DNA of 54,672 nt, counting the filler, from Basidioascus undulatus (Eukaryota): assembly GCA_000826855.1 (NCBI GenBank). It is 3 parts of 3 records of this genome, joined end to end, with 100 filler letters (N's around TTAATTAATTAA, not from the genome) between each part and the next. Parts side by side here need not be neighbours in the genome. Positions count along the whole stretch, not along the records: positions 36,550 to 54,672 come from JTLS01000483.1; 2 more parts are not named here. One strand, written 5' to 3'. The position numbers and the translations under genes are program-made. This document shows positions 1-54,672 of the stretch, piece by piece. Positions within the stretch are counted from its first letter, which is position 1, and each line of letters starts with the position of its first letter. The notes beneath the pieces were generated by a model. That model worked only from the letters and a program-made list of their open reading frames with translations. It was not told where the DNA came from and made no database searches.

Positions 1-135
1 TGTTGCTGATGCTGCTGCGTTGGCTGTGGCTGGGGGCCTGCGCGGGGGCCATGCTCGGGTGGTGTTGGTGGTGGGGGTGGTGATGGTGCGAGTACGACGC
101 CGGTGGGGACGGGCGGAACGGCGGGTGGTGCATCT
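1..135 (-). CDS. Possible 5' end of a low-complexity His/Pro/Gln-rich protein running off the window edge
   Basis: Minus strand reads MHHPPFRPSPPASYSHHHHPHHQHHPSMAPAQAPSHSQRSSISN, open to the window edge; no domain recognised. Confidence 0.35.
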
Positions 136-2149
136 TCGGCGGGGGGAGGCGGAGTCGTACTGGGGCGTAGCAAGGCAAGATGTCGGTCTAGAGGATCAAG
201 ACGCGCTGGGTGGGCGGAAGCGCAAAGGAGCGGGCGGACGGAGTGCCTCAGCGGTACGTCGACGTCGGGGAACCAGCAAAGCGCACCGTCGGCAACAGCG
301 ACGGCGGTGTGCGCAACGACGAGGGAAAGGGGAATAACGAGGATGAGAATGAGAATACGGATGAGAGAGTGAAAGGAGAGGAGAGCCGAGACGCCAGCCA
401 GCCTGCGTCTCTTGTCGCGGTCGAAGCTCTGAAGGCCTCAGCAGCTGCAGCAGCCCGAACAGCACATAGCGAACGCTCAACGCATGGGCCCCGACGCCGC
501 CATCAGCCCCCTGTAACATGCGACTACTATCTGACCAACACCCAAACCCGCCTCCTCCGGAGCCCCCTAGCTCGTATATTTATGCGCTCTGTCCCATCAA
601 AGGAATGCGCGGCGGAACGCAGTTGCTGGCAAGCACTTTTTGGAACGCTGCGGAACGCTGAGGGCTGGTTGGTTGCTTGTTTGCCCCGTTGGATTCTCAG
701 GCTATTAGAATGTGAAAAATGGCATTCTCCTCCCAGTCGTTGGGGCAGCCCTCTGTTTCGCATGCCAGCCCAGCAGCAGAAGAGTGTCAGCCGTCGATCG
801 CGACGTCCAGACCCGTCCGCGACTGCAAGAGACACGCGTTTCAGCGCGTCTGCCTCAAGTCAAACCGACGCGTTCTGGCCCTCGAGGGCAGCTCCTCAGA
901 TCGTCCGACTTCAGCCTTCCAGACCTCCTCCTCATTCCTCCTCCCCGACGATACGAGGAAACCTGTCACGCTTGAGCTTTCTCCTGGTCTCAGGGGAGAG
1001 CGGAAGGGGTCAAAGAAGAGGTTGGTTTTCAGGTTGGAGGAGAGGTTCAAATGGAGGAGGTTGGTGCCGCAAGGTGCTTCCCTGCAGTCCATTTTTACCA
1101 GCGGAGTTTTGAGGACCCTAGGCATAGTCGAGCAGGGTTGATCTTGATTGACCATCGAAACGCGTTCGACCCCTTCCACTTTTCATCATGATGAACGGCA
1201 GAGTCGCTGCGACGCACGCAGCACGTCAATCTGTTCCTTCCTTCTATCCCGTCCACCCTTCTCTTCCATCGCTCCCATCCTTCCCAACCACAACCCCAAT
1301 CTTCCATCCAACTATACACAGAGAACTCATGTCTGAGTCGAAACACTCCAGCACAAGCGCTCAGATTGATATCCTGTCCTCCTGTTCGGCTGTTGTATAG
1401 CAAAGACCGACGGAATACCTTTGTGGCTTTGAACCCTTTCGACCTATTCTTTCTCTGCCTTCGGGCTCTTCGCTTCCGTACTGAGTACTGTCTGCCCGAG
1501 AGGCAAACGTCTGTCCGCTTCCAATGAATCCAAGTCCGACCCGACCAAGACGTTCGGACGTCTTCCGATTTGTACTCAATCGCACAGGGCACTGGCAACT
1601 GGGACCCTATATATTAATGCACAGGAGCCAGTGTTCAGACTTCAAAGATCTCCCAAAATCAGCTGCATATACGGGGGTCCGTGCCAGCAAGTACCAGCCT
1701 CCAAGTGCAAGAGCGTTGAAAAATCAGTCTCGGCGCGGTCGCGCGTGTCCGACTGAGCGGCCTGGGATGGACACTGTGCTACAATGGGCACCCTATCCAC
1801 ACCTCCAACACCCGACATAAGAAATATTGACCACTGGGAGTCGAACGCATCGCCATTCAATGCACAGGACATGTTCCCGCTGCGCCCCGAAGGCTTTCCT
1901 GGCGAGGGAGCTGCAGCTGGCTCGAGTCGTTGCCCTCAACACAGCAATTTGCCAGCTTCTTACAGTACAGAAGCATGTGTTTCACTGGTAGAGACTACAT
2001 TTTCGGTCTTTGACGAGAAACGCTCACTTTGCGTTTAGCTCAATGCTCACAGTTGGACCGGGACCGACTATTGACGAGTGACGTGAGCCGAGTTCTGCTT
2101 ATGGCTGCTGATGCTAATGCAATAGGATATTTTTTTTCTTTTGAAACGC

Positions 2150-2673
2150 TCAGCCCTCCAGCACAGCCCTCCCCATGGTCTCCCCCAGGGCCTTCTCCGC
2201 CTCTTCCCGTGGAACTATCGTGTACGAGGACGGCTCGAAGCGGCGCGGGTTTCCGCTGACGGGCAGAAGGTTGATGACGAGCGCCTGCTTGGAGCCGTTG
2301 CTAGGGCTCTCGCGGAGCTCCAGGGCGCGACACACCGCAAAGAAGAGAGCGTCTCTGTGCCTGGTAGACCACTTGCGGAGCGCGTTCCAGACGGGCGCGA
2401 GCGGCCGCGACGAGCTTGCATCCGTCCTTGTGCGCCGGCCAGTCCGCCTGCTGACATGCCACAGAGCAATACACGACTGTGAGGAGGTAAGGATGTCAAG
2501 GAACTGGTCTGCTACCCCCTTTGGGGGGGTGGGGTGAGTGGGAGGCTTACCCTGCCTGCACTGCCCGCACACGCTGAACTTCGGGCCTCCTCCGGGCCCA
2601 GCTTAAAACACTTATGGCAGGGGGCATGATGACGGTATGTCTTCAAGTGGTCTGAAATCAAGCCCAAAGACAT
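2150..2673 (-). pseudogene. MYND zinc-finger protein, apparently frameshifted
   Basis: CHKC...(frame change)...FSVCGQCRQ, intron with GTAAGC donor, then VYCSVACQQADWPAHKDGCK; a second frame change is needed to reach WNALRKWSTRHRDALFFAVCRALEL. Confidence 0.65.
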
Positions 2674-2799
2674 GTCGTGGGGGCTTGGTCGTGCTTGAGA
2701 AAGACCGGAAGGACTGGTGGTGGTGGAAGGAGAACGGCGACGGCGAAGGCGAAGGACGGTGACCGCGACGGCGACCGCTGCGGCTGACCCGAATCGGGC

Positions 2800-3655
2800 G
2801 GAAGACCAAGGGCGCTTCGTTGCAGGGGTATCCCTCCCTAAAAACCACTGAGAGTTCGGACAAACGAATTGCACTTGCACGGACATGCCCCCCCTGACAA
2901 AGCTGTCGAGCCACTGGCGTCCATGGTCCTTGTCCCGTACAAAAAGTTTGTCTACATGTGGTTGAAACTTGAGAAGAATTGCTCGTAATTCGAAGAAGCA
3001 CCTCCGAAGAAGCACCTCGACGCAATACGGTATGGCTCGTAGTCGGACAGAATTGACTGTTGGCACGAAGACCCGAGTGATTTTACTTGCTCCTGTCTGA
3101 TGTGTGGTAATGGGGTTTCTTGCTGTGCTTGAGACTCCAAAAGATCCAAGACAGCGCCTTCAATCACCCCCTTTCACATGCTGAGATCTGAAGAAGACGG
3201 AGGAGCGTGAGTGATGATCTCCTTAGGGAGCTCGGAGAGGGGAAATGGTCCGGACACTGTTTGATTAGCGGGTAATGGATGCTGGGTGAGGCAACGTAGA
3301 AGCGTGTTGGCGGTGAGGTCAAGGATAGTGCTCGCGGTCGACCTGAAGGTCCGGGGGGAGGCATGCCAGCCCGGACGCATGAATCTCGCCGTCCTGGAAA
3401 CAAGCCGAGTGTTCCTAGCATACCTGCGTTGCCGAACTTAAAAATCAATGCCCCTATCATCGACCAGTAAAAGTCTTGCTCTTGCTGGGTGATTGGAACG
3501 TGGCTTTCGACAGTCCACGTTCGGGGGGTCTCTTCAGTCTGTTCGAGACGAACGCCACCATGGCAGATTGCTTGGCCGTCTGAAGCCCAATGCAACGAAA
3601 GAAATCCAGAAAACAAACCTAATTTAACAGACACGAACCACCATGCATGGCACAA
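2800..3655 (-). pseudogene. Degraded F-box-like gene fragment
   Basis: PFPLSELPKEIITH F-box-like start within broken ORFs 3174-3380 and 2512-3066; frames do not join cleanly. Confidence 0.3.
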
Positions 3656-3658
3656 TCG

Positions 3659-4865
3659 TCAAAACACATTCACGACAGCAAGGTGCGCAGAATGAGCAGC
3701 GTCATCCAAGAGTAGCCCTTTCTTCGCCAGTACCGCAGCCAACTTTACCATCGCCTTGTACGCGCCGTGAGAGAGGGATTGAAACTCGTGGAAAAAAATG
3801 TCCACCAAAATATTCGTGCTGAGAGCAGGAAGACGCCGTAAGCTCAGATGCGACAAGAAGCGGGGATAGACCGGATGCTGGAAGGGCTACGATCATTGAG
3901 CTTCACCTTGATCACATGGAGAGTAGGGTGACGCAAAGATGCAGCAGTACTTTTAGCGTTGAAGCTGAGTTCGGATAAGTAAATGCCCTCAAGCCTTGGG
4001 CACAGCTGCGCAAGTGCGGAGAAGGAGGTCGGCGGTTCGTTGTGCTCGGCCAGATTGAGCCAACTGAGTTCAGATCGGACTCGGGCAAACAATGATCGCT
4101 TCATTCACGATGTGAACCACAACCCCGCAATCGCCAGGTCCAACTTTTTGGCTGCTCCTCTATCATGCCCACCGTCTCGAACACCTCGGATCTGGGTTTG
4201 TCAATTTCAACCCTCTCTTTCAGTACCTGGGTCAAGCCGACTCTCTGGATCGAGCGACGCCATTTGCCATTTTCGCGGCGCTCCATGCGAGCGCACCGAG
4301 CTTGCGCAGCCTCACAGGCTTTGATGTGACCATTGAGCCCGAGCTTCTTTTTCGTTTCATCAACTCATGCCCACTACTCGAGATCATTCACGGCTCCAAC
4401 AACTAATGCACACGTCCCATTCGGCTCAGGCTCGAAGCCCTCACATGGACAACATCTCAGGACTATGCTGGCGTCTTCACCTACGCTATTTCGCAGTCTC
4501 ACCTACCCGCACTCATATCCCTTCACCTCACACTCAACAGAACCATTATCGCTCAATCTGGAATACCCGTTTACTCGTTAGATGAGCTACGAGGGACATG
4601 AGTTGCTGAAACGAGAAGAGGACAATGTCTTGGTAGATGAGCGGACTAGCGATCTCCTGTCCTTGGAAGTGGCCATCAGGAGGTGTGGAAATACTCTGTG
4701 GAAGAGGAAGAGGCGCACATTCCATTCCTTACACACCAGCAAGACGTTGATTCTGAACGCGTAAGCCGAGGGATAGAACAGGCTTTGCCGTGGAGACCAA
4801 GTCGAGACTCGAGCGATTGCCAAAGCCAAAATAGATGAAAGGACTTCGCGAGGAAACGACGGCAT
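3659..4865 (-). CDS. F-box-like/LRR (RNI-like) protein, multi-exon, possibly degraded
   Basis: MPSFPREVLSSILALA...NVLLVCKEWN, intron, EIASPLIYQDIVLFS; downstream LAQLCPRLEGIYL LRR-like segment. Confidence 0.55.
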
Positions 4866-5315
4866 CGCGTTTCGAGAGGCTGAGGGAGGAACGCGAATTC
4901 GAGGAGAGGATGGTGGGAGAAGAATAAGGGTGGGGAGGACTGGGTACTGCTTGTGAGCTGGGGCAATATGTTTGCGTGGGAGTGCAGCGGAAGGACGAAG
5001 GCCGTTTGACAGGCTGACCACGCGGTCATCCTGGCATCTCAGCGGTGCAGGCGAAGCCTGTTAAATTACGCATGGTTTTGAATAAAAACAAGATTTAGAG
5101 CAGCATAAGGCGTTCTACCCCATTATGGCTTCTCGGCCGAGACCCGTATCGAATATCCAGCTTGCTCATGTTAAGCGAGAAGAAGCAAGAAACAAGGATC
5201 AACGCGTTCGGAAGCGGTGAAAAAAGCTTTGAGTGGAGCCGATACACTCGTAGGGCATGAGGAGTTGGGCACTCTCTGTGTAACGAAACGCACTGCATCT
5301 CCCGCCTCCGGCCCT

Positions 5316-7578
5316 CTATTTCTTACTCCTCACCAGCCCCGTCATCATGTCAAAGCTGTTCCCATCCGGCTGCAGATCGATCGGCTCAGGAGCCTTCCAC
5401 GCGCCTCCTCCCCAGTATCCGAGAGACGACGGCGGGTCGACGGGGTACGTGCGCAGGAGGCCGTGCTCGGGTGTGATGCCCGCGATGCGCACGCGCTGCG
5501 GAGGGGTGGTGTCGACGAGGGTGACCTCTTGGTCGCTGTTTTCATCCGCACCATATCCATCAGTATCCGAAGCCGAAGCGGAAAGAACAGGGAAGAAAGG
5601 GAAAGGACAGGAACGCACGAGTGCAACCACCGCTCGTAGTACTTGTCCTCGAACGGGGCGAAGCCCTGCCGCTCGAACACGCCCCACATGCGCTCGAACC
5701 GCGCGCACACGAGGGCGAGCGTCCGCTCGAGCGTGGGTGCCGGGGCGGTCGGGTCCGCGCGCGCGACGAGGTCCGCGAGGCACGTTGTCGGGCGCGAGTT
5801 GAGGACGTTGAGGCCGCAGCCTATTTGAGGGCGCAAGGGGCTGTGAGAAGACAGGGGAGGGGAGACGAAAGGGAAGGACAGAGACGAACCTATCGTGAGT
5901 GTGAACTCGCCATTCGCAAACTGCGAGTTAACCAGTATCCCCCCGAGCTTCCGCAGCTCCTTCTTCCGCTCCTCGCCCACCACCTCCGCGTACAGATCAT
6001 TAGGCCACTTGAGCCGGACGCCGACGCCAGCCCCGTACCCCTCCTCGATCGCCTCGCATACGGCGAGCCCGACGAGGTACTGTACAAGGACGACGCGCGC
6101 AGCTTGCGATGCCGGCAGGCGCGCGAGGAACGAGAACTGCAGGCATCCCGCGGGGGAGACCCACACGTTCGAGCCGCGCCCGCGCCCGGAGAGCTGGTGC
6201 GATGCGAGCGAGAGGAGGAGGGAAGGGAGGTGAGGGAGGAGGTGCGGGTTGCTGGGTGAGTAAGAGTGGTTCGGGATTAGGGGATCACGGAACGCTGAGG
6301 AGAGGGAAGGAGAAAGGGTAGAGGGGAAGGAAGAACGCACTTGTCCAACAACGTCTGCGTACTCGTCACCGCCTCCCCATAAATCAACAGTTCACCCAGC
6401 CCCGGCCCCTGTCCTTCCCTCGCCCCAATCCTCAACCCAACCCTCTCCCTCGCGCGCCCCAATTCCTCCCAAAACGCGCCCACGTCGAACTTCGGCGTTT
6501 CTGCGCGCCCTGGAACCTGCCCTGGCTCCAGAACCACGATCTCCTTCACTTCTGCATGGAGGTCCTCGTCCCCCGTCCACTTCCGTGAGCGGGCGCGGGA
6601 GAGGGCGGGGTGCAGGGAGGAGGGGGGGAAGAACGTGATGGTGTCGTTCCCGTGTGGGGAAGTGAGGGGGCGGTGGTAGATTTCGAAGGAGTCGGGGGCG
6701 AGTGCAGCTGAGAGCCGAGAGACGAGGGCGTGGATGAGTGTGGGGCGGGAAGGGTGTGCGCAGAGGAATTGGGGGAGGAGGGTGGGCGTTGCTGCCGGAT
6801 CAGGCGTGGACATGGAAGGAAGGAGGCCCAGCACACCGAGCAGCGAGCGCATGAGCGCTACGCGCCGCCGCTCGGTGTCTTCCACCTCCCCTTCTCGCCC
6901 CGCGAACAGCCCTCGTGCAGGCTCCTGCGTGAGCGCGTACTCCGGGTGCGCGCCGCAGAGGACTGCGGTCCCTCGCCCGATGGAGCAGCGCACGGCGGCG
7001 ATCGCGGACGTCTCGGCGTATCGGGCGAGGATGAAGACTTGTGAGGAGGGGGAGGCGGGCGGGACGAACTCGCAGCCGCCGTTGAAGTACACTTCGAGCT
7101 GGGGCTCAGCGGATCCCGCCAGCTCGCCCTCCAGCGCGAGTCGTACCACCCGCGCGCCCGCCTCCGACTCGTACACGAACCCTGGGAATGCCGGCCCCCT
7201 TGCGATGCCCGGCCAGAACCCCAGATCCCTCGCGCCCCGCACCTCCATCCCCTCCTGCCCCACCGCAAACTCGACTTCCTTCGCGGAGAAGTACGCACCC
7301 GCGCAGAGGGCAAGGTACTTCCCGCCCAGCTCGACGTACGCGCGAATGCGGCGTGTCCCCCGGGGGGAGAGCGCGGAGACGTACGGCAGGTCGCGCCCGC
7401 CGGGGAGGACGAGAAGCGCGCAGGTCGGCTCCCAAGGGGAGGTGAGGAGCTGGGAGGGCGTGAGGGGCTGGACGGAGTGCGTGGAGGAGAGGAGGGCGGA
7501 GAGGGTCTGGGTCGTATTGCGGAGAGAGAGGGGGGACACCCCGGGCCCGGAGTAGATGAGTACGTTAGGGCGCGACAT
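5316..7578 (-). CDS. BPL1: Biotin-protein ligase (holocarboxylase synthetase) with N-terminal BPL_N domain
   Basis: NVLIYSGPG, LVLPGGRDLPY, LALCAGAY, GAHPE; ligase motifs GEAVTSTQTLL, QLSGRGRGSNVWVSPAGCLQFS, RLKWPNDLY, KLGGILV, GCGLN; C-terminus LQPDGNSFDMMTGLV; about 3 introns. Confidence 0.96.
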
Positions 7579-8998
7579 AGCGCGAAGGCAGGAGGGGAGG
7601 ATGAGGAGCGGGAGGGAGCTTGGGAAAGGGGAAAGGGAAGCTGAGTGAAATATGAGGAGTGTATAAGTCATGATATGAACTCACGGTAAAATCCCAGAGG
7701 CAAGCCCGCCTACTGCTCGACTGATCGTCCTAATCGAGTGCGAAGTCCGAATGCAGCACAGCTTCCGAGCACGAGAACCGCGAACAGTGGGTTGTTTACT
7801 GCCCCAAGATTTGATGAGTATACAATTCTGCGTATAATTAGAGATGTCTGGCTCACTTCGGCTGCTTGGGGTCTACTAGGATGACGGGAAGGGGCAGAGA
7901 GAAGACGAGCGGGTCACGGGGAAAGCCCAAGGGTAAGCCGGGTTGCCTGGCTCGTGGGACTCGCTGACTGTGCAATTTCACTTTCTGCTGCACGTACTAC
8001 TGTCGCCGATGCTACATTGCACCCGGGATATGTTAAGCGGCCAAAAAAATTAGAAAACAAAATTGTTTTATTTGTCTAACGCCGGAGCTATCACATATTA
8101 TGACTGCGAGAACAGAACGTCGATAATGGTGAAACTGCGATGATTCTCACCCGCAAGCTAGACATTCCCTTTTCTCTCCTCTCATTCCCCAATATATCTC
8201 TCTCTATTTCAAAGTAGACAGTAGTTTGAAAGGGTTGTGGAGCTGACCAGAGTCGGCCGAGGCTGTAGGGGGCTGATACGGGGCCACTACTGCTGCAGGG
8301 CGGCACCGAGCATTCCCTTTCCAGCTCTACCATCTTTCGAGCGCAACACTGCCTTCCATGCAGACATTTGATCACAGTAAAAAGGGGATTTCAAAGATCT
8401 ATTCAGTCATTCCAGCTCGCTGTTCTCTTCACTCCGCCAACAAGCCTTATCATTTGCTGAATGAAGATTTGAACATGCAAAGAACATGCTTGGGAGAACT
8501 TGGTCGCTGCAATCTAATCATAGATTGTCAAACCCGACAAGAATACTATATAAATGGATTTGACTTTCACAGGTCCTATAAGGCAAAAAGGCTCGGAGCG
8601 AGGACAGCTTTAGGCTCGCCAGCTGCCGATTCATCTGCCCCTCGGCCGCTCCCGAGCGAAAAGCAGCTGACTGTAAGAAAACATCTAAGGTGTAGCCGGA
8701 TGAAAGAGCCAGTATATTTTAGTGTTCTTCTGAAGGTATAGCGCTAACCTTGTGCGTACTCTGCACACTCTACATCGGCGCATAGCGCATGGACCGCATG
8801 AAGCAGTCAAACACTCGAAAGATGACCCTCACTTCTGTTGAAAATATGTTTAAATTTTCCAAAGGGTATTGGCCAATGAAGGCCCCGCGGGCGCGATGTC
8901 AGCCGACTCCTCGTGGAGATGCGGCTTGCACCGCGTTTCTGCCACCATCTCGCTCCCCGCTCCAAAACTGCACCTCTTCACTCCACTCACACAACAGA

Positions 8999-9907
8999 AT
9001 GAACATGCGGTACTGCTCAATCGGCTCGCTCCCTGCCGAGGTGCTTCACCTCATCCGCCAACACACGTCGTCGCTCGCCGCGCACGTTGCGCTCGCCCAG
9101 ACGTGCCGCGCTCTTCGCGCCGCCTACGCGGACGAGGAGTTCTGGCAGTGGGCCTGCATGAGCGCGGGGTTCGGAAAGCCCGTCCCGAGAGCCATCCCAT
9201 CGGCGGCAATGGCGGCGGGGGTTGCTCGGGGCGTTCTGAGGTCCGGGGGAAGCAAGGCGGGCAAGGGCGGCATGCTGAAGGCTGCGCTCGACCTCGACTT
9301 AGGTAAGGGAAACAAGATTGCTGGGTGGCTTTACAGATGCCGTGAAAGGACGCTGACAGGTCGGTGCTATTTCCCTTCAGTCAGACTTCCGGCGGCGGTC
9401 CCTCCGGTCTACTCGGCCTCACAACTCGCCTCCACGATGCTCGTCAAACTGTCGCCCATCACGCTCCAGTTCTTCCAATACGCCTCCTGAGAGCCCTCCC
9501 CCTACGAGACTCGCATTATGCGCACCCTGCTCCACCGCATTCTAGCCCAAGCTCTTGCCACAGTCCCCGCGGTCTCCGAGCTCAGGCTCCTGCTGGACAG
9601 AGAGTGCACGCGGACTGGACGGCCGTCGCTGTGAACGAGCGCGGAGTGACGTTTGGCGATGTTCTCCAGGCTGCCTTTCTTTGGTAAGACATATTCATTT
9701 CCGGAGCACAGGGCATGCTTCCCAGCCCACCCTTTCCGAAGCTTATCCGAGCATGTCGAGGAGAAGGCGACGTTTGCTCCACATCCTCCCCTTGTGGACA
9801 GGATTGATCTGCGTTTTTGGGGCGTCAAGCTTGCGTGCCGCAACTGGTCGACGCTCCTCAGCTTCAAAACCTTCCCTCGAAACAGGCTGGTGCGGTTGGC
9901 TTCTTGA
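8999..9907 (+). CDS. F-box protein, possibly disrupted
   Basis: IGSLPAEVLHLIRQHTSSLAAHVALAQTCRALRAAYADEEFWQWAC; later exons (NERGVTFGDVL) need a frame change or bypass of a stop near 9488. Confidence 0.6.
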
Positions 9908-10718
9908 AAGGGTTGGGAGTTCAAGCAGGATTTCCTGTGGGCTGACGTTCGGCACCGCTCGTGCATAGTTGATAGATCAAAGGCGGTACACAGGCAGCTC
10001 CATCACCTTAACAAGTAAGACAAGTTCTTACCTATTCTTACCGACCGTCATGGTAGTCTCTGGGAACGCCTCGACGAGACAGCTGAGCCCGGTACTTGCA
10101 GTGTCGACGTCCGGTTCCATAAGGCAAGGGGGCGGAGGACCCGTACATAACCATCAGTGGATTGGCGCAAGTTGGGGATCATGTGGCGTGGCAATGCCTA
10201 AGCTGAGCTTCCCGTGCCCCTTCGTGCTATGAAGTGGTACCGCATGCCGAGATCCTGACTTTCTTCGTATACGTAGCTGGCATTGCTTTGACGACCCAAC
10301 CCACGCGTACGGGTGTACAGCCTGCAGATAACGTGAATATTCGATATAATACCGCAATGGCGGGGAGATGGCCATGTCAGTTGGAAAGGTCTGGCTGCGA
10401 GCCCGCGATACTTCAGCATCGCGCATTCGCTGCGCACTATGCGACGAGTGCAGCCGAGAGAGACACTGTTTCAAGGTCTCGTAAAACGTATTGAAAATTG
10501 AAGCTGATGGATAGATCTGCAGAACTGCACAACTGACAGTCACGCTGCACACAAGCCAGGCCGTAACCGTCAATCCAAATGTTGCTATCCAAAAAGTTCT
10601 ACTCCTCCATGCCCTCTATCTCAACTCCCGCACCCACGCCCCCTGCTCCTCTCCCTCCTCATCCTCTTCCGTCGCCTCTTCCATCTCCGGCACCCAGTCT
10701 CCGCGTTCCCATTGCAAC

Positions 10719-12465
10719 TCATCGACCATCCAGCATCCTCCAGCTCCTCAGCTCTCCCTTCGACCGTTCGCCGTCGTCCCCCTCCTCCCGCCAAAGCATC
10801 GCGACCTTCCGTCCGTCCTCATGCGCGCGCCCGTCGAGGACGCGCAGCTTCGACAGGGCAGCCGGTGGCGAGCGCAACGGCCCGACGGTCCCGCGCGCCG
10901 TTGGCGGCGTCGCTGTCGTCGTCGTCTGGCTCGGGCGAGGGGTGGGAGACGGCCGCGCGTGCGGATGCTGAAGTTGAGGAGCATCTCGAGCGCTGTGAGA
11001 CGGGAGAGGACGGGGATCCACTTGTCCTGTGCGGGGTTGAGTGAGCCGAACGTTTGTTTTGAAGGAGGAAAGACGACGTACAAGTTGTCGTCAGCGTCGA
11101 CCGTGTATAGCCCGAAATCGACATGCTTCACCCCCGGGGCCGCATCCGCGAGCTCCTCCAGTCCCTCCGGCGCGCAGTCCTCCAGCAAGCAAAAACGATC
11201 TTCTCGACCGTCCCCGCGCGCCTTTCCAACCGTTCCTAAAACGTGCTGATTTCGCTCTCGTCCCGCTCGACGTCAAAGCTTCGCCGTCCAGGACGGCGAG
11301 GACGTTCGGGGAGGAGGAAGTGCGGAAGACGCGGAGGTTGGGCAGGGCGGAGCGGGGCAGGGACGTCAGGTCGAGGGTCCCCTTGGTGGTGTGCAGGTCG
11401 AGGTGCTCTAGCAGCGGGTGGGAGGTGAGGAAGGAGAGAAGGGTGGGTGTGAAGAGGGAGAAGGGCGAGAGCGCGAGGGACATGAGGAGCGGCCATTGGG
11501 TGGTAGGAGAGGGGAAGAGCGGGACGCCGTCGACACAGTGTTCGGTGGTATCGTAGGCTGTGCGTTTACGGCGGTGATGCTTGTAAGTCTAAGCGATATG
11601 GGAAAGAGTCGGGCAGTGGCATGAAGGGAGAAGGCAGGGCGCACAGTAGGACCAAGTCGAGACTTCGTAGATCCGGGCATCGGTTAAGCAGCATATTCGC
11701 CATGCCTTCCAAGTCTGGCTGACAGTCGTTCATGAAGAACTCTAAGCGCACGAGTAGAACTTGAAATGCTCCAAGCCACCGAGCGTCCATATCTGCATCC
11801 CCCAGACGTTCAGCCCACTCTTGCGTCATCCAGCGAAGACGAATGCCCACGAAACGACGCACCCTAGACCCATGGATCGCCTTTTCCTCACCCCCTTCCT
11901 GTGGCGGGCCCTGGAAGTAGTCGTTCACGTCGAGCGATCTCAGCTCCGGACAGCCCTCCCTCAGCGCGTCCCAGAGCTCCTCCTTCGGGACCTCCGCATC
12001 TCTCCACGTAAACTCTCGCAGCTTTGACATCCCCCTCACCGCCCTCACGATCGCATCGGATCGATCGCCCTCCTCGCTGCCTTGCCCCTCCTCCGGGTCC
12101 TCCAGCTCAAGGCACTCCTGCGGCATCGTCTGGAGCTCGTCCCCCTCGCTGATGACCGCGCATTTTCGCACGTCCTTCGCGAGGGCCGGTCGCGCAGCGA
12201 GGTACCCCCACAGCGCTCGCGGGGAGACGGTGCTCTTGATCTCGCGAAAGTCGAATAGATGCGGGTGGATGAGCGCGTGCAGGGTGCGGCAGGTCAGGGA
12301 GAGACGAAGGAGGTCGGATAGGCGCGGGATGTGGGAAATGATGAGGCGGAGGACATCCGGCGACAGCGCAGCGAGACATTTGATCGACTGGCGGAGAGAA
12401 GGACACGTTGGCAATTTAAGCAGAGAAGACCACCAGGACTGCGAAAGAGAGAGACAAGGAAACAT
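10719..12465 (-). CDS. F-box/LRR (RNI-like) protein, apparently with frameshifts
   Basis: LAALSPDVLRLIISHIPRLSDLLRLSLTCRTLHALI F-box; LRR-like CPELRSLDV, CPDLRSLDL, HPLLEHLDL, LPNLRVF. Confidence 0.75.
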
Positions 12466-12938
12466 GGACGCGCTGGCCAATTGCTGGTTGCAGCTGTCAA
12501 CTTACAGCCACATACGCACTGTCACGACGAACCGACACGCAGAGGCAAGCACTTTCAAGGACAAGCTGGGTAGTGTCATGTATAAAGACAATACCTTCCC
12601 TACGCTGAAGATATAACATTGACATCTGGGTGTGGACAGTGCGAAAGGCGTTCTGCTCGCTGTACACTGCATGGTACACTCACAGCTATTCTCACCCGTT
12701 CTTTCGCACACAGTACCACGTTGGCCCATGGAAGTTCTGCAACCAGACAAGTCCAGAACCTACTGCCGGGCTTCAGTGACTTTGTTTACCTCAGGGCCAG
12801 CGGCGAGCGTCAGAAAGGGCTGCTATCCAGCGATGACAAGGCAGTCAGACCAAACAGCATTGCTATAAGTCACAATCAGACATCCCAGGTATGAAATGCA
12901 GGTACAACACGATTCATCTTCTGATATCACGTCCTCTT

Positions 12939-15281
12939 CTATGCCTTCTCCACATCAGAGACAGGCGTCGAGGTCTTGTGCAGGACCTTCATCTTCTCCG
13001 CGCGGACCTCGAGCTCGTCGACGTTGCGCGTCTTGGAGAAGATGAGGGAGATCTGCTCGAGCGAGAGGCCAGCAGTCTCGGGCTGTAAGGCCAGTAAATC
13101 GCCCAGTCAGTTAACGATAAGACGGTGAAGTTGAAGCTAAGTCTCAGGCTCACGTAGAAGAAGTAGATGATGGGGACGAAGGCGGCGTTGAAAGCCATAA
13201 AGATGAGGAAGAAGCCCCAGCCGAGGTTCTCAGAGCCGATGGGGGTGATCTTCACGACGGCGAAGTTCTGTAAATGGGCAAGTAACCGAGTCAGTCGTCT
13301 GAGGGGCAGTCAGCTTCGAGCTTTCCTGGGGACCCACCCAGATCCAGTTGGCGCTCGTCGCAAGCGCCGCACCCTGCGAGCGGAACCGGAGCGTGTTGAT
13401 CTCCGTGGGATACAGCCAAGGGCCGGCAACCCAGCCGAATCCGCTGTAGGACGCGATGTAGACGAAGACGAAGATGATGGCGGCAGTGCCGGCTGTGCGA
13501 TTGAGGCCCACAGTCAGCTCGGGGATCACAAACGGTGACGCTCGGAAGGCAGAAGGCACCCAGCGATACTCCCATGAAAATAAAATATCACTTACCAGCC
13601 TTAGTGTCCTGCTTGATGAGGACAGCGATGAGAAGCATGGAGATGGCTTGGAGCGCAGCGCCGATCATAAGAGGCTTGCGGCGGCCCATCTTGTCGATGA
13701 ACATGATAGGGAAGGCGGTGAAGACTGAGAAGAAGACACAGCACGGTTAAAGAATAATCGTATGACCACATTTAGGGGACTAACCCATGAAGCAGAAGCC
13801 AGTGCAGCCACCGACGATGAGGGAGAGCTCGCGGTCGAGGCCGAGCGTGTTCTCGAGCAGGAAGGCGGAGTAGAAGATGACGGCGTTGATACCGGTGAGC
13901 TGTTGCACTGATGGAAAAAAAGGCCGCGTAAATAAGCAACACCGAATCGCAGAGGTAAGAAGCACTCACTCATCTGAATGCCGTACGCCAGGCAGAGACG
14001 ACGGAAAGTCTGGAGGTCGCCGCCCTGGAAGTACTCCTTCCACTGCACAGGGCCGCCCGCAGACTCGCTATGTAGGAAGAGATTGAGTTATAAAGTCCTC
14101 TAAGTAAAATCCGGTAAGATGAAAAGACGTACGCAGCAAGGGACTCCTCGATGACAGCGAGCTGCGCCTGGACATCGGGGCTATCGATGGAGTCACCATC
14201 AAGCTGGGCGAGTACATCGAGCGCCTCCTCGCGGCGACCGTGGGCAGCGAGCCAGCGGGGAGACTCCGGAAGGCCGATAAGGAGAGTGCCGCTATAAGGT
14301 GGCCCAACGGTTAGGACTCGTTGTATAAAGGGATCGAGAGGACACGTACGTGATGACGGCAAAGACAATCTGCAGGGCAATGGGAGTCCGGTACTGCACC
14401 GCGACGTTCGTCTCGCCGGCAGTGCCGTAAGTGATCCAGTACGAGATAACGATACCAACGGTCTAAGTGATAATAGTAACCTCAGTAAGTCCCAGGCCTG
14501 TCGTTATACAACGAAGAAGCGTACGATGAACCAGCCCTCAACGGAGATCATGCGACCGCGGGACTTGGCCAGTGAAGTCTCGGCCTGGAATACCGGGATA
14601 ACCTGCAAGGAAACATGGATTAGAACATGCTCTTGCCTCAAGATGGGCTATAGAGGCGCACAGAAGTGTTGGCACTGGAGGCGATGAAGACCCTCCCTCA
14701 GCTCTTGCAGCGGCAAGCAGCCTAGCGTCCCAGACTCACCCGTTACCCAGGCCTGTGACGATGCGGCCGACAATGAGGGTGGCCACATTGGGCGCCGCTG
14801 TTTGAAGAACCGCTCCCACAATCATGGTACCAAGACCGACGAAGATGGACCTTTTCCGACCGAGACGTTCGCCCTGCACATTCACCGTCAGCGTCCACTT
14901 TCATCGCCGAGAAAGTAGTGAAAACGCACGAAAGCCATGATGAACACCGCGCCAAAGAAACACCCAATTCTGAACACAGCACAGATGAGCCAAAATATAA
15001 TAAAGAAACAACATTGGACGTACTCGTAAATGGAGACAATCGTGCCGAGGAGGACCTTGTCCGGGTTGCCGAACGTGTCCTTGAACGCCTGGCCACCGAT
15101 CAAACCGGCAAAGACACCTTGGTCCTGTTGATTTTCCAACACCCTCCATGAATAGCCCTTCTAAATAACGAATCAGCAACAGGAAACTTACATAGCCGAA
15201 CAGCAGGAAACCACTGGCAGTCGCGAGAGTGATGAGGAGGCGGAGCGAGTTGCCTCGCAGGCCGAACCAGGTGAAGCCCAT
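12939..15281 (-). CDS. MFS sugar porter, STL1-like
   Basis: FLLFGYDQGVFAGLI, GTIVSIYE-IGCFFGA, GRIVTGLGNGANTSVIPVFQAET, PESPRWL, QQLTGINAVIFYS, WLYPTEINTLRFRSQG, PETAGLSLEQI; many introns. Confidence 0.93.
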
Positions 15282-17723
15282 CCTTGCTTGTCGAGGTTGA
15301 AGAGTATGCGTGAAAGAGACGAGCAGATGGGGAAGAGAAGTGCAGGGGGGAAGTTGGAAGGCAGCGTGTGATGTGCTCCTGCTTTTATTGCTCTCCACCG
15401 AACAATCCTCCCTAAGATTGCCGGCAGGGCCAAGCTCGGGACCAGGAACGCTCCCGGCAGCTTGGGGCTACAAGCTCTGGCTGGCACCCACAGGAGCGCC
15501 ACCGGGGCTCAACCGGGCTAGGAGTCGGAGTGCTGGGCGGGGCTCACTTCCGAGCGGGACACCGCGCAGATTTGCGTGGGGCTCGCAGCGGAGATTGTGG
15601 AGGTTGAGAGGGGGGAGTGAAGCTTATGCTTGCTCAGGAACGCCACGCGAGCTCGGCCTGGTTCGTTTTGATTCGTTGAGGGTGAAAGTGCACCCGGCAA
15701 TGGACGGAGACAGACCGACGCAGCGCTGCCTGCTAGCCTTTGAGCTCGGCCTCTTCGCTCCCTCACGCCCTGCGCTCTACTTGGAGCCTAGGGGTACAAC
15801 AGTTCATTCAGACCACCTTGACCGTTTCTCAAAAAAATTATACGGTGGCACCCTCGAAACTTTCCCTACGCCCAGGCTTCGATCCGCTGATCCTCAAGCT
15901 TTCAGGGCCTCCACTTTAGAATTTGCGAGTGAGACGAGCAGCCTCAAGCACAGTTGCCGGCCTTGCCCGGCTGTCTTCGCTTTCTTCCACCCACCAGCAT
16001 GGTAAGATGCCTCCGGACTCCGCTCATGGCCGGCATCTCCGCTGTCCGGAGCAAGGCTGGGCCGCTGGCGGAAGAGCATGCTCCCCGACTCCGCGGCCAG
16101 CGGATGACCTGCTCGGAACCTTTACATATGCAAATAAAGGGGTGGGGGCGTGTGGGTGGTGTTTCTCGGTGATCACGCAACACACATGCGAACGTCAGCT
16201 TTTGAGGGAGTCAGCTGTAGTTAACATGCGGCACGGCCAGTTTCAGAGAGAGAGAGATAGGAGCCGCTGGTACAGCTGCCGATATGTGCACCCAATGGGT
16301 AGAATTGTTCCCAAACAAGAATATGTGTGCCCATGGAGGGGTCTGAAACCCGCTGTTGCCAGCTTGTATCAACTTCCACGGTCACAGCGTGGCGCCTTGT
16401 ATGCAAAGGGCCCTCCCTCTCTTGCTACAGACACAATGCGGAGGCCACCCATCCCTTCCAGTATTTCTTCGAGTCGCATCCGAATGCCCCTAATTTTCTA
16501 TCAAGCGGATTAATACATTGATTGATCGGCGAACTACAGCTGCTGTGCAGCATTGCTGGCGAGCGCTTTCAATCTTGGTCTGCTGATCTCGTCGTGGTTG
16601 TCGGCGGCAGTACAAGGCAATCAGCCACTGCTTAGAGGCCCTAAGACGTGCATTCCATGTTGGGCTATCCTGAGAGCTTGAGAAGGGATCTAAAAGCTTC
16701 AGAACGCATAGAGTGCCATACATCTTCACAAACTTGTATCGAGTCAAAGGAAAACGGAACGTCAAGGGGGCTCTGAACAGGCTGAGATACGAGCGAGCAG
16801 CCGAAGCAATTTCAGACATTTATTGAATAAGTGTCTGTTGTCACCAGTCCTATATGGGCGGACAACCTTTGTCCGTCATGCCAACTTGAAAGACGCGACG
16901 TGATGTCCACACCATGCGGAAAAAGAAACATGCATTCAACGCCGACCTGGCTCTGACGAATATTTGCACATCGCACAGAGCTACAAAAAGTCTAGGTGTG
17001 CTTTTTCCGTTTCACCTTGAGCATTGAAAACTTGGAGAGCGATCAACTCCCACCGATCACTTTATGTACGACACCTTCCGATGGTAAGTACACACCAAGA
17101 TCTAGCTTGTGTCAGGGGTTTCACTTTCCAATTCGCTGGCTTGTATAGAAACTTTCGAAGACTTTTATCGATTCACATTGTAGAGCTTAATTCTGAGCAT
17201 TCACGAGTGCGCTTTGAACACAATCTCAAACCTCGGTATGCCTCCATTCGCTGCGCCTTCCATTCACTCCGCCGCGACTGTTCATGAAGAGAAGAGACGC
17301 TTCACATGTAGTTAATGAGGACATTGGGATCACTACCTTGCCGATCCAAATTTGATCATTGTGCACCAGCAAACAGCCAGCAAAGGTCGACCGAGAAGGC
17401 GGTCTGATGCTGTGACTCACACTTGCATAAATTCACTTATATTCACCTGAAACATTGGTCTCGCTGGGTGGTGTGCAGGGATCCCACCCAGAAGATCTGT
17501 CGACGCTTGCGTGATGAGTTCAACGTGGTGACGATGGCGAGCTTGAACGCTTCGCCTTGCCTCTCCTCCCTCTCGTCTCCTCCCAAGACATCCAGGAAAG
17601 GACCCGGGGTATTCGCTCAATGTGAAGCGTGGCATGCCTGCCAATAATCATGAGATGATTCGAAGTGCATGTTCGCCCACATCCTCTCCGAATTCCGTCC
17701 ACCCCTCCCCCCCGACCTGTGCT

Positions 17724-18176
17724 CTACGCCTCCTCTTTGCCATCCTTTCTCCTTACGAAGATATGGAAGTGCGCCAGCCCGGGAACGCTCTGCAGCCTCT
17801 GTTCTCCGGGCACCCACGTCAGTTTCCCTTCTCTTCTCTTCGATAACCTCGCGGCATACTCACCGGGGGGTTCACGAACCAAGCCGTCTCCCACCCCCTT
17901 TCGTCCCACCTCCCCCGCATCCACTGCGCGATCCCCCGCCCCTGCTCCTTCACCGCGTCCTCCACTCCCTCCCCCTCCCCCTCCGCACCCGTGAACCCAT
18001 AGACGCCAAGCTCGCACACGCGCGCCCACCCCTCGTCGGCGGAGGACAGCGCGCGGTGTAGGAGCGGGAGGCGCGACCAGAGGACGTGGTGCTCGATGTT
18101 GTGGGGAAGGGAGTAGGGCCAGTCGTTATGGAGGAGCGTGTAGGTGTTGGGGTGGGAGAGGAAAGGGAGGGACTCG
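17724..18176 (-). CDS. DUF3605 family protein (GIG1-like), 3' part; 5' end lost in the gap
   Basis: LLHNDWPYSLPHNIEHHVLWSRLP and WFVNPP-intron-RLQSVPGLAHFHIFVRRK. Confidence 0.8.
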
Positions 18177-18276
18177 NNNNNNNNNNNNNNNNNNNNNNNN
18201 NNNNNNNNNNNNNNNNNNNNTTAATTAATTAANNNNNNNNNNNNNNNNNNNNNNNNNNNNNNNNNNNNNNNNNNNN
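18177..18276. other. Artificial contig-joining spacer
   Basis: 44 N + TTAATTAATTAA (stops in all six frames) + 44 N. Confidence 0.97.
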
Positions 18277-19817
18277 CGACGCCTCCGCACCACCTCCAGC
18301 AGCAGCTCCTCTCCCTTGACGAGCACCGCGCGTTCGGGAGTTTCTTGGACGGGGAGGACTCGCAGCTTGGGGCTGGGATGGCGCAAGCGGGGACGGGGGC
18401 ACAGATCCAGCATCGGCATCAGCACCAGTGGGGTGACTGGGCGGCACAGGGCGCGTGGCCTGGGCTTCCACCCCCGCCGCCGCCGCTTATGATGCAGGGG
18501 GGGCAGGGCCAGCATGTGAGTCTTTGATGCGGCAGTTCAGAAAGGGACGAGTGGATGTTCGAAAATTTTAGCTAAGGAGGACTCTACCTCCCCGAGCGAA
18601 GGAGGACCCTACCTCCCCGCTCCACGCTTTCTCCTGCCCATCCACATGCTGACCCACCGTCCCCTCACCCAGCCGCATCTCTCTGGCCTCGACCTCCTCT
18701 CCGCCGCATCCTCTTGCGCTTTGTTCGTCCAGCCGTCCGCCAAGCGGCGGCGGACTGAGTCGCCCGTGTCCTCGTCCGACCCCGCCGTCCCGCTGCCCTC
18801 CTTTCCCCAGTCGCAGTCGCAAGCGTCCGCATCTACATCCGCCTCTGCCTCTGCCTCCTCCACCTCCGCGGACGTCAAGCCCCGCATTGCGAAGGGGAAG
18901 GGAAAGGCGGGCGCCGGTACTGGTGCAGGCCGGAAGCGGAAGGCCTCGGCGGCGAAGAGCGCCTCGCCGGGGCCGGGGGGAAAGGGGCATACGCTGTTAA
19001 CGGTGCGTGCGCTTTTTTTTGCCTCTTTCTTTCGGGGCATGCCCTATTCTCTTCCTTCCCCTTTCTTTCTTTCCTCCCGCCTCCTTCTTTCCTTCCCCCC
19101 TCTTCTCTTTCCTTCCCCCCTCTCTTCTTTCCTTCCGCGTGCTGACGCTTCTCTCGCGGTTCGCAGGACGCCGAGCGCAAGCAGAACCACATCCGCTCGG
19201 AAAAGAAACGGCGCAACCAGATCCGGCTAGGCTACGACGCCCTAACGCGTGTCGTGCCAGCACTGCGGGACGCCGTGCGCGAACTGGAAGAGCGCTCCGC
19301 CTCGGCCGCGTCGACCGAGGACCCGTCCGCCGCGCCCACGCCCGACAGCAAGGGGGGCGCTGCCGCAGCGAAGCGACGACGGAGCGCGGGGGCGAAGGGG
19401 GATGGAGGCGCCGGAGCAGGAGCAGCAGGAAAAGCTGTAGGGGGCGTGGAGATCGGGGGGGAGAAGATTGATGGACGCGCGGGCCCGAAGAGCGAGGCTA
19501 TCGTGCTACAAAAATGTTCGAATTCTTTCCTTTTCTCTTCCCTTTCCCTCCATCCCTCTCCAATCTCAGATTTTGTAGGCAGACACTGACTCCAGAGCCG
19601 GTCCACCGTCCACCCAGCGGTCGACTACGTCCGCGCCCTGCTCTCCACGCGCCACGCGCTGCTCGCGCGCCTCGAGCGCGCGAAGGCGACGCACCCCGCC
19701 GCGGCGTTCATGCCCCCGCCGAGCGAGCCACCTGTGTGGATGCAGCACTTTGACGGCAGCGCCGCGGTCGTGCCCGGCGAGGGCGAGGAGGGCGAGAGCG
19801 GCGGGGAGGAGGCCTAG
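18277..19817 (+). CDS. bHLH transcription factor (INO4/MLX-like), 5' end in the gap
   Basis: KGHTLLT-intron-DAERKQNHIRSEKKRRNQIRLGYDALTRVVPAL...GPKSEAIVLQK-intron-AVDYVRALL. Confidence 0.85.
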
Positions 19818-20571
19818 CACTGGCTGAGGTGTTGTATGGGGCAGGGAAGGGAAAGCGATGGTTGCGAGGTGCAGGGTGCAATGTGGGAGAACAGGGAGGG
19901 CGTGTAATGGTGCGAGCAACTGTTGTATTGCATTGGACTGGCGCTTGAGCTCTGGAATGTTTGCGCTTGGACGGGACCAGCGCGACTACTGACTGACTGA
20001 CGACCCGCATGCAGATGGCGGCGAATATGGCGGATGACCCTTCTCCATCGCCATTGCGACTGCAAGCCAAGTCCTTGCACGCGCACACAGCAGACCGCAG
20101 GCCGGCATTCCGAGTAAGTTGTTCCAGTGGTACCAAGGGACCGTGAAGGGTTTAAGTTTATGCGTGTTGTTGTGAGTGTTAAATGCGAGTGATGATGCGG
20201 CGAATAGTAGATAGCGAACAAACGAAAGGAGGAACCGGGGGCAAACAAGGCAAAAGTGGAAGTGGAGAAGTGGAGAAGTGGAGAAGCGGGGCGACCAGAA
20301 CGACCGAACGCAAACCGCGGGGATACGAAGAACGAAGGGGGGCGACGAGGAACGGCGGATTTGGGATCGAGGTGGGGGGGTGGGGAGGAGGTCACTTGAG
20401 AGGGTAGTGTAGATTTTGGAAGGCGGGGCGGTCGGTGAATATGGGTAGGGACACAGGGGCGAGGCGGTAGTGAGACAGTTGCGGGTCGGTCGGTGCTAAT
20501 TCCTCATGCGGGTGAAGGAGGTCGAGACGGTCGGGTGGTCGTTGTCGGCGCGTTCGCCCGGCCGCGCAGGG

Positions 20572-21530
20572 CTATGACGCCGCGGGCAGCTCCTGGTGCG
20601 GTCGTGATTGGCTCTGCTCTTGCTCGAGGAGCGTGGCTGTCGCTGCTGCTGCGGTGGTAGTGGTTTGGGAAGCGGGGGAGGCGGCGTGGTTGAGCGAGCA
20701 CACGTCGAGCGCGGCCTTCTGCTCAGCGCGCCACCCGACGCGCTCGAGCGCATCGGGGAAGGACACCCATTCTCGCGTGCGCTCGTCCTAATTAGTTCCG
20801 ATCGCCGAATTTAGCAAAGGAAGGACAAAGAAGGAGTGAAGCAAGGAGGATGGAAGGACGAAGGTGGTGAGACGCACCTTCTCGTCCCACTCGTCGTCCA
20901 GCGCAGACACGGCGACCCTGCGGGCGTGCGTGTGAGGATGCCGCACAACCGCGGGGAGAGGAGAGAGCGAGAGGAGCAAGGAGGGAGGAATCACTCGTAG
21001 AAGTGGTACCGCGCCCGGGGGATGAACGAGTCCGTCGCCTTGAGCGTCTTGATCGGCCGGTGGTCATCCACTGTCAGGAGGAAGGACTGCACAGCGCCGC
21101 GGACGCCCGCTGGAAGGTGCGAGGGGAAAGTATGAGGTGTGATGGGGTGAGAGCCAGGGAGGAGGGAAAAGGACACACCCTCTTCGTGCGCCTCTCGCAG
21201 GGCCGCTTCCTCCAGACTCGCATCGCTCTCCTCCCAACCGCCCTTTGGCAGGACCCATCTGCAGAGGGACAACCGCCCATCACTCAGCGTCTTTGTCCCT
21301 CGACGGCAGCGCCACGCCCCCTTCCCCCTCCCTGGCCCAAGAGCAGCATCGCGCACGCACCTCCCCGCATGCTTCCGACTGCTGATGACCAGCACCCGCC
21401 CCGTATCGCGCTCGACGGGCACGCAGCCGCACACGACGCGGGGCTGGGTGGTCGAGCGGAGGGCGTCCTTGTCCGACTTCAGCGACACGGACCGCGCAGA
21501 GAGCGACGTGTCGGACGCGCCGGAGCTCAT
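20572..21530 (-). CDS. Nudix hydrolase, diphosphoinositol-polyphosphate phosphohydrolase type (DDP1/Aps1-like)
   Basis: RVVCGCVP, RVLVISSRKH, WVLPKGGWE...EEAALREAHEEAG Nudix box, WDEKDERTREWV. Confidence 0.88.
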
Positions 21531-23189
21531 GGCGGCGGGAGGAGAGGGGCGAAGGGACTGGGACTGCGGGTACGGGAGGGAGGGAGATGGTGCAACTGGG
21601 AGGTGGCGGGCGAGCAGGAAGAAGGAATGTGCGAAGACAAAGAGGCGAGCTGGTCGTGTGCAGTCGAATGCAATGCGGCGCGGAGGAGGTCGGGCAGCCG
21701 AAAGTGGGTTGTCAGAGCACGTTCTTGTTCCTGGATATCCGACGGACGTCCGTCGGATGGGGTTGGCTCTGTTTCCGTCCAGCATTTTTGCACTCAAATT
21801 TTGCGAACACGAGGCCGCTGATCCCCGGAGCGAGGTGTCAGCATGAGCTGGGTATGAGCCCGCCCATCACAAGTTGCGTTGCTAGACAGTGTGCCACACT
21901 GGAATGCCACCTCAGCATATGGTCTGAAGAGGCAAATCGCCAAGTGCATGAATCGGCTCCATCACGCTACATAAGGGTTGGACTCCTATCTTTACGTAGA
22001 CTTAGTATCTAAAGTTGGCGTTATTGCTACAAGCCATCATATTCACTTCACGCTCTCCCAAGACACTAGCTCTGTAGCAGACTCGAATCGCGCAGCAGAG
22101 CCTTCTCTCTTGGCAGCAGTCCAGCGAGCGCAGGAAAAATGATTCCTGTACCGTCGCCAGCCATCATTTCGATCAAGTTCGAGAGGAAGGCTGATAAGGC
22201 AATGAACGGGGGAGGCCAGCCTGCAGTCTTGAGCTCGGAGGCAGTGTCAGTGAACCCGACCCCGAAATACCGCCTTGAGTGCACAGTCCCACTATGCAGA
22301 AAAGAAGTTGGTATATATGAAAGACCCCTATAAAACACAGAGTATAGCCCGAGGAAAATACGCAAGGACAATAGGGACTGGCATGCATGCTGGTACTGCC
22401 TGCCACTGCTGTCCAGCAGCCTGAGGCCTCTGGCTTTCCTTGAGCCCTGGGCTTTCAAATTGAATGTCGGAGCATGTATTATATCTCAGAAGCAATCTTT
22501 TCAACAGAGGCAAGCAATGCAGCTTGTGCTGCGCCATGAGCTCTCGGTGAGACCAGAACGGGGTGCTTCATACACTGTATCTACAGGGAGCAATCACTAT
22601 GCACAACCGGCGTGCCTGAAGCCCCATACTCACTCATCGATAACTGGTCTCCTTCCCCGTGTGCCGATCTTGCGAAGGACACTGAAGCCTGAAGCTATAC
22701 CGTGCTAGAACTGCCGGCGGGCATGCAGCTCTGCGCGTGTGTTGTCTGGCCTCGTAGAAGGATTCGCTTGGTGAGATGAGCCTTGAAGTTATTATTTTGT
22801 AAGTAAAGGGGAAGAACGCTGAGCATTCAGTATGTGCACTGAGGAAAGGAAGGAGCTTGGATAGTTGGACACCACAAGACAGTCTTCATTGAGCCCACAA
22901 CGACAGGACGTGTCCCACGGTTGTTTTTCGTTGCTGCCGGGGTTTGCTGATGGGCTGAAAGGAGCATTTGGGAATATTTTTCAGGTGCACGCTACAGAAA
23001 AGAAACAAAACGCTGTGTGCCCCTTAGGGGAAGCTCACGTGAGTGACGTCGTTCTCTGCACGGCGAACTTCCACTTCCAAGCCCGGCGTCGGCGTCCGAG
23101 CCGCTGCTTGCAGATCCCGTCTTCTAGCCACTCGCGCCTCTTCATCCTCCTCCTCCTCCTCATCCTCCTCCTCTTTGTTCCCCCTCCCG

Positions 23190-26100
23190 ATGGCCCGACG
23201 AGCCCTCACGCGCCCAATACCGGGCACGCTCGTCGCGCACGCGCATACGCTCCTCGCAGGCGCAGCGTTCGCGTCCGCGCTCCTCGTCGGGTGCGCACTG
23301 CACTATGTCAAGCTGTGCAAGAACGGCGTCGCCCAGTACCCGAAGGAGTGGTTCCCGAGGTGGGTTCTCCATCTCCCTCCTAAAATCCACGCGCAGGACA
23401 TGCTGAGACTCCGTTCTTCCTCAGCGTATCAGCCACAATCGGCGACTGGTACCCCGAGCGGTATTCTTCCTTCCCCTTTGTTCACCCCCGACTAGCGTGA
23501 ACCGACCCTCCTTCAGATCAATATACCAGATCCTGATCGCCATCACGTCCGGCCCGCGCTTTGCGCTCGTCCTTCTCTCGTGGCTGCTCGCGCGCCGCCC
23601 CGGCTCGCGCCTCGCGGGGCTCACATGTCTCGCAGGGCTCGTCAGGACGCTCTCGTGCGGGGTGTGGACGTATGTCACTTCGGTACGTGGCTGGGCGTTT
23701 CTTCTGGACGGGAATAAGGAGGGAGGGCACTGATGGTAGTGTTTGGGGAGGAAGACGGACGATGGGCTTACACATGATGTGTTCATGATCTTGTGCGTTT
23801 TCTTCCTGCTTTCACGTCGCTGCGGAGGATGGCGGAGCTCAGCGCTGGGGATTTGAGGCGGCAGATACATCGCTGCGACATTCTTCTACATGCCGGCCAA
23901 GGTCGCTTTAACGCGTCCAGAGGACGTGCTCCTCCGCAAGCTCCGGTCAGTCGACTTTCCTGTCGGGAAGCCTGACACTGCTGAAAGTGTCATCGTGCCG
24001 CAGACGAAACGCCGCGCTTTACTTCACGCTGTCCATGATCCCCATGATCTACTTCTACATAAAGCACAAAGTCAAGCTTGTTCCGGGGGGTGCGTCTTGC
24101 TCTTCCACCCCTCGTTGTCGGCCCTCAGTTGATCTTGAAATGGTGACTGCGCACAGCGTACACGACCTACTCGTTCTTTGAATGGGGCCTCATCATCTGC
24201 GACGTCTTCTTCGACTCGCTCTCCGGGCTCGAGCTCCACCGCCTCGAGGTCAGTCCGATTCCCATCCTGTCCCATTCCCCTCACATGGGTGAACTGACCG
24301 CGCTGCTGCAGATCCAAATCAAAGAAGTCGACAGGGACCGCAAGACGGATTCTGCAGGGTACGATCGCAGGGTGTAAGACTCCGTCGTGATCTGCAAATC
24401 ATTGACTTGGCTTCTTTTCGTTTCCGTGTTGGCTCGCTGTGCACCCAGCGTCCAGGCGGCTGTGGCAGCAGCGGGCGTCGGCAAGGAAGGGTCGGCTGCC
24501 GCGAACACTGCGGGTGTCGGCTTCGCGTCTTCTGTGCTCGCGGAATCGGATGAAGGCTTCTGTATCGACGCGTTGCGGTTCGCGGCGGACGTGTATCTCG
24601 GTCGGTGGAACTTCGCTGCGAAAGCGAACTCAGTTTCTGGGCTGACTCTGTGGACATCGTAGCTTTCGTGTGGTGGACGGTCCACACCGCTTTGCCGCTC
24701 ACCATCTTCTTCTACTCTGTGCATCTCTGCCTGGTGGTCTTCTGGCCCACTCCTACCACTTTATGCTGCTTATGCTGAGATTCCCGTGCGATAGGTTTGG
24801 GCTCTGAACATCGCCGGCGAGCTTCGCTTTCACACACCGCATCACCGCACCACGCCCGCTGACTGTCAACTACATACCACAGGCCAAGAAGCCCTCATGC
24901 TCGTAACGCTCTTCAGCACGCTCCTGGGCATTCCAGTTGTCCGGCGCGCTGCGGGATCGCATGCGGGCAGCACAGCCTTGACGCTGCTGAGCTTTGCAGG
25001 GCTTGCCGCGTATGCTGTACCCAGCACGGGCCGGAAACTTGCTGTGGGTGCGTACTGCTTAATTGTCGGGGGTTGGTATGAGGGGCTGGAAGCTGAGTCG
25101 CATACAGTCGCTGTGGCTGCTGCTCTGCAGGCTGTGCAGATCGCCGCTGAATGGGTCCAGGATGGGGGGAGGGACGCTCGGCATCGCGGGCTCGGTGCGT
25201 GTCCTCGACTGCTAGGTAGTCGAGCATGGCACTGATGGTGCCCGCTTCCCGTGCAGTACTTCTGCTGGGCCTACTGCTTTCTGTGATAGTGAAGCTCATC
25301 GGCCAATGTCAGTCCGCCCCGCCCTTCCGCCTGCGATACCGACGTCCCTGAGCTCTCTCCTTTCCGGGCAGCCAACAACCCTCTCTGGCCGACCATGCGC
25401 GCCAACAACGGGGGCGCGAACGTGCTCGGCCTCACGCTGGCTCTTGCTGCACTCAGCGTGCGAGCAACGCTTGGGCCGAGCCGCTCTCCGTTCGCTGCCT
25501 CCGCTACGCCTGATGCAGTCCCGCAGCGCCGCGGTTCGTGGTTTCTTGCTTCGCTAGGGCTGGGAGGTGTGCTTTTCGCACTGCACACCTGTACGTCTCA
25601 TCCCATCTGCCACTTCCGGGAGCCAGCCCTCTTGACCCCAGCGCGTCAGTCCTCACCGACAGCGGCACCCTCCTCTCCTTCACCTGGACGGGCTACCCCC
25701 TCACGGGGCCCACGCCCGTCGCCCACGCGCCGCTCATCGTCTTTTCCGCCGCCCTCGGGGTCCTTGCATCCTTTTCCGATCGCCTGACGCTCCACCCGCT
25801 CTGGCACGCCCTCGGCGCAGTCTCGCTCTGGGCGGTGTACGCGTTGCCCGACTGGCTGGGCGGCGCCGGCGCAGCGTGGACGGCCGCGTACGTCGCTTCG
25901 CTGCTGCCTGTGCTGCTCAAGACCGCTGCAAGCGGCCCGCCTGGGAGGACACTCGCAGTTGCGTGGCTCGTGCACACGCTCATGATCGTCGGGCATACGT
26001 AAGTCGTGATCCGGCACATGTACTGTATCTCCCATGCTGACGTGGCACTGCCTGGCTCTTGCGCAGATTCACTGTCGGTGCGTTTACTGTTGAAATGAGG

Positions 26101-27834
26101 GGGACCACAGCTAATCCACCGGACTCTCTGACAGCATACGAGTTCGTACGTATCGCCTGTCAAGTCTGCGTGCTCCTCCGCGCTGACATCCTCCCCACAG
26201 GTCCCGCTGGGTGACTACTTTCGCGAGCGCACCGACGTCGTGTTCGCAATCACCTTTGTTCTTCTGGAGCTCGGCGCGTACAACGCTGCAGCTGTCCTTT
26301 ATCCCGCACCGGCACCCGCCAGTCTTCCCTCCACCTCGCCGCGCATCCTGTCCTTCACCAAAGCGACGCTGCTCCTCCTAACGCTGTCGTCCCTCGCTAT
26401 CACCGCTTATCGCGCGCCGACTGCTCCGCCGCGCCCGCATCACGGCAGGGACCGCATCGTCAACGCTGGGATCTGGACGGTCCACTTCGGTCTCGGTGCG
26501 TGGTGCTCTACCTTCCCCTTTTTCATCTCCGTTTATTGTGTGACTAATGTGAGACGGCGCTTATGGTATGCAGACAGCAAGATGTGGGACAGCCAGCGGC
26601 GCATGCGCGACCTCATTCGTGACGCGGAGCTGGACGTGCTGGGCATGCTCGAGACGGACTTGCATCGGGTTGTCTAGTGAGTGCCTCTCTCTCGGCCCAG
26701 CCTTCCCAGAAAAGAACTAAAGTGTCTTCTTGCAGCGGCAATCGGGACCTGACACAGTTCATCGCCGAAGATCTCGGCTACTACGTGGACCTCGGACCGC
26801 CGTCGACGAAGCACACCTGGGGCGCCGTGCTGCTTTCCAAGGTGCGACAGTCGGCCCTGTCGCCTTGATTGCCGCGATGCTGATTAGGCATCGCTGCAGT
26901 TCCCGATCATTCGCAGCTCGCACCATCTTCTCCCGTCACCGCAGGGCGAACTGGCACCAGCGATCTTTGCGACGCTGGACATGTACGGGACGGTGCGCCT
27001 ACGTCAAACAGCGTCCAACGCACTCATTTGCTGACGAGCAGTGCAGGAAGTCCACGTTCTCGTGTCGCACAACGGTACGATCACTCACGGTCGCGGAGGA
27101 GGAGCATGGCGCTGAGGTCTTTTTGTGCGCACAGGACAAGAGGAGTCGCCTCTCGACCGCGAGCTGCAGACGACCGAGCTGGCGCGGTTGCTCAACGGGA
27201 CGTGGCCGGACCCCGCCATCTTCCTTGGTGCGCAGGATCCCTCTTTCTGCGCCTTGCAGCCAGCGCTTATATGGCTTTGAGACAGGTTACGTGGTGACCA
27301 AGGCGTATGACCCTCGGCCTGCGCCGTATCGCATTCTGTACGAAGACGGGCGCATTCAGGTGAGATGTCTGTCATCTTCGTCGGAAGACATACCTTGACA
27401 TGACTGCACTTCCAGGACATCGAGCAATGGGACACGAACCGATGGTGCGTCTTCCATCCCCGCCCCGTTCCGCACGGTTACAGACTAACACTCCACGACA
27501 CGTGCGCAGGTGCGAGTACATCGGCTTCCGCGCGCTCGACAAGCTCGGCTACGCGCGGATAAGCCGCTCAACAATCACGGACACGGAGCTGCAGGTTGGC
27601 AAGTTCCGCGTGCCGGACGCGCCACACGCGCACCCCATCGGCCAGTTCGCTCGCGTGGAGGAGGACAAGCTGCCCAAACGCGCGGGATGGAAGTTCCCAG
27701 ACTTGTTCAAGGGCCGCGGGGTGCGCGGGCACCGCTTCCATGTCTTCGGCAAGGCATTGTATTACGAGCGGGTGTTGCCCGAACCGGAGCCGGCGGAGGA
27801 GGAGCGGGAAGAGGGGATGGAGGAGGACCGATAG
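23190..27834 (+). CDS. CWH43: CWH43 / PGAP2-interacting GPI lipid-remodelling protein
   Basis: [129 protein letters not shown]. Confidence 0.95.
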
Positions 27835-28678
27835 CGGGAGGGTGCGGATGTTGTTGTACTTTGGGTGATACTTTTGCATGCACGACTCAGGGAGTCTGAA
27901 GTAACATGTGTTCCCAGTTGGCTGACTTTGAACGGGCCGTGCGACGAAACGCATGCCCGCATGTTGGGGATGTACTTGCACCCCTTGCACGCCTGCACCC
28001 GCACTGCAAGTCTCTGCTGTACGGTAGCCGTTCCAATACCCGTACGAACCTGTGAGATCTACAATGTTCCCATAACATATGTTTCTAGAACGGTTGATGA
28101 TGAAAATCCAACTGGATGTAAGAGTGCTGTGAAGTGTCTCGAAAGTTCAGGAAGCAGACGGTGGAGGAGCTGTATGTCTGTCTTGCCTCAAATTGGATGG
28201 AACGCCAGAAATTCCTGTCAAACGGTGTACAATGCCCAGTGTTTTTGAAGAGAATTATCCGTTGAAGAATAGTAGGTTGTCTTGAGGGAAAGTTTTCAGA
28301 TATTTTCACAGTAAATGGTTCACGGTCGTCCACGTTCCAGGGACAACATCAAGTGACGTCTCGATTCTCACGAGGCGCACCACGACGACGTTCGTTCGCC
28401 GCCTTCCTTTCCTCACAGCCTCACTCTCTCTTGCGCTCCACGCGCCTGCAGATCACTCTTTGTTACACTGACGTGAACCTCACTTCACTTTTATCTTTCC
28501 CTCAGCCCCCACCTCAGCCCAGCCCCCACCCTGTATCTGTCAACCACCGCGCTTTCCCAGGCGTCTTGCAGCAGTCTGATCCTCATTCCCGCCTCATTCC
28601 GCAATCTGCTTCCCATCCCATCTCTACCTCCAACCATCACCATCACGCCCACTGTTCACAACCTACATACGACCCGCC

Positions 28679-31292
28679 ATGTCTCTCCTCAAAAGCCCCG
28701 CTCTCGAGTCCGGCGATGTTCGCCTGATCGTCGTCTCGAACCGCTTGCCCGTCACTGTTAGCCAGGACGGGAATGGCGCATGTGAGTCATCCATCTCCGC
28801 TTTCTCTCAAGACGCTGTTTCCGGACGGAGCATGGACGGAAAGAGCCCTGAGGGAAGGAGAAACCCCGAATGGAAGACGCTCACCTACACCTCACGCGCA
28901 TCCCTGCACTTCGCCTCATGTCGTCTCGTCTCACGCATACTGATCATCTTCGATCGCTTCGTCTTCGCGCCTCGCAGACGTCTTCAAGATGTCTTCAGGC
29001 GGTCTCGTCTCTGCTCTGGCGGGGTGCAAGAAGCAGATGGACTTCACCTGGATCGGCTGGCTGGGCAAGGAGATCCCGCCGGAGGACAGGGAGCACGTCG
29101 CGAAGCGGCTGCAGGACGAGTACTCCTGCCAGCCCGTCTTCCTCCCCGATGACATCGCCGACAAATATTGTGCGTATTTATCCACTTACGGCAGAACGTG
29201 AGGGAGAGGTTACGTGGGGCTGACGGGACTGAAACGGAACAGACAACGGCTTCTCGAACGAAATCCTCTGGCCCCTCTTCCACTACCACCCCGGCGAGAT
29301 GAGCTTCGACGAGACGAACTGGCACGCGTACCGCGAGGCGAACATGATGTTCGCCGAGGTTGTGCGCGACCAGGTGCGGCCGGGCGATATGGTTTGGGTG
29401 CAAGGTGCGTAGCGTCTCCATCCAGTCTCGCCTCATTTTCCTCTGCTGTACATCAGTCTATACATGAGAGCTTGCTCTGATGATCTGCTACGGGTGTTAC
29501 TTCTTTGGACAGACTACCACCTGATGCTTCTCCCGATGATGCTGCGCGGCCTGATCGAGCGGAGCGTTGTCCAAGGCGACGCCGAGAAGGAGCTGGAGCG
29601 CGTTAAGGAGGGCATCATCGACCCCCCGGAAGCGAAGAAGGAGAAGCACGGTGTCAAGATTGGCTTCTTCCTGCATACCCCCTTCCCCAGTTCTGAAATC
29701 TACCGGTGCGTCTCTGCTGCCGCTTCACCGCATCTCGTTTCTCTCGCTCTCGGCTGGGCCGAATCTGACTAACGCGTGCTTTGCGGGCACGCAGTATCCT
29801 TCCGGTGCGGAGGGAGATCTTGCTGGGCGTCTTGCATTGCGATTTGGTCGGGTGCGTAGTACTCGGAACGGGAATCCCACCGCTCGCAGTTGACAGGATT
29901 GATGATACCCACAGCTTCCACACCTACGATTACGCGCGCCACTTCCTCTCCTCCTGCACGCGCATCCTCGGCCTCCCCACGCTCCCGAACGGCGTCGCGT
30001 TCGAGGACCGGTACGTCACGGTCGGGACGTTCCCGATCGGTATCGAGCCTGCACAATTCGTCGACGTCCGTCTATTCTCCCTGCCTACCTCCCCATCCCT
30101 CGCCATCTCGCTAAACGAGAATGCTCTGACACTACTCGCCACTTGCACAGAACCTCCAAAAGCCCTCGGTTAAGGAGCGAATCGAGCAGCTCGCGAAGCG
30201 GTTCGAGGGCGTCAAAATCATCTGCGGCGTCGACCGGCTGGACTACATCAAGGGCGTGCCGCAGAAGCTGCACGCGCTTGAGGTCTTCCTCACCGAGCAC
30301 CCAGAGTGGATCGGCAAGGTGAGCCTTCCGCCGCCTCGTTCCCCTTAGAGCTTGGTCTGCGGACGACAGGGACTCGTGACTGAAACGCACCCGACGCAGG
30401 TCGTGCTCGTCCAACTGGCCATTCCCTCGCGTGGCGACGTCGAGGAGTACCAGGCGCTCCGGGCGCGGGTGAACGAGCTTGTGGGGCGCATCAACGGCCG
30501 GTTCGGGACTGTCGAGTTCATGCCTATCCACTTCGTGCGTCTCTCCGTCTAATTTCTTCTCACCTCCCAAACGCGCGCACTAAGCCATAGGAATGGCGTC
30601 GCAGATGCACAAGTCGCTGGCGTTCGACGAGCTTTGTGCGCTGTACGCCGTCTCAGACGCATGTCTCGTCTCGTCTACTCGCGATGGCATGAACCTCGTG
30701 CGTCATCCCACATCCAGTTCTACAGCGCCTTTCTAGCAGTGCTGCTCACGTAGCTCCCGCGGCGTAGGTCTCCTACGAGTACATCGCCTCCCAAAAAGAC
30801 CGACACGGCGTGATGATCCTCTCCGAATTCGCCGGCGCCGCGCAGAGCCTGAACGGCGCGCTGATCATGAACCCTTGGAACAGTGCGTTCCTTGTGCATA
30901 TATCTTCCTGTACGAAGTGTGGTGTAGCTGACAAATAATGATGCGATAACGCGCAGTCAACGAGATGGCCAATGCGATCCATGAGGCAGTCACGATGGGT
31001 CCGGAGGAGAGGGCCGAGAAGCACGCGAAGCTGTTCAAGGTGCGAGTGCCCGTTAGTCCGAAGCGTCGCAGTGCGCCTTCTGACGCATTGCCGCTCTCAT
31101 CGAACAGTATGTCTCCCGGTATACGTCCAGCGCATGGGGAACGAGCTTCGCGAAGGGTACGTGTGCCCGCCCAGATCTCCCTTCTCCCCACTTCGCGAAT
31201 GTGTTACTGATACGGACTGCACAGAACTGCGTCGCCTCAAGGCTGTTGCGGACGAGGAGGAGAAGGCCATGGCCGAGGCGGCGAAGGCTTAG
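28679..31292 (+). CDS. TPS1: Trehalose-6-phosphate synthase (GT20)
   Basis: LIVVSNRLPVT, MSSGGLVSAL, ILWPLFHYHPGE, DYHLMLLP, IGFFLHTPFPSSEIYR, GVDRLDYIKGVPQKLHA, STRDGMNLVSYEY, LSEFAGAAQSLNGA; no phosphatase domain. Confidence 0.97.
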
Positions 31293-31650
31293 GCGACGGG
31301 GACGTGATACTGGGCTTGCGTCGATCTTGGGTTGTTCATGGTTACGCTGTCTATGACTGAAGCTGCGAATGCTGCTCATGCACACACACTTAGCATAACA
31401 ATTTCGGTGCTGATTGTGTAGACATCAACAACGATACGTTATGAAAGCTGAATGACAGGGTGAGTCCCGAGGCACTGTGGTCGATTGACGCATTTTTGGC
31501 AAGTCTAGAGGTTTTCACTATAATTAACATGCTTGCAAGTGCTGATGGCATACTCACACCAGAATCGAGAACTAGTTCAATGAAGATTTGCGGGATAGAA
31601 CTCCGTGACTCGGATCGCGAGTACGTTGGGCTACACTGTCGTTCGCTCTC

Positions 31651-33690
31651 CTACGCCGAACTCTCTGCAGCAGTGCAAGGTACCCCAACCTCCGTCGTGA
31701 CCCCTTGGCAGCTATATACCGGCTCCTTTCCGCTGATCGGGTTCAGGTCGATGGCGCTGAACGAGATGTCGCAGGTGGCGTCCTCAGCACAAACGAGGTC
31801 TGCGACGTTGTCCTTCGCTACCGTTCCGCGGACGTTGCTCACCGTCACGTTGACGATATCGACCTTCGTCGGATACTATTAATGTATCATACAGATCAGG
31901 TCAAATAAACATAGTATGGAAGGTGCAGTACGTACTGCAGCGCATTCCTCAGCATCCAGGTTGAAGTAGCAGGCGTCGATTGTGAGGGCCTCGGTGACGT
32001 TCTGGACGGTGATATCGTCGTAGCTGATAGATCTCTGTGAGTCTCTTGTATGGGAAGTAAGTACTGTTTGAGAACTTACTGCACATTCTGCACGAGGGCA
32101 CTGCCGACATCGCCAGCCCATGTCTTGATGCGAACCGCATTCGAGCCGCCAACGAAGGTGATGTTGCTCTGCGACAATCGTCACTTCTGTTAAAAAGGAG
32201 CGGGTTGCTGCAAGTACAGAGGATCCTCACCACCCATGCGTCTTGCACGATGTCGTAGACGCCCTTGTACTGAGCCAAGCTGTCCAATTGCAGCGTGCCG
32301 GCGTGAGCACAACCTGATTGCTGCACGACTGCGTCAAACGTCGTACCTCCCGACGGAAACGCCATGCGTGCCTTCGCAGTATAAGTCCCGGACCGTGATG
32401 AACGTGGAGTTGGGCTTGAAGCTGAAGCCTGCAGCACAGGACCGTGTAAGCAGACGTGCTTCGACGGAAAGAGTGCCTCAAAGGTACAGTCGTCGCCCAC
32501 GACAACGTGGGCTATAAAGAGAATCGTAAGATTACAGAAGGACGAAGAATATAGTGGCTTGAGTCAACTTACATTTCTCAATGAGAACATGGTCCGAGCG
32601 GTAGGTGCTGAGTGGGCCGGTCAGCTGCGCAGTTCGTCTTCATCAAGTCAGCAGTACGACTCACTCCCAGCCGTCGCTGTTCTTCGGCTCGTTCTCATTC
32701 TCGCTCTGCACGGACACCCGCATGTCGGTGTACGTGATGTAGCTGCTATCCGTGATGAAGTCTGCGCCTGTTGTGTCAGCACGTTGGTCAAAATAGAGGA
32801 ACAGTCGGCACTGACTGTTCCACATCGGCGAGTTCTTCATCCAGATACCCTCCAGCTTGACGTGGTCACTCTCCCAGATGGTGAGGAGGATCGGCCGTCG
32901 AAGGGAGTTCTCGTCCAGCGCTTCCTGTCCGGCAAAGGCATCCCACCTGGGCACCACTCAGTCAGCAGTCTTCCTGAAATGCGGCGCACTGTAGACAGTA
33001 TCAGCGGTAGAAGACATACCATTTTTGACCGGCACCATCAATCACCCCTGTGCGGGAAGGAGAGTGGATGTATGCTCCCGAGAATCCGCGAATGACGAAG
33101 GCCGTTATGCTGCTCTGGAAGTCGAAGGCGAGCTGTTTCCCGGAAAGTGAGCCCGAGATCAACCCGCTGGACGAGTTCAATGGATACCGTAGCGTCCGTC
33201 TTATTCCACAGCTCGATGTTGTCGCTCTGAAAAGGAAAGCTGGCGCCTGGTGAACACACTCCTCATGTAAAACTTGACGGTGTCCTTACCAACCGGATGG
33301 TGCCGTCCACAACCACCTGCCACACTTTCAGACGAGCTTCGAATCAGAAGAGAGAGCCGCTGAGACATACCTCACATTGTACACATCCCTCGAGTATCGT
33401 CAGCTCCCCGAGAGAGTACGTCTTGTTTTGCTCAAAAACAATGCGACCCCCACGGCCGCATTCTTCGAACGCTTGGAGAATGGCGGGGGTATCCGACACA
33501 TTGACATCCCCATGTGAGAGTACTATAGTGATTTGAGACGTTTATAAGTTTGAACGGGCTAGAACGGAAGAAAGTGAGCTTTCTTACCGATGCATTCCTT
33601 TCGGTGCTGGTGACGAGGGGCGGCTCGGTAAGGCAACGCCGACGCCAAGACTGTTGTTGCACATAGAGTTGTGAAAGTGAGAAAACGCAT
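31651..33690 (-). CDS. Secreted GH28 exopolygalacturonase (PgxB-like)
   Basis: Signal peptide MRFLTFTTLCATTVLASA; GVIDGAGQ, RPILLTI, NSPMW, KNSDGW, GDDC, SFKPNS, CEGTHG, SLAQY, ARIKTWAG. Confidence 0.9.
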
Positions 33691-34181
33691 TGTGAGATGG
33701 AAAAGAGCCTGAACTGGGAATTGGTGTGCTCAGTACGAGCAGCAATTGATTCTTAAGACTGCAGCCGGCAACGCGCGCGTGAGCCTCCGTCGAGAATACG
33801 TTCGTCGCGGGCCGGGCTGTTTGCCATCTCGCTCAGCTGATGGCTGCCAAGGTACAAAAGCCTAAGGAAATGTGCTCCATTAATAGGGTCCGGCATATGA
33901 AGGCACATCTCACTGCATGAGTTCGTACAGTAGGTGCGTCCCTCAAGGTCCTCTGGGCTTCCCTGGGCTCTTAGCCCCGGAGAAGGCGGTCCGGCCTCGC
34001 ATGAAGCGCTCGTTTTCAAGCAGCATGGACATCAACTGACACTTCTCTGGTTTTTCTCCTCGCCATCATATACTTATGGCGGATTCTGACTCAAATCGTG
34101 GAGTAAAGTACTTAAACTGCCGGGCCGGCGACACCGGCGACACTTTTCAAGCAAATGAGTCACCTTTTCACCAGCACCACA

Positions 34182-35464
34182 TTATTGAAGCGCATCGAGA
34201 AGCACCTTGACCACCAACGCCTTCCTGCCAAGCTGGAAAATCATCCTGGGACGTCGTTCCAAGTTGAATCCTGTGGGACTTGCACCATGGCCGAAGCGCA
34301 CATCAGTCTGTGTCCTTAACAACCAGTAAAGCACGAGGGGTACGCACTGCTTTGTGTGATCGCCAGTCTTGCTTTGGTGGTCCGGCGAGCAATAGGGCGA
34401 TCCTCGACAGCCCTGACACAGCATAGAAGAGGCCGCTCCACAAACCTCGCACCAGAGCGGAAGCGCTGCTGCTGCAGCTCGAGCGCCTTCGAGGAGCGTG
34501 GATAGTGCGCCGTCGTACAGCGAAGAGCGAATCGCTTCAGCCGCAGCTTCGGCGTCGAGGTAAGCCAGATGGTGGCTCAGCATATGCAGAATGAGCTCTG
34601 TCTACCCTTCTTCTGTGAAGCCACTCCTCGCAGCGTGCAGCAGAACTCGCGCGTTGTCGCTCAGCCGCAAAGACGCCACGAAATGATCGACGTGGTACGC
34701 CAGTTCAGAGGTATGCGAAGCATGCAAGACGTTCGAGAGTCGGTGCTCCAGAGCTCTGATAGAGGTCGTCCTCGATTTATTCGGCTGCGTGCTCCAAAGA
34801 CGAGCGCAGCTGTAGGGGGGCCCCATCGAGCAAAGTCCCAGGGCCGAAGGCGAGTGCGTAGATGGTAAGACGTCCAGTGCCCTTCTCGACAGAAAATGCT
34901 CGCGGGGGCTGCAGCGGCTGCCCAGGTTGCAAGAAATAGGTTGAAAGTCCGGGCAGGAGTGCGCTTACCATAATCCAGGCAATACTGCTTCCACAAGTCC
35001 TGCTCCTTCGAAACCTCTTGCGCGAAGTCTCGTCGCAGGAGACATACAAAAGAGGAGGTTTGAGATGGGGCGTCGCGTTTCGTCCTTGGGACTCAGAGCT
35101 GGAGGAATTCATGGACTCGAGGGCGGCGCGGAGCCACTAGTTCAAGCTCTCCTGAGCCGGAGGCGATGCCGCCTGAACCTCTTCTTTCGGGGGCAGCACG
35201 CCCGCCACGGTGCGGCGGGAAACGACCACGCGCGACGTTTGGGCGCACCGCAAGACAAGACGGACCCCCTCCTGGACGTCGTCACAGGTAGAAGCCTTGG
35301 CAAGGCAAGTCCGCGTCGAGCACGCAGTGGGTGAGAGGGCCGATCGATACGTAGTCGTCCACAACTCGAAAAGGCCAGGGGGACGCAAGTGCTGAGCCCT
35401 CAGGCTCTTGCGTAAACTCAAGGTCGCTCGCGTGCAGAAACTCGAAACGAAGCTCGACAGGCAT
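34182..35464 (-). pseudogene. Protein with C-terminal MYND finger, frameshifted
   Basis: CEVCGAASSMLCQGCRGSPYCSPDHQ, then DWRSHKA only in a shifted frame; upstream ORFs fragmented. Confidence 0.6.
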
Positions 35465-36449
35465 GATGATATGGTAATGAGCGTGAGCATGGCGTTTGGT
35501 TCAGTCGAGAGAGCTTGAGAATACTGTGCGGTCGTGGTGCAAGCCGAAGAAGGGCGGCACCGCAAGCTGGAAGTCCTGGGCGGAAGAGGAATCGAAGGTG
35601 CATGCTGCACGCGGCACTCAATGAGCAGAGGCAGGCGGTCCCAGGCGGTCCCGTTACCAATTTCCACATGCAAAGCCGCTTGGATTGGTAAAGAAAATCA
35701 GTCTTGCTTCATCGTTGGTTGCGCTCATTGACGATGCTGTGAGTTTCACCATGCATAGAGGGGTAAGCTCCGTCTCGCCGAAACCTGTCGAGAGATCATT
35801 GGACAGCTGTATGTTGACTGCGCGACGTGCATGGGCATTGATCGGTCAGTATGCAGCAAAGTTTGGTATTTCAAACAGCCGGTAAGCTCTCGCGTCAGCT
35901 CTGAAGTCCTAACTTACGCAGAGTGCCACGCTCTGAGCGTGCCCGCCAGTAACGTACGTTAGCACTATACAGTACCCTCTTTTTGATCCTGGGTGAGGTT
36001 ATAGACAACCGCAAGTAAGATCAATTCGATTCCCTCTGCCAAGCGACGACGTAGGCGGTGTGGAAGTAGGGGTCTGAGATGGCAATGGGGACGTGAAAGG
36101 TAATTGTTGCATATCCACAACGGACTCATTCGATAAGGTCCATAGTACATCCGAAATTTAAAGAACTCCGGTACTGGTGTTAGTTTTCCAGACAAAATTT
36201 GTCAGCAGTGGACAGAATCGGGAGGCAGTCTAGTAGACGAATGCAACCTCCCTATGCTTGCGAATTGCCCTTTTCTTCATCCAGATCCACAAAACTAAGG
36301 CCTACATTCCACCCGAACCTCTCCTTCCCGGCATCGCCTATTCGTGTCCCGCATACGTATTGTTCATCACCGCGAACTGCGGCTCGCCCGACCCATCCTG
36401 CGGCTGCCCCGAGATTTGCGTCCCGCGCCCACGAACCCGGAGGTCCAGG

Positions 36450-36549
36450 NNNNNNNNNNNNNNNNNNNNNNNNNNNNNNNNNNNNNNNNNNNNTTAATTA
36501 ATTAANNNNNNNNNNNNNNNNNNNNNNNNNNNNNNNNNNNNNNNNNNNN
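36450..36549. other. Artificial contig-joining spacer
   Basis: 44 N + TTAATTAATTAA + 44 N. Confidence 0.97.
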
Positions 36550-36644
36550 TCCCTGCTCCCTCATCTTTCCTCTCCGCCATCCTCATATTATCTCTATACG
36601 CCCCCTTTCTCCTCTCCCTCCCCTTTCTCCCTCCTAGCACCTCC

Positions 36645-36932
36645 ATGCGCCTCCCCGGCGTCCTCGCGCCCCTCTTCGGACTCGCCATCGCCGCAGTCAG
36701 CGTCGCAGCGAGCCCGGTCCAGCAGCAGCACCCGCTCGAGCTCGAGCTCTCGCACGGCGGACGAGGCGGGGAGGTGGCCAAGAAGTCGCACTTGAGCCAC
36801 TGGGCGAAGAAGACCAAGAAGGCGTTCTTGGATGATGTGCGCGAGGGGCGGGGGAGGAGGGAGGGCGCGCTCTTGGTTCGGCGGCTGTTCGAGCCGGGTA
36901 GGGGGAGGAGCGGGTGGCCGATGCTTAGCTGA
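36645..36932 (+). CDS. Small signal-peptide ORF; possible internally deleted exopolyphosphatase-like relic
   Basis: Signal peptide MRLPGVLAPLFGLAIAAVSVAA; LSHWAKKTKKAFLDDVREGRG recalls the segment before the GNEAGDLDS motif of basidiomycete DHH exopolyphosphatases, but that motif is absent. Confidence 0.35.
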   Translation: MRLPGVLAPLFGLAIAAVSVAASPVQQQHPLELELSHGGRGGEVAKKSHLSHWAKKTKKAFLDDVREGRGRREGALLVRRLFEPGRGRSGWPMLS

Positions 36933-37152
36933 TGATAGATTGATGGAAGGAGAGAGGGAGGGATCACCGCTTACGCCACGCACACTACACTACTTTCCAC
37001 CATGAGTCGATGACGCCCGATTTTCGGACCTTGTATCCCCTCCTTCGGACCTGCACTCTTGTATCCGTATCCGCATACCTGCACACACATCCACACACCA
37101 CTTGCGCGCACTGCCTCCGGGTGCCTGATCTGTGTCTGCATGCGCGTGCGGC

Positions 37153-38100
37153 TCATCTCAACCCCGCGGACGCAGGCAATCCATCGCCGAGCCCCAGCAC
37201 TTTTTTCAGACGCCGCCGCACCATCGCGCTTTCCTTTTCCAGCAACATGGCAACCCTCCCTCGCGCCGCCTCGTCGCCATCGAACGAAAAGACCGTCGCG
37301 CTCCCAAAATCGATCCACATCACATCGACATCCCACTTCCCCGCTCCCTCCTCCTCCCCCTCCTTCTCGTCGTCTGTGCTGGAACTATCCACGCGCACGA
37401 GCAGATTCCGCGCAAACGCGTCCCCATGGAGCACCCCGCGCTCATGCACGCGCTCGAGCGTGCGCATCGCGCGCTCCAGAACCGCGCGGCGCTGCCCCTC
37501 CGTCCACGTCAGCGTTTGTGGAGGGGATTTGTCCAGCGTCGCGTGGGTGTGGACGTGTGAAGAGAGGACGAGTGCGGGCATGGGGGTCTGGGAGGGGCTT
37601 TTCGAGTAGGACAGGAGGGCGGGGAAAGGCGGGGCGAGGAGAAGGAGGCCATGCGCGAGTGGGATTGCGGATGGAGAGAGGGGCTGGAGGTGCGCGTAGG
37701 TTTCGATTTCGGTTGATAAGGGTTGGAGTATGGAGGGGCGGGGTTGGTGAAGGGAAGGATGAGGAGGGGTTGGCATACAGGGGGTTGCCGGGCTGTTCTT
37801 GGTCGATTCTGGCGGCGCGAGGGGTCCAGGAGGTTCGGGTACTGGGTTCAGATCAAAGTTCAGCGCAACACGAGATCTTGGGGCTTTGAACGGGATGAAG
37901 TGAGACGCACGACTTTGAGGATCAATTCTTCAGTACCCGCATAGCCTGCACCAGGCGGAAAGGTAAGCAGAAACACGTCTGCTTTTGGGCCGCGCGAGAG
38001 GATCCGCGCGGAGAGGATCAAGTCCCATGGGAGGGCAGTCTGCGGGAGCGGCAAATCGAGGAAGTGCGTGGAGACGGAAGCATGGCACGGGAGGGGGGAG
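37153..38100 (-). CDS. Protein-kinase-like fold protein (atypical fungal kinase)
   Basis: LILKV beta3 lysine, EIETYAHL helix C, VHERGVLHGDAFARNLL catalytic loop, WIDFGSA; 5' exon joins uncertain. Confidence 0.75.
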
Positions 38101-38492
38101 GATGTGGCGAGGAAGCAATAAGAAAACAGCAAACGCACGCGCGGCAGCTGCCTGTCGAACAGCTCATTCCGTATTGGACCTTTGGTTCGATGTCGCTGGA
38201 TTTGACCAAACACTACTATGCAATTAAATGCCCGTAAAGTATATCATGTGTGTATGGAAGAGTTGGTAATGCTGACAAATGTGATGTGAGAGAAAGATCC
38301 CGACGACGAAGAAAACAGGGAAGGGGGAAAGAAGCCACTGGCGCAGTCGACATGGAACCGCAACTCTATAACAGTTTATCTCAAGGGTATACACAGGAGC
38401 CTCCAGTAAAAAAATCTATAAGGAAACCCTTCAGATGTTTGCCCCAATTTGCCCCTCAGTTGATGTTGTCTACAAGCGTAGACAGGCCCTGC

Positions 38493-38550
38493 CGAGGAAG
38501 GAAGTGCGAGGAAGGAAGTGCGAGGAAGGAAGTGCGAGGAAGGAAGTGCG
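38493..38550 (+). repeat. 14-bp tandem repeat (CGAGGAAGGAAGTG)x4
   Basis: Four perfect copies read directly. Confidence 0.95.
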
Positions 38551-38589
38551 TCAGTCGCTTGTCAAGTCCGACAACATGCACCTGGTCTA

Positions 38590-40135
38590 ACTTACCTGCT
38601 GAGTCCCAACCAAGTGCTCGAATTGCGGTCTGTACTGCTCTACGAGTGCACAATTGCGCATGAACAGACGGAACGCGCGTGGGTCCAGCACGGGGTAATA
38701 CGTAAAGTGCTGCCCGGCGCAGAAACTATTCAGCGCGGAAAGGAAGATTGCATTCGCCAAGAATTGCCACTCACGGTTTAGATCACCCGGAATGGGGAGG
38801 TCCCAGCGAATAGGCCACCGAAGCAGCGCTCGCTGGAAGTCTTCGGACAGCAGGAAGTTGAGGAACAGTTTGGCGGCCTCCGGTTATTGAGCAATAGGGC
38901 AGCCAGCGTGAACGAACCGCGCGTAGTGAAGTGACAGTGCGGTTGTTGCAGTTGAGGACCTCAAACGAGGTGTCGGTCCCCCTTACCCATAAGATGTCTT
39001 GATTTTGAATGAAAGCGATGATCTGCACCGTGAGGCGATGCAACATCAACTGAAGGCCGAGTGCGTAACAGCATCAACCAGCACGTGCCTCATCCTAGCC
39101 ATTACTGCTGCACGAGGAGGTAGAACCTAAGGTTGTTTTTCAGAGTCAGTGCCAGGCTGAATACTAAGTGGAAAATTCTTACTGAAACAGGACCGCGTCG
39201 TCGTCGTTCGGATAAGTGAGGGCGAACTTGCCCTTCCATTTCGGGTCTTGGAAGCGGGGAAGTCCCGAGGTGCTGTTGTTTCGTCCAATCCAGGGACCCG
39301 TTGGGGAAAGTGGGCCCGAAGTAGAAGAAGAAGTAGCCGCTGCTCGGAACAGGACGCTCAGCGCTGACGCATAAAGCAATGAGCGACATTGCAGGGGCGC
39401 GCATACCTCCAATACTCCTCGGGGTCTTTCGCGAAGTCAAAGACCTTGTCGAAGCCAAGAGGCTTGTACTGCATAAGAGCCTCTATACAATCCCATAGCT
39501 CAAGTGAGTCCCCAGTAACGACAGTCCCTACACGACAACGTACCCTCGTCTTTCCATCGGTCAAAATCTTGCAGCGTCTGCAACAATACGATATCGGTCC
39601 CAGCCATTCCCGTGAGATTGAAGTTGCTATCGATAGCACCGTCGTGATACTAAACGGACGAGGAGGGTCAGGGATCAACGGTGTCGCTGATGAGAGCTTC
39701 CGAAATATACGCCAGAAAGCTCGGCCTACCTTAGAGAAGTCCACCGACCAGTTAACGTTGATTTAGGGAATCTGGCCTGAAATGCGGCCATCGCTGCGAT
39801 GGAATGAATGTTACCGACCGAAAGCCGCCTGGGAGGGTGAGTACATGTATAGTCACTGGCATCCTGCTGCCCCTCCCTGCTCGTACGCTCCAAAACGTAT
39901 GTCGAGCTGCCCGCTTCAACGATCACAGCTTGGTACATCTCGTCGAGAGACCGATGCTCAACGCTTCGGCAGTATTTTGATCGGAACCTTCGGCGGTTGC
40001 AGCTCGGTTGAGGCCTACGGCCAGACGTTCGGTGGGGAATATCTTGGCTTGAGTTAGCTTGTCTCCAGCGGAGCTCGGTGTCGATCGCGCATATGGAACA
40101 CTGAGTGCGAGCAGGAGAAGGGTGGTGTAAAGCAT
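38590..40135 (-). CDS. Secreted periplasmic-binding-protein type II-like protein (ABC Fe3+/thiamine-binding-like), possibly frameshifted
   Basis: Signal peptide; RSLDEMYQA, AFQARFPK, VDFSK-YHDGAID, LQTLQDFDRWK, YKPLGFDKV, DPKWKGKFALTYPNDDDAVLF, WVRGT, AAKLFLNFLLS. Confidence 0.8.
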
Positions 40136-41233
40136 ATCTAGTCAAGATCAGCAGGGTGTGCTAACTTTGAAGAGGGGACAAAGAGACGACCTCATCCCAA
40201 AGATCTCGGACTTTATAACAGGCATGCCGAGAGTGCGAGATGTGGCTCAGCCGCCGAACCGCCGCATGCGTAAGTTGGGATGCGTCGTGATCAACGGGAT
40301 CAAAGAGCTAACAAAGACCTGCTACGGGACCTCCATAACGCTTCCGTGGTGTTTCCGACATTTAATTAACGTTCCGCAACAAACATACTCGCAAGCGAAA
40401 GGTGTGACTGTACTTCCACCTCCGCACAGCCAGCCACCTCGACGTTGGAACACCCGCCACAACCGCAACCGCTCGCTCTTCGCTGAAAAACTCCCAGCGT
40501 GTCATTCCGTTGCTTTATTGGAACTATGGCAACACCTCAAGTATCAAGTCCCATCAAGCACTCGCTAGTCTGATGACAAGCCGTTGATCGTCCGTGCCCA
40601 TGAAGATTTCCCGATCGGATTATCAACCAACAGGTTGCTCAAGACTTTCCGACTGGGGGTTCTTTGGCTTCCGTCGAAAACTTCCGAGTACTTGAGGCAG
40701 TCATCCGAACGCGCTGACATGCAGCCGTACTCTTTCGCAAAGCGCTTCGAGCCTTGCTTGCCACGAGCCACTGCAAGAACTTGCAGGCGCAAACGAAATT
40801 GAGTCGCTCCTTCAATGTTTACACACTATGACATTCTCTTGAACCCATCTTGCAGAGGGTACATCCGTCTGTGTAAATTGACTCGCAAGACGTAGAACTT
40901 CTGTGTTGCCAGGCTATGACCATTTTGGGGACAATCCCACGGACGGCCTCAGTAGTATTCCACAGCAGCTCATTTTTTTCTGTCTACACTCCCGTAATCC
41001 TGAAACTGTTATTGATCAAGCAACATGAAAAGCAGCATCAAGTTGCCTCAAGCCAGTAAAGTGTATTCGGCCGAAGACTCCGCTCCGAAGGTCGTATCGG
41101 GCGGCTCGCTCTGTGCCGATCGGCAATCTGCCGTCGATAAGCCTGCTTGACTCGCTCCTCTGGAATCTGTTGCACGCGATACGCCATTTTAATACGCGAC
41201 CACCACCATCATCATCCTCTGCACTAACTGAGC

Positions 41234-43697
41234 ATGATGACCTCCTCAGCGACGGTGCGCCAGCCGCAGCTGGAGCCGCCTAAACTTGAATCCATAGAGA
41301 AGACGCCCTCTAGAGCACTGCTCGAGCAGCCGTCGCTGCCGCCTGCCCTCGCTGTAGATATAGAGCGCCTCCCGGTCGAGGACGACCCGAGGGAATGGTC
41401 GGATGCTTGGAAGGTAAAGTATGTTCAGCTTTTAGTCTACCCGCTCATGGTGGCTGAGATGCGGATGTTCGGTTGGCCAGAACGCAACGCTATTTTGTAT
41501 ATCTTTCGCATCGATGTCTCCCACATTCTGTGAGTCGACAGTCCAGTAAAATTTATGCTCTGCCCTCCGGCGCTGAAACAAGCTCCCAGCGGCATCAATA
41601 TACAGTCAGTTACCCTTCGCATCCCTTCTCCAGGGCGCTCACTTACGCAACGCTGCCTTCCACAGCACCCGCAATCAATATTATTCAAAGTGATCTGTAT
41701 GGCACGAGCGACGACATCTCACTATCGTTGGCGTTATTCATTCTGTGCGCTATCAATTCATATGCCGTCCCTCTCCGGTTCAGCTCACAGTCGCACCTTT
41801 GCACAGGCTGCAGGGCGCGACGCCTATCATCTGGTCTGCACTGTCGGAGGTCAAGGGCAGGAAGATAGTATACCTCATCAGCCTGACCCTGGTCCGTTTA
41901 CTCGTTTGAGGCACTCTGATATTCCATGATTGCTCATAGACACTGGTGTGCAGTTTACGGTCGGCACCGTTGTTGCCTCGAGAGCGATGAACATGGGGTC
42001 CGCAACCGCTGGGCCCTGAACTTATAAACAAAGCGCTGTTCTGACTGTTCGGCCGTGCTACAGTGTTCTCATCGGCATGCGCTGTCTCGGCGCGATCGGA
42101 TCATCCGCTGTATTGTCTATAGGTGCTGGAACGCTAGCCGTACGTACATTTCCCTCTGACAGGCCGCGTGTAGCGCCTTCCCTTTTTAGACGCTCACACT
42201 CCCGTGGCTTGCTACATGTAGGACATCTACGACACGAAGGAGCGAGGAACACGTATGGGCATCTACTATGCATTCCCTCTGCTTGGCCCTGCCTTATAAG
42301 TTGCTTCTCGCCCCCGGACCCTTTTGTGCAAGCTGACACGCGCTTTCTGTCCGCACTGGTCCTCTGTTGGGAGGGCTTCTCACACAGGTGTTCACTTGGA
42401 GAGCAACATTCTACTTCCTGTCAGTCTGCCAAACTTTCTAGTAAGCATCACGGCGCTGACCGTTCACCTCCACTGCAGCGCCTCTATGGGCGGATGTGCT
42501 GCCGTCTCCTTCCTCTTTTTTAAAGACACCTTCCGCCGGGAGCGTTCCGCGGCGTATATAGCCGCACGCAAACGCGCGGTTGCTCACGCCGTCTTCAAGG
42601 CTGAGAAAGGCGGTCAAGCTGCGGACTTTAAGGCCGAGGACGTGCAGGTCAGACTGACACTGGCGGACGTCAACCCGCTCGCGCCTGCTGGCCAGATCTT
42701 GAAGATGCCGCATAATCTCTGTGAGTAATAGCGGGAACAGGGGTTCCGTCAAAGCAAGCTGATAGAGTGGGCGTCGATCACAGGCACGCTTTTCTTCACC
42801 GGCATGATTTTTGCGTCGCAATACTCGCTGTCCATCACGGCGGCAAGGACATTTGCATTCGCGCCCTACAACTACGACACCCTAATCGTGGGCGCGATCA
42901 TACTCGCTTTCGGGGTCGGATCGGTGGTCGGGAGCGTGTTCGGCGGGCGCCGGTCGGACCACGTGCTAGCGAACCTCAAAGCGAAGAACAACGGCGTGCA
43001 CGAACCAGAAGTGCGCCTTTTCTTTCAACCTCAGACTATCACCGCCCTTGGCTTAACGCTTAACAAGCATAGTTCCGCATCCGCTCCATCCTCTATGCGT
43101 TGCCTGTTCTGCCGGCCTCGTTCCTCGTGTATGGCTGGATCGCGGAAACTCACCAGCATGTCGCTGTGTGCGTCGTGATCTTGTTCATCGCGGGTGCCGC
43201 GATGGCCGCGACGTACTCTCCCATGCTAGCCTACGTGGTGTCCGTCATTTTGCCATCCGTTCTTCAAGGCAATAGCTGAACCCACAGCCTTTTTTGCATT
43301 GACAGTGACTCCAACGCAGGCCGCTCGTCATCCGCTGTGGCGTGTAATTCCCTTTCTCGAGGCCTGTCCGGATTTGTGGCATCGATGATCGCCATTCCCC
43401 TACAGGTAGCCCTCCAACCTTTTGATCTTTTTTGAACGCACACTGATCGACACCCCTGCCCTATTCAGAACGCGATCGGAGACGGTCCCTTGTACACAAT
43501 CTGGGCCGGTCTGATATCGGTGAGTCCTTTCTCGTCTGCACGCTCCGAGCCTGTCAGACCAGCTAAGCCATTTGAGCAACATTCAGTTTGGGGCCATCGC
43601 CATGCTGTTTTTGGTGCGGTTCGGGACGAGCTGGCGGGATCCGGAATGGAAATGGCGGAAGGGGCGGAATCCCGCCGCTGGGACTGCCGAAGCATAG
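41234..43697 (+). CDS. MFS drug:H+ antiporter (DHA1; DTR1/QDR-like)
   Basis: DIERLPVEDDPREWS, QGATPIIWSALSEVKGRKIVY, GSSAVLSIGAGTLA-DIYDTKERGT, FKDTFRRERS, GSVFGGRRSD, DSNAGRSSSAVACNS. Confidence 0.9.
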
Positions 43698-43843
43698 ATT
43701 CAGTTCCGTTCGCTAGCCTACCATGGACTTGTTGTATGTCAACGACAATATTCGTGATGTTCAACAGCCTATCAAGAGACAGCGCGACACTCATATCAAG
43801 TAGGGTAAGAGCATGAATGGTTGCGTGCGGCAGAGCACACCTT

Positions 43844-44782
43844 CTACGAGGTGCCCGACAGAGATACCCCTTCCAGTTCCCAGAGAGTACCCTTCTCCAC
43901 CTCACTCCGAATCCACATCATCCTGTTCTCCATCATATGTTTATCGTCCAGCACCGGCGCTCTCAGGAAAGCCACATCAAGACCTTCCCGTGCCGTCCGC
44001 GCCGCCACCCTCATCTCCTGCAACGTTTCCAGATCGTAAAATGCCCTCTGAAGTTCCCGACCACTGATGAAGATAACCCTCCGCAGGCTTTTTCCCCGCT
44101 TGAATAGCTTTTGTATGATCGGTAGCCCTGGCTCGGTGGCCTCGAAATCTGGTGTGTCGAGGACGAGATGGGTGAGGTGCGGAAGAGCGATGATGGCCTC
44201 GACGAAGTGAACGTCAATGCCTGGATTATAGATCGCAAAGCGACGAAGAGAGGTCCATCCCGGCCAGCAGACCCAGTAGTCAAGGTCGTCGAGAGGGGTA
44301 CCCAGGAAGAATTCGCACTGGATGGAGACAGCTTCCTCGAGCTGGTGACAGGGCGCGAGCGTTCCACGTAGGAGCGGGCGCACGCCGTGCTTGTCTTCTT
44401 CGGGCCAGAAAATCCTAAGCTGCCGATCGAACAAAAGCCGGCGAAGGAAGGGGCGGACTAGGACGAGGAGCGACGCGAGGTCAGTCGACGACGGCGGGAG
44501 GAGGGCGTGAGGGAAGTCGCGGAGGGAGAGCGAGCGGGTGTGTTGGACGTGATGATTAGCAAGAGTCGACAGTGCGTTAAAGAGCTTCGTGAGTTGCAGG
44601 GCGGAGGATATGATGATGGTTGAATAGAGGTGAGGGGCTGATATGCGGTAGAGGTCGCGGCTGACAAGACAAAGCTCGAGGAGGGCCGCTTGAGCGTCGC
44701 GTTCGCGGCCGTATTGCAGCGGATGGCTTGGGAAAACCAGAATATCGACGGCGTGTTTAAGTAGATCGGTAGGGATGCGCAT
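43844..44782 (-). CDS. F-box-like protein, single exon
   Basis: MRIPTDLLKHAVD...LLELCLVSRDLYRISAPHLYSTIII; LRR-like LRRFAIYNP and LPHLTHLVL; uninterrupted ORF. Confidence 0.75.
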   Translation of the reverse strand: MRIPTDLLKHAVDILVFPSHPLQYGRERDAQAALLELCLVSRDLYRISAPHLYSTIIISSALQLTKLFNALSTLANHHVQHTRSLSLRDFPHALLPPSSTDLASLLVLVRPFLRRLLFDRQLRIFWPEEDKHGVRPLLRGTLAPCHQLEEAVSIQCEFFLGTPLDDLDYWVCWPGWTSLRRFAIYNPGIDVHFVEAIIALPHLTHLVLDTPDFEATEPGLPIIQKLFKRGKSLRRVIFISGRELQRAFYDLETLQEMRVAARTAREGLDVAFLRAPVLDDKHMMENRMMWIRSEVEKGTLWELEGVSLSGTS

Positions 44783-45124
44783 CGAAAATCGAGGCTCGAG
44801 CGAGTGGCGAAGCTGATCGAGGGGAAGGTCGTGACGATGGAGCAAGACGAGCGGAGGCGGCCTTCCGAGCGTCCGCCGTCTTAGTCCGGAGGCTGTGCTT
44901 GCTAACACGTCCGGTTGGCCGCCACAGAAAGTGGCGTATACTCAGATATCTGCACAGATTCGTGGAAATACCACTCGAACCAATAACCGGAGTCGGACAG
45001 AATTTTGAGCTACTGGGAGGTAGCCGGCTGGCTGTGGGACAACTCCATATTGGCGTTGCTTGACGGATGTCCATCGACTTAATACAGACATCATGAGAAT
45101 CAGGTCTCTTTAATATCATTTCTG

Positions 45125-45295
45125 TTAAAGTCCCGCATCGTACAGCCACTTGAGTACGCCCTTCGCCCCACCCAACCCTGCCAGCACGAGCGCAAAGTGC
45201 GCGACTCCAAGTCCAAGCACAAACGGCAACACGACGCTCGTCCAGGTGCTTCCGTCGCCGGCGCTCGCGGATGTGGGGCCTCGGGGTCGCACCAT
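45125..45295 (-). CDS. Small single-TM hypothetical protein
   Basis: MVRPRG...WTSVVLPFVLGLGVAHFALVLAGLGG hydrophobic stretch; 56 aa. Confidence 0.35.
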   Translation of the reverse strand: MVRPRGPTSASAGDGSTWTSVVLPFVLGLGVAHFALVLAGLGGAKGVLKWLYDAGL

Positions 45296-45752
45296 CAAAC
45301 GGGGCTGAAGTGGGTTGATGTCTTGGCTCGGATTGGGCTGTCGAGGGGACGCAGCGCGGGCGGACGACTGCTGGAAGTGATGAGTCAAATAAGGAGGGAT
45401 CGCATGAGGCAGCGGCTCATGGGGTCACCTCTGGCTTGGAGGGCATCATGCAACAGTAGAACCGTTTTTGCAGAAGCAGACTAACGGGGCTGTTTGAGCC
45501 GGTTGTGGTGAGTAAACAAGAGGCAAACAGCGTGTTCTTTTTAAAGTTCCGTCGCGTGGGAGTTGAGGGCACGGCAGTCGTCTTGATGCATTGTTTGGTC
45601 TTCTTGTCATCTTATCTTGTTCGTGGATGAATAAACCTGGGAGCTGAAGTGTAAAAAGAAGCGTTCTAACTTGCCAGTGTCCATGTCTGTGGTCGTTCCA
45701 ACCGCGGGGGACAGTAAGTGAAGTCCATCGGCGTTCCCTGCTCCTCCTCCCC

Positions 45753-45765
45753 AAAAGCAACAAAA
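45753..45765 (-). terminator. Putative RNA Pol III terminator (T4 runs) after the tRNA 5' half
   Basis: Minus strand CTGTTATGA TTTT GTTGC TTTT directly follows A37. Confidence 0.6.
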
Positions 45766-45774
45766 TCATAACAG

Positions 45775-45858
45775 TACGAGTGGCGCGCTCTACCACTGAG
45801 CTAAAGGGGCCTATTCAATACGTGCCCCCTGGCTGGATTGAACAACCGACCTCACCAT
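45775..45858 (-). tRNA. Circularly permuted tRNA-Thr(CGU): 3' half (45858-45823), 12-nt spacer, 5' half (45810-45775)
   Basis: Minus strand: ATGGTG AGGTC GGTTG TTCAATC CAGCC AGGGGGC A | CGTATTGAATAG | GCCCCTT TA GCTC AGTGGTA GAGC G CGCCA CT CGT A; the reordered halves give a complete cloverleaf. Confidence 0.9.
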
Positions 45859-46823
45859 TTCGCTGCCACACAACTAACATGTCGCTGCATGTAGAGAGAA
45901 ACTTAAGACATCAGAACCAATCAAGCTTACGAAAGCTCGTCTATGGCACAATGTTTATTGAACTTTGGCTGTACATGCTGAAGTGTAATACTTCTGATAA
46001 GGTACTCCAAACAACGTTGGGATATCCGATAAAGCACGGCATGGGTGTTATTTGAAATTCCACGCAGTCACTGTGTCTATCCAGCGGTGTAGCCTTTTCA
46101 GTCGTGAAGTATAGAACAAAGTTGGAGATAAATATGATGAATAACATGCCAGATTTTGGCCACATTTTTCAAGATAAAGAGTCACCAGAGTCACTGATCA
46201 GCTTCATCATAACTGGCCAAACCGTGGAGAGAACTGCGCTGCCGCTCTGTGTTTGTTTGTGTGCTCGTTTCAAACATCCAACACAGCACGCATCTTGAGA
46301 ACCCGAAAGATTTTAGGACCCTATGACAGTGAGCTGAAGTTTCGTCTGGACTCGAGATTAACATCTTCCATGGAAATTCTTAGAGCCGAGGACCCTCGCC
46401 GCGAGAGCAGTAACCTCAACGTTTACATAGACTGTGACTGGATGTCCACAGGAATCAACTTGAGCGTCTCAGATTACCGTTACTCGTCCGAAGCGGTCCA
46501 ACCAAAGCGTCAAAAAGCCTAAACATCAACCAGCGACGAACTCGCAACGCCTCATCGCAAAAAGCACCTCGGGCCATAAAGCACACATTAAGGGGTCCAT
46601 GTTACTATTCCCCACCTTTTGAGAGGAATTTAGGCGGTATTCTTATGCAAAAATACCCAAGGCGGCGCACTGCATGTGGCAGGCTGCTATCTTGCCGTCA
46701 GATCTCCATGACCTACTGTAGTGGAGAGTTCGTCCTCATAGCTCAGTCGCTGCTAACATAATGCAAACATCTTGTCATATCTCATTTCGAATGCCCAACG
46801 CCCACGGCCGTCCAAGGCCACGC

Positions 46824-47277
46824 TCACACCTTCTCCTCCATTGCCGCCCGGTCCGCCTCGGTTTCGGGACCCTCCTGCTCTGTCCAGAAAGTGCTGATCG
46901 ACGTAGCGAAGAGCACCAGATTCAAAGACCCCCTTTAATCCCAGCGAGACGCCCAGCTACGTCAGGTTCAGCCGCCTTCTCCGGCCACTCTGTGGAAATA
47001 CGCACCCAGAGGCGACCATAAAGTAGTCGCAGATTTCGTAGATCTGGACCAGCGTGTCTTCGTTGGGGTGCGGATCCCACAAGGCCATGTAGACTTCGAT
47101 GGAAAGGCTGGCACCGATTGCGAGGACCATGATAGCGGCGCTGGCGAGCACAACACACTCCAGAGTGGAAATGCTGTCGCCCTTGGGGTCTTGCACGGCA
47201 GGCTTTGCGTCTTCGGGCTTCGAGTGCGTATAAATCGACTGGCACGTCCCGATAAGAAGGGGGGTACGCTCGCTCAT
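46824..47277 (-). CDS. Small membrane protein, hypothetical
   Basis: MSERTPLL (dileucine-like motif), hydrophobic VVLASAAIMVLAIGASLSI, a probable GTGCGT intron and a second hydrophobic exon. Confidence 0.45.
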
Positions 47278-47956
47278 GGCCTCTGTAGGATAGATACTGG
47301 GGATTTCGGGAGTGTGTGGACGAGGCGACTGGGTAAACAAGGGGGAAGTTGGCCAACCCCCGCCATGTGGAGGAGCAGAGGGGGCGTAAGCAGTGCAGGT
47401 TGCGGCATACGGCTCGGCGGCGGTGAAAGTGGCATGCAAGTCTCGGACGTGCGCGCAGGGGGTGCCGCAGCGTGTTTGTCGAAGACTATAACAAAGCGCT
47501 GACATCCAACCTCCTTAAACTAAGGCTATAAAATAAACTGTTTTACTGTTTGGTTTACCCTGAAGACTTTTCGAAGTTGGTGAAGATGAGGCCACAGACA
47601 GTTTGATGTCGAATCTTTGGCCTGAGAGCTCAGTACCGAACCTACTCTGCAGCGCTTCAGGCCGAGGGTTCCAGGATGAGCACACCTTCGCATATACTGC
47701 TTGTTGAAAAAGAAGGTAACTTGAGTTGCTTGTAGTTGCTTGTAGTCTTACTTGGCACGTTGGCGAGCTGTGTTCGCATCTGTTCAGTGCGCTGCAAACT
47801 CAAACGAGCGGTGACCTCAGCACTTTCAACTTCTTTGTGGTATCGACCTGAAAGACCTTCAGCAACAAGTAAAGCTTTTCATTGAAGATCCAGCGGAACT
47901 TTGAACAGGACGGTCAGGATCTTGAGCGTTCCGACGTCCCTCATTGCGCGGCCACC

Positions 47957-48653
47957 ATGACCTTCTGGACTCTATCCTCATCGGTAGTGGGTGCCGGCTT
48001 TGATAATGACATATCTTTACTGACTGATGTTCGACAGACAAAAAAAGCGGTACTGAGGAATGCAGGTCGCTCGTTCAGCACCACTGCTCCGCAAGGCAGA
48101 GGCGAGTCGTCTTCAAACGCTCTCCACTTGAAGTGGTTCTTACCGGGCTTGCGACGGTTTGGTGCTCGTGAAAAGACGTCGGAGAGGTGATAAAGCAGGT
48201 CTACATCCGCGCTATCAAGGAGTTCAGGCCTCCTCCGCGTGTTCGCCTTCCTTCTCCTCGCCTCCGACACACTCACAACTCAGTCCTTTGGCCTTCAAAC
48301 AGAGACCCGACGACCACGTCGGACAGGTGAAGCCCTTCCGCGTGATCACGCCCCCTCACGCGCCGCAGCCTCCGTCCGGGGCGGACCTAGCGCTCGAGCT
48401 GCGCGCGTACGAGGCGGACGAGGCGACGTACGTCGACCGCGGGTCCGAGGCGCTGCACAGCCATGAGATCGAGAGCCTCGAGCCGTTCAAGGGGCGCGTG
48501 GACGACTGGCTACGCTGGCTCGGGGAGGAGTACCCCCACGCCGACGCGAAGCCGCCGCCGGTGGACGTCAACACACTTCCGCCGGCGCCGAAATTGGATG
48601 ATGCGGTGAAGGATGAGGGGGCGGGCGGGGAGGGGAGGGAAATAAAAGGGTGA
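47957..48653 (+). CDS. ATP14: Mitochondrial ATP synthase subunit h-like
   Basis: GCCACCATG start; presequence RNAGRSFSTTAP; VIKQVYIRAIKEFRP, DDHVGQVKPF, P-P-rich segment, ADLALELRAYE. Confidence 0.6.
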
Positions 48654-48807
48654 GGAGTTGAGAGGGCGCCAGAAAAGCACGGTTGTAAGTGTTGTGATGC
48701 AGCTGGGCGATGATGGAGGAAATGAAAGCGGCGTCTATGCCACCACAAGCAACATGTCCTGCATCTAAGCCCACAACACTCCATCAACCCATCTAAGCGT
48801 GCTCCTT

Positions 48808-51800
48808 CTATACCGAAAAGACGAAAGCAGGATGCCTGCTCCCCAAGCGCGCAATCTCCGCTTGGGACTGGGAGAAAGCCAAATCAGCCGCATGCAGCCG
48901 AACATGGGCTAGGACAGACGTACCTTCCCCTGGATCCGGTGATCCCGCTTCCCAGCCGCCCGCAGGCGGTTTTCGCGGCTGTTGTAAAACCATGCTAGGC
49001 AGACGAGCGCGAAGAGCCTGAGAGGCAGAAGCGGGGGTGAGTATGCTGGGATTGGATCAGCGGGTAAACGGAAGAGGGTCGACGGACACGCAGGTCGAGA
49101 CGAGGTTGAGGCGGTTGCCTGTTCGTAACGAAGATGGGAAGAGGAGAAAACAGTGTACTGGATGTCAGCTATGGGAGGATGCTGAGTCTCAATCTGCTAG
49201 AGACTGACCGATAGGGTAGTTCGGCGCTGGAGCGGGAAAATAAGTATTGTCAGTAAACCTCCTCGTACGGACCTGTTCTCAAGTGCCTCACCGTCCGACG
49301 GAAGGTATGACCAAGTCGCAGCGACAGCGCCGATGCTCGACAGACCGACGACCCTGCCCTTGCACTATTAGCGCTAACTTGCACTGCCATCCCTCGTTTC
49401 CTCAACGTACATAGCAACCGCCGTAGCCCGGCTCGTATCAGGTGCGACGTTGTTCCCGATCCAAGCCATGAGCTGCGGGCCATCAGACCTATCAGTCCTC
49501 CTCCACCTTTCAACTCGCTCGGATCACAAGCTCGCTCACGGTAGGCACGACGGTGAACACCCCCCCGGCAGCAAAGAACGCGGCAGCGTAGCGCGCGCGC
49601 GGGTTGTTGGTGCCTACGAAAATGGCGTACCTGTTTGATTTGGGACGTGTCAATGTGAGGAGGGAAAGGAGGAGAGGGGAGAGGAGGGAGGGAGGACGCA
49701 CCCGATTATTGAGACGGGTACGGAGACCATCAGGACTGCTGCGCGGCGGTTGAGCTTGTCGCATGCGTACGCGTGCGCGAGGGACCAGACGAAGGAGAAG
49801 CCTTTGCGTGCGAGGTACGAGGTAAGCGATCACTGCCGGAAGTGCGCGAGGAGAAGACGCACAAAACGGCGCGGCGGACTTGAGCTGCACCTGGACCATG
49901 GCTGTGACGGTTCGCGCGCTCGTGAGATGTTTGGACGGAATGGAGGAACTGGGAAGGGAGTACTCGCTGATGGGTCCAGTCCGCGCACGATGGCTGTTCC
50001 CCGGTGCCGCATGAGTACTGTAACAGCGGTCTAGAGCAAAATAGTAGAAAACGAAGCTCTCACTGGGCATGAACAGACTCAGACCCTGCACCGAGATCTG
50101 CGCGCAGATCGCTGCCTGCGCGCCCACACAGAGCTCAGCCGCGGTCTTCCAGCCTCCTACTCCTCAGCATCAGGCAACTCACGACGACGAATATGCACAC
50201 CTGCTCCGTTGCCTCATGAGCGTCGGCCCGTGTGGGGAAGAGAGAGAGACAGATAAAACGCACATTGATGCTCCCCACCCCCCTCCCCACAAGCCCCCAG
50301 TCTGTCCGCTCAACCATCTTCTTCCCCCCCGCAGGCGAAGCGACCGTCTCGCAGCGGACGCGGGCGATGGCGAGGGCTTTTCTCCCCGAACGTCAGTTAG
50401 ATGAATGGGGAAGCGGGGAAGATGTGGAGGTAGAAGCTAAAAAAAAAAAAAAGGACGCACTCCGCTCTTCGGGCGTGAGGAACCCCGCGTGGGCCGGCTC
50501 AGAGGGGAGGATGGGGCGGAGGAAGAGGAGCGTGATGAGCCCGCAGCCGGTCGTGATTATCCCTTCTACCAACTACGCTTCGCCATCCATCTTCCGCCCA
50601 TTAGCTTGCAACTTCCAAGGAGAAAAGGAAGAAGAGGAGCAAGAGGAGAAGACGCACGAAGATGTTCCTCCACGACTTGACGCTCCCGACGGACCCGACG
50701 TGCAGGATCCCCGAGGCGATGAGCGAGCCGAACGCGGCGGCGAGGGACGAGGCGGAGACGAATATCCCGACGCGGAGGACGAGCTCGCTTCGCCTGTCTA
50801 TTCGCACCATCGCACCAGCCACATCCCATTTTTCAGCGTCTCGTTCTAGCAAGGTTCGCTGGCGCAGGCGCACAGAAGCGGGCGAGGTAATGGGTAACGC
50901 CTTCAGGAGGAGGGTGAGCAAGAGAGGAGAGGGGAGGGGAAGGAGGAAAGACGGACCGGGCATGACTCCACCCTCCGTGAGGCCCAGCATGAGCCGGACG
51001 GCGATGAGCCCGCCATAGGACTGTATGAAGGCTGTACAGAGGGTTACGAGGCCGAAGCTTTCGGATCACGATACGCAAAGGTTGAGGGGAGGGAGCGCGT
51101 CAGCAGAAGAGGGGTGGGGGGAGGAAGGACGCCGGGACGCACCCAGTGAGGAGCAGCGCAAGCCACAGATGCGGCCCGATCGTCGCGGATTTGAGCGCGA
51201 GATTGGAGGGGACTTCGACGAGAGTGTAGGACTGTGCTCCACCCCCCACCAGTCAACTCAACACATTCCGGAAGCATGAGCCTGCGTGAGCGGGAAGACA
51301 CACGACGAAGAAAAGGGTGAGGGCGACTGCGTGGATGGTGGAGTTGTCAGACAGGGAAACGGAAGGGCGGAAAACAGAGGGACAGACTGTTGTATTCGTA
51401 CCCGTGCAGACCTAGGTCTTCTTCCAGGCCTGCTACGCGAGCGTTTCTGTCGGTGGGAGGCGAGTCATTTATGTGCTCGGGGGGCAAAGGAAGACGCTCG
51501 CTTCGCGTACCCGATGTTTGACCCTTCGTTTTCGTTCAAAATGTCAGCTGGAATAAGGAGGTGGTACTAGTGTGAGGGGGTGCGTACGGTCCAAGAAACA
51601 GAGACCTTGCATGATCTATCCCCAGCCACCCAACCTCGCTTCAGCATCCCAGAAAGAAGAGAAATGCGCCGCCTGCCTCAGCTCAACGCACGAACGCAAA
51701 TGTCACGAGCCTGATGTCCAACTGTCCCGCAAAAATCAGCTATTTTTCCAGACCAAGAACGGAAAGAAGAAGTGTCCACTCACCTTCCTCACGAGCGCCC

Positions 51801-51927
51801 GCTCCGCCTTCTTATTGCCCAAGAGCGGGTGGGTGCTCGGGTCCCCCCCCGTATCAACCGAGTCTTTCGACGCCGCCGCTTCCTCGAGCGTGGCCGAGAG
51901 GACCGAGGGCCTGCGGAGTGTCGTCAT
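48808..51927 (-). CDS. MFS anion:cation symporter family permease (TNA1/DAL5-like)
   Basis: AERALVRK, LLGLTEGGVMPG, YLARF-RRSELVLRVGIF, SWRNIF-VEGIIT, FLTPEER, VQGLSLFMP, RARYAAAFF, LGSRHPAFVF. Confidence 0.85.
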
Positions 51928-52243
51928 TCTTCCTTGAGGTGGTGGCTGTCTGATGAAAAGAAGGAGAAGGAGTGGGACGGAGGCAACGGGGCAAGGAAGA
52001 GGGGGAAAGATTCCCACGCACGCGGGAAGACCGATCAGGGCAGGGCAAGAAGGCGGAGGCGAGGCTTTGACTTCTTGCTGCCGTCATCATCAACGTCGCG
52101 CTCGTCGGGCGGTATAGCGAGCACGAACTTGTCGGCGACGAGCTCGAGTATTGTATACGTTGTTCCAGGACGAGCACGGTCATCTTGGCAGGAATTCTAT
52201 TCTCTCCATTCTCGCTTCCTCCCGCACCCCCTTCCCGCCCGCC

Positions 52244-53647
52244 ATGTCCGCCCAAGTGCCCACATCCACCACCGCCAAATACGGGCAGCTTGTCAACGGC
52301 CCTCCAGCCTCAGGCAAGACGACCTACTGCTCGGGGCTCAACCAAGTGCGCCCTGTGCACCATACCCTCATCCCCACCTCCCCACTCACCCTTCCTCCCC
52401 CGACAGTTCCTCACCGCCCTCGCCCGCCCGCACACCCTCGTGAATCTCGACCCCGCCGCCGAGCCGCCGCCGTACCCCGCGTCCATCGACATTCGGGACC
52501 TGATCACCGTCAAAGACGTGATGGACGAGTACTCGCTCGGGCCAAACGGCGCGATGCTCTACTGCTTCGAGTACCTCGACGCCAACTTCGACTGGCTCGA
52601 GGACCGCCTACGCGCGCTCCGGCCCGACGAGCAGGGCTACGTCGTGTTCGACTTGCCGGGGCAGGTGGAGCTCAGCACGGGCCATCGCGCGCTTGCGAAC
52701 GTGCTAGGCAAGCTGGGGAAGTTGGGGTATCGGGTGAGTCGGGCGGCTGCCTGGTGGGTTGTATGGCATGGGTAGGAGAGCTGAGCAACCCCCCTCCGTC
52801 CTGCGTTCGGGACAGTGAATAGCTCTGCGCGGTGCATTTGACGGACGCGCATGCGATTGCCGACCCGTCAAAGTATATCTCGGCACTCCTCCTCTCCCTC
52901 CGCACGATGCTCGCCCTCGAGCTCCCGCACATCAACGTCCTCTCCAAGATCGATCTCCTCAACACGTATGGGGAGCTGCGTGGGTCTCTCTTCCCTGCTC
53001 TATCTCCCCTTCTTACTCCTCTCCCTCTCCACGCCCTATTCGCTCTGCGTTCCGGCTAACATGGCACCCCCCCCCGCGCGTGCAGCGTTCAACCTCGACT
53101 TCTACACCCAAGTCCAGGACCTGCACCACCTCTCCGATCACCTCTCGTCGGATCCCCGCCTCGCGCGCTTCGGCAAGCTCAACGAGGCGGTGTGCGAGCT
53201 GGTTGAAGACTTTGGGCTCGTGTCGTTCGAGACGCTTGCTGTTGAAGTGCGTCTTGCACCTCCACGTCTCCTCTTCTCAAGCTCTTTTTTCCTTTGCATT
53301 TCGCTCTTCTCTAATTCGCCCTGACATCCAACCAGGACAAGCAATCGATGTACCGTCTCCTATCCGCAATCGACCGCGCCCTAGGCTACGTCTTCCTCCC
53401 TCCCCCTACCCCCGGCTCCTCCGCGCCGCCATCGGCAATGGACCTGTTCTCAACCGCCATGGGCGCGCTCCCCGAGTGGGCGGGCGGGGACGTGCAGGAG
53501 CGGTGGGTCGATGCGAGGGAGGAGTGGGACGCGTGGGAGCGCGAAAGGTGGAAGGAGGAGGGGGAGGAGGTGGAGAGGAGACGGGTCACGGAGCAGGGAG
53601 GGAGGTGGAGGGGGAGCGCCCCGGCTGGAGAGGGGGAGCGCACATGA
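52244..53647 (+). CDS. GPN2: GPN-loop GTPase 2
   Basis: GQLVNGPPASGKTTYC, VNLDPA, LGPNGAMLYCFEYL, FDLPGQVELSTGH, ELPHINVLSKIDLL, NLDFYTQVQDL, IDRALGYVF. Confidence 0.93.
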
Positions 53648-53971
53648 AGTGAGGTTGTTGTGAGAGGAAAGAGCGTGTGTGTGTTTGTCTGTGTGTGTGT
53701 GTGGTGTCTGTCGTTTGCCATGTGAAAGCGAGGCAAAACTTGGCAGTATTATATGCTTCTTGTATTCATAATTTTATTCGGAAGGCTTAGAATAAAAATG
53801 CTCCGCGAGAAGGCTGCACTTGGACTCGTAGGCAGTAGACCGGAAGACGCGCTCGAGATCGACGATCGCCCGCGGGCCGACTTGCACCTGAACACAACGC
53901 TCACCACCGCCTGCCTCTCGCCTCCCCCGCTCTCCCTCCCTCCCTTTCCCACCCGCACACAAACCACCTCA

Positions 53972-54672
53972 ATGGTACCCCTCTCCTCCGTCCCATTATA
54001 TCCCCCCACCGTATCTCATTCCCTGGCCCGCTGACCCGCAGATGCCTTGGCTCATCCTCGGCGCGCTCGGCGGCCTCCTCGGCAGCTGGCTCATCAAGCT
54101 CAACATCCTCTTTGCGCGCACGCGCGCGCGCTCGGCGTTCCTCAGCGAGAACAAGATCCTCGAGGTCGCCGTCGTCGCGGGCCTCACGGCCGTGCTCAGC
54201 TATCTGGTGCTCTTCATGCGGTACGCTATGCACACACTGCTCGGGACCTCCGCTTGCCGAGCCAAACAAACGCTGATGTCCGTCGGGCCCGAAACAGCGT
54301 CCAGTCGTCCGATCTCGTTGCGGCGCTGTTTCAAGAGTGCTCAGCGGATAGCTCGTCAGATGTGACAGACGCCCTGTGCGAGTGCGTCTTTGCTTTTCCC
54401 CAGCGCCCCCGAACAGCTTGCTCAACCCCGCCGTGGTTTCCCCACAGCCCGAACCGCCGGCTGGCTAACATCTTCCTCCTCCTGCTCTCCGCCCTTTTCA
54501 AGACGGTCCTGACAGCATACACATTTGGCATCTCCGTCCCCGCCGGCGTTTTCCTCCCCGGCCTCACAATCGGTTCGCTGCGCTCTCCCCACCCTTCCTG
54601 CGCCTACCTCCCTTCCCTCGCTTATTCCGAACATGACAGGCGCCTGCCTCGGCCGTGCGCTCGGCCTCCTCC
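53972..54672 (+). CDS. CLC chloride channel/transporter (GEF1-like), C-terminal half only, runs off the window
   Basis: PWLILGALGGLLGSWLIKLN, EVAVVAGLTAVLSY, LFQEC, KTVLTAYTFGISVPAGVFLPGLTIG-ACLGRALG; N-terminal CLC motifs (GSGIPE, GKEGP) not present upstream. Confidence 0.85.

Follow-up and report, generated by a model that had tools for sequence, protein, structure and literature searches.

A tRNA-Thr(CGU) gene permuted at position 37/38 and its paralogues in the basidiomycete Basidioascus undulatus, with flanks that may act as an opened intron

The minus strand of the Basidioascus undulatus window (the window being the whole 54,672-nt stretch of DNA that was analysed) carries a tRNA-Thr(CGU) gene which is permuted at position 37/38, such that it reads in the order leader, 3' half, linker, 5' half and trailer (Table 1). 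In-script rejoining of the two halves followed by ARAGORN analysis gave a flawless cloverleaf for tRNA-Thr(cgt), in which the four stems are intact and both the A box and the B box are normal. The locus is assigned to the type II permuted genes on the basis that both halves lie on one strand, the 3' half ahead of the 5' half and a short spacer between them, and that a canonical cloverleaf is obtained on rejoining. In the unrearranged window ARAGORN identified no tRNA, nor did any Rfam family match at its gathering score across the whole window. A low-stringency Rfam search (E up to 10) of positions 45650-46000 returned matches to YrlA, tRNA and snR64, every one of which was below threshold. 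The tRNA family (RF00005) scored 18.0 bits (E = 0.35; gathering cut-off 29 bits) over the 5' half together with unrelated trailer sequence; YrlA (RF02553) scored 18.7 bits (E = 0.19) against a gathering cut-off of 69 and was rejected, its likeness being confined to the T-arm-before-D-arm order, and the match to snR64 was dismissed as a chance or architecture-only likeness. The gene neighbouring the locus encodes a biotin-protein ligase, all 11 named relatives of which, taken solely as a guide to taxon, are basidiomycete (15 matches, four of them nameless; identities low, at 28-42%).

Table 1. Positions of the permuted tRNA-Thr(CGU) gene and associated features in the window.
Feature	Position	Strand	Basis or remark
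A-box-like motif in leader, -18..-8, 34 nt upstream of B box	45866-45876	-	speculative surrogate promoter element
Leader strand of helix, -12..-5, TGTGGCAG	45863-45870	-	sequence; pairs with 45767-45774
Last four leader bases, CGAA	45859-45862	-	sequence; also in paralogues
Leader, ...TGTGGCAGCGAA	last base 45859	-	sequence
3' half of tRNA-Thr(CGU), A38-A73 (discriminator A73), 36 nt	45858-45823	-	ARAGORN cloverleaf after in-script rejoining
B box GTTCAATCC, inside 3' half	45843-45835	-	
Linker between A73 and G1, 12 nt	45822-45811	-	sequence; predicted to be removed by end-processing enzymes
5' half of tRNA-Thr(CGU), G1-A37, 36 nt, D loop 7 nt	45810-45775	-	ARAGORN
A box TAGCTCAGTGG, inside 5' half	45803-45793	-	
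C32	45780	-	
Anticodon CGT	45778-45776	-	
Trailer, CTGTTATGATTTTG...	first base 45774	-	sequence
Trailer strand of helix, +1..+8, CTGTTATG	45767-45774	-	sequence
Two T4 runs, candidate RNA polymerase III stops	45765-45762 and 45756-45753	-	sequence; directly after helix

A second copy of either half was not found in the window at up to nine mismatches, and the outer halves that the locus lacks have left no vestige within 400 nt of it (p = 0.88 and 0.50); these absences rule out that the locus is a long-intron gene pair or a fresh tandem duplicate. Orthologues were sought by a metagenome scan for a T-loop and 3' end followed by a gap of 1-30 nt and then a Thr(CGU) 5' half. This pattern was encountered at 21 loci, none of which was permuted: at all 21, ordinary tRNA genes of a prokaryote or phage type lie next to each other, a complete tRNA-Thr following another tRNA.

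Paralogous copies were obtained from the contigs of two public DNA runs (X1 and X2) in which the flanks of the window copy are present with no differences, and at least five further loci of the B. undulatus genome were observed to have the order 3' half, linker, 5' half. The exact join between 3' half, linker and 5' half of the window copy itself rests on the window assembly and on these paralogues, as no run contig spans its own linker. Pieces that align over the whole unit, from 45774/5 to 45861/3, are represented by records 3, 4 and 5 (X1) and records 11, 12, 13 and 14 (X2), the first three of which extend to leader positions -3, -4 and -5 (45861-45863). Beyond these leader positions, and beyond +1 of the trailer, the flanks of the paralogues are unrelated to those of the window copy. 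The linker is the most variable part of the unit among the paralogues, in that 6-7 of its 12 positions differ or four bases are missing; records 13 and 14 match the window copy except in and beside the linker, the four missing bases implying a linker of approximately 8 nt, and records 3, 4 and 5 differ in the linker and at acceptor positions 4-6 and 67-69. The acceptor changes are C4-G69 to U4-A69, C5-G68 to G5.U68, and U6.G67 to either C6-G67 or U6-A67, such that a standard pair is kept in eight of the nine acceptor pair cells of records 3, 4 and 5, the exception being a C5.A68 mismatch in record 5. T-runs of 5, 5 and 9 residues are located right behind the 5' half in the trailers of paralogues. 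Read depth over the two halves amounts to 26-55 times that of single-copy sequence, which indicates that many other Thr-like genes are present, possibly in conventional order. An additional run, X3, yielded one low-depth contig of 263 nt, where a Thr-like 3' half stands in a different context, and this was uninformative.

The transcription signals of the window copy are unusual in their arrangement. Under the standard TFIIIC geometry the start site is located upstream of the A box by approximately 10-20 nt, and as the B box of the permuted gene lies upstream of its A box, transcripts would on this placement begin near the linker, which makes for an awkward promoter geometry. No clear TATA box was seen upstream of the locus by sequence inspection. 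The A-box-like motif in the leader agrees with the A-box consensus at seven of nine specified positions, which is a weak match, the chance of finding one as good in a zone of 30 sites being about 6%. The only stop signals of the window copy are the two T4 runs.

We propose, at what we judge to be even chances, that the locus belongs to a small family of tRNA-Thr genes carried in circularly permuted form by a basidiomycete and that it yields a working tRNA-Thr(CGU). A competing explanation, which we consider rather unlikely, is that the permuted copies are non-functional relics of tandem duplication or rearrangement of ordinary and probably intron-bearing tRNA-Thr genes, whose similarity reflects recent origin or gene conversion and whose flanks are the remnants of an old intron, the leader-trailer helix described below then being due to chance or representing the fossil of an intron hairpin. 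The order of the boxes, which is wrong for a standard internal promoter, is in line with this explanation, as are the finding of no RNA run among the sequencing runs listed as containing the locus, the limitation of the window copy to T4 runs, the C.A acceptor mismatch in record 5, the failure of the metagenome scan to reveal an orthologue, and the possibility that other Thr-like genes, as suggested by the depth over the halves, supply the tRNA by conventional means. However, relics would not be expected to form the perfect cloverleaf of the window copy, nor to persist at five or more further loci where linkers and flanks have strongly diverged and the halves have not, with two acceptor pairs altered on both sides. 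The T-runs directly behind the 5' half in several copies and the lack of outer-half vestiges beside the window copy also argue against relics, and the absence of a conventional-order joint from all of the run contigs does so weakly.

The leader and trailer of the window copy can pair with each other where they adjoin the two halves. An earlier note on this DNA had claimed a stem of 7-8 bp with several G-U pairs, and the sequence bears this out in the form of an 8-bp helix composed of four Watson-Crick and four G-U pairs, namely U.G, G.U, U-A, G.U, G.U, C-G, A-U and G-C for leader -12..-5 against trailer +8..+1. The position of this helix is rare, as a gap-free helix of at least 8 pairs flush with both junctions was obtained in just 32 of 15,584 control placements of the same geometry in the window (0.2%), with G-U pairs allowed and any of six registers accepted. 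Its energy of -6.2 kcal/mol is unremarkable, being equalled or bettered in 7.8% of 5,000 shuffles and in 42% of 2,950 genomic controls, and according to a nearest-neighbour folding model it contributes -5.6 kcal/mol on top of the cloverleaf. Folding of the precursor, which had been put forward as a check, gave a mixed outcome: the helix pairs had probabilities of 0.26-0.98 when the cloverleaf was imposed, but without it these fell to 0.04-0.15, and the whole 136-nt precursor was no more stable than its own shuffles (z = -0.01). By these models the helix is thermodynamically weak. Leader positions -1 to -9, which cover five of the helix bases, were also found with no differences in a 34-nt contig (record 7) at about five times single-copy depth. 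The leader strand of the helix is not generally conserved, as the leaders of records 3, 4 and 5 diverge upstream of -3 to -5. In record 3, where both flanks of a paralogue are visible, the 30-nt loose ends combine two contigs in a mixed consensus (agreement 0.65-0.70), and no obvious leader-trailer helix was seen in them. We infer that the helix of the window copy may be functional and conserved.

The eukaryotic splicing endonuclease SEN makes use of an anticodon-intron (A-I) pair and of a bulge at the 3' splice site. The third-last base of the leader, G(-3) at 45861, is opposite and complementary to C32, and pairing between them would leave A(-2), A(-1) and A38 as a 3-nt bulge, thereby providing a candidate 3' splice-site bulge. 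This pairing had been claimed in the earlier note, and as regards the bases themselves the claim is correct; the folding model, however, assigns the lone G(-3):C32 pair an energy of +4.2 kcal/mol and a probability of 0.00 with or without the cloverleaf. Favoured by the model instead is a 3-bp anticodon-leader helix formed by A(-2):U33, G(-3):C34 and C(-4):G35, by which the 3' site comes to lie within a 1x2 internal loop and not in a bulge of 3 nt, and the best model of the junction is made up of this 3-bp helix, the 1x2 loop and a 2-nt bulge. Two relaxed alternatives are available for the junction, one with G(-3):C32 and a 3-nt bulge, the other with the 3-bp helix involving U33-G35. As anticipated in the earlier note, the junction is not a perfect archaeal bulge-helix-bulge: the strict motif (hBHBh', a 4-bp central helix between two 3-nt bulges) is absent, and in the register 32:-3, 33:-4, 34:-5, 35:-6, which reads C-G, U/C, C-G and G/A, two of the four positions pair. 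CGAA and the whole 3' half constitute a 40-nt contig (record 16) with no differences, whose depth is 302 as against 37-49 in its flanks, corresponding to about six times single copy. Its recurrence in other permuted copies gives CGAA the appearance to be expected of a 3' splice-site element under selection. The further proposal that the flanks act as an intron split in its loop is partly supported, in that the gene is permuted at 37/38, the helix can be formed, G(-3) can face C32 and CGAA recurs in the paralogues; it is weakened by the rejection of G(-3):C32 in the folding model and by the divergence of three paralogue leaders.

It may also be that the permuted genes work and the 8-bp helix is incidental, SEN measuring from the tRNA body and needing only the last leader bases CGAA, with no selection on pairing between leader and trailer, an explanation that we regard as unlikely. 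Anticodon loop-intron duplexes are described in PMC4090602 as no prerequisite for splicing in yeast or Xenopus, where a ruler mechanism applies, and records 3, 4 and 5 match only the last 3-5 leader bases before diverging; the four G-U pairs and the frequency with which genomic controls equal the energy of the helix would likewise be expected of an incidental pairing. Against this, flanks pair in all known permuted and split tRNAs as presented in PMC3978253 and PMC4090602. The scarcity of flush helices among the control placements and the approximately five copies that have leader -1..-9 in common, five helix bases included, also argue for selection on the helix, even though these copies may be recent duplicates, and in the absence of a tether two free ends beside the anticodon loop would be floppy. 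A two-transcript mode modelled on the split tRNAs of Nanoarchaeum, in which the A box starts an RNA of 5' half and trailer in or near the linker, and a second, upstream transcript of leader and 3' half is annealed to it through the acceptor stem and the helix and joined by SEN and ligase, would agree with a TFIIIC-directed start in the 12-nt linker or at the end of the 3' half and would give the helix the task of uniting two RNAs, but is very improbable given that the linker has no T-run and hence no separate stop lies between the halves, that no promoter for a separate 3' half RNA is evident beyond the weak A-box-like motif, and that no precedent in eukaryotic nuclei was found in the literature searched.

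If the locus is a working permuted gene, its maturation may be envisaged as follows. RNA polymerase III would transcribe the whole unit from leader to trailer and stop at the T-runs, after which the halves would fold into a normal cloverleaf with the 12-nt linker closing the acceptor stem and with the flanks occupying the position of an intron, as would an intron opened in its loop. CGAA before A38 would present the 3' splice site, either by G(-3):C32 with its 3-nt bulge or by the 3-bp pairing with U33-G35, and in the window copy the leader-trailer helix may serve to tether the ends beside the 5' splice site. SEN would be predicted to cut between the leader and A38 and between A37 and the trailer, and a fungal Trl1-type tRNA ligase to join A37 to A38. 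RNase P and tRNase Z would excise the linker, either after ligation by way of a circular intermediate, as in Cyanidioschyzon, or before ligation, in which case two annealed pieces would be joined, and CCA addition would be the last step. SEN-dependent maturation is routine in basidiomycetes, as a 37/38 intron is reported for 132 of 143 tRNA genes of the basidiomycete Cryptococcus in the account given in PMC4090602. A more far-reaching version, which we hold to be possible though doubtful, is that back-to-front genes are the sole source of tRNA-Thr(CGU) and possibly of further threonine tRNAs, which would be a first for fungi and for any opisthokont. The intron machinery would then act on an open-loop 'intron', either ahead of the trimming steps of RNase P and tRNase Z or, once these are completed, on two annealed pieces, and the A-box-like motif of the leader would act as a surrogate A box, this being invoked as the true A box sits behind the B box.

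Discussions of permuted tRNA genes often treat them as relics from the early evolution of tRNA. If true, a fungal multi-copy family would imply that this layout can arise and persist in a lineage whose SEN has the standard four subunits and which also possesses a Trl1-type ligase and TFIIIC, and would place the pathway in a group that is usually more practical for genetic and biochemical tests. It would raise the questions of the order in which splicing and end-processing take place, where the intermediate, whether circular or in two pieces, moves, and by what means polymerase III initiates on a gene whose B box comes before its A box. As standard tRNA finders miss permuted genes, with both ARAGORN and Rfam returning empty here, counts of tRNA genes in fungi may fall short.

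In the accounts given in PMC3978253, PMC4090602 and PMC13578239, permuted tRNA genes are so far described only from one red alga, certain green algae, one nucleomorph and a single archaeon, and our literature search found no paper on permuted tRNA genes in fungi. Among the closest counterparts to the B. undulatus copy are the type II genes of prasinophyte green algae and of the nucleomorph of Bigelowiella natans (Maruyama et al. 2010, as related in PMC3978253), in which the 3' half also comes first, the junction is at 37/38 and the linker is short. Published linkers of permuted genes span 1-74 bp according to PMC3978253, a range that includes the 12 nt seen here. The permuted 37/38 junctions of green algae are described in PMC3978253 as having a relaxed motif that fits the eukaryal endonuclease instead of a strict bulge-helix-bulge, and the flanks of the B. 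undulatus copy may form a relaxed motif of this kind as well. The two differ in that the hosts are algae and Leu, Ser and Cys are among the cases listed in PMC3978253, as opposed to a basidiomycete and Thr; in B. undulatus, unlike the green-algal type II genes, at least six loci of one design occur in one genome, their expression being putative. Cyanidioschyzon merolae possesses a permuted type II tRNA-Thr(CGT) gene (Soma et al. 2007; described in PMC3978253) with the same isoacceptor and junction as in B. undulatus. A T-stretch downstream is a further likeness, as is the route by endonuclease, ligase, circular RNA, RNase P and tRNase Z, which is the one proposed for B. undulatus. As described in PMC3978253, however, its linker is 31 nt long as compared to 12 nt in B. 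undulatus, its flanks form a bulge-helix-bulge that its enzyme accepts at many positions, the strict motif being absent from the B. undulatus copy, and it has an upstream TATA-like element and lacks the box-binding subunits of TFIIIC, whereas no clear TATA element was seen upstream of the B. undulatus copy. The permuted genes of Thermofilum pendens and the archaeal split tRNAs likewise consist of rearranged or separate parts whose complementary flanks rebuild a splice substrate (PMC3978253, PMC4090602), but as described there these archaeal cases differ in having junctions at 59/60, bulge-helix-bulge motifs and a symmetric archaeal enzyme. The B. undulatus copy also resembles an ordinary eukaryotic intron-containing pre-tRNA as portrayed in PMC4090602, in that cuts would be made after 37 and before 38, the pyrimidine at 32 has a purine opposite it at -3, a 3-nt bulge may contain the 3' site and the 5' site is single-stranded beside a helix. 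It departs from the ordinary form in that its 'intron' is discontinuous, the loop being replaced by two transcript ends, and in that the acceptor ends are joined by the linker.

The locus, laid out on the minus strand as listed in the table, is a circularly permuted tRNA gene in which the break lies between positions 37 and 38, as the second piece and the first, rejoined in a script, were returned by ARAGORN as a 72-nt tRNA-Thr(cgt), with CCA appended. The rejoined molecule has an acceptor stem of 7 pairs (one of them G-U), a D stem of 4, and anticodon and T stems of 5 pairs each, with a D loop of 7 nt and TTCAATC as its T loop. ARAGORN found no tRNA in native order in the whole window, and no Rfam family reached its gathering score there; at a loose threshold the locus gave a partial tRNA match confined to the second piece (18.0 bits vs a cut-off of 29), as well as a YrlA-like match (18.7 bits, cut-off 69) which merely reflects a T arm preceding a D arm. 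A sub-threshold match to the box C/D snoRNA snR64 (45884-45983, plus strand; 17.5 bits vs a cut-off of 38, E = 0.82) adjoins the locus on the opposite strand, probably by chance.

Features of the permuted locus, its aligned paralogues in two public DNA runs of the same genome (X1 and X2; a record is a contig piece aligned to the locus) and a neighbouring gene
Feature	Coordinates	Strand	Source	Remarks
Leader ...GTTAGTTGTGTGGCAGCGAA	last base 45859	minus	sequence	
3' half, 36 nt	45858-45823	minus	sequence	
Linker, 12 nt	45822-45811	minus	sequence	
5' half, 36 nt	45810-45775	minus	sequence	
Trailer CTGTTATGATTTTGTTGCTTTTGG...	first base 45774	minus	sequence	
B box	45843-45835	minus		upstream of true A box
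A box (true)	45803-45793	minus		downstream of B box
A-box-like motif (candidate)	45866-45876 (leader -18 to -8)	minus		7/9 specified consensus positions
Record 3	45774-45861		X1, interior of 12.4-kb contig	11 differences, no gap
Record 4	45775-45863		X1	9 differences, 2 gaps
Record 5	45775-45862		X1, 88-nt contig	9 differences; 2.3-2.5 times single-copy depth
Records 11, 12			X2	counterparts of records 3 and 4
Records 13, 14	45788-45851		X2, two 60-nt contigs	1 difference each, 4 linker bases missing
Biotin-protein ligase	5345-7671	minus		BPL_N in 6277-7671, catalytic domain in 5345-6340

Both X1 and X2, which derive from two studies and comprise approximately 35 million letters of contigs each, contain the locus. 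Alignment of their contigs to 45600-46050 at 80% likeness gave flanks without differences in X1 (45600-45800 and 45839-46050), while in X2 the flanks showed no differences over 45600-45800 and one gap over 45823-46050; this copy's own 12-nt linker was covered by no aligned contig of either run. Other contigs align over the entire permuted unit and beyond it are unrelated to the window, with trailer-side loose ends starting at 45771-45775 and leader-side ones at 45861-45871. Differences, itemised only for positions over ~31 nt away from the end of a piece, fall in the linker and, for records 3, 4 and 5, also at 45805-45807 and 45827-45829, which correspond to acceptor positions 6, 5, 4 and 69, 68, 67. 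In record 4, C4-G69 is replaced by U4-A69 and U6.G67 by U6-A67; in record 3, C5-G68 becomes G5.U68 and U6.G67 becomes C6-G67; and in record 5, U6.G67 likewise becomes C6-G67 while C5-G68 becomes a C5.A68 mismatch, such that a standard pair is kept in 8 of the 9 acceptor pair cells of these three records and two pairs have changed on both sides. The anticodon arm of record 5 is that of the window, since all nine of its differences are located elsewhere; two differences in record 3 and one in record 4 have no listed position and may include the anticodon.

The paralogue trailers, read on the tRNA strand, carry T-runs of 9, 5 and 5 within their first ~10 bases. Parts of the leader of this copy recur in shorter contigs: a 40-nt contig with CGAA and the entire 3' half (45823-45862) matched without differences at a depth of 302 vs 37-49 for the flanks, as did a 34-nt contig reaching leader position -9 (45834-45867) at a depth of 93.8 vs 18-20. 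Depth over the halves was 26-55 times that of the flanks, a value that sums any contig 80% alike and thus gives no copy number for permuted genes. No joint placing the 5' half ahead of the 3' half, as in a conventional gene, occurred among the X1 and X2 contigs, which show presence and not absence. The paralogue contig sets of the two runs differ, record 5 being present in X1 only and records 13 and 14 in X2 only. One trailer consensus, assembled from loose ends at 45774 and 45861 in X1 and X2, has the 9-T run followed, ~20 nt past A37, by a short motif resembling the first bases of the 3' half. A tandem intermediate of one and a half copies is one possible reading, but the motif may be meaningless given that two contigs are mixed (agreement 0.70) and GGTG repeats are present. 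A third run, X3, from the same sample as X2, yielded a low-depth 263-nt contig whose end is a Thr-like 3' half differing at 4 of 36 positions, preceded by other sequence with a small hairpin, possibly from another organism in the sample.

Conserved halves, stem changes that keep pairing, linkers varying freely in sequence and length, unrelated flanks and T-runs after the 5' half together form the pattern of dispersed members of a polymerase III gene family, with the tRNA body under constraint. A pair of long-intron genes or a fresh tandem duplicate is ruled out for this copy, as neither half has a second match in the window at up to 9 mismatches and the 400 nt on each side yielded no trace of the outer halves that are missing (local alignment vs shuffles, p = 0.88 and 0.50). 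Neither an assembly artefact nor one chance rearrangement would readily account for the family pattern.

The earlier note had proposed that leader and trailer rebuild a eukaryotic intron-like splice substrate, and the observation itself is confirmed: its interval 45767-45870 marks the exact outer ends of a gap-free helix of 8 pairs, 4 of them G-U, between leader -12 to -5 (45870-45863) and trailer +8 to +1 (45767-45774). The leader ends in C G A A, and G(-3) at 45861 is able to face C32 at 45780 as the anticodon-intron (A-I) pair, which would produce a 3-nt bulge made up of A(-2), A(-1) and A38; also as proposed, a strict archaeal bulge-helix-bulge is absent, the register from 32:-3 to 35:-6 pairing at only 2 of 4 positions. 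By position such a helix is rare, 32 of 15,584 other placements in the window (0.2%) reaching 8 pairs when a gap-free helix with G-U allowed was to start from trailer +1 or +2, with 3-5 leader bases free and 84-nt spacing. Its duplex energy of -6.2 kcal/mol is not unusual, since 7.8% of 5,000 shuffles, and 42% of 2,950 genomic controls from the GC-rich window, do as well or better. Folding of the precursor (45895-45760, minus strand), the check suggested at the outset, gave a minimum free energy of -40.2 kcal/mol, vs -40.16 on average for shuffles (z = -0.01). The unconstrained program formed no cloverleaf and gave the helix pairs probabilities of only 0.04-0.15; with the cloverleaf imposed, these were 0.26-0.98.

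Explicit-structure energies were -25.5 kcal/mol for the cloverleaf only, -31.1 with the 8-bp helix added and -26.9 with the helix and a lone G(-3):C32 pair, a cost that leaves the A-I pair possible because nearest-neighbour rules penalise every lone pair. A 7-bp helix combined with A(-2):U33, G(-3):C34 and C(-4):G35 came to -33.6 kcal/mol, and this predicted anticodon-leader pairing is a competing arrangement, as intron-like as the A-I pair. The intron-like interpretation is partly supported: such a design is plausible, with a 3' element common to paralogues, but the helix strand is shared by only ~5 copies, those which also share leader -1 to -9, while three others diverge upstream of -3 to -5. 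The sharing of CGAA among copies is compatible with selection for an element at the 3' splice site, and fits equally well a leader and trailer derived from both ends of an ancestral 37/38 intron. The latter origin is a prediction of the tandem-duplication model where such introns are the rule, as in Cryptococcus, for which a 37/38 intron is described in 132 of 143 tRNA genes (PMC4090602).

In the maturation pathway that we consider most likely, one polymerase III transcript would begin upstream of the leader, extend as far as the T-runs and fold into a cloverleaf with the acceptor stem closed by the linker, the flanks mimicking an intron opened in its loop. The tRNA splicing endonuclease (SEN) would position both active sites by gauging their distance from the tRNA body, a ruler mechanism described in a review (PMC4090602), with the 3' site presented by the CGAA element; A37 would be joined to A38 by a Trl1-type ligase, and the linker removed by RNase P and tRNase Z. 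Were ligation to come first, the intermediate would be circular, as experimentally shown for C. merolae (PMC3978253, PMC4090602); were end-trimming first, it would consist of two annealed pieces, and the leader-trailer helix would then be more important. Transcription is the weak point of this mechanism, since the B box precedes the true A box and ordinary TFIIIC geometry would put the start near the linker; no clear TATA box was seen on reading the sequence upstream of the locus. The candidate A-box-like motif in the leader, 34 nt before the 3'-half B box, could, as a lead only, act as a surrogate internal promoter, the true A box being behind the B box; a match this good is expected in ~6% of 30-site zones.

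The surroundings are fungal in their closest atlas clusters. Window G+C is 52-62%, open frames are only short, and recognisable genes are split into many exons; the two overlapping frames of the biotin-protein ligase fit a short intron, and many other genes here are similarly divided into short exons. This ligase had 15 relatives in a search limited to longer proteins, and all 11 of the 11 named are from Basidiomycota; the host is accordingly regarded as a basidiomycete. Other genes encode F-box proteins, a sugar transporter, a PGAP2IP/Cwh43-like protein, a family-20 glycosyltransferase, a GPN-loop GTPase and a CLC channel. A tRNA-Leu(gag) with a 21-nt intron called by ARAGORN with introns allowed (7048-7165, minus strand) is most likely a false positive, as it lies inside the open frame for the N-terminal domain of the ligase.

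Among the titles and abstract openings listed by full-text searches, subscription journals being outside this coverage, none reported permuted tRNA genes from fungi or from opisthokonts in general, and a 2026 review, in the portion consulted, still assigns such genes to algae and archaea (PMC13578239). Type II permuted tRNA genes provide the nearest published parallels. One of them, the Thr(CGT) gene of C. merolae with its 31-nt intervening sequence (PMC3978253), resembles the present locus in both isoacceptor and 37/38 break, and for green-algal and nucleomorph cases the 37/38 junctions are described as suiting the eukaryal endonuclease (PMC3978253). Given these type II cases in algae and a nucleomorph, the principle put forward in the earlier note is already published and the host is the new element; the significance of the locus lies in its lineage, a fungus, and in its belonging to a multi-copy family of permuted tRNA genes.

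Follow-up and report, generated by a model that had tools for sequence, protein, structure and literature searches.

Does a fungus carry circularly permuted tRNA genes, with the 3′ half placed upstream of the 5′ half, and are such genes likely to work? A review from 2014 counts 34 permuted tRNA genes, all of them from unicellular algae and one archaeon, and describes most eukaryotes as having none (PMC3978253). It also asks why other eukaryotes that possess introns at position 37/38 together with the enzymes needed lack permuted genes (PMC3978253). In the account of a 2026 review, the eukaryotic exceptions are still confined to certain unicellular algae (PMC13578239). We found no fungal case in a literature search by title and beginning of the abstract, with subscription journals largely outside its scope, which agrees with the preliminary description of this DNA, whose author was aware of no fungal example. 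A functional permuted tRNA gene in a fungus would mean that this layout arises and persists outside algae, and that it persists even where TFIIIC-dependent promoters and an endonuclease of the ruler type are to be expected. Such a gene would also offer a culturable system for pre-tRNA circularisation, related to genetically tractable fungi, and would reveal a gap in standard tRNA annotation.

The locus lies in a window of 54,672 nucleotides from Basidioascus undulatus, by which we mean the whole stretch of DNA that was analysed. Its coordinates were read directly on the window. On the minus strand the order is leader, 3′ half, spacer, 5′ half and trailer, and the features are as follows.

45866..45877, minus strand: A-box-like motif TTAGTTGTGTGG within the leader region, a speculative promoter element.
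45859..45867, minus strand: leader GGCAGCGAA, 9 nt immediately 5′ of A38, with GAA as its last letters.
45823..45858, minus strand: 3′ half of tRNA-Thr(CGU), 36 nt from A38 to the discriminator A73, bearing the B box and the T arm.
45811..45822, minus strand: spacer CGTATTGAATAG, 12 nt separating the 3′ half from the 5′ half, closing the acceptor stem.
45775..45810, minus strand: 5′ half of tRNA-Thr(CGU), 36 nt from G1 to A37, bearing the A box, the D arm and the anticodon CGT.
45753..45765, minus strand: two T4 runs 3′ of A37, at 45765-45762 (+10..+13) and 45756-45753 (+19..+22), the presumed RNA polymerase III terminator.

When the two halves were rejoined by coordinates, ARAGORN called a tRNA-Thr(cgt) of 72 nt with an acceptor stem of 7 bp, a D stem of 4 bp, an anticodon stem of 5 bp and a T stem of 5 bp. 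All 13 positions checked in the rejoined tRNA are canonical (U8, A14, G18, G19, A21, U33, G53, T54, T55, C56, A58, C61 and A73), and the break falls between A37 and A38, the canonical intron position. The spacer at 45811..45822 contains no T run, and CCA is not encoded at the end of the 3′ half. A degenerate junction pattern, consisting of T-loop, acceptor 3′ end, 2-32 nt, acceptor 5′ start, D arm and CTNGTA, matched the window once, at the tRNA-Thr(CGU) locus, and matched none of 100 shuffles. A flawless rejoined tRNA and a single pattern match not reproduced in any shuffle indicate that the permuted layout is real and not the outcome of chance. By its layout, junction, spacer length, terminator and absent CCA, the locus is a type II permuted tRNA gene. 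The preliminary description had claimed a 3′-half-first arrangement with a 12-nt spacer on the minus strand, a full cloverleaf of Thr(CGU) isotype, a break exactly at 37/38 and T4 runs following the 5′ half; each of these points is borne out by the rejoined sequence and its flanks. Its further expectation that standard scanners would probably miss or miscall the locus also held, as ARAGORN reported no tRNA on the unrearranged window and Rfam no match at gathering score. With E values up to 10 allowed, Rfam returned the 5′ half as a partial tRNA match (18 bits, E=4) and no additional tRNA-like pieces in the window. Because both ARAGORN and Rfam miss the locus, annotations of genomes of this kind may wrongly lack tRNA-Thr(CGU) or give too low a number for it. 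When very long introns were permitted, ARAGORN proposed a tRNA-Leu(gag) with a 21-nt intron at 7048-7165 on the minus strand, inside the coding ORF of a biotin ligase; it is seen neither by default ARAGORN nor by Rfam and is almost certainly a false positive.

A fungal host had been claimed as well, and the surrounding genes agree. The window has a G+C content of 57.5% and contains intron-split eukaryotic genes for a biotin-protein ligase, a sugar transporter, PGAP2IP, a GT20 glycosyltransferase, a GPN-type GTPase and CLC. The named matches to the biotin-protein ligase N-terminal ORF are fungal in all 120 listed, and the nearest among the matches listed come from Dacryopinax (43% identity), Calocera (44%), Tulasnella (41%) and Cryptococcus/Kwoniella (39-42%). 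Judged from these matches, the host is a basidiomycete with a ligase closest to those of Dacrymycetes, Tulasnella and Tremellomycetes, at no more than 44% identity, and the collection searched contains no sequenced organism closely related to it. An affinity to Ustilaginomycotina taken from one protein search was overturned by the search for nearest matches, which returned Agaricomycotina-like relatives. Among 605 Pfam-matched codons, ACG accounts for 14 of the 30 Thr codons, and a tRNA with a CGU anticodon is thus in demand. Directly behind the tRNA unit, on its downstream side, lies a gene (43844-45416, minus strand; 365-aa ORF) that belongs to no Pfam family, has a single unnamed distant homologue at 34% identity and appears to be lineage-specific.

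Each half of the permuted gene might belong to a complete gene of its own. The window is composed of three contigs joined by linkers of 100 nt each (18177-18276 and 36450-36549; 44 N, TTAATTAATTAA, 44 N). Thus, neighbourhood across the linkers is not genome order, and partner halves were effectively sought over 36550-54672, which extends about 9 kb in either direction. In blastn-short searches, no second copy of either half was found in the window, the next best matches being 10 nt or shorter. The absence of a partner half, claimed earlier for several hundred bases, therefore extends to about 9 kb either side. The alternative that had been named beforehand, two tandem genes with long introns, can be discarded for the 9 kb to either side. 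Two adjacent complete tRNA genes were discarded in the same way, as 36550-54672 holds no further half and no tRNA recognised by ARAGORN.

It is highly improbable that the halves were misjoined at a tRNA repeat during assembly, even though the assembly is fragmented and stitched with linkers. We compared the locus with contigs from two public DNA runs of separate studies, designated X1 (2014) and X2 (2025). One contig of 7280 nt from each run (record 1 of X1 and record 9 of X2) leads from the unique downstream flank into the 5′ half and reaches 45800. Two others (record 6 of X1, from 45839, and record 13 of X2, from 45823) extend into the unique upstream flank. As long contigs of both runs attach unique DNA to each half, both orphan halves are real, and these are what a misjoin would leave unexplained. 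The window's own 12-nt spacer is carried by no contig among those listed for X1 and X2, a point that an artefact would account for. At 45811-45821 the depth is 0 in X1, and X2 has two shorter-spacer variants only among the contigs listed. A check of the locus against reads, which the preliminary description had proposed, tied each half to a unique flank at contig level and left the 12-nt spacer itself unbridged by the contigs listed. Two X2 contigs of 60 nt at single-copy depth (53.7 and 48.9) connect a 3′ half with a 5′ half across a spacer of 8 nt. This spacer is four letters shorter than the 12-nt one and retains the core TTGAATA. The two contigs link 3′ half and 5′ half independently of the assembly, which speaks against a misjoin, as does the size of the unit, since 84 nt is shorter than ordinary reads. 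Moreover, two single-copy contigs with a homologous spacer indicate that the unit of 3′ half, spacer and 5′ half was duplicated as a whole.

The 3′ half occurs in several copies. A 40-nt contig identical to 45823-45862 has a depth of 302 in X2, where the baseline is 37-49, and a 34-nt contig over 45834-45867 reaches 93.8 in X1 (baseline 18-20) and 225 in X2 (baseline 37-49). Estimated from contig depth, the exact 3′ half has about 5-8 genomic copies, the 40-nt contig by itself pointing to about 6-8, and by the same kind of estimate the 9-nt leader GGCAGCGAA is common to about five of them. In the contigs listed, the paralogue leaders diverge upstream of -3, -10 (two contigs), -13 and -19. The letters GAA, and hence G(-3) opposite C32, are kept in every paralogue leader listed. 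Four other trailers 3′ of A37 are listed; in three of them a T5 run starts at +3, +6 or +8 nt, and the fourth resembles the T4-bearing trailer of the window. At a random window position, a run starting within 13 nt is found with a frequency of 0.83% for T5 and of 2.9% for T4. A T run right behind the 5′ half fits an RNA polymerase III terminator and would be harmful within an intron. The read-derived contigs suggest a small family of permuted units.

We consider it fairly probable from these sequence features that the units form a working multi-copy family of circularly permuted tRNA-Thr(CGU) genes, matured by the splicing endonuclease and a tRNA ligase together with RNase P and tRNase Z. According to the main rival explanation they are dead relics that exist alongside conventional genes: a Thr(CGU) gene with an intron would have been tandemly duplicated, the outer halves lost and the remaining unit recently spread by segmental duplication, with conventional genes supplying the tRNA. 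One X1 contig might represent such a supplier. This contig (record 3, on 45830-45861) contains a 3′ half with two mismatches and TCGTA 27 nt upstream, with 30 loose letters shown, and may derive from a conventional Thr(CGU)-like gene with a 27-nt intron. If so, the permuted copies need not be the sole source of tRNA-Thr(CGU). An intronless conventional gene would be recognised by A37 joined directly to A38. Such a joint was reported in no contig, though contigs cannot prove absence. Nevertheless, we regard the relic explanation as unlikely. Both halves are flawless and identical across about 5-8 copies although the flanks differ. T5 runs lie within 8 nt of A37 in three of the four other trailers listed, each with a chance of 0.83%, and random decay would not place terminators exactly behind the 5′ half at several loci. 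GAA with G(-3) is also conserved in all leaders listed.

Several copies in differing flanks would also be produced by a unit that spreads without decoding, be it a mobile element of the RNA polymerase III or SINE-like type or another small RNA gene derived from a permuted tRNA module. The homology between copies is roughly bounded by the short leader (-3 to -19) and the T run, i.e. by the limits of an RNA polymerase III transcript. In addition, the topology of the region 45754-45866 on the minus strand weakly matches that of the tRNA-like mimic YrlA (Y RNA-like, RF02553; 18.7 bits versus a gathering score of 69, E=2.1). Membership in this family of bacterial Y-RNA-like tRNA mimics was rejected, as the score is far below the gathering score and the match reflects the permuted tRNA shape. 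An origin as a mobile unit is in our view improbable, because anticodon loop, identity positions and all stems correspond to those of an ordinary decoding tRNA, the trailers vary among copies instead of being common, there is no body or tail past about 110 nt, and no convincing target-site-like repeats flank the unit. An 11-nt direct repeat with 10 of 11 letters matching is present at 45856-45866 and 45878-45888. Its first copy is the region of the 3′ splice site, made up of leader positions -8..-1 and the 3 nt with which the 3′ half begins, and it recurs in the leader 22 nt further upstream. The repeat may be due to chance or be the trace of a small duplication.

A working family would depend on correct cleavage before A38 and after A37. 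The strict form of the bulge-helix-bulge motif (BHB) is absent around the junction, as the central helix forms two of four pairs. The outer helix has one of five pairs in the canonical register and five of five, three of them G-U, when shifted by one. The absence of a strict BHB would suit dead relics. The junction does permit pairing of C32 with the leader G at -3, an anticodon-intron pair of the eukaryotic type. Work by Baldi et al. from 1992 reportedly found the anticodon-intron pair to be required for 3′ cleavage by the yeast enzyme. The eukaryotic splicing endonuclease has been likened to a ruler, taking its measure from the tRNA body and not from a local motif (PMC4090602). Free folding of the precursor is not distinctive (z = -1.03). 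When the cloverleaf is imposed on the fold, the leader forms a helix with the part of the trailer that contains the T runs. This helix would be absent if termination occurred at the first T run, and by eye it was not found in the trailers of the other copies.

The promoter poses a second difficulty for a working gene and a second argument in favour of relics, namely that the A and B boxes are reversed and no TATA-like element is apparent. In the permuted unit the B box in the 3′ half precedes the A box in the 5′ half. Fungi are expected to possess the box-binding subunits of TFIIIC. The B-before-A order is described in the 2014 review as unsuitable for TFIIIC (PMC3978253). Inspection of the 100 nt preceding the 3′ half showed no TATA-like element. 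The A-box-like motif TTAGTTGTGTGG is located upstream of the B box at a roughly suitable distance and can be regarded, speculatively, as a decayed D arm acting as a promoter element. Its region matches the D-arm region of the 5′ half in 11 of 15 letters, a value equalled by 1291 of 2000 shuffles. With a local alignment no better than that of shuffled sequences, the likeness of the leader to a decayed 5′ half was rejected as evidence and retained as an idea, and so was that of the trailer to a decayed 3′ half, its score being reached by 1412 of 2000 shuffles. A scan for promoters and terminators of the bacterial type is irrelevant to RNA polymerase III.

The position of the A box leads to a further possibility, namely that the halves are expressed separately and joined in trans like the split tRNAs of archaea. 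With the A-box spacing of the yeast type, initiation from the 5′ half would be placed in or near the spacer, as can be reasoned from the promoter description in the 2014 review (PMC3978253). This is the least probable of the explanations weighed here. There is no terminator in between the halves, and a distance of 8-12 nt at no fewer than three loci, i.e. at least 3, would be pointless for separate genes. We know of no split tRNA in the nucleus of any eukaryote.

A working permuted gene could mature as follows. RNA polymerase III would start upstream of the 3′ half, read through the spacer and the 5′ half and stop at the T runs at +10..+22. The transcript would fold into a normal tRNA body, in which the spacer loop closes the acceptor stem and the anticodon loop is open. 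The tRNA-splicing endonuclease, measuring from the body and aided by C32:G(-3), would then cut off the leader ahead of A38 and the trailer behind A37. Joining of A37 to A38 by the fungal tRNA ligase would result in a circle, provided that the ligase acts first. RNase P and tRNase Z would excise the spacer, their presumed target, whereupon CCA would be added and the tRNA could enter translation. In yeast, tRNA ends are processed in the nucleus, earlier than splicing. If nuclear end processing precedes cytoplasmic splicing here too, the spacer might be cut first, giving a nicked two-piece precursor and not a circle. Splicing of budding yeast tRNAs is cytoplasmic and takes place at the mitochondrial surface (PMC3978253). 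For algal permuted genes, the route through a circle was demonstrated by RT-PCR, according to the 2014 review (PMC3978253).

The closest parallel to the locus among these systems are the type II (37/38) genes of Cyanidioschyzon merolae, in which the 3′ half is likewise located upstream of the 5′ half on one strand (Soma et al. 2007; PMC3978253). Spacers measure 7-74 nt in C. merolae and 12 nt here, and are described as free of promoter and terminator there as they are here; over all published permuted genes the range given is 1-74 nt, so that the present spacer falls inside it (PMC3978253). Both systems share a T stretch behind the 5′ half, a junction at the intron site, the lack of an encoded CCA and exons of the ordinary eukaryotic kind (PMC3978253). 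In contrast, C. merolae is an alga with a BHB, whereas the fungal leader and trailer form no strict BHB and no TATA-like element was seen upstream (PMC3978253). Moreover, C. merolae is described as being without the box-binding subunits of TFIIIC, and it has single permuted genes for many isoacceptors, whereas we found several near-identical copies for one isoacceptor (PMC3978253). The genes of Ostreococcus, Micromonas and the Bigelowiella natans nucleomorph resemble the present ones in being nuclear eukaryotic genes with mostly a 37/38 junction and a proposed circular intermediate (Maruyama et al. 2010; PMC3978253, PMC13578239). They belong to green-lineage algae and have BHB-forming termini and AT-rich upstream regions as described there, whereas the opisthokont locus has neither feature (PMC3978253, PMC13578239). 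The tRNA-iMet and tRNA-Tyr genes of the archaeon Thermofilum pendens share the permuted order of halves (Chan et al. 2011; PMC3978253). Unlike the fungal gene, they have their junction at 59/60, an encoded CCA, BHB-dependent archaeal processing and a spacer of down to 1 nt (PMC3978253).

Among fungi, the intron-containing tRNA genes of Cryptococcus neoformans provide the nearest comparison, sharing the break point and presumably the Sen endonuclease and a Trl1-type ligase (PMC4090602). Introns at 37/38 are reported there for 132 of 143 tRNA genes (PMC4090602). In the permuted unit, leader and trailer resemble the opposite ends of an intron of this kind, down to a partner for position 32. In contrast to the C. 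neoformans genes, the exons are reversed and the "intron" is open-ended, and ligation would therefore close a circle. A route to permutation by tandem duplication has been put forward (PMC3978253), for which 37/38-intron tRNA genes like those of Cryptococcus would be the raw material. Starting from the sequence, we offer a wider reading tentatively and with somewhat less than even confidence: that these are the first permuted tRNA genes in fungi and in opisthokonts, that the majority, or even all, of about six tRNA-Thr(CGU) genes in a deep-branching basidiomycete have the 3′ half first, and that a circle is made by Sen- and Trl1-type enzymes without a BHB and reopened by RNase P and tRNase Z, maybe with a decayed A box in the leader as promoter. 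If most or all tRNA-Thr(CGU) genes are indeed permuted, this tRNA would depend on the ordinary Sen endonuclease and Trl1-type ligase.

Orthologous permuted loci in related organisms had been suggested as a check, and metagenomes provided none. All 86 matches to the junction pattern (85 loci) proved to be ordinary tandem tRNA genes of other organisms, so that permuted relatives number 0 of 86, a result that relics would predict as well. A complete downstream Thr gene is present in 83 of the 86 matches, the other three being cut by the contig end, and none of them resembles the tRNA-Thr(CGU) over more than 44 nt. In three of these metagenome loci (L040, L082 and L085), a complete tRNA-Thr(CGU) begins 4-5 nt behind a tRNA-Ser that is interrupted at 37/38 by an intron of 14 or 22 nt. 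They look like eukaryotic dimeric tRNA genes, and the first 26 nt in L082 agree fully with the tRNA-Thr 5′ half of the window.
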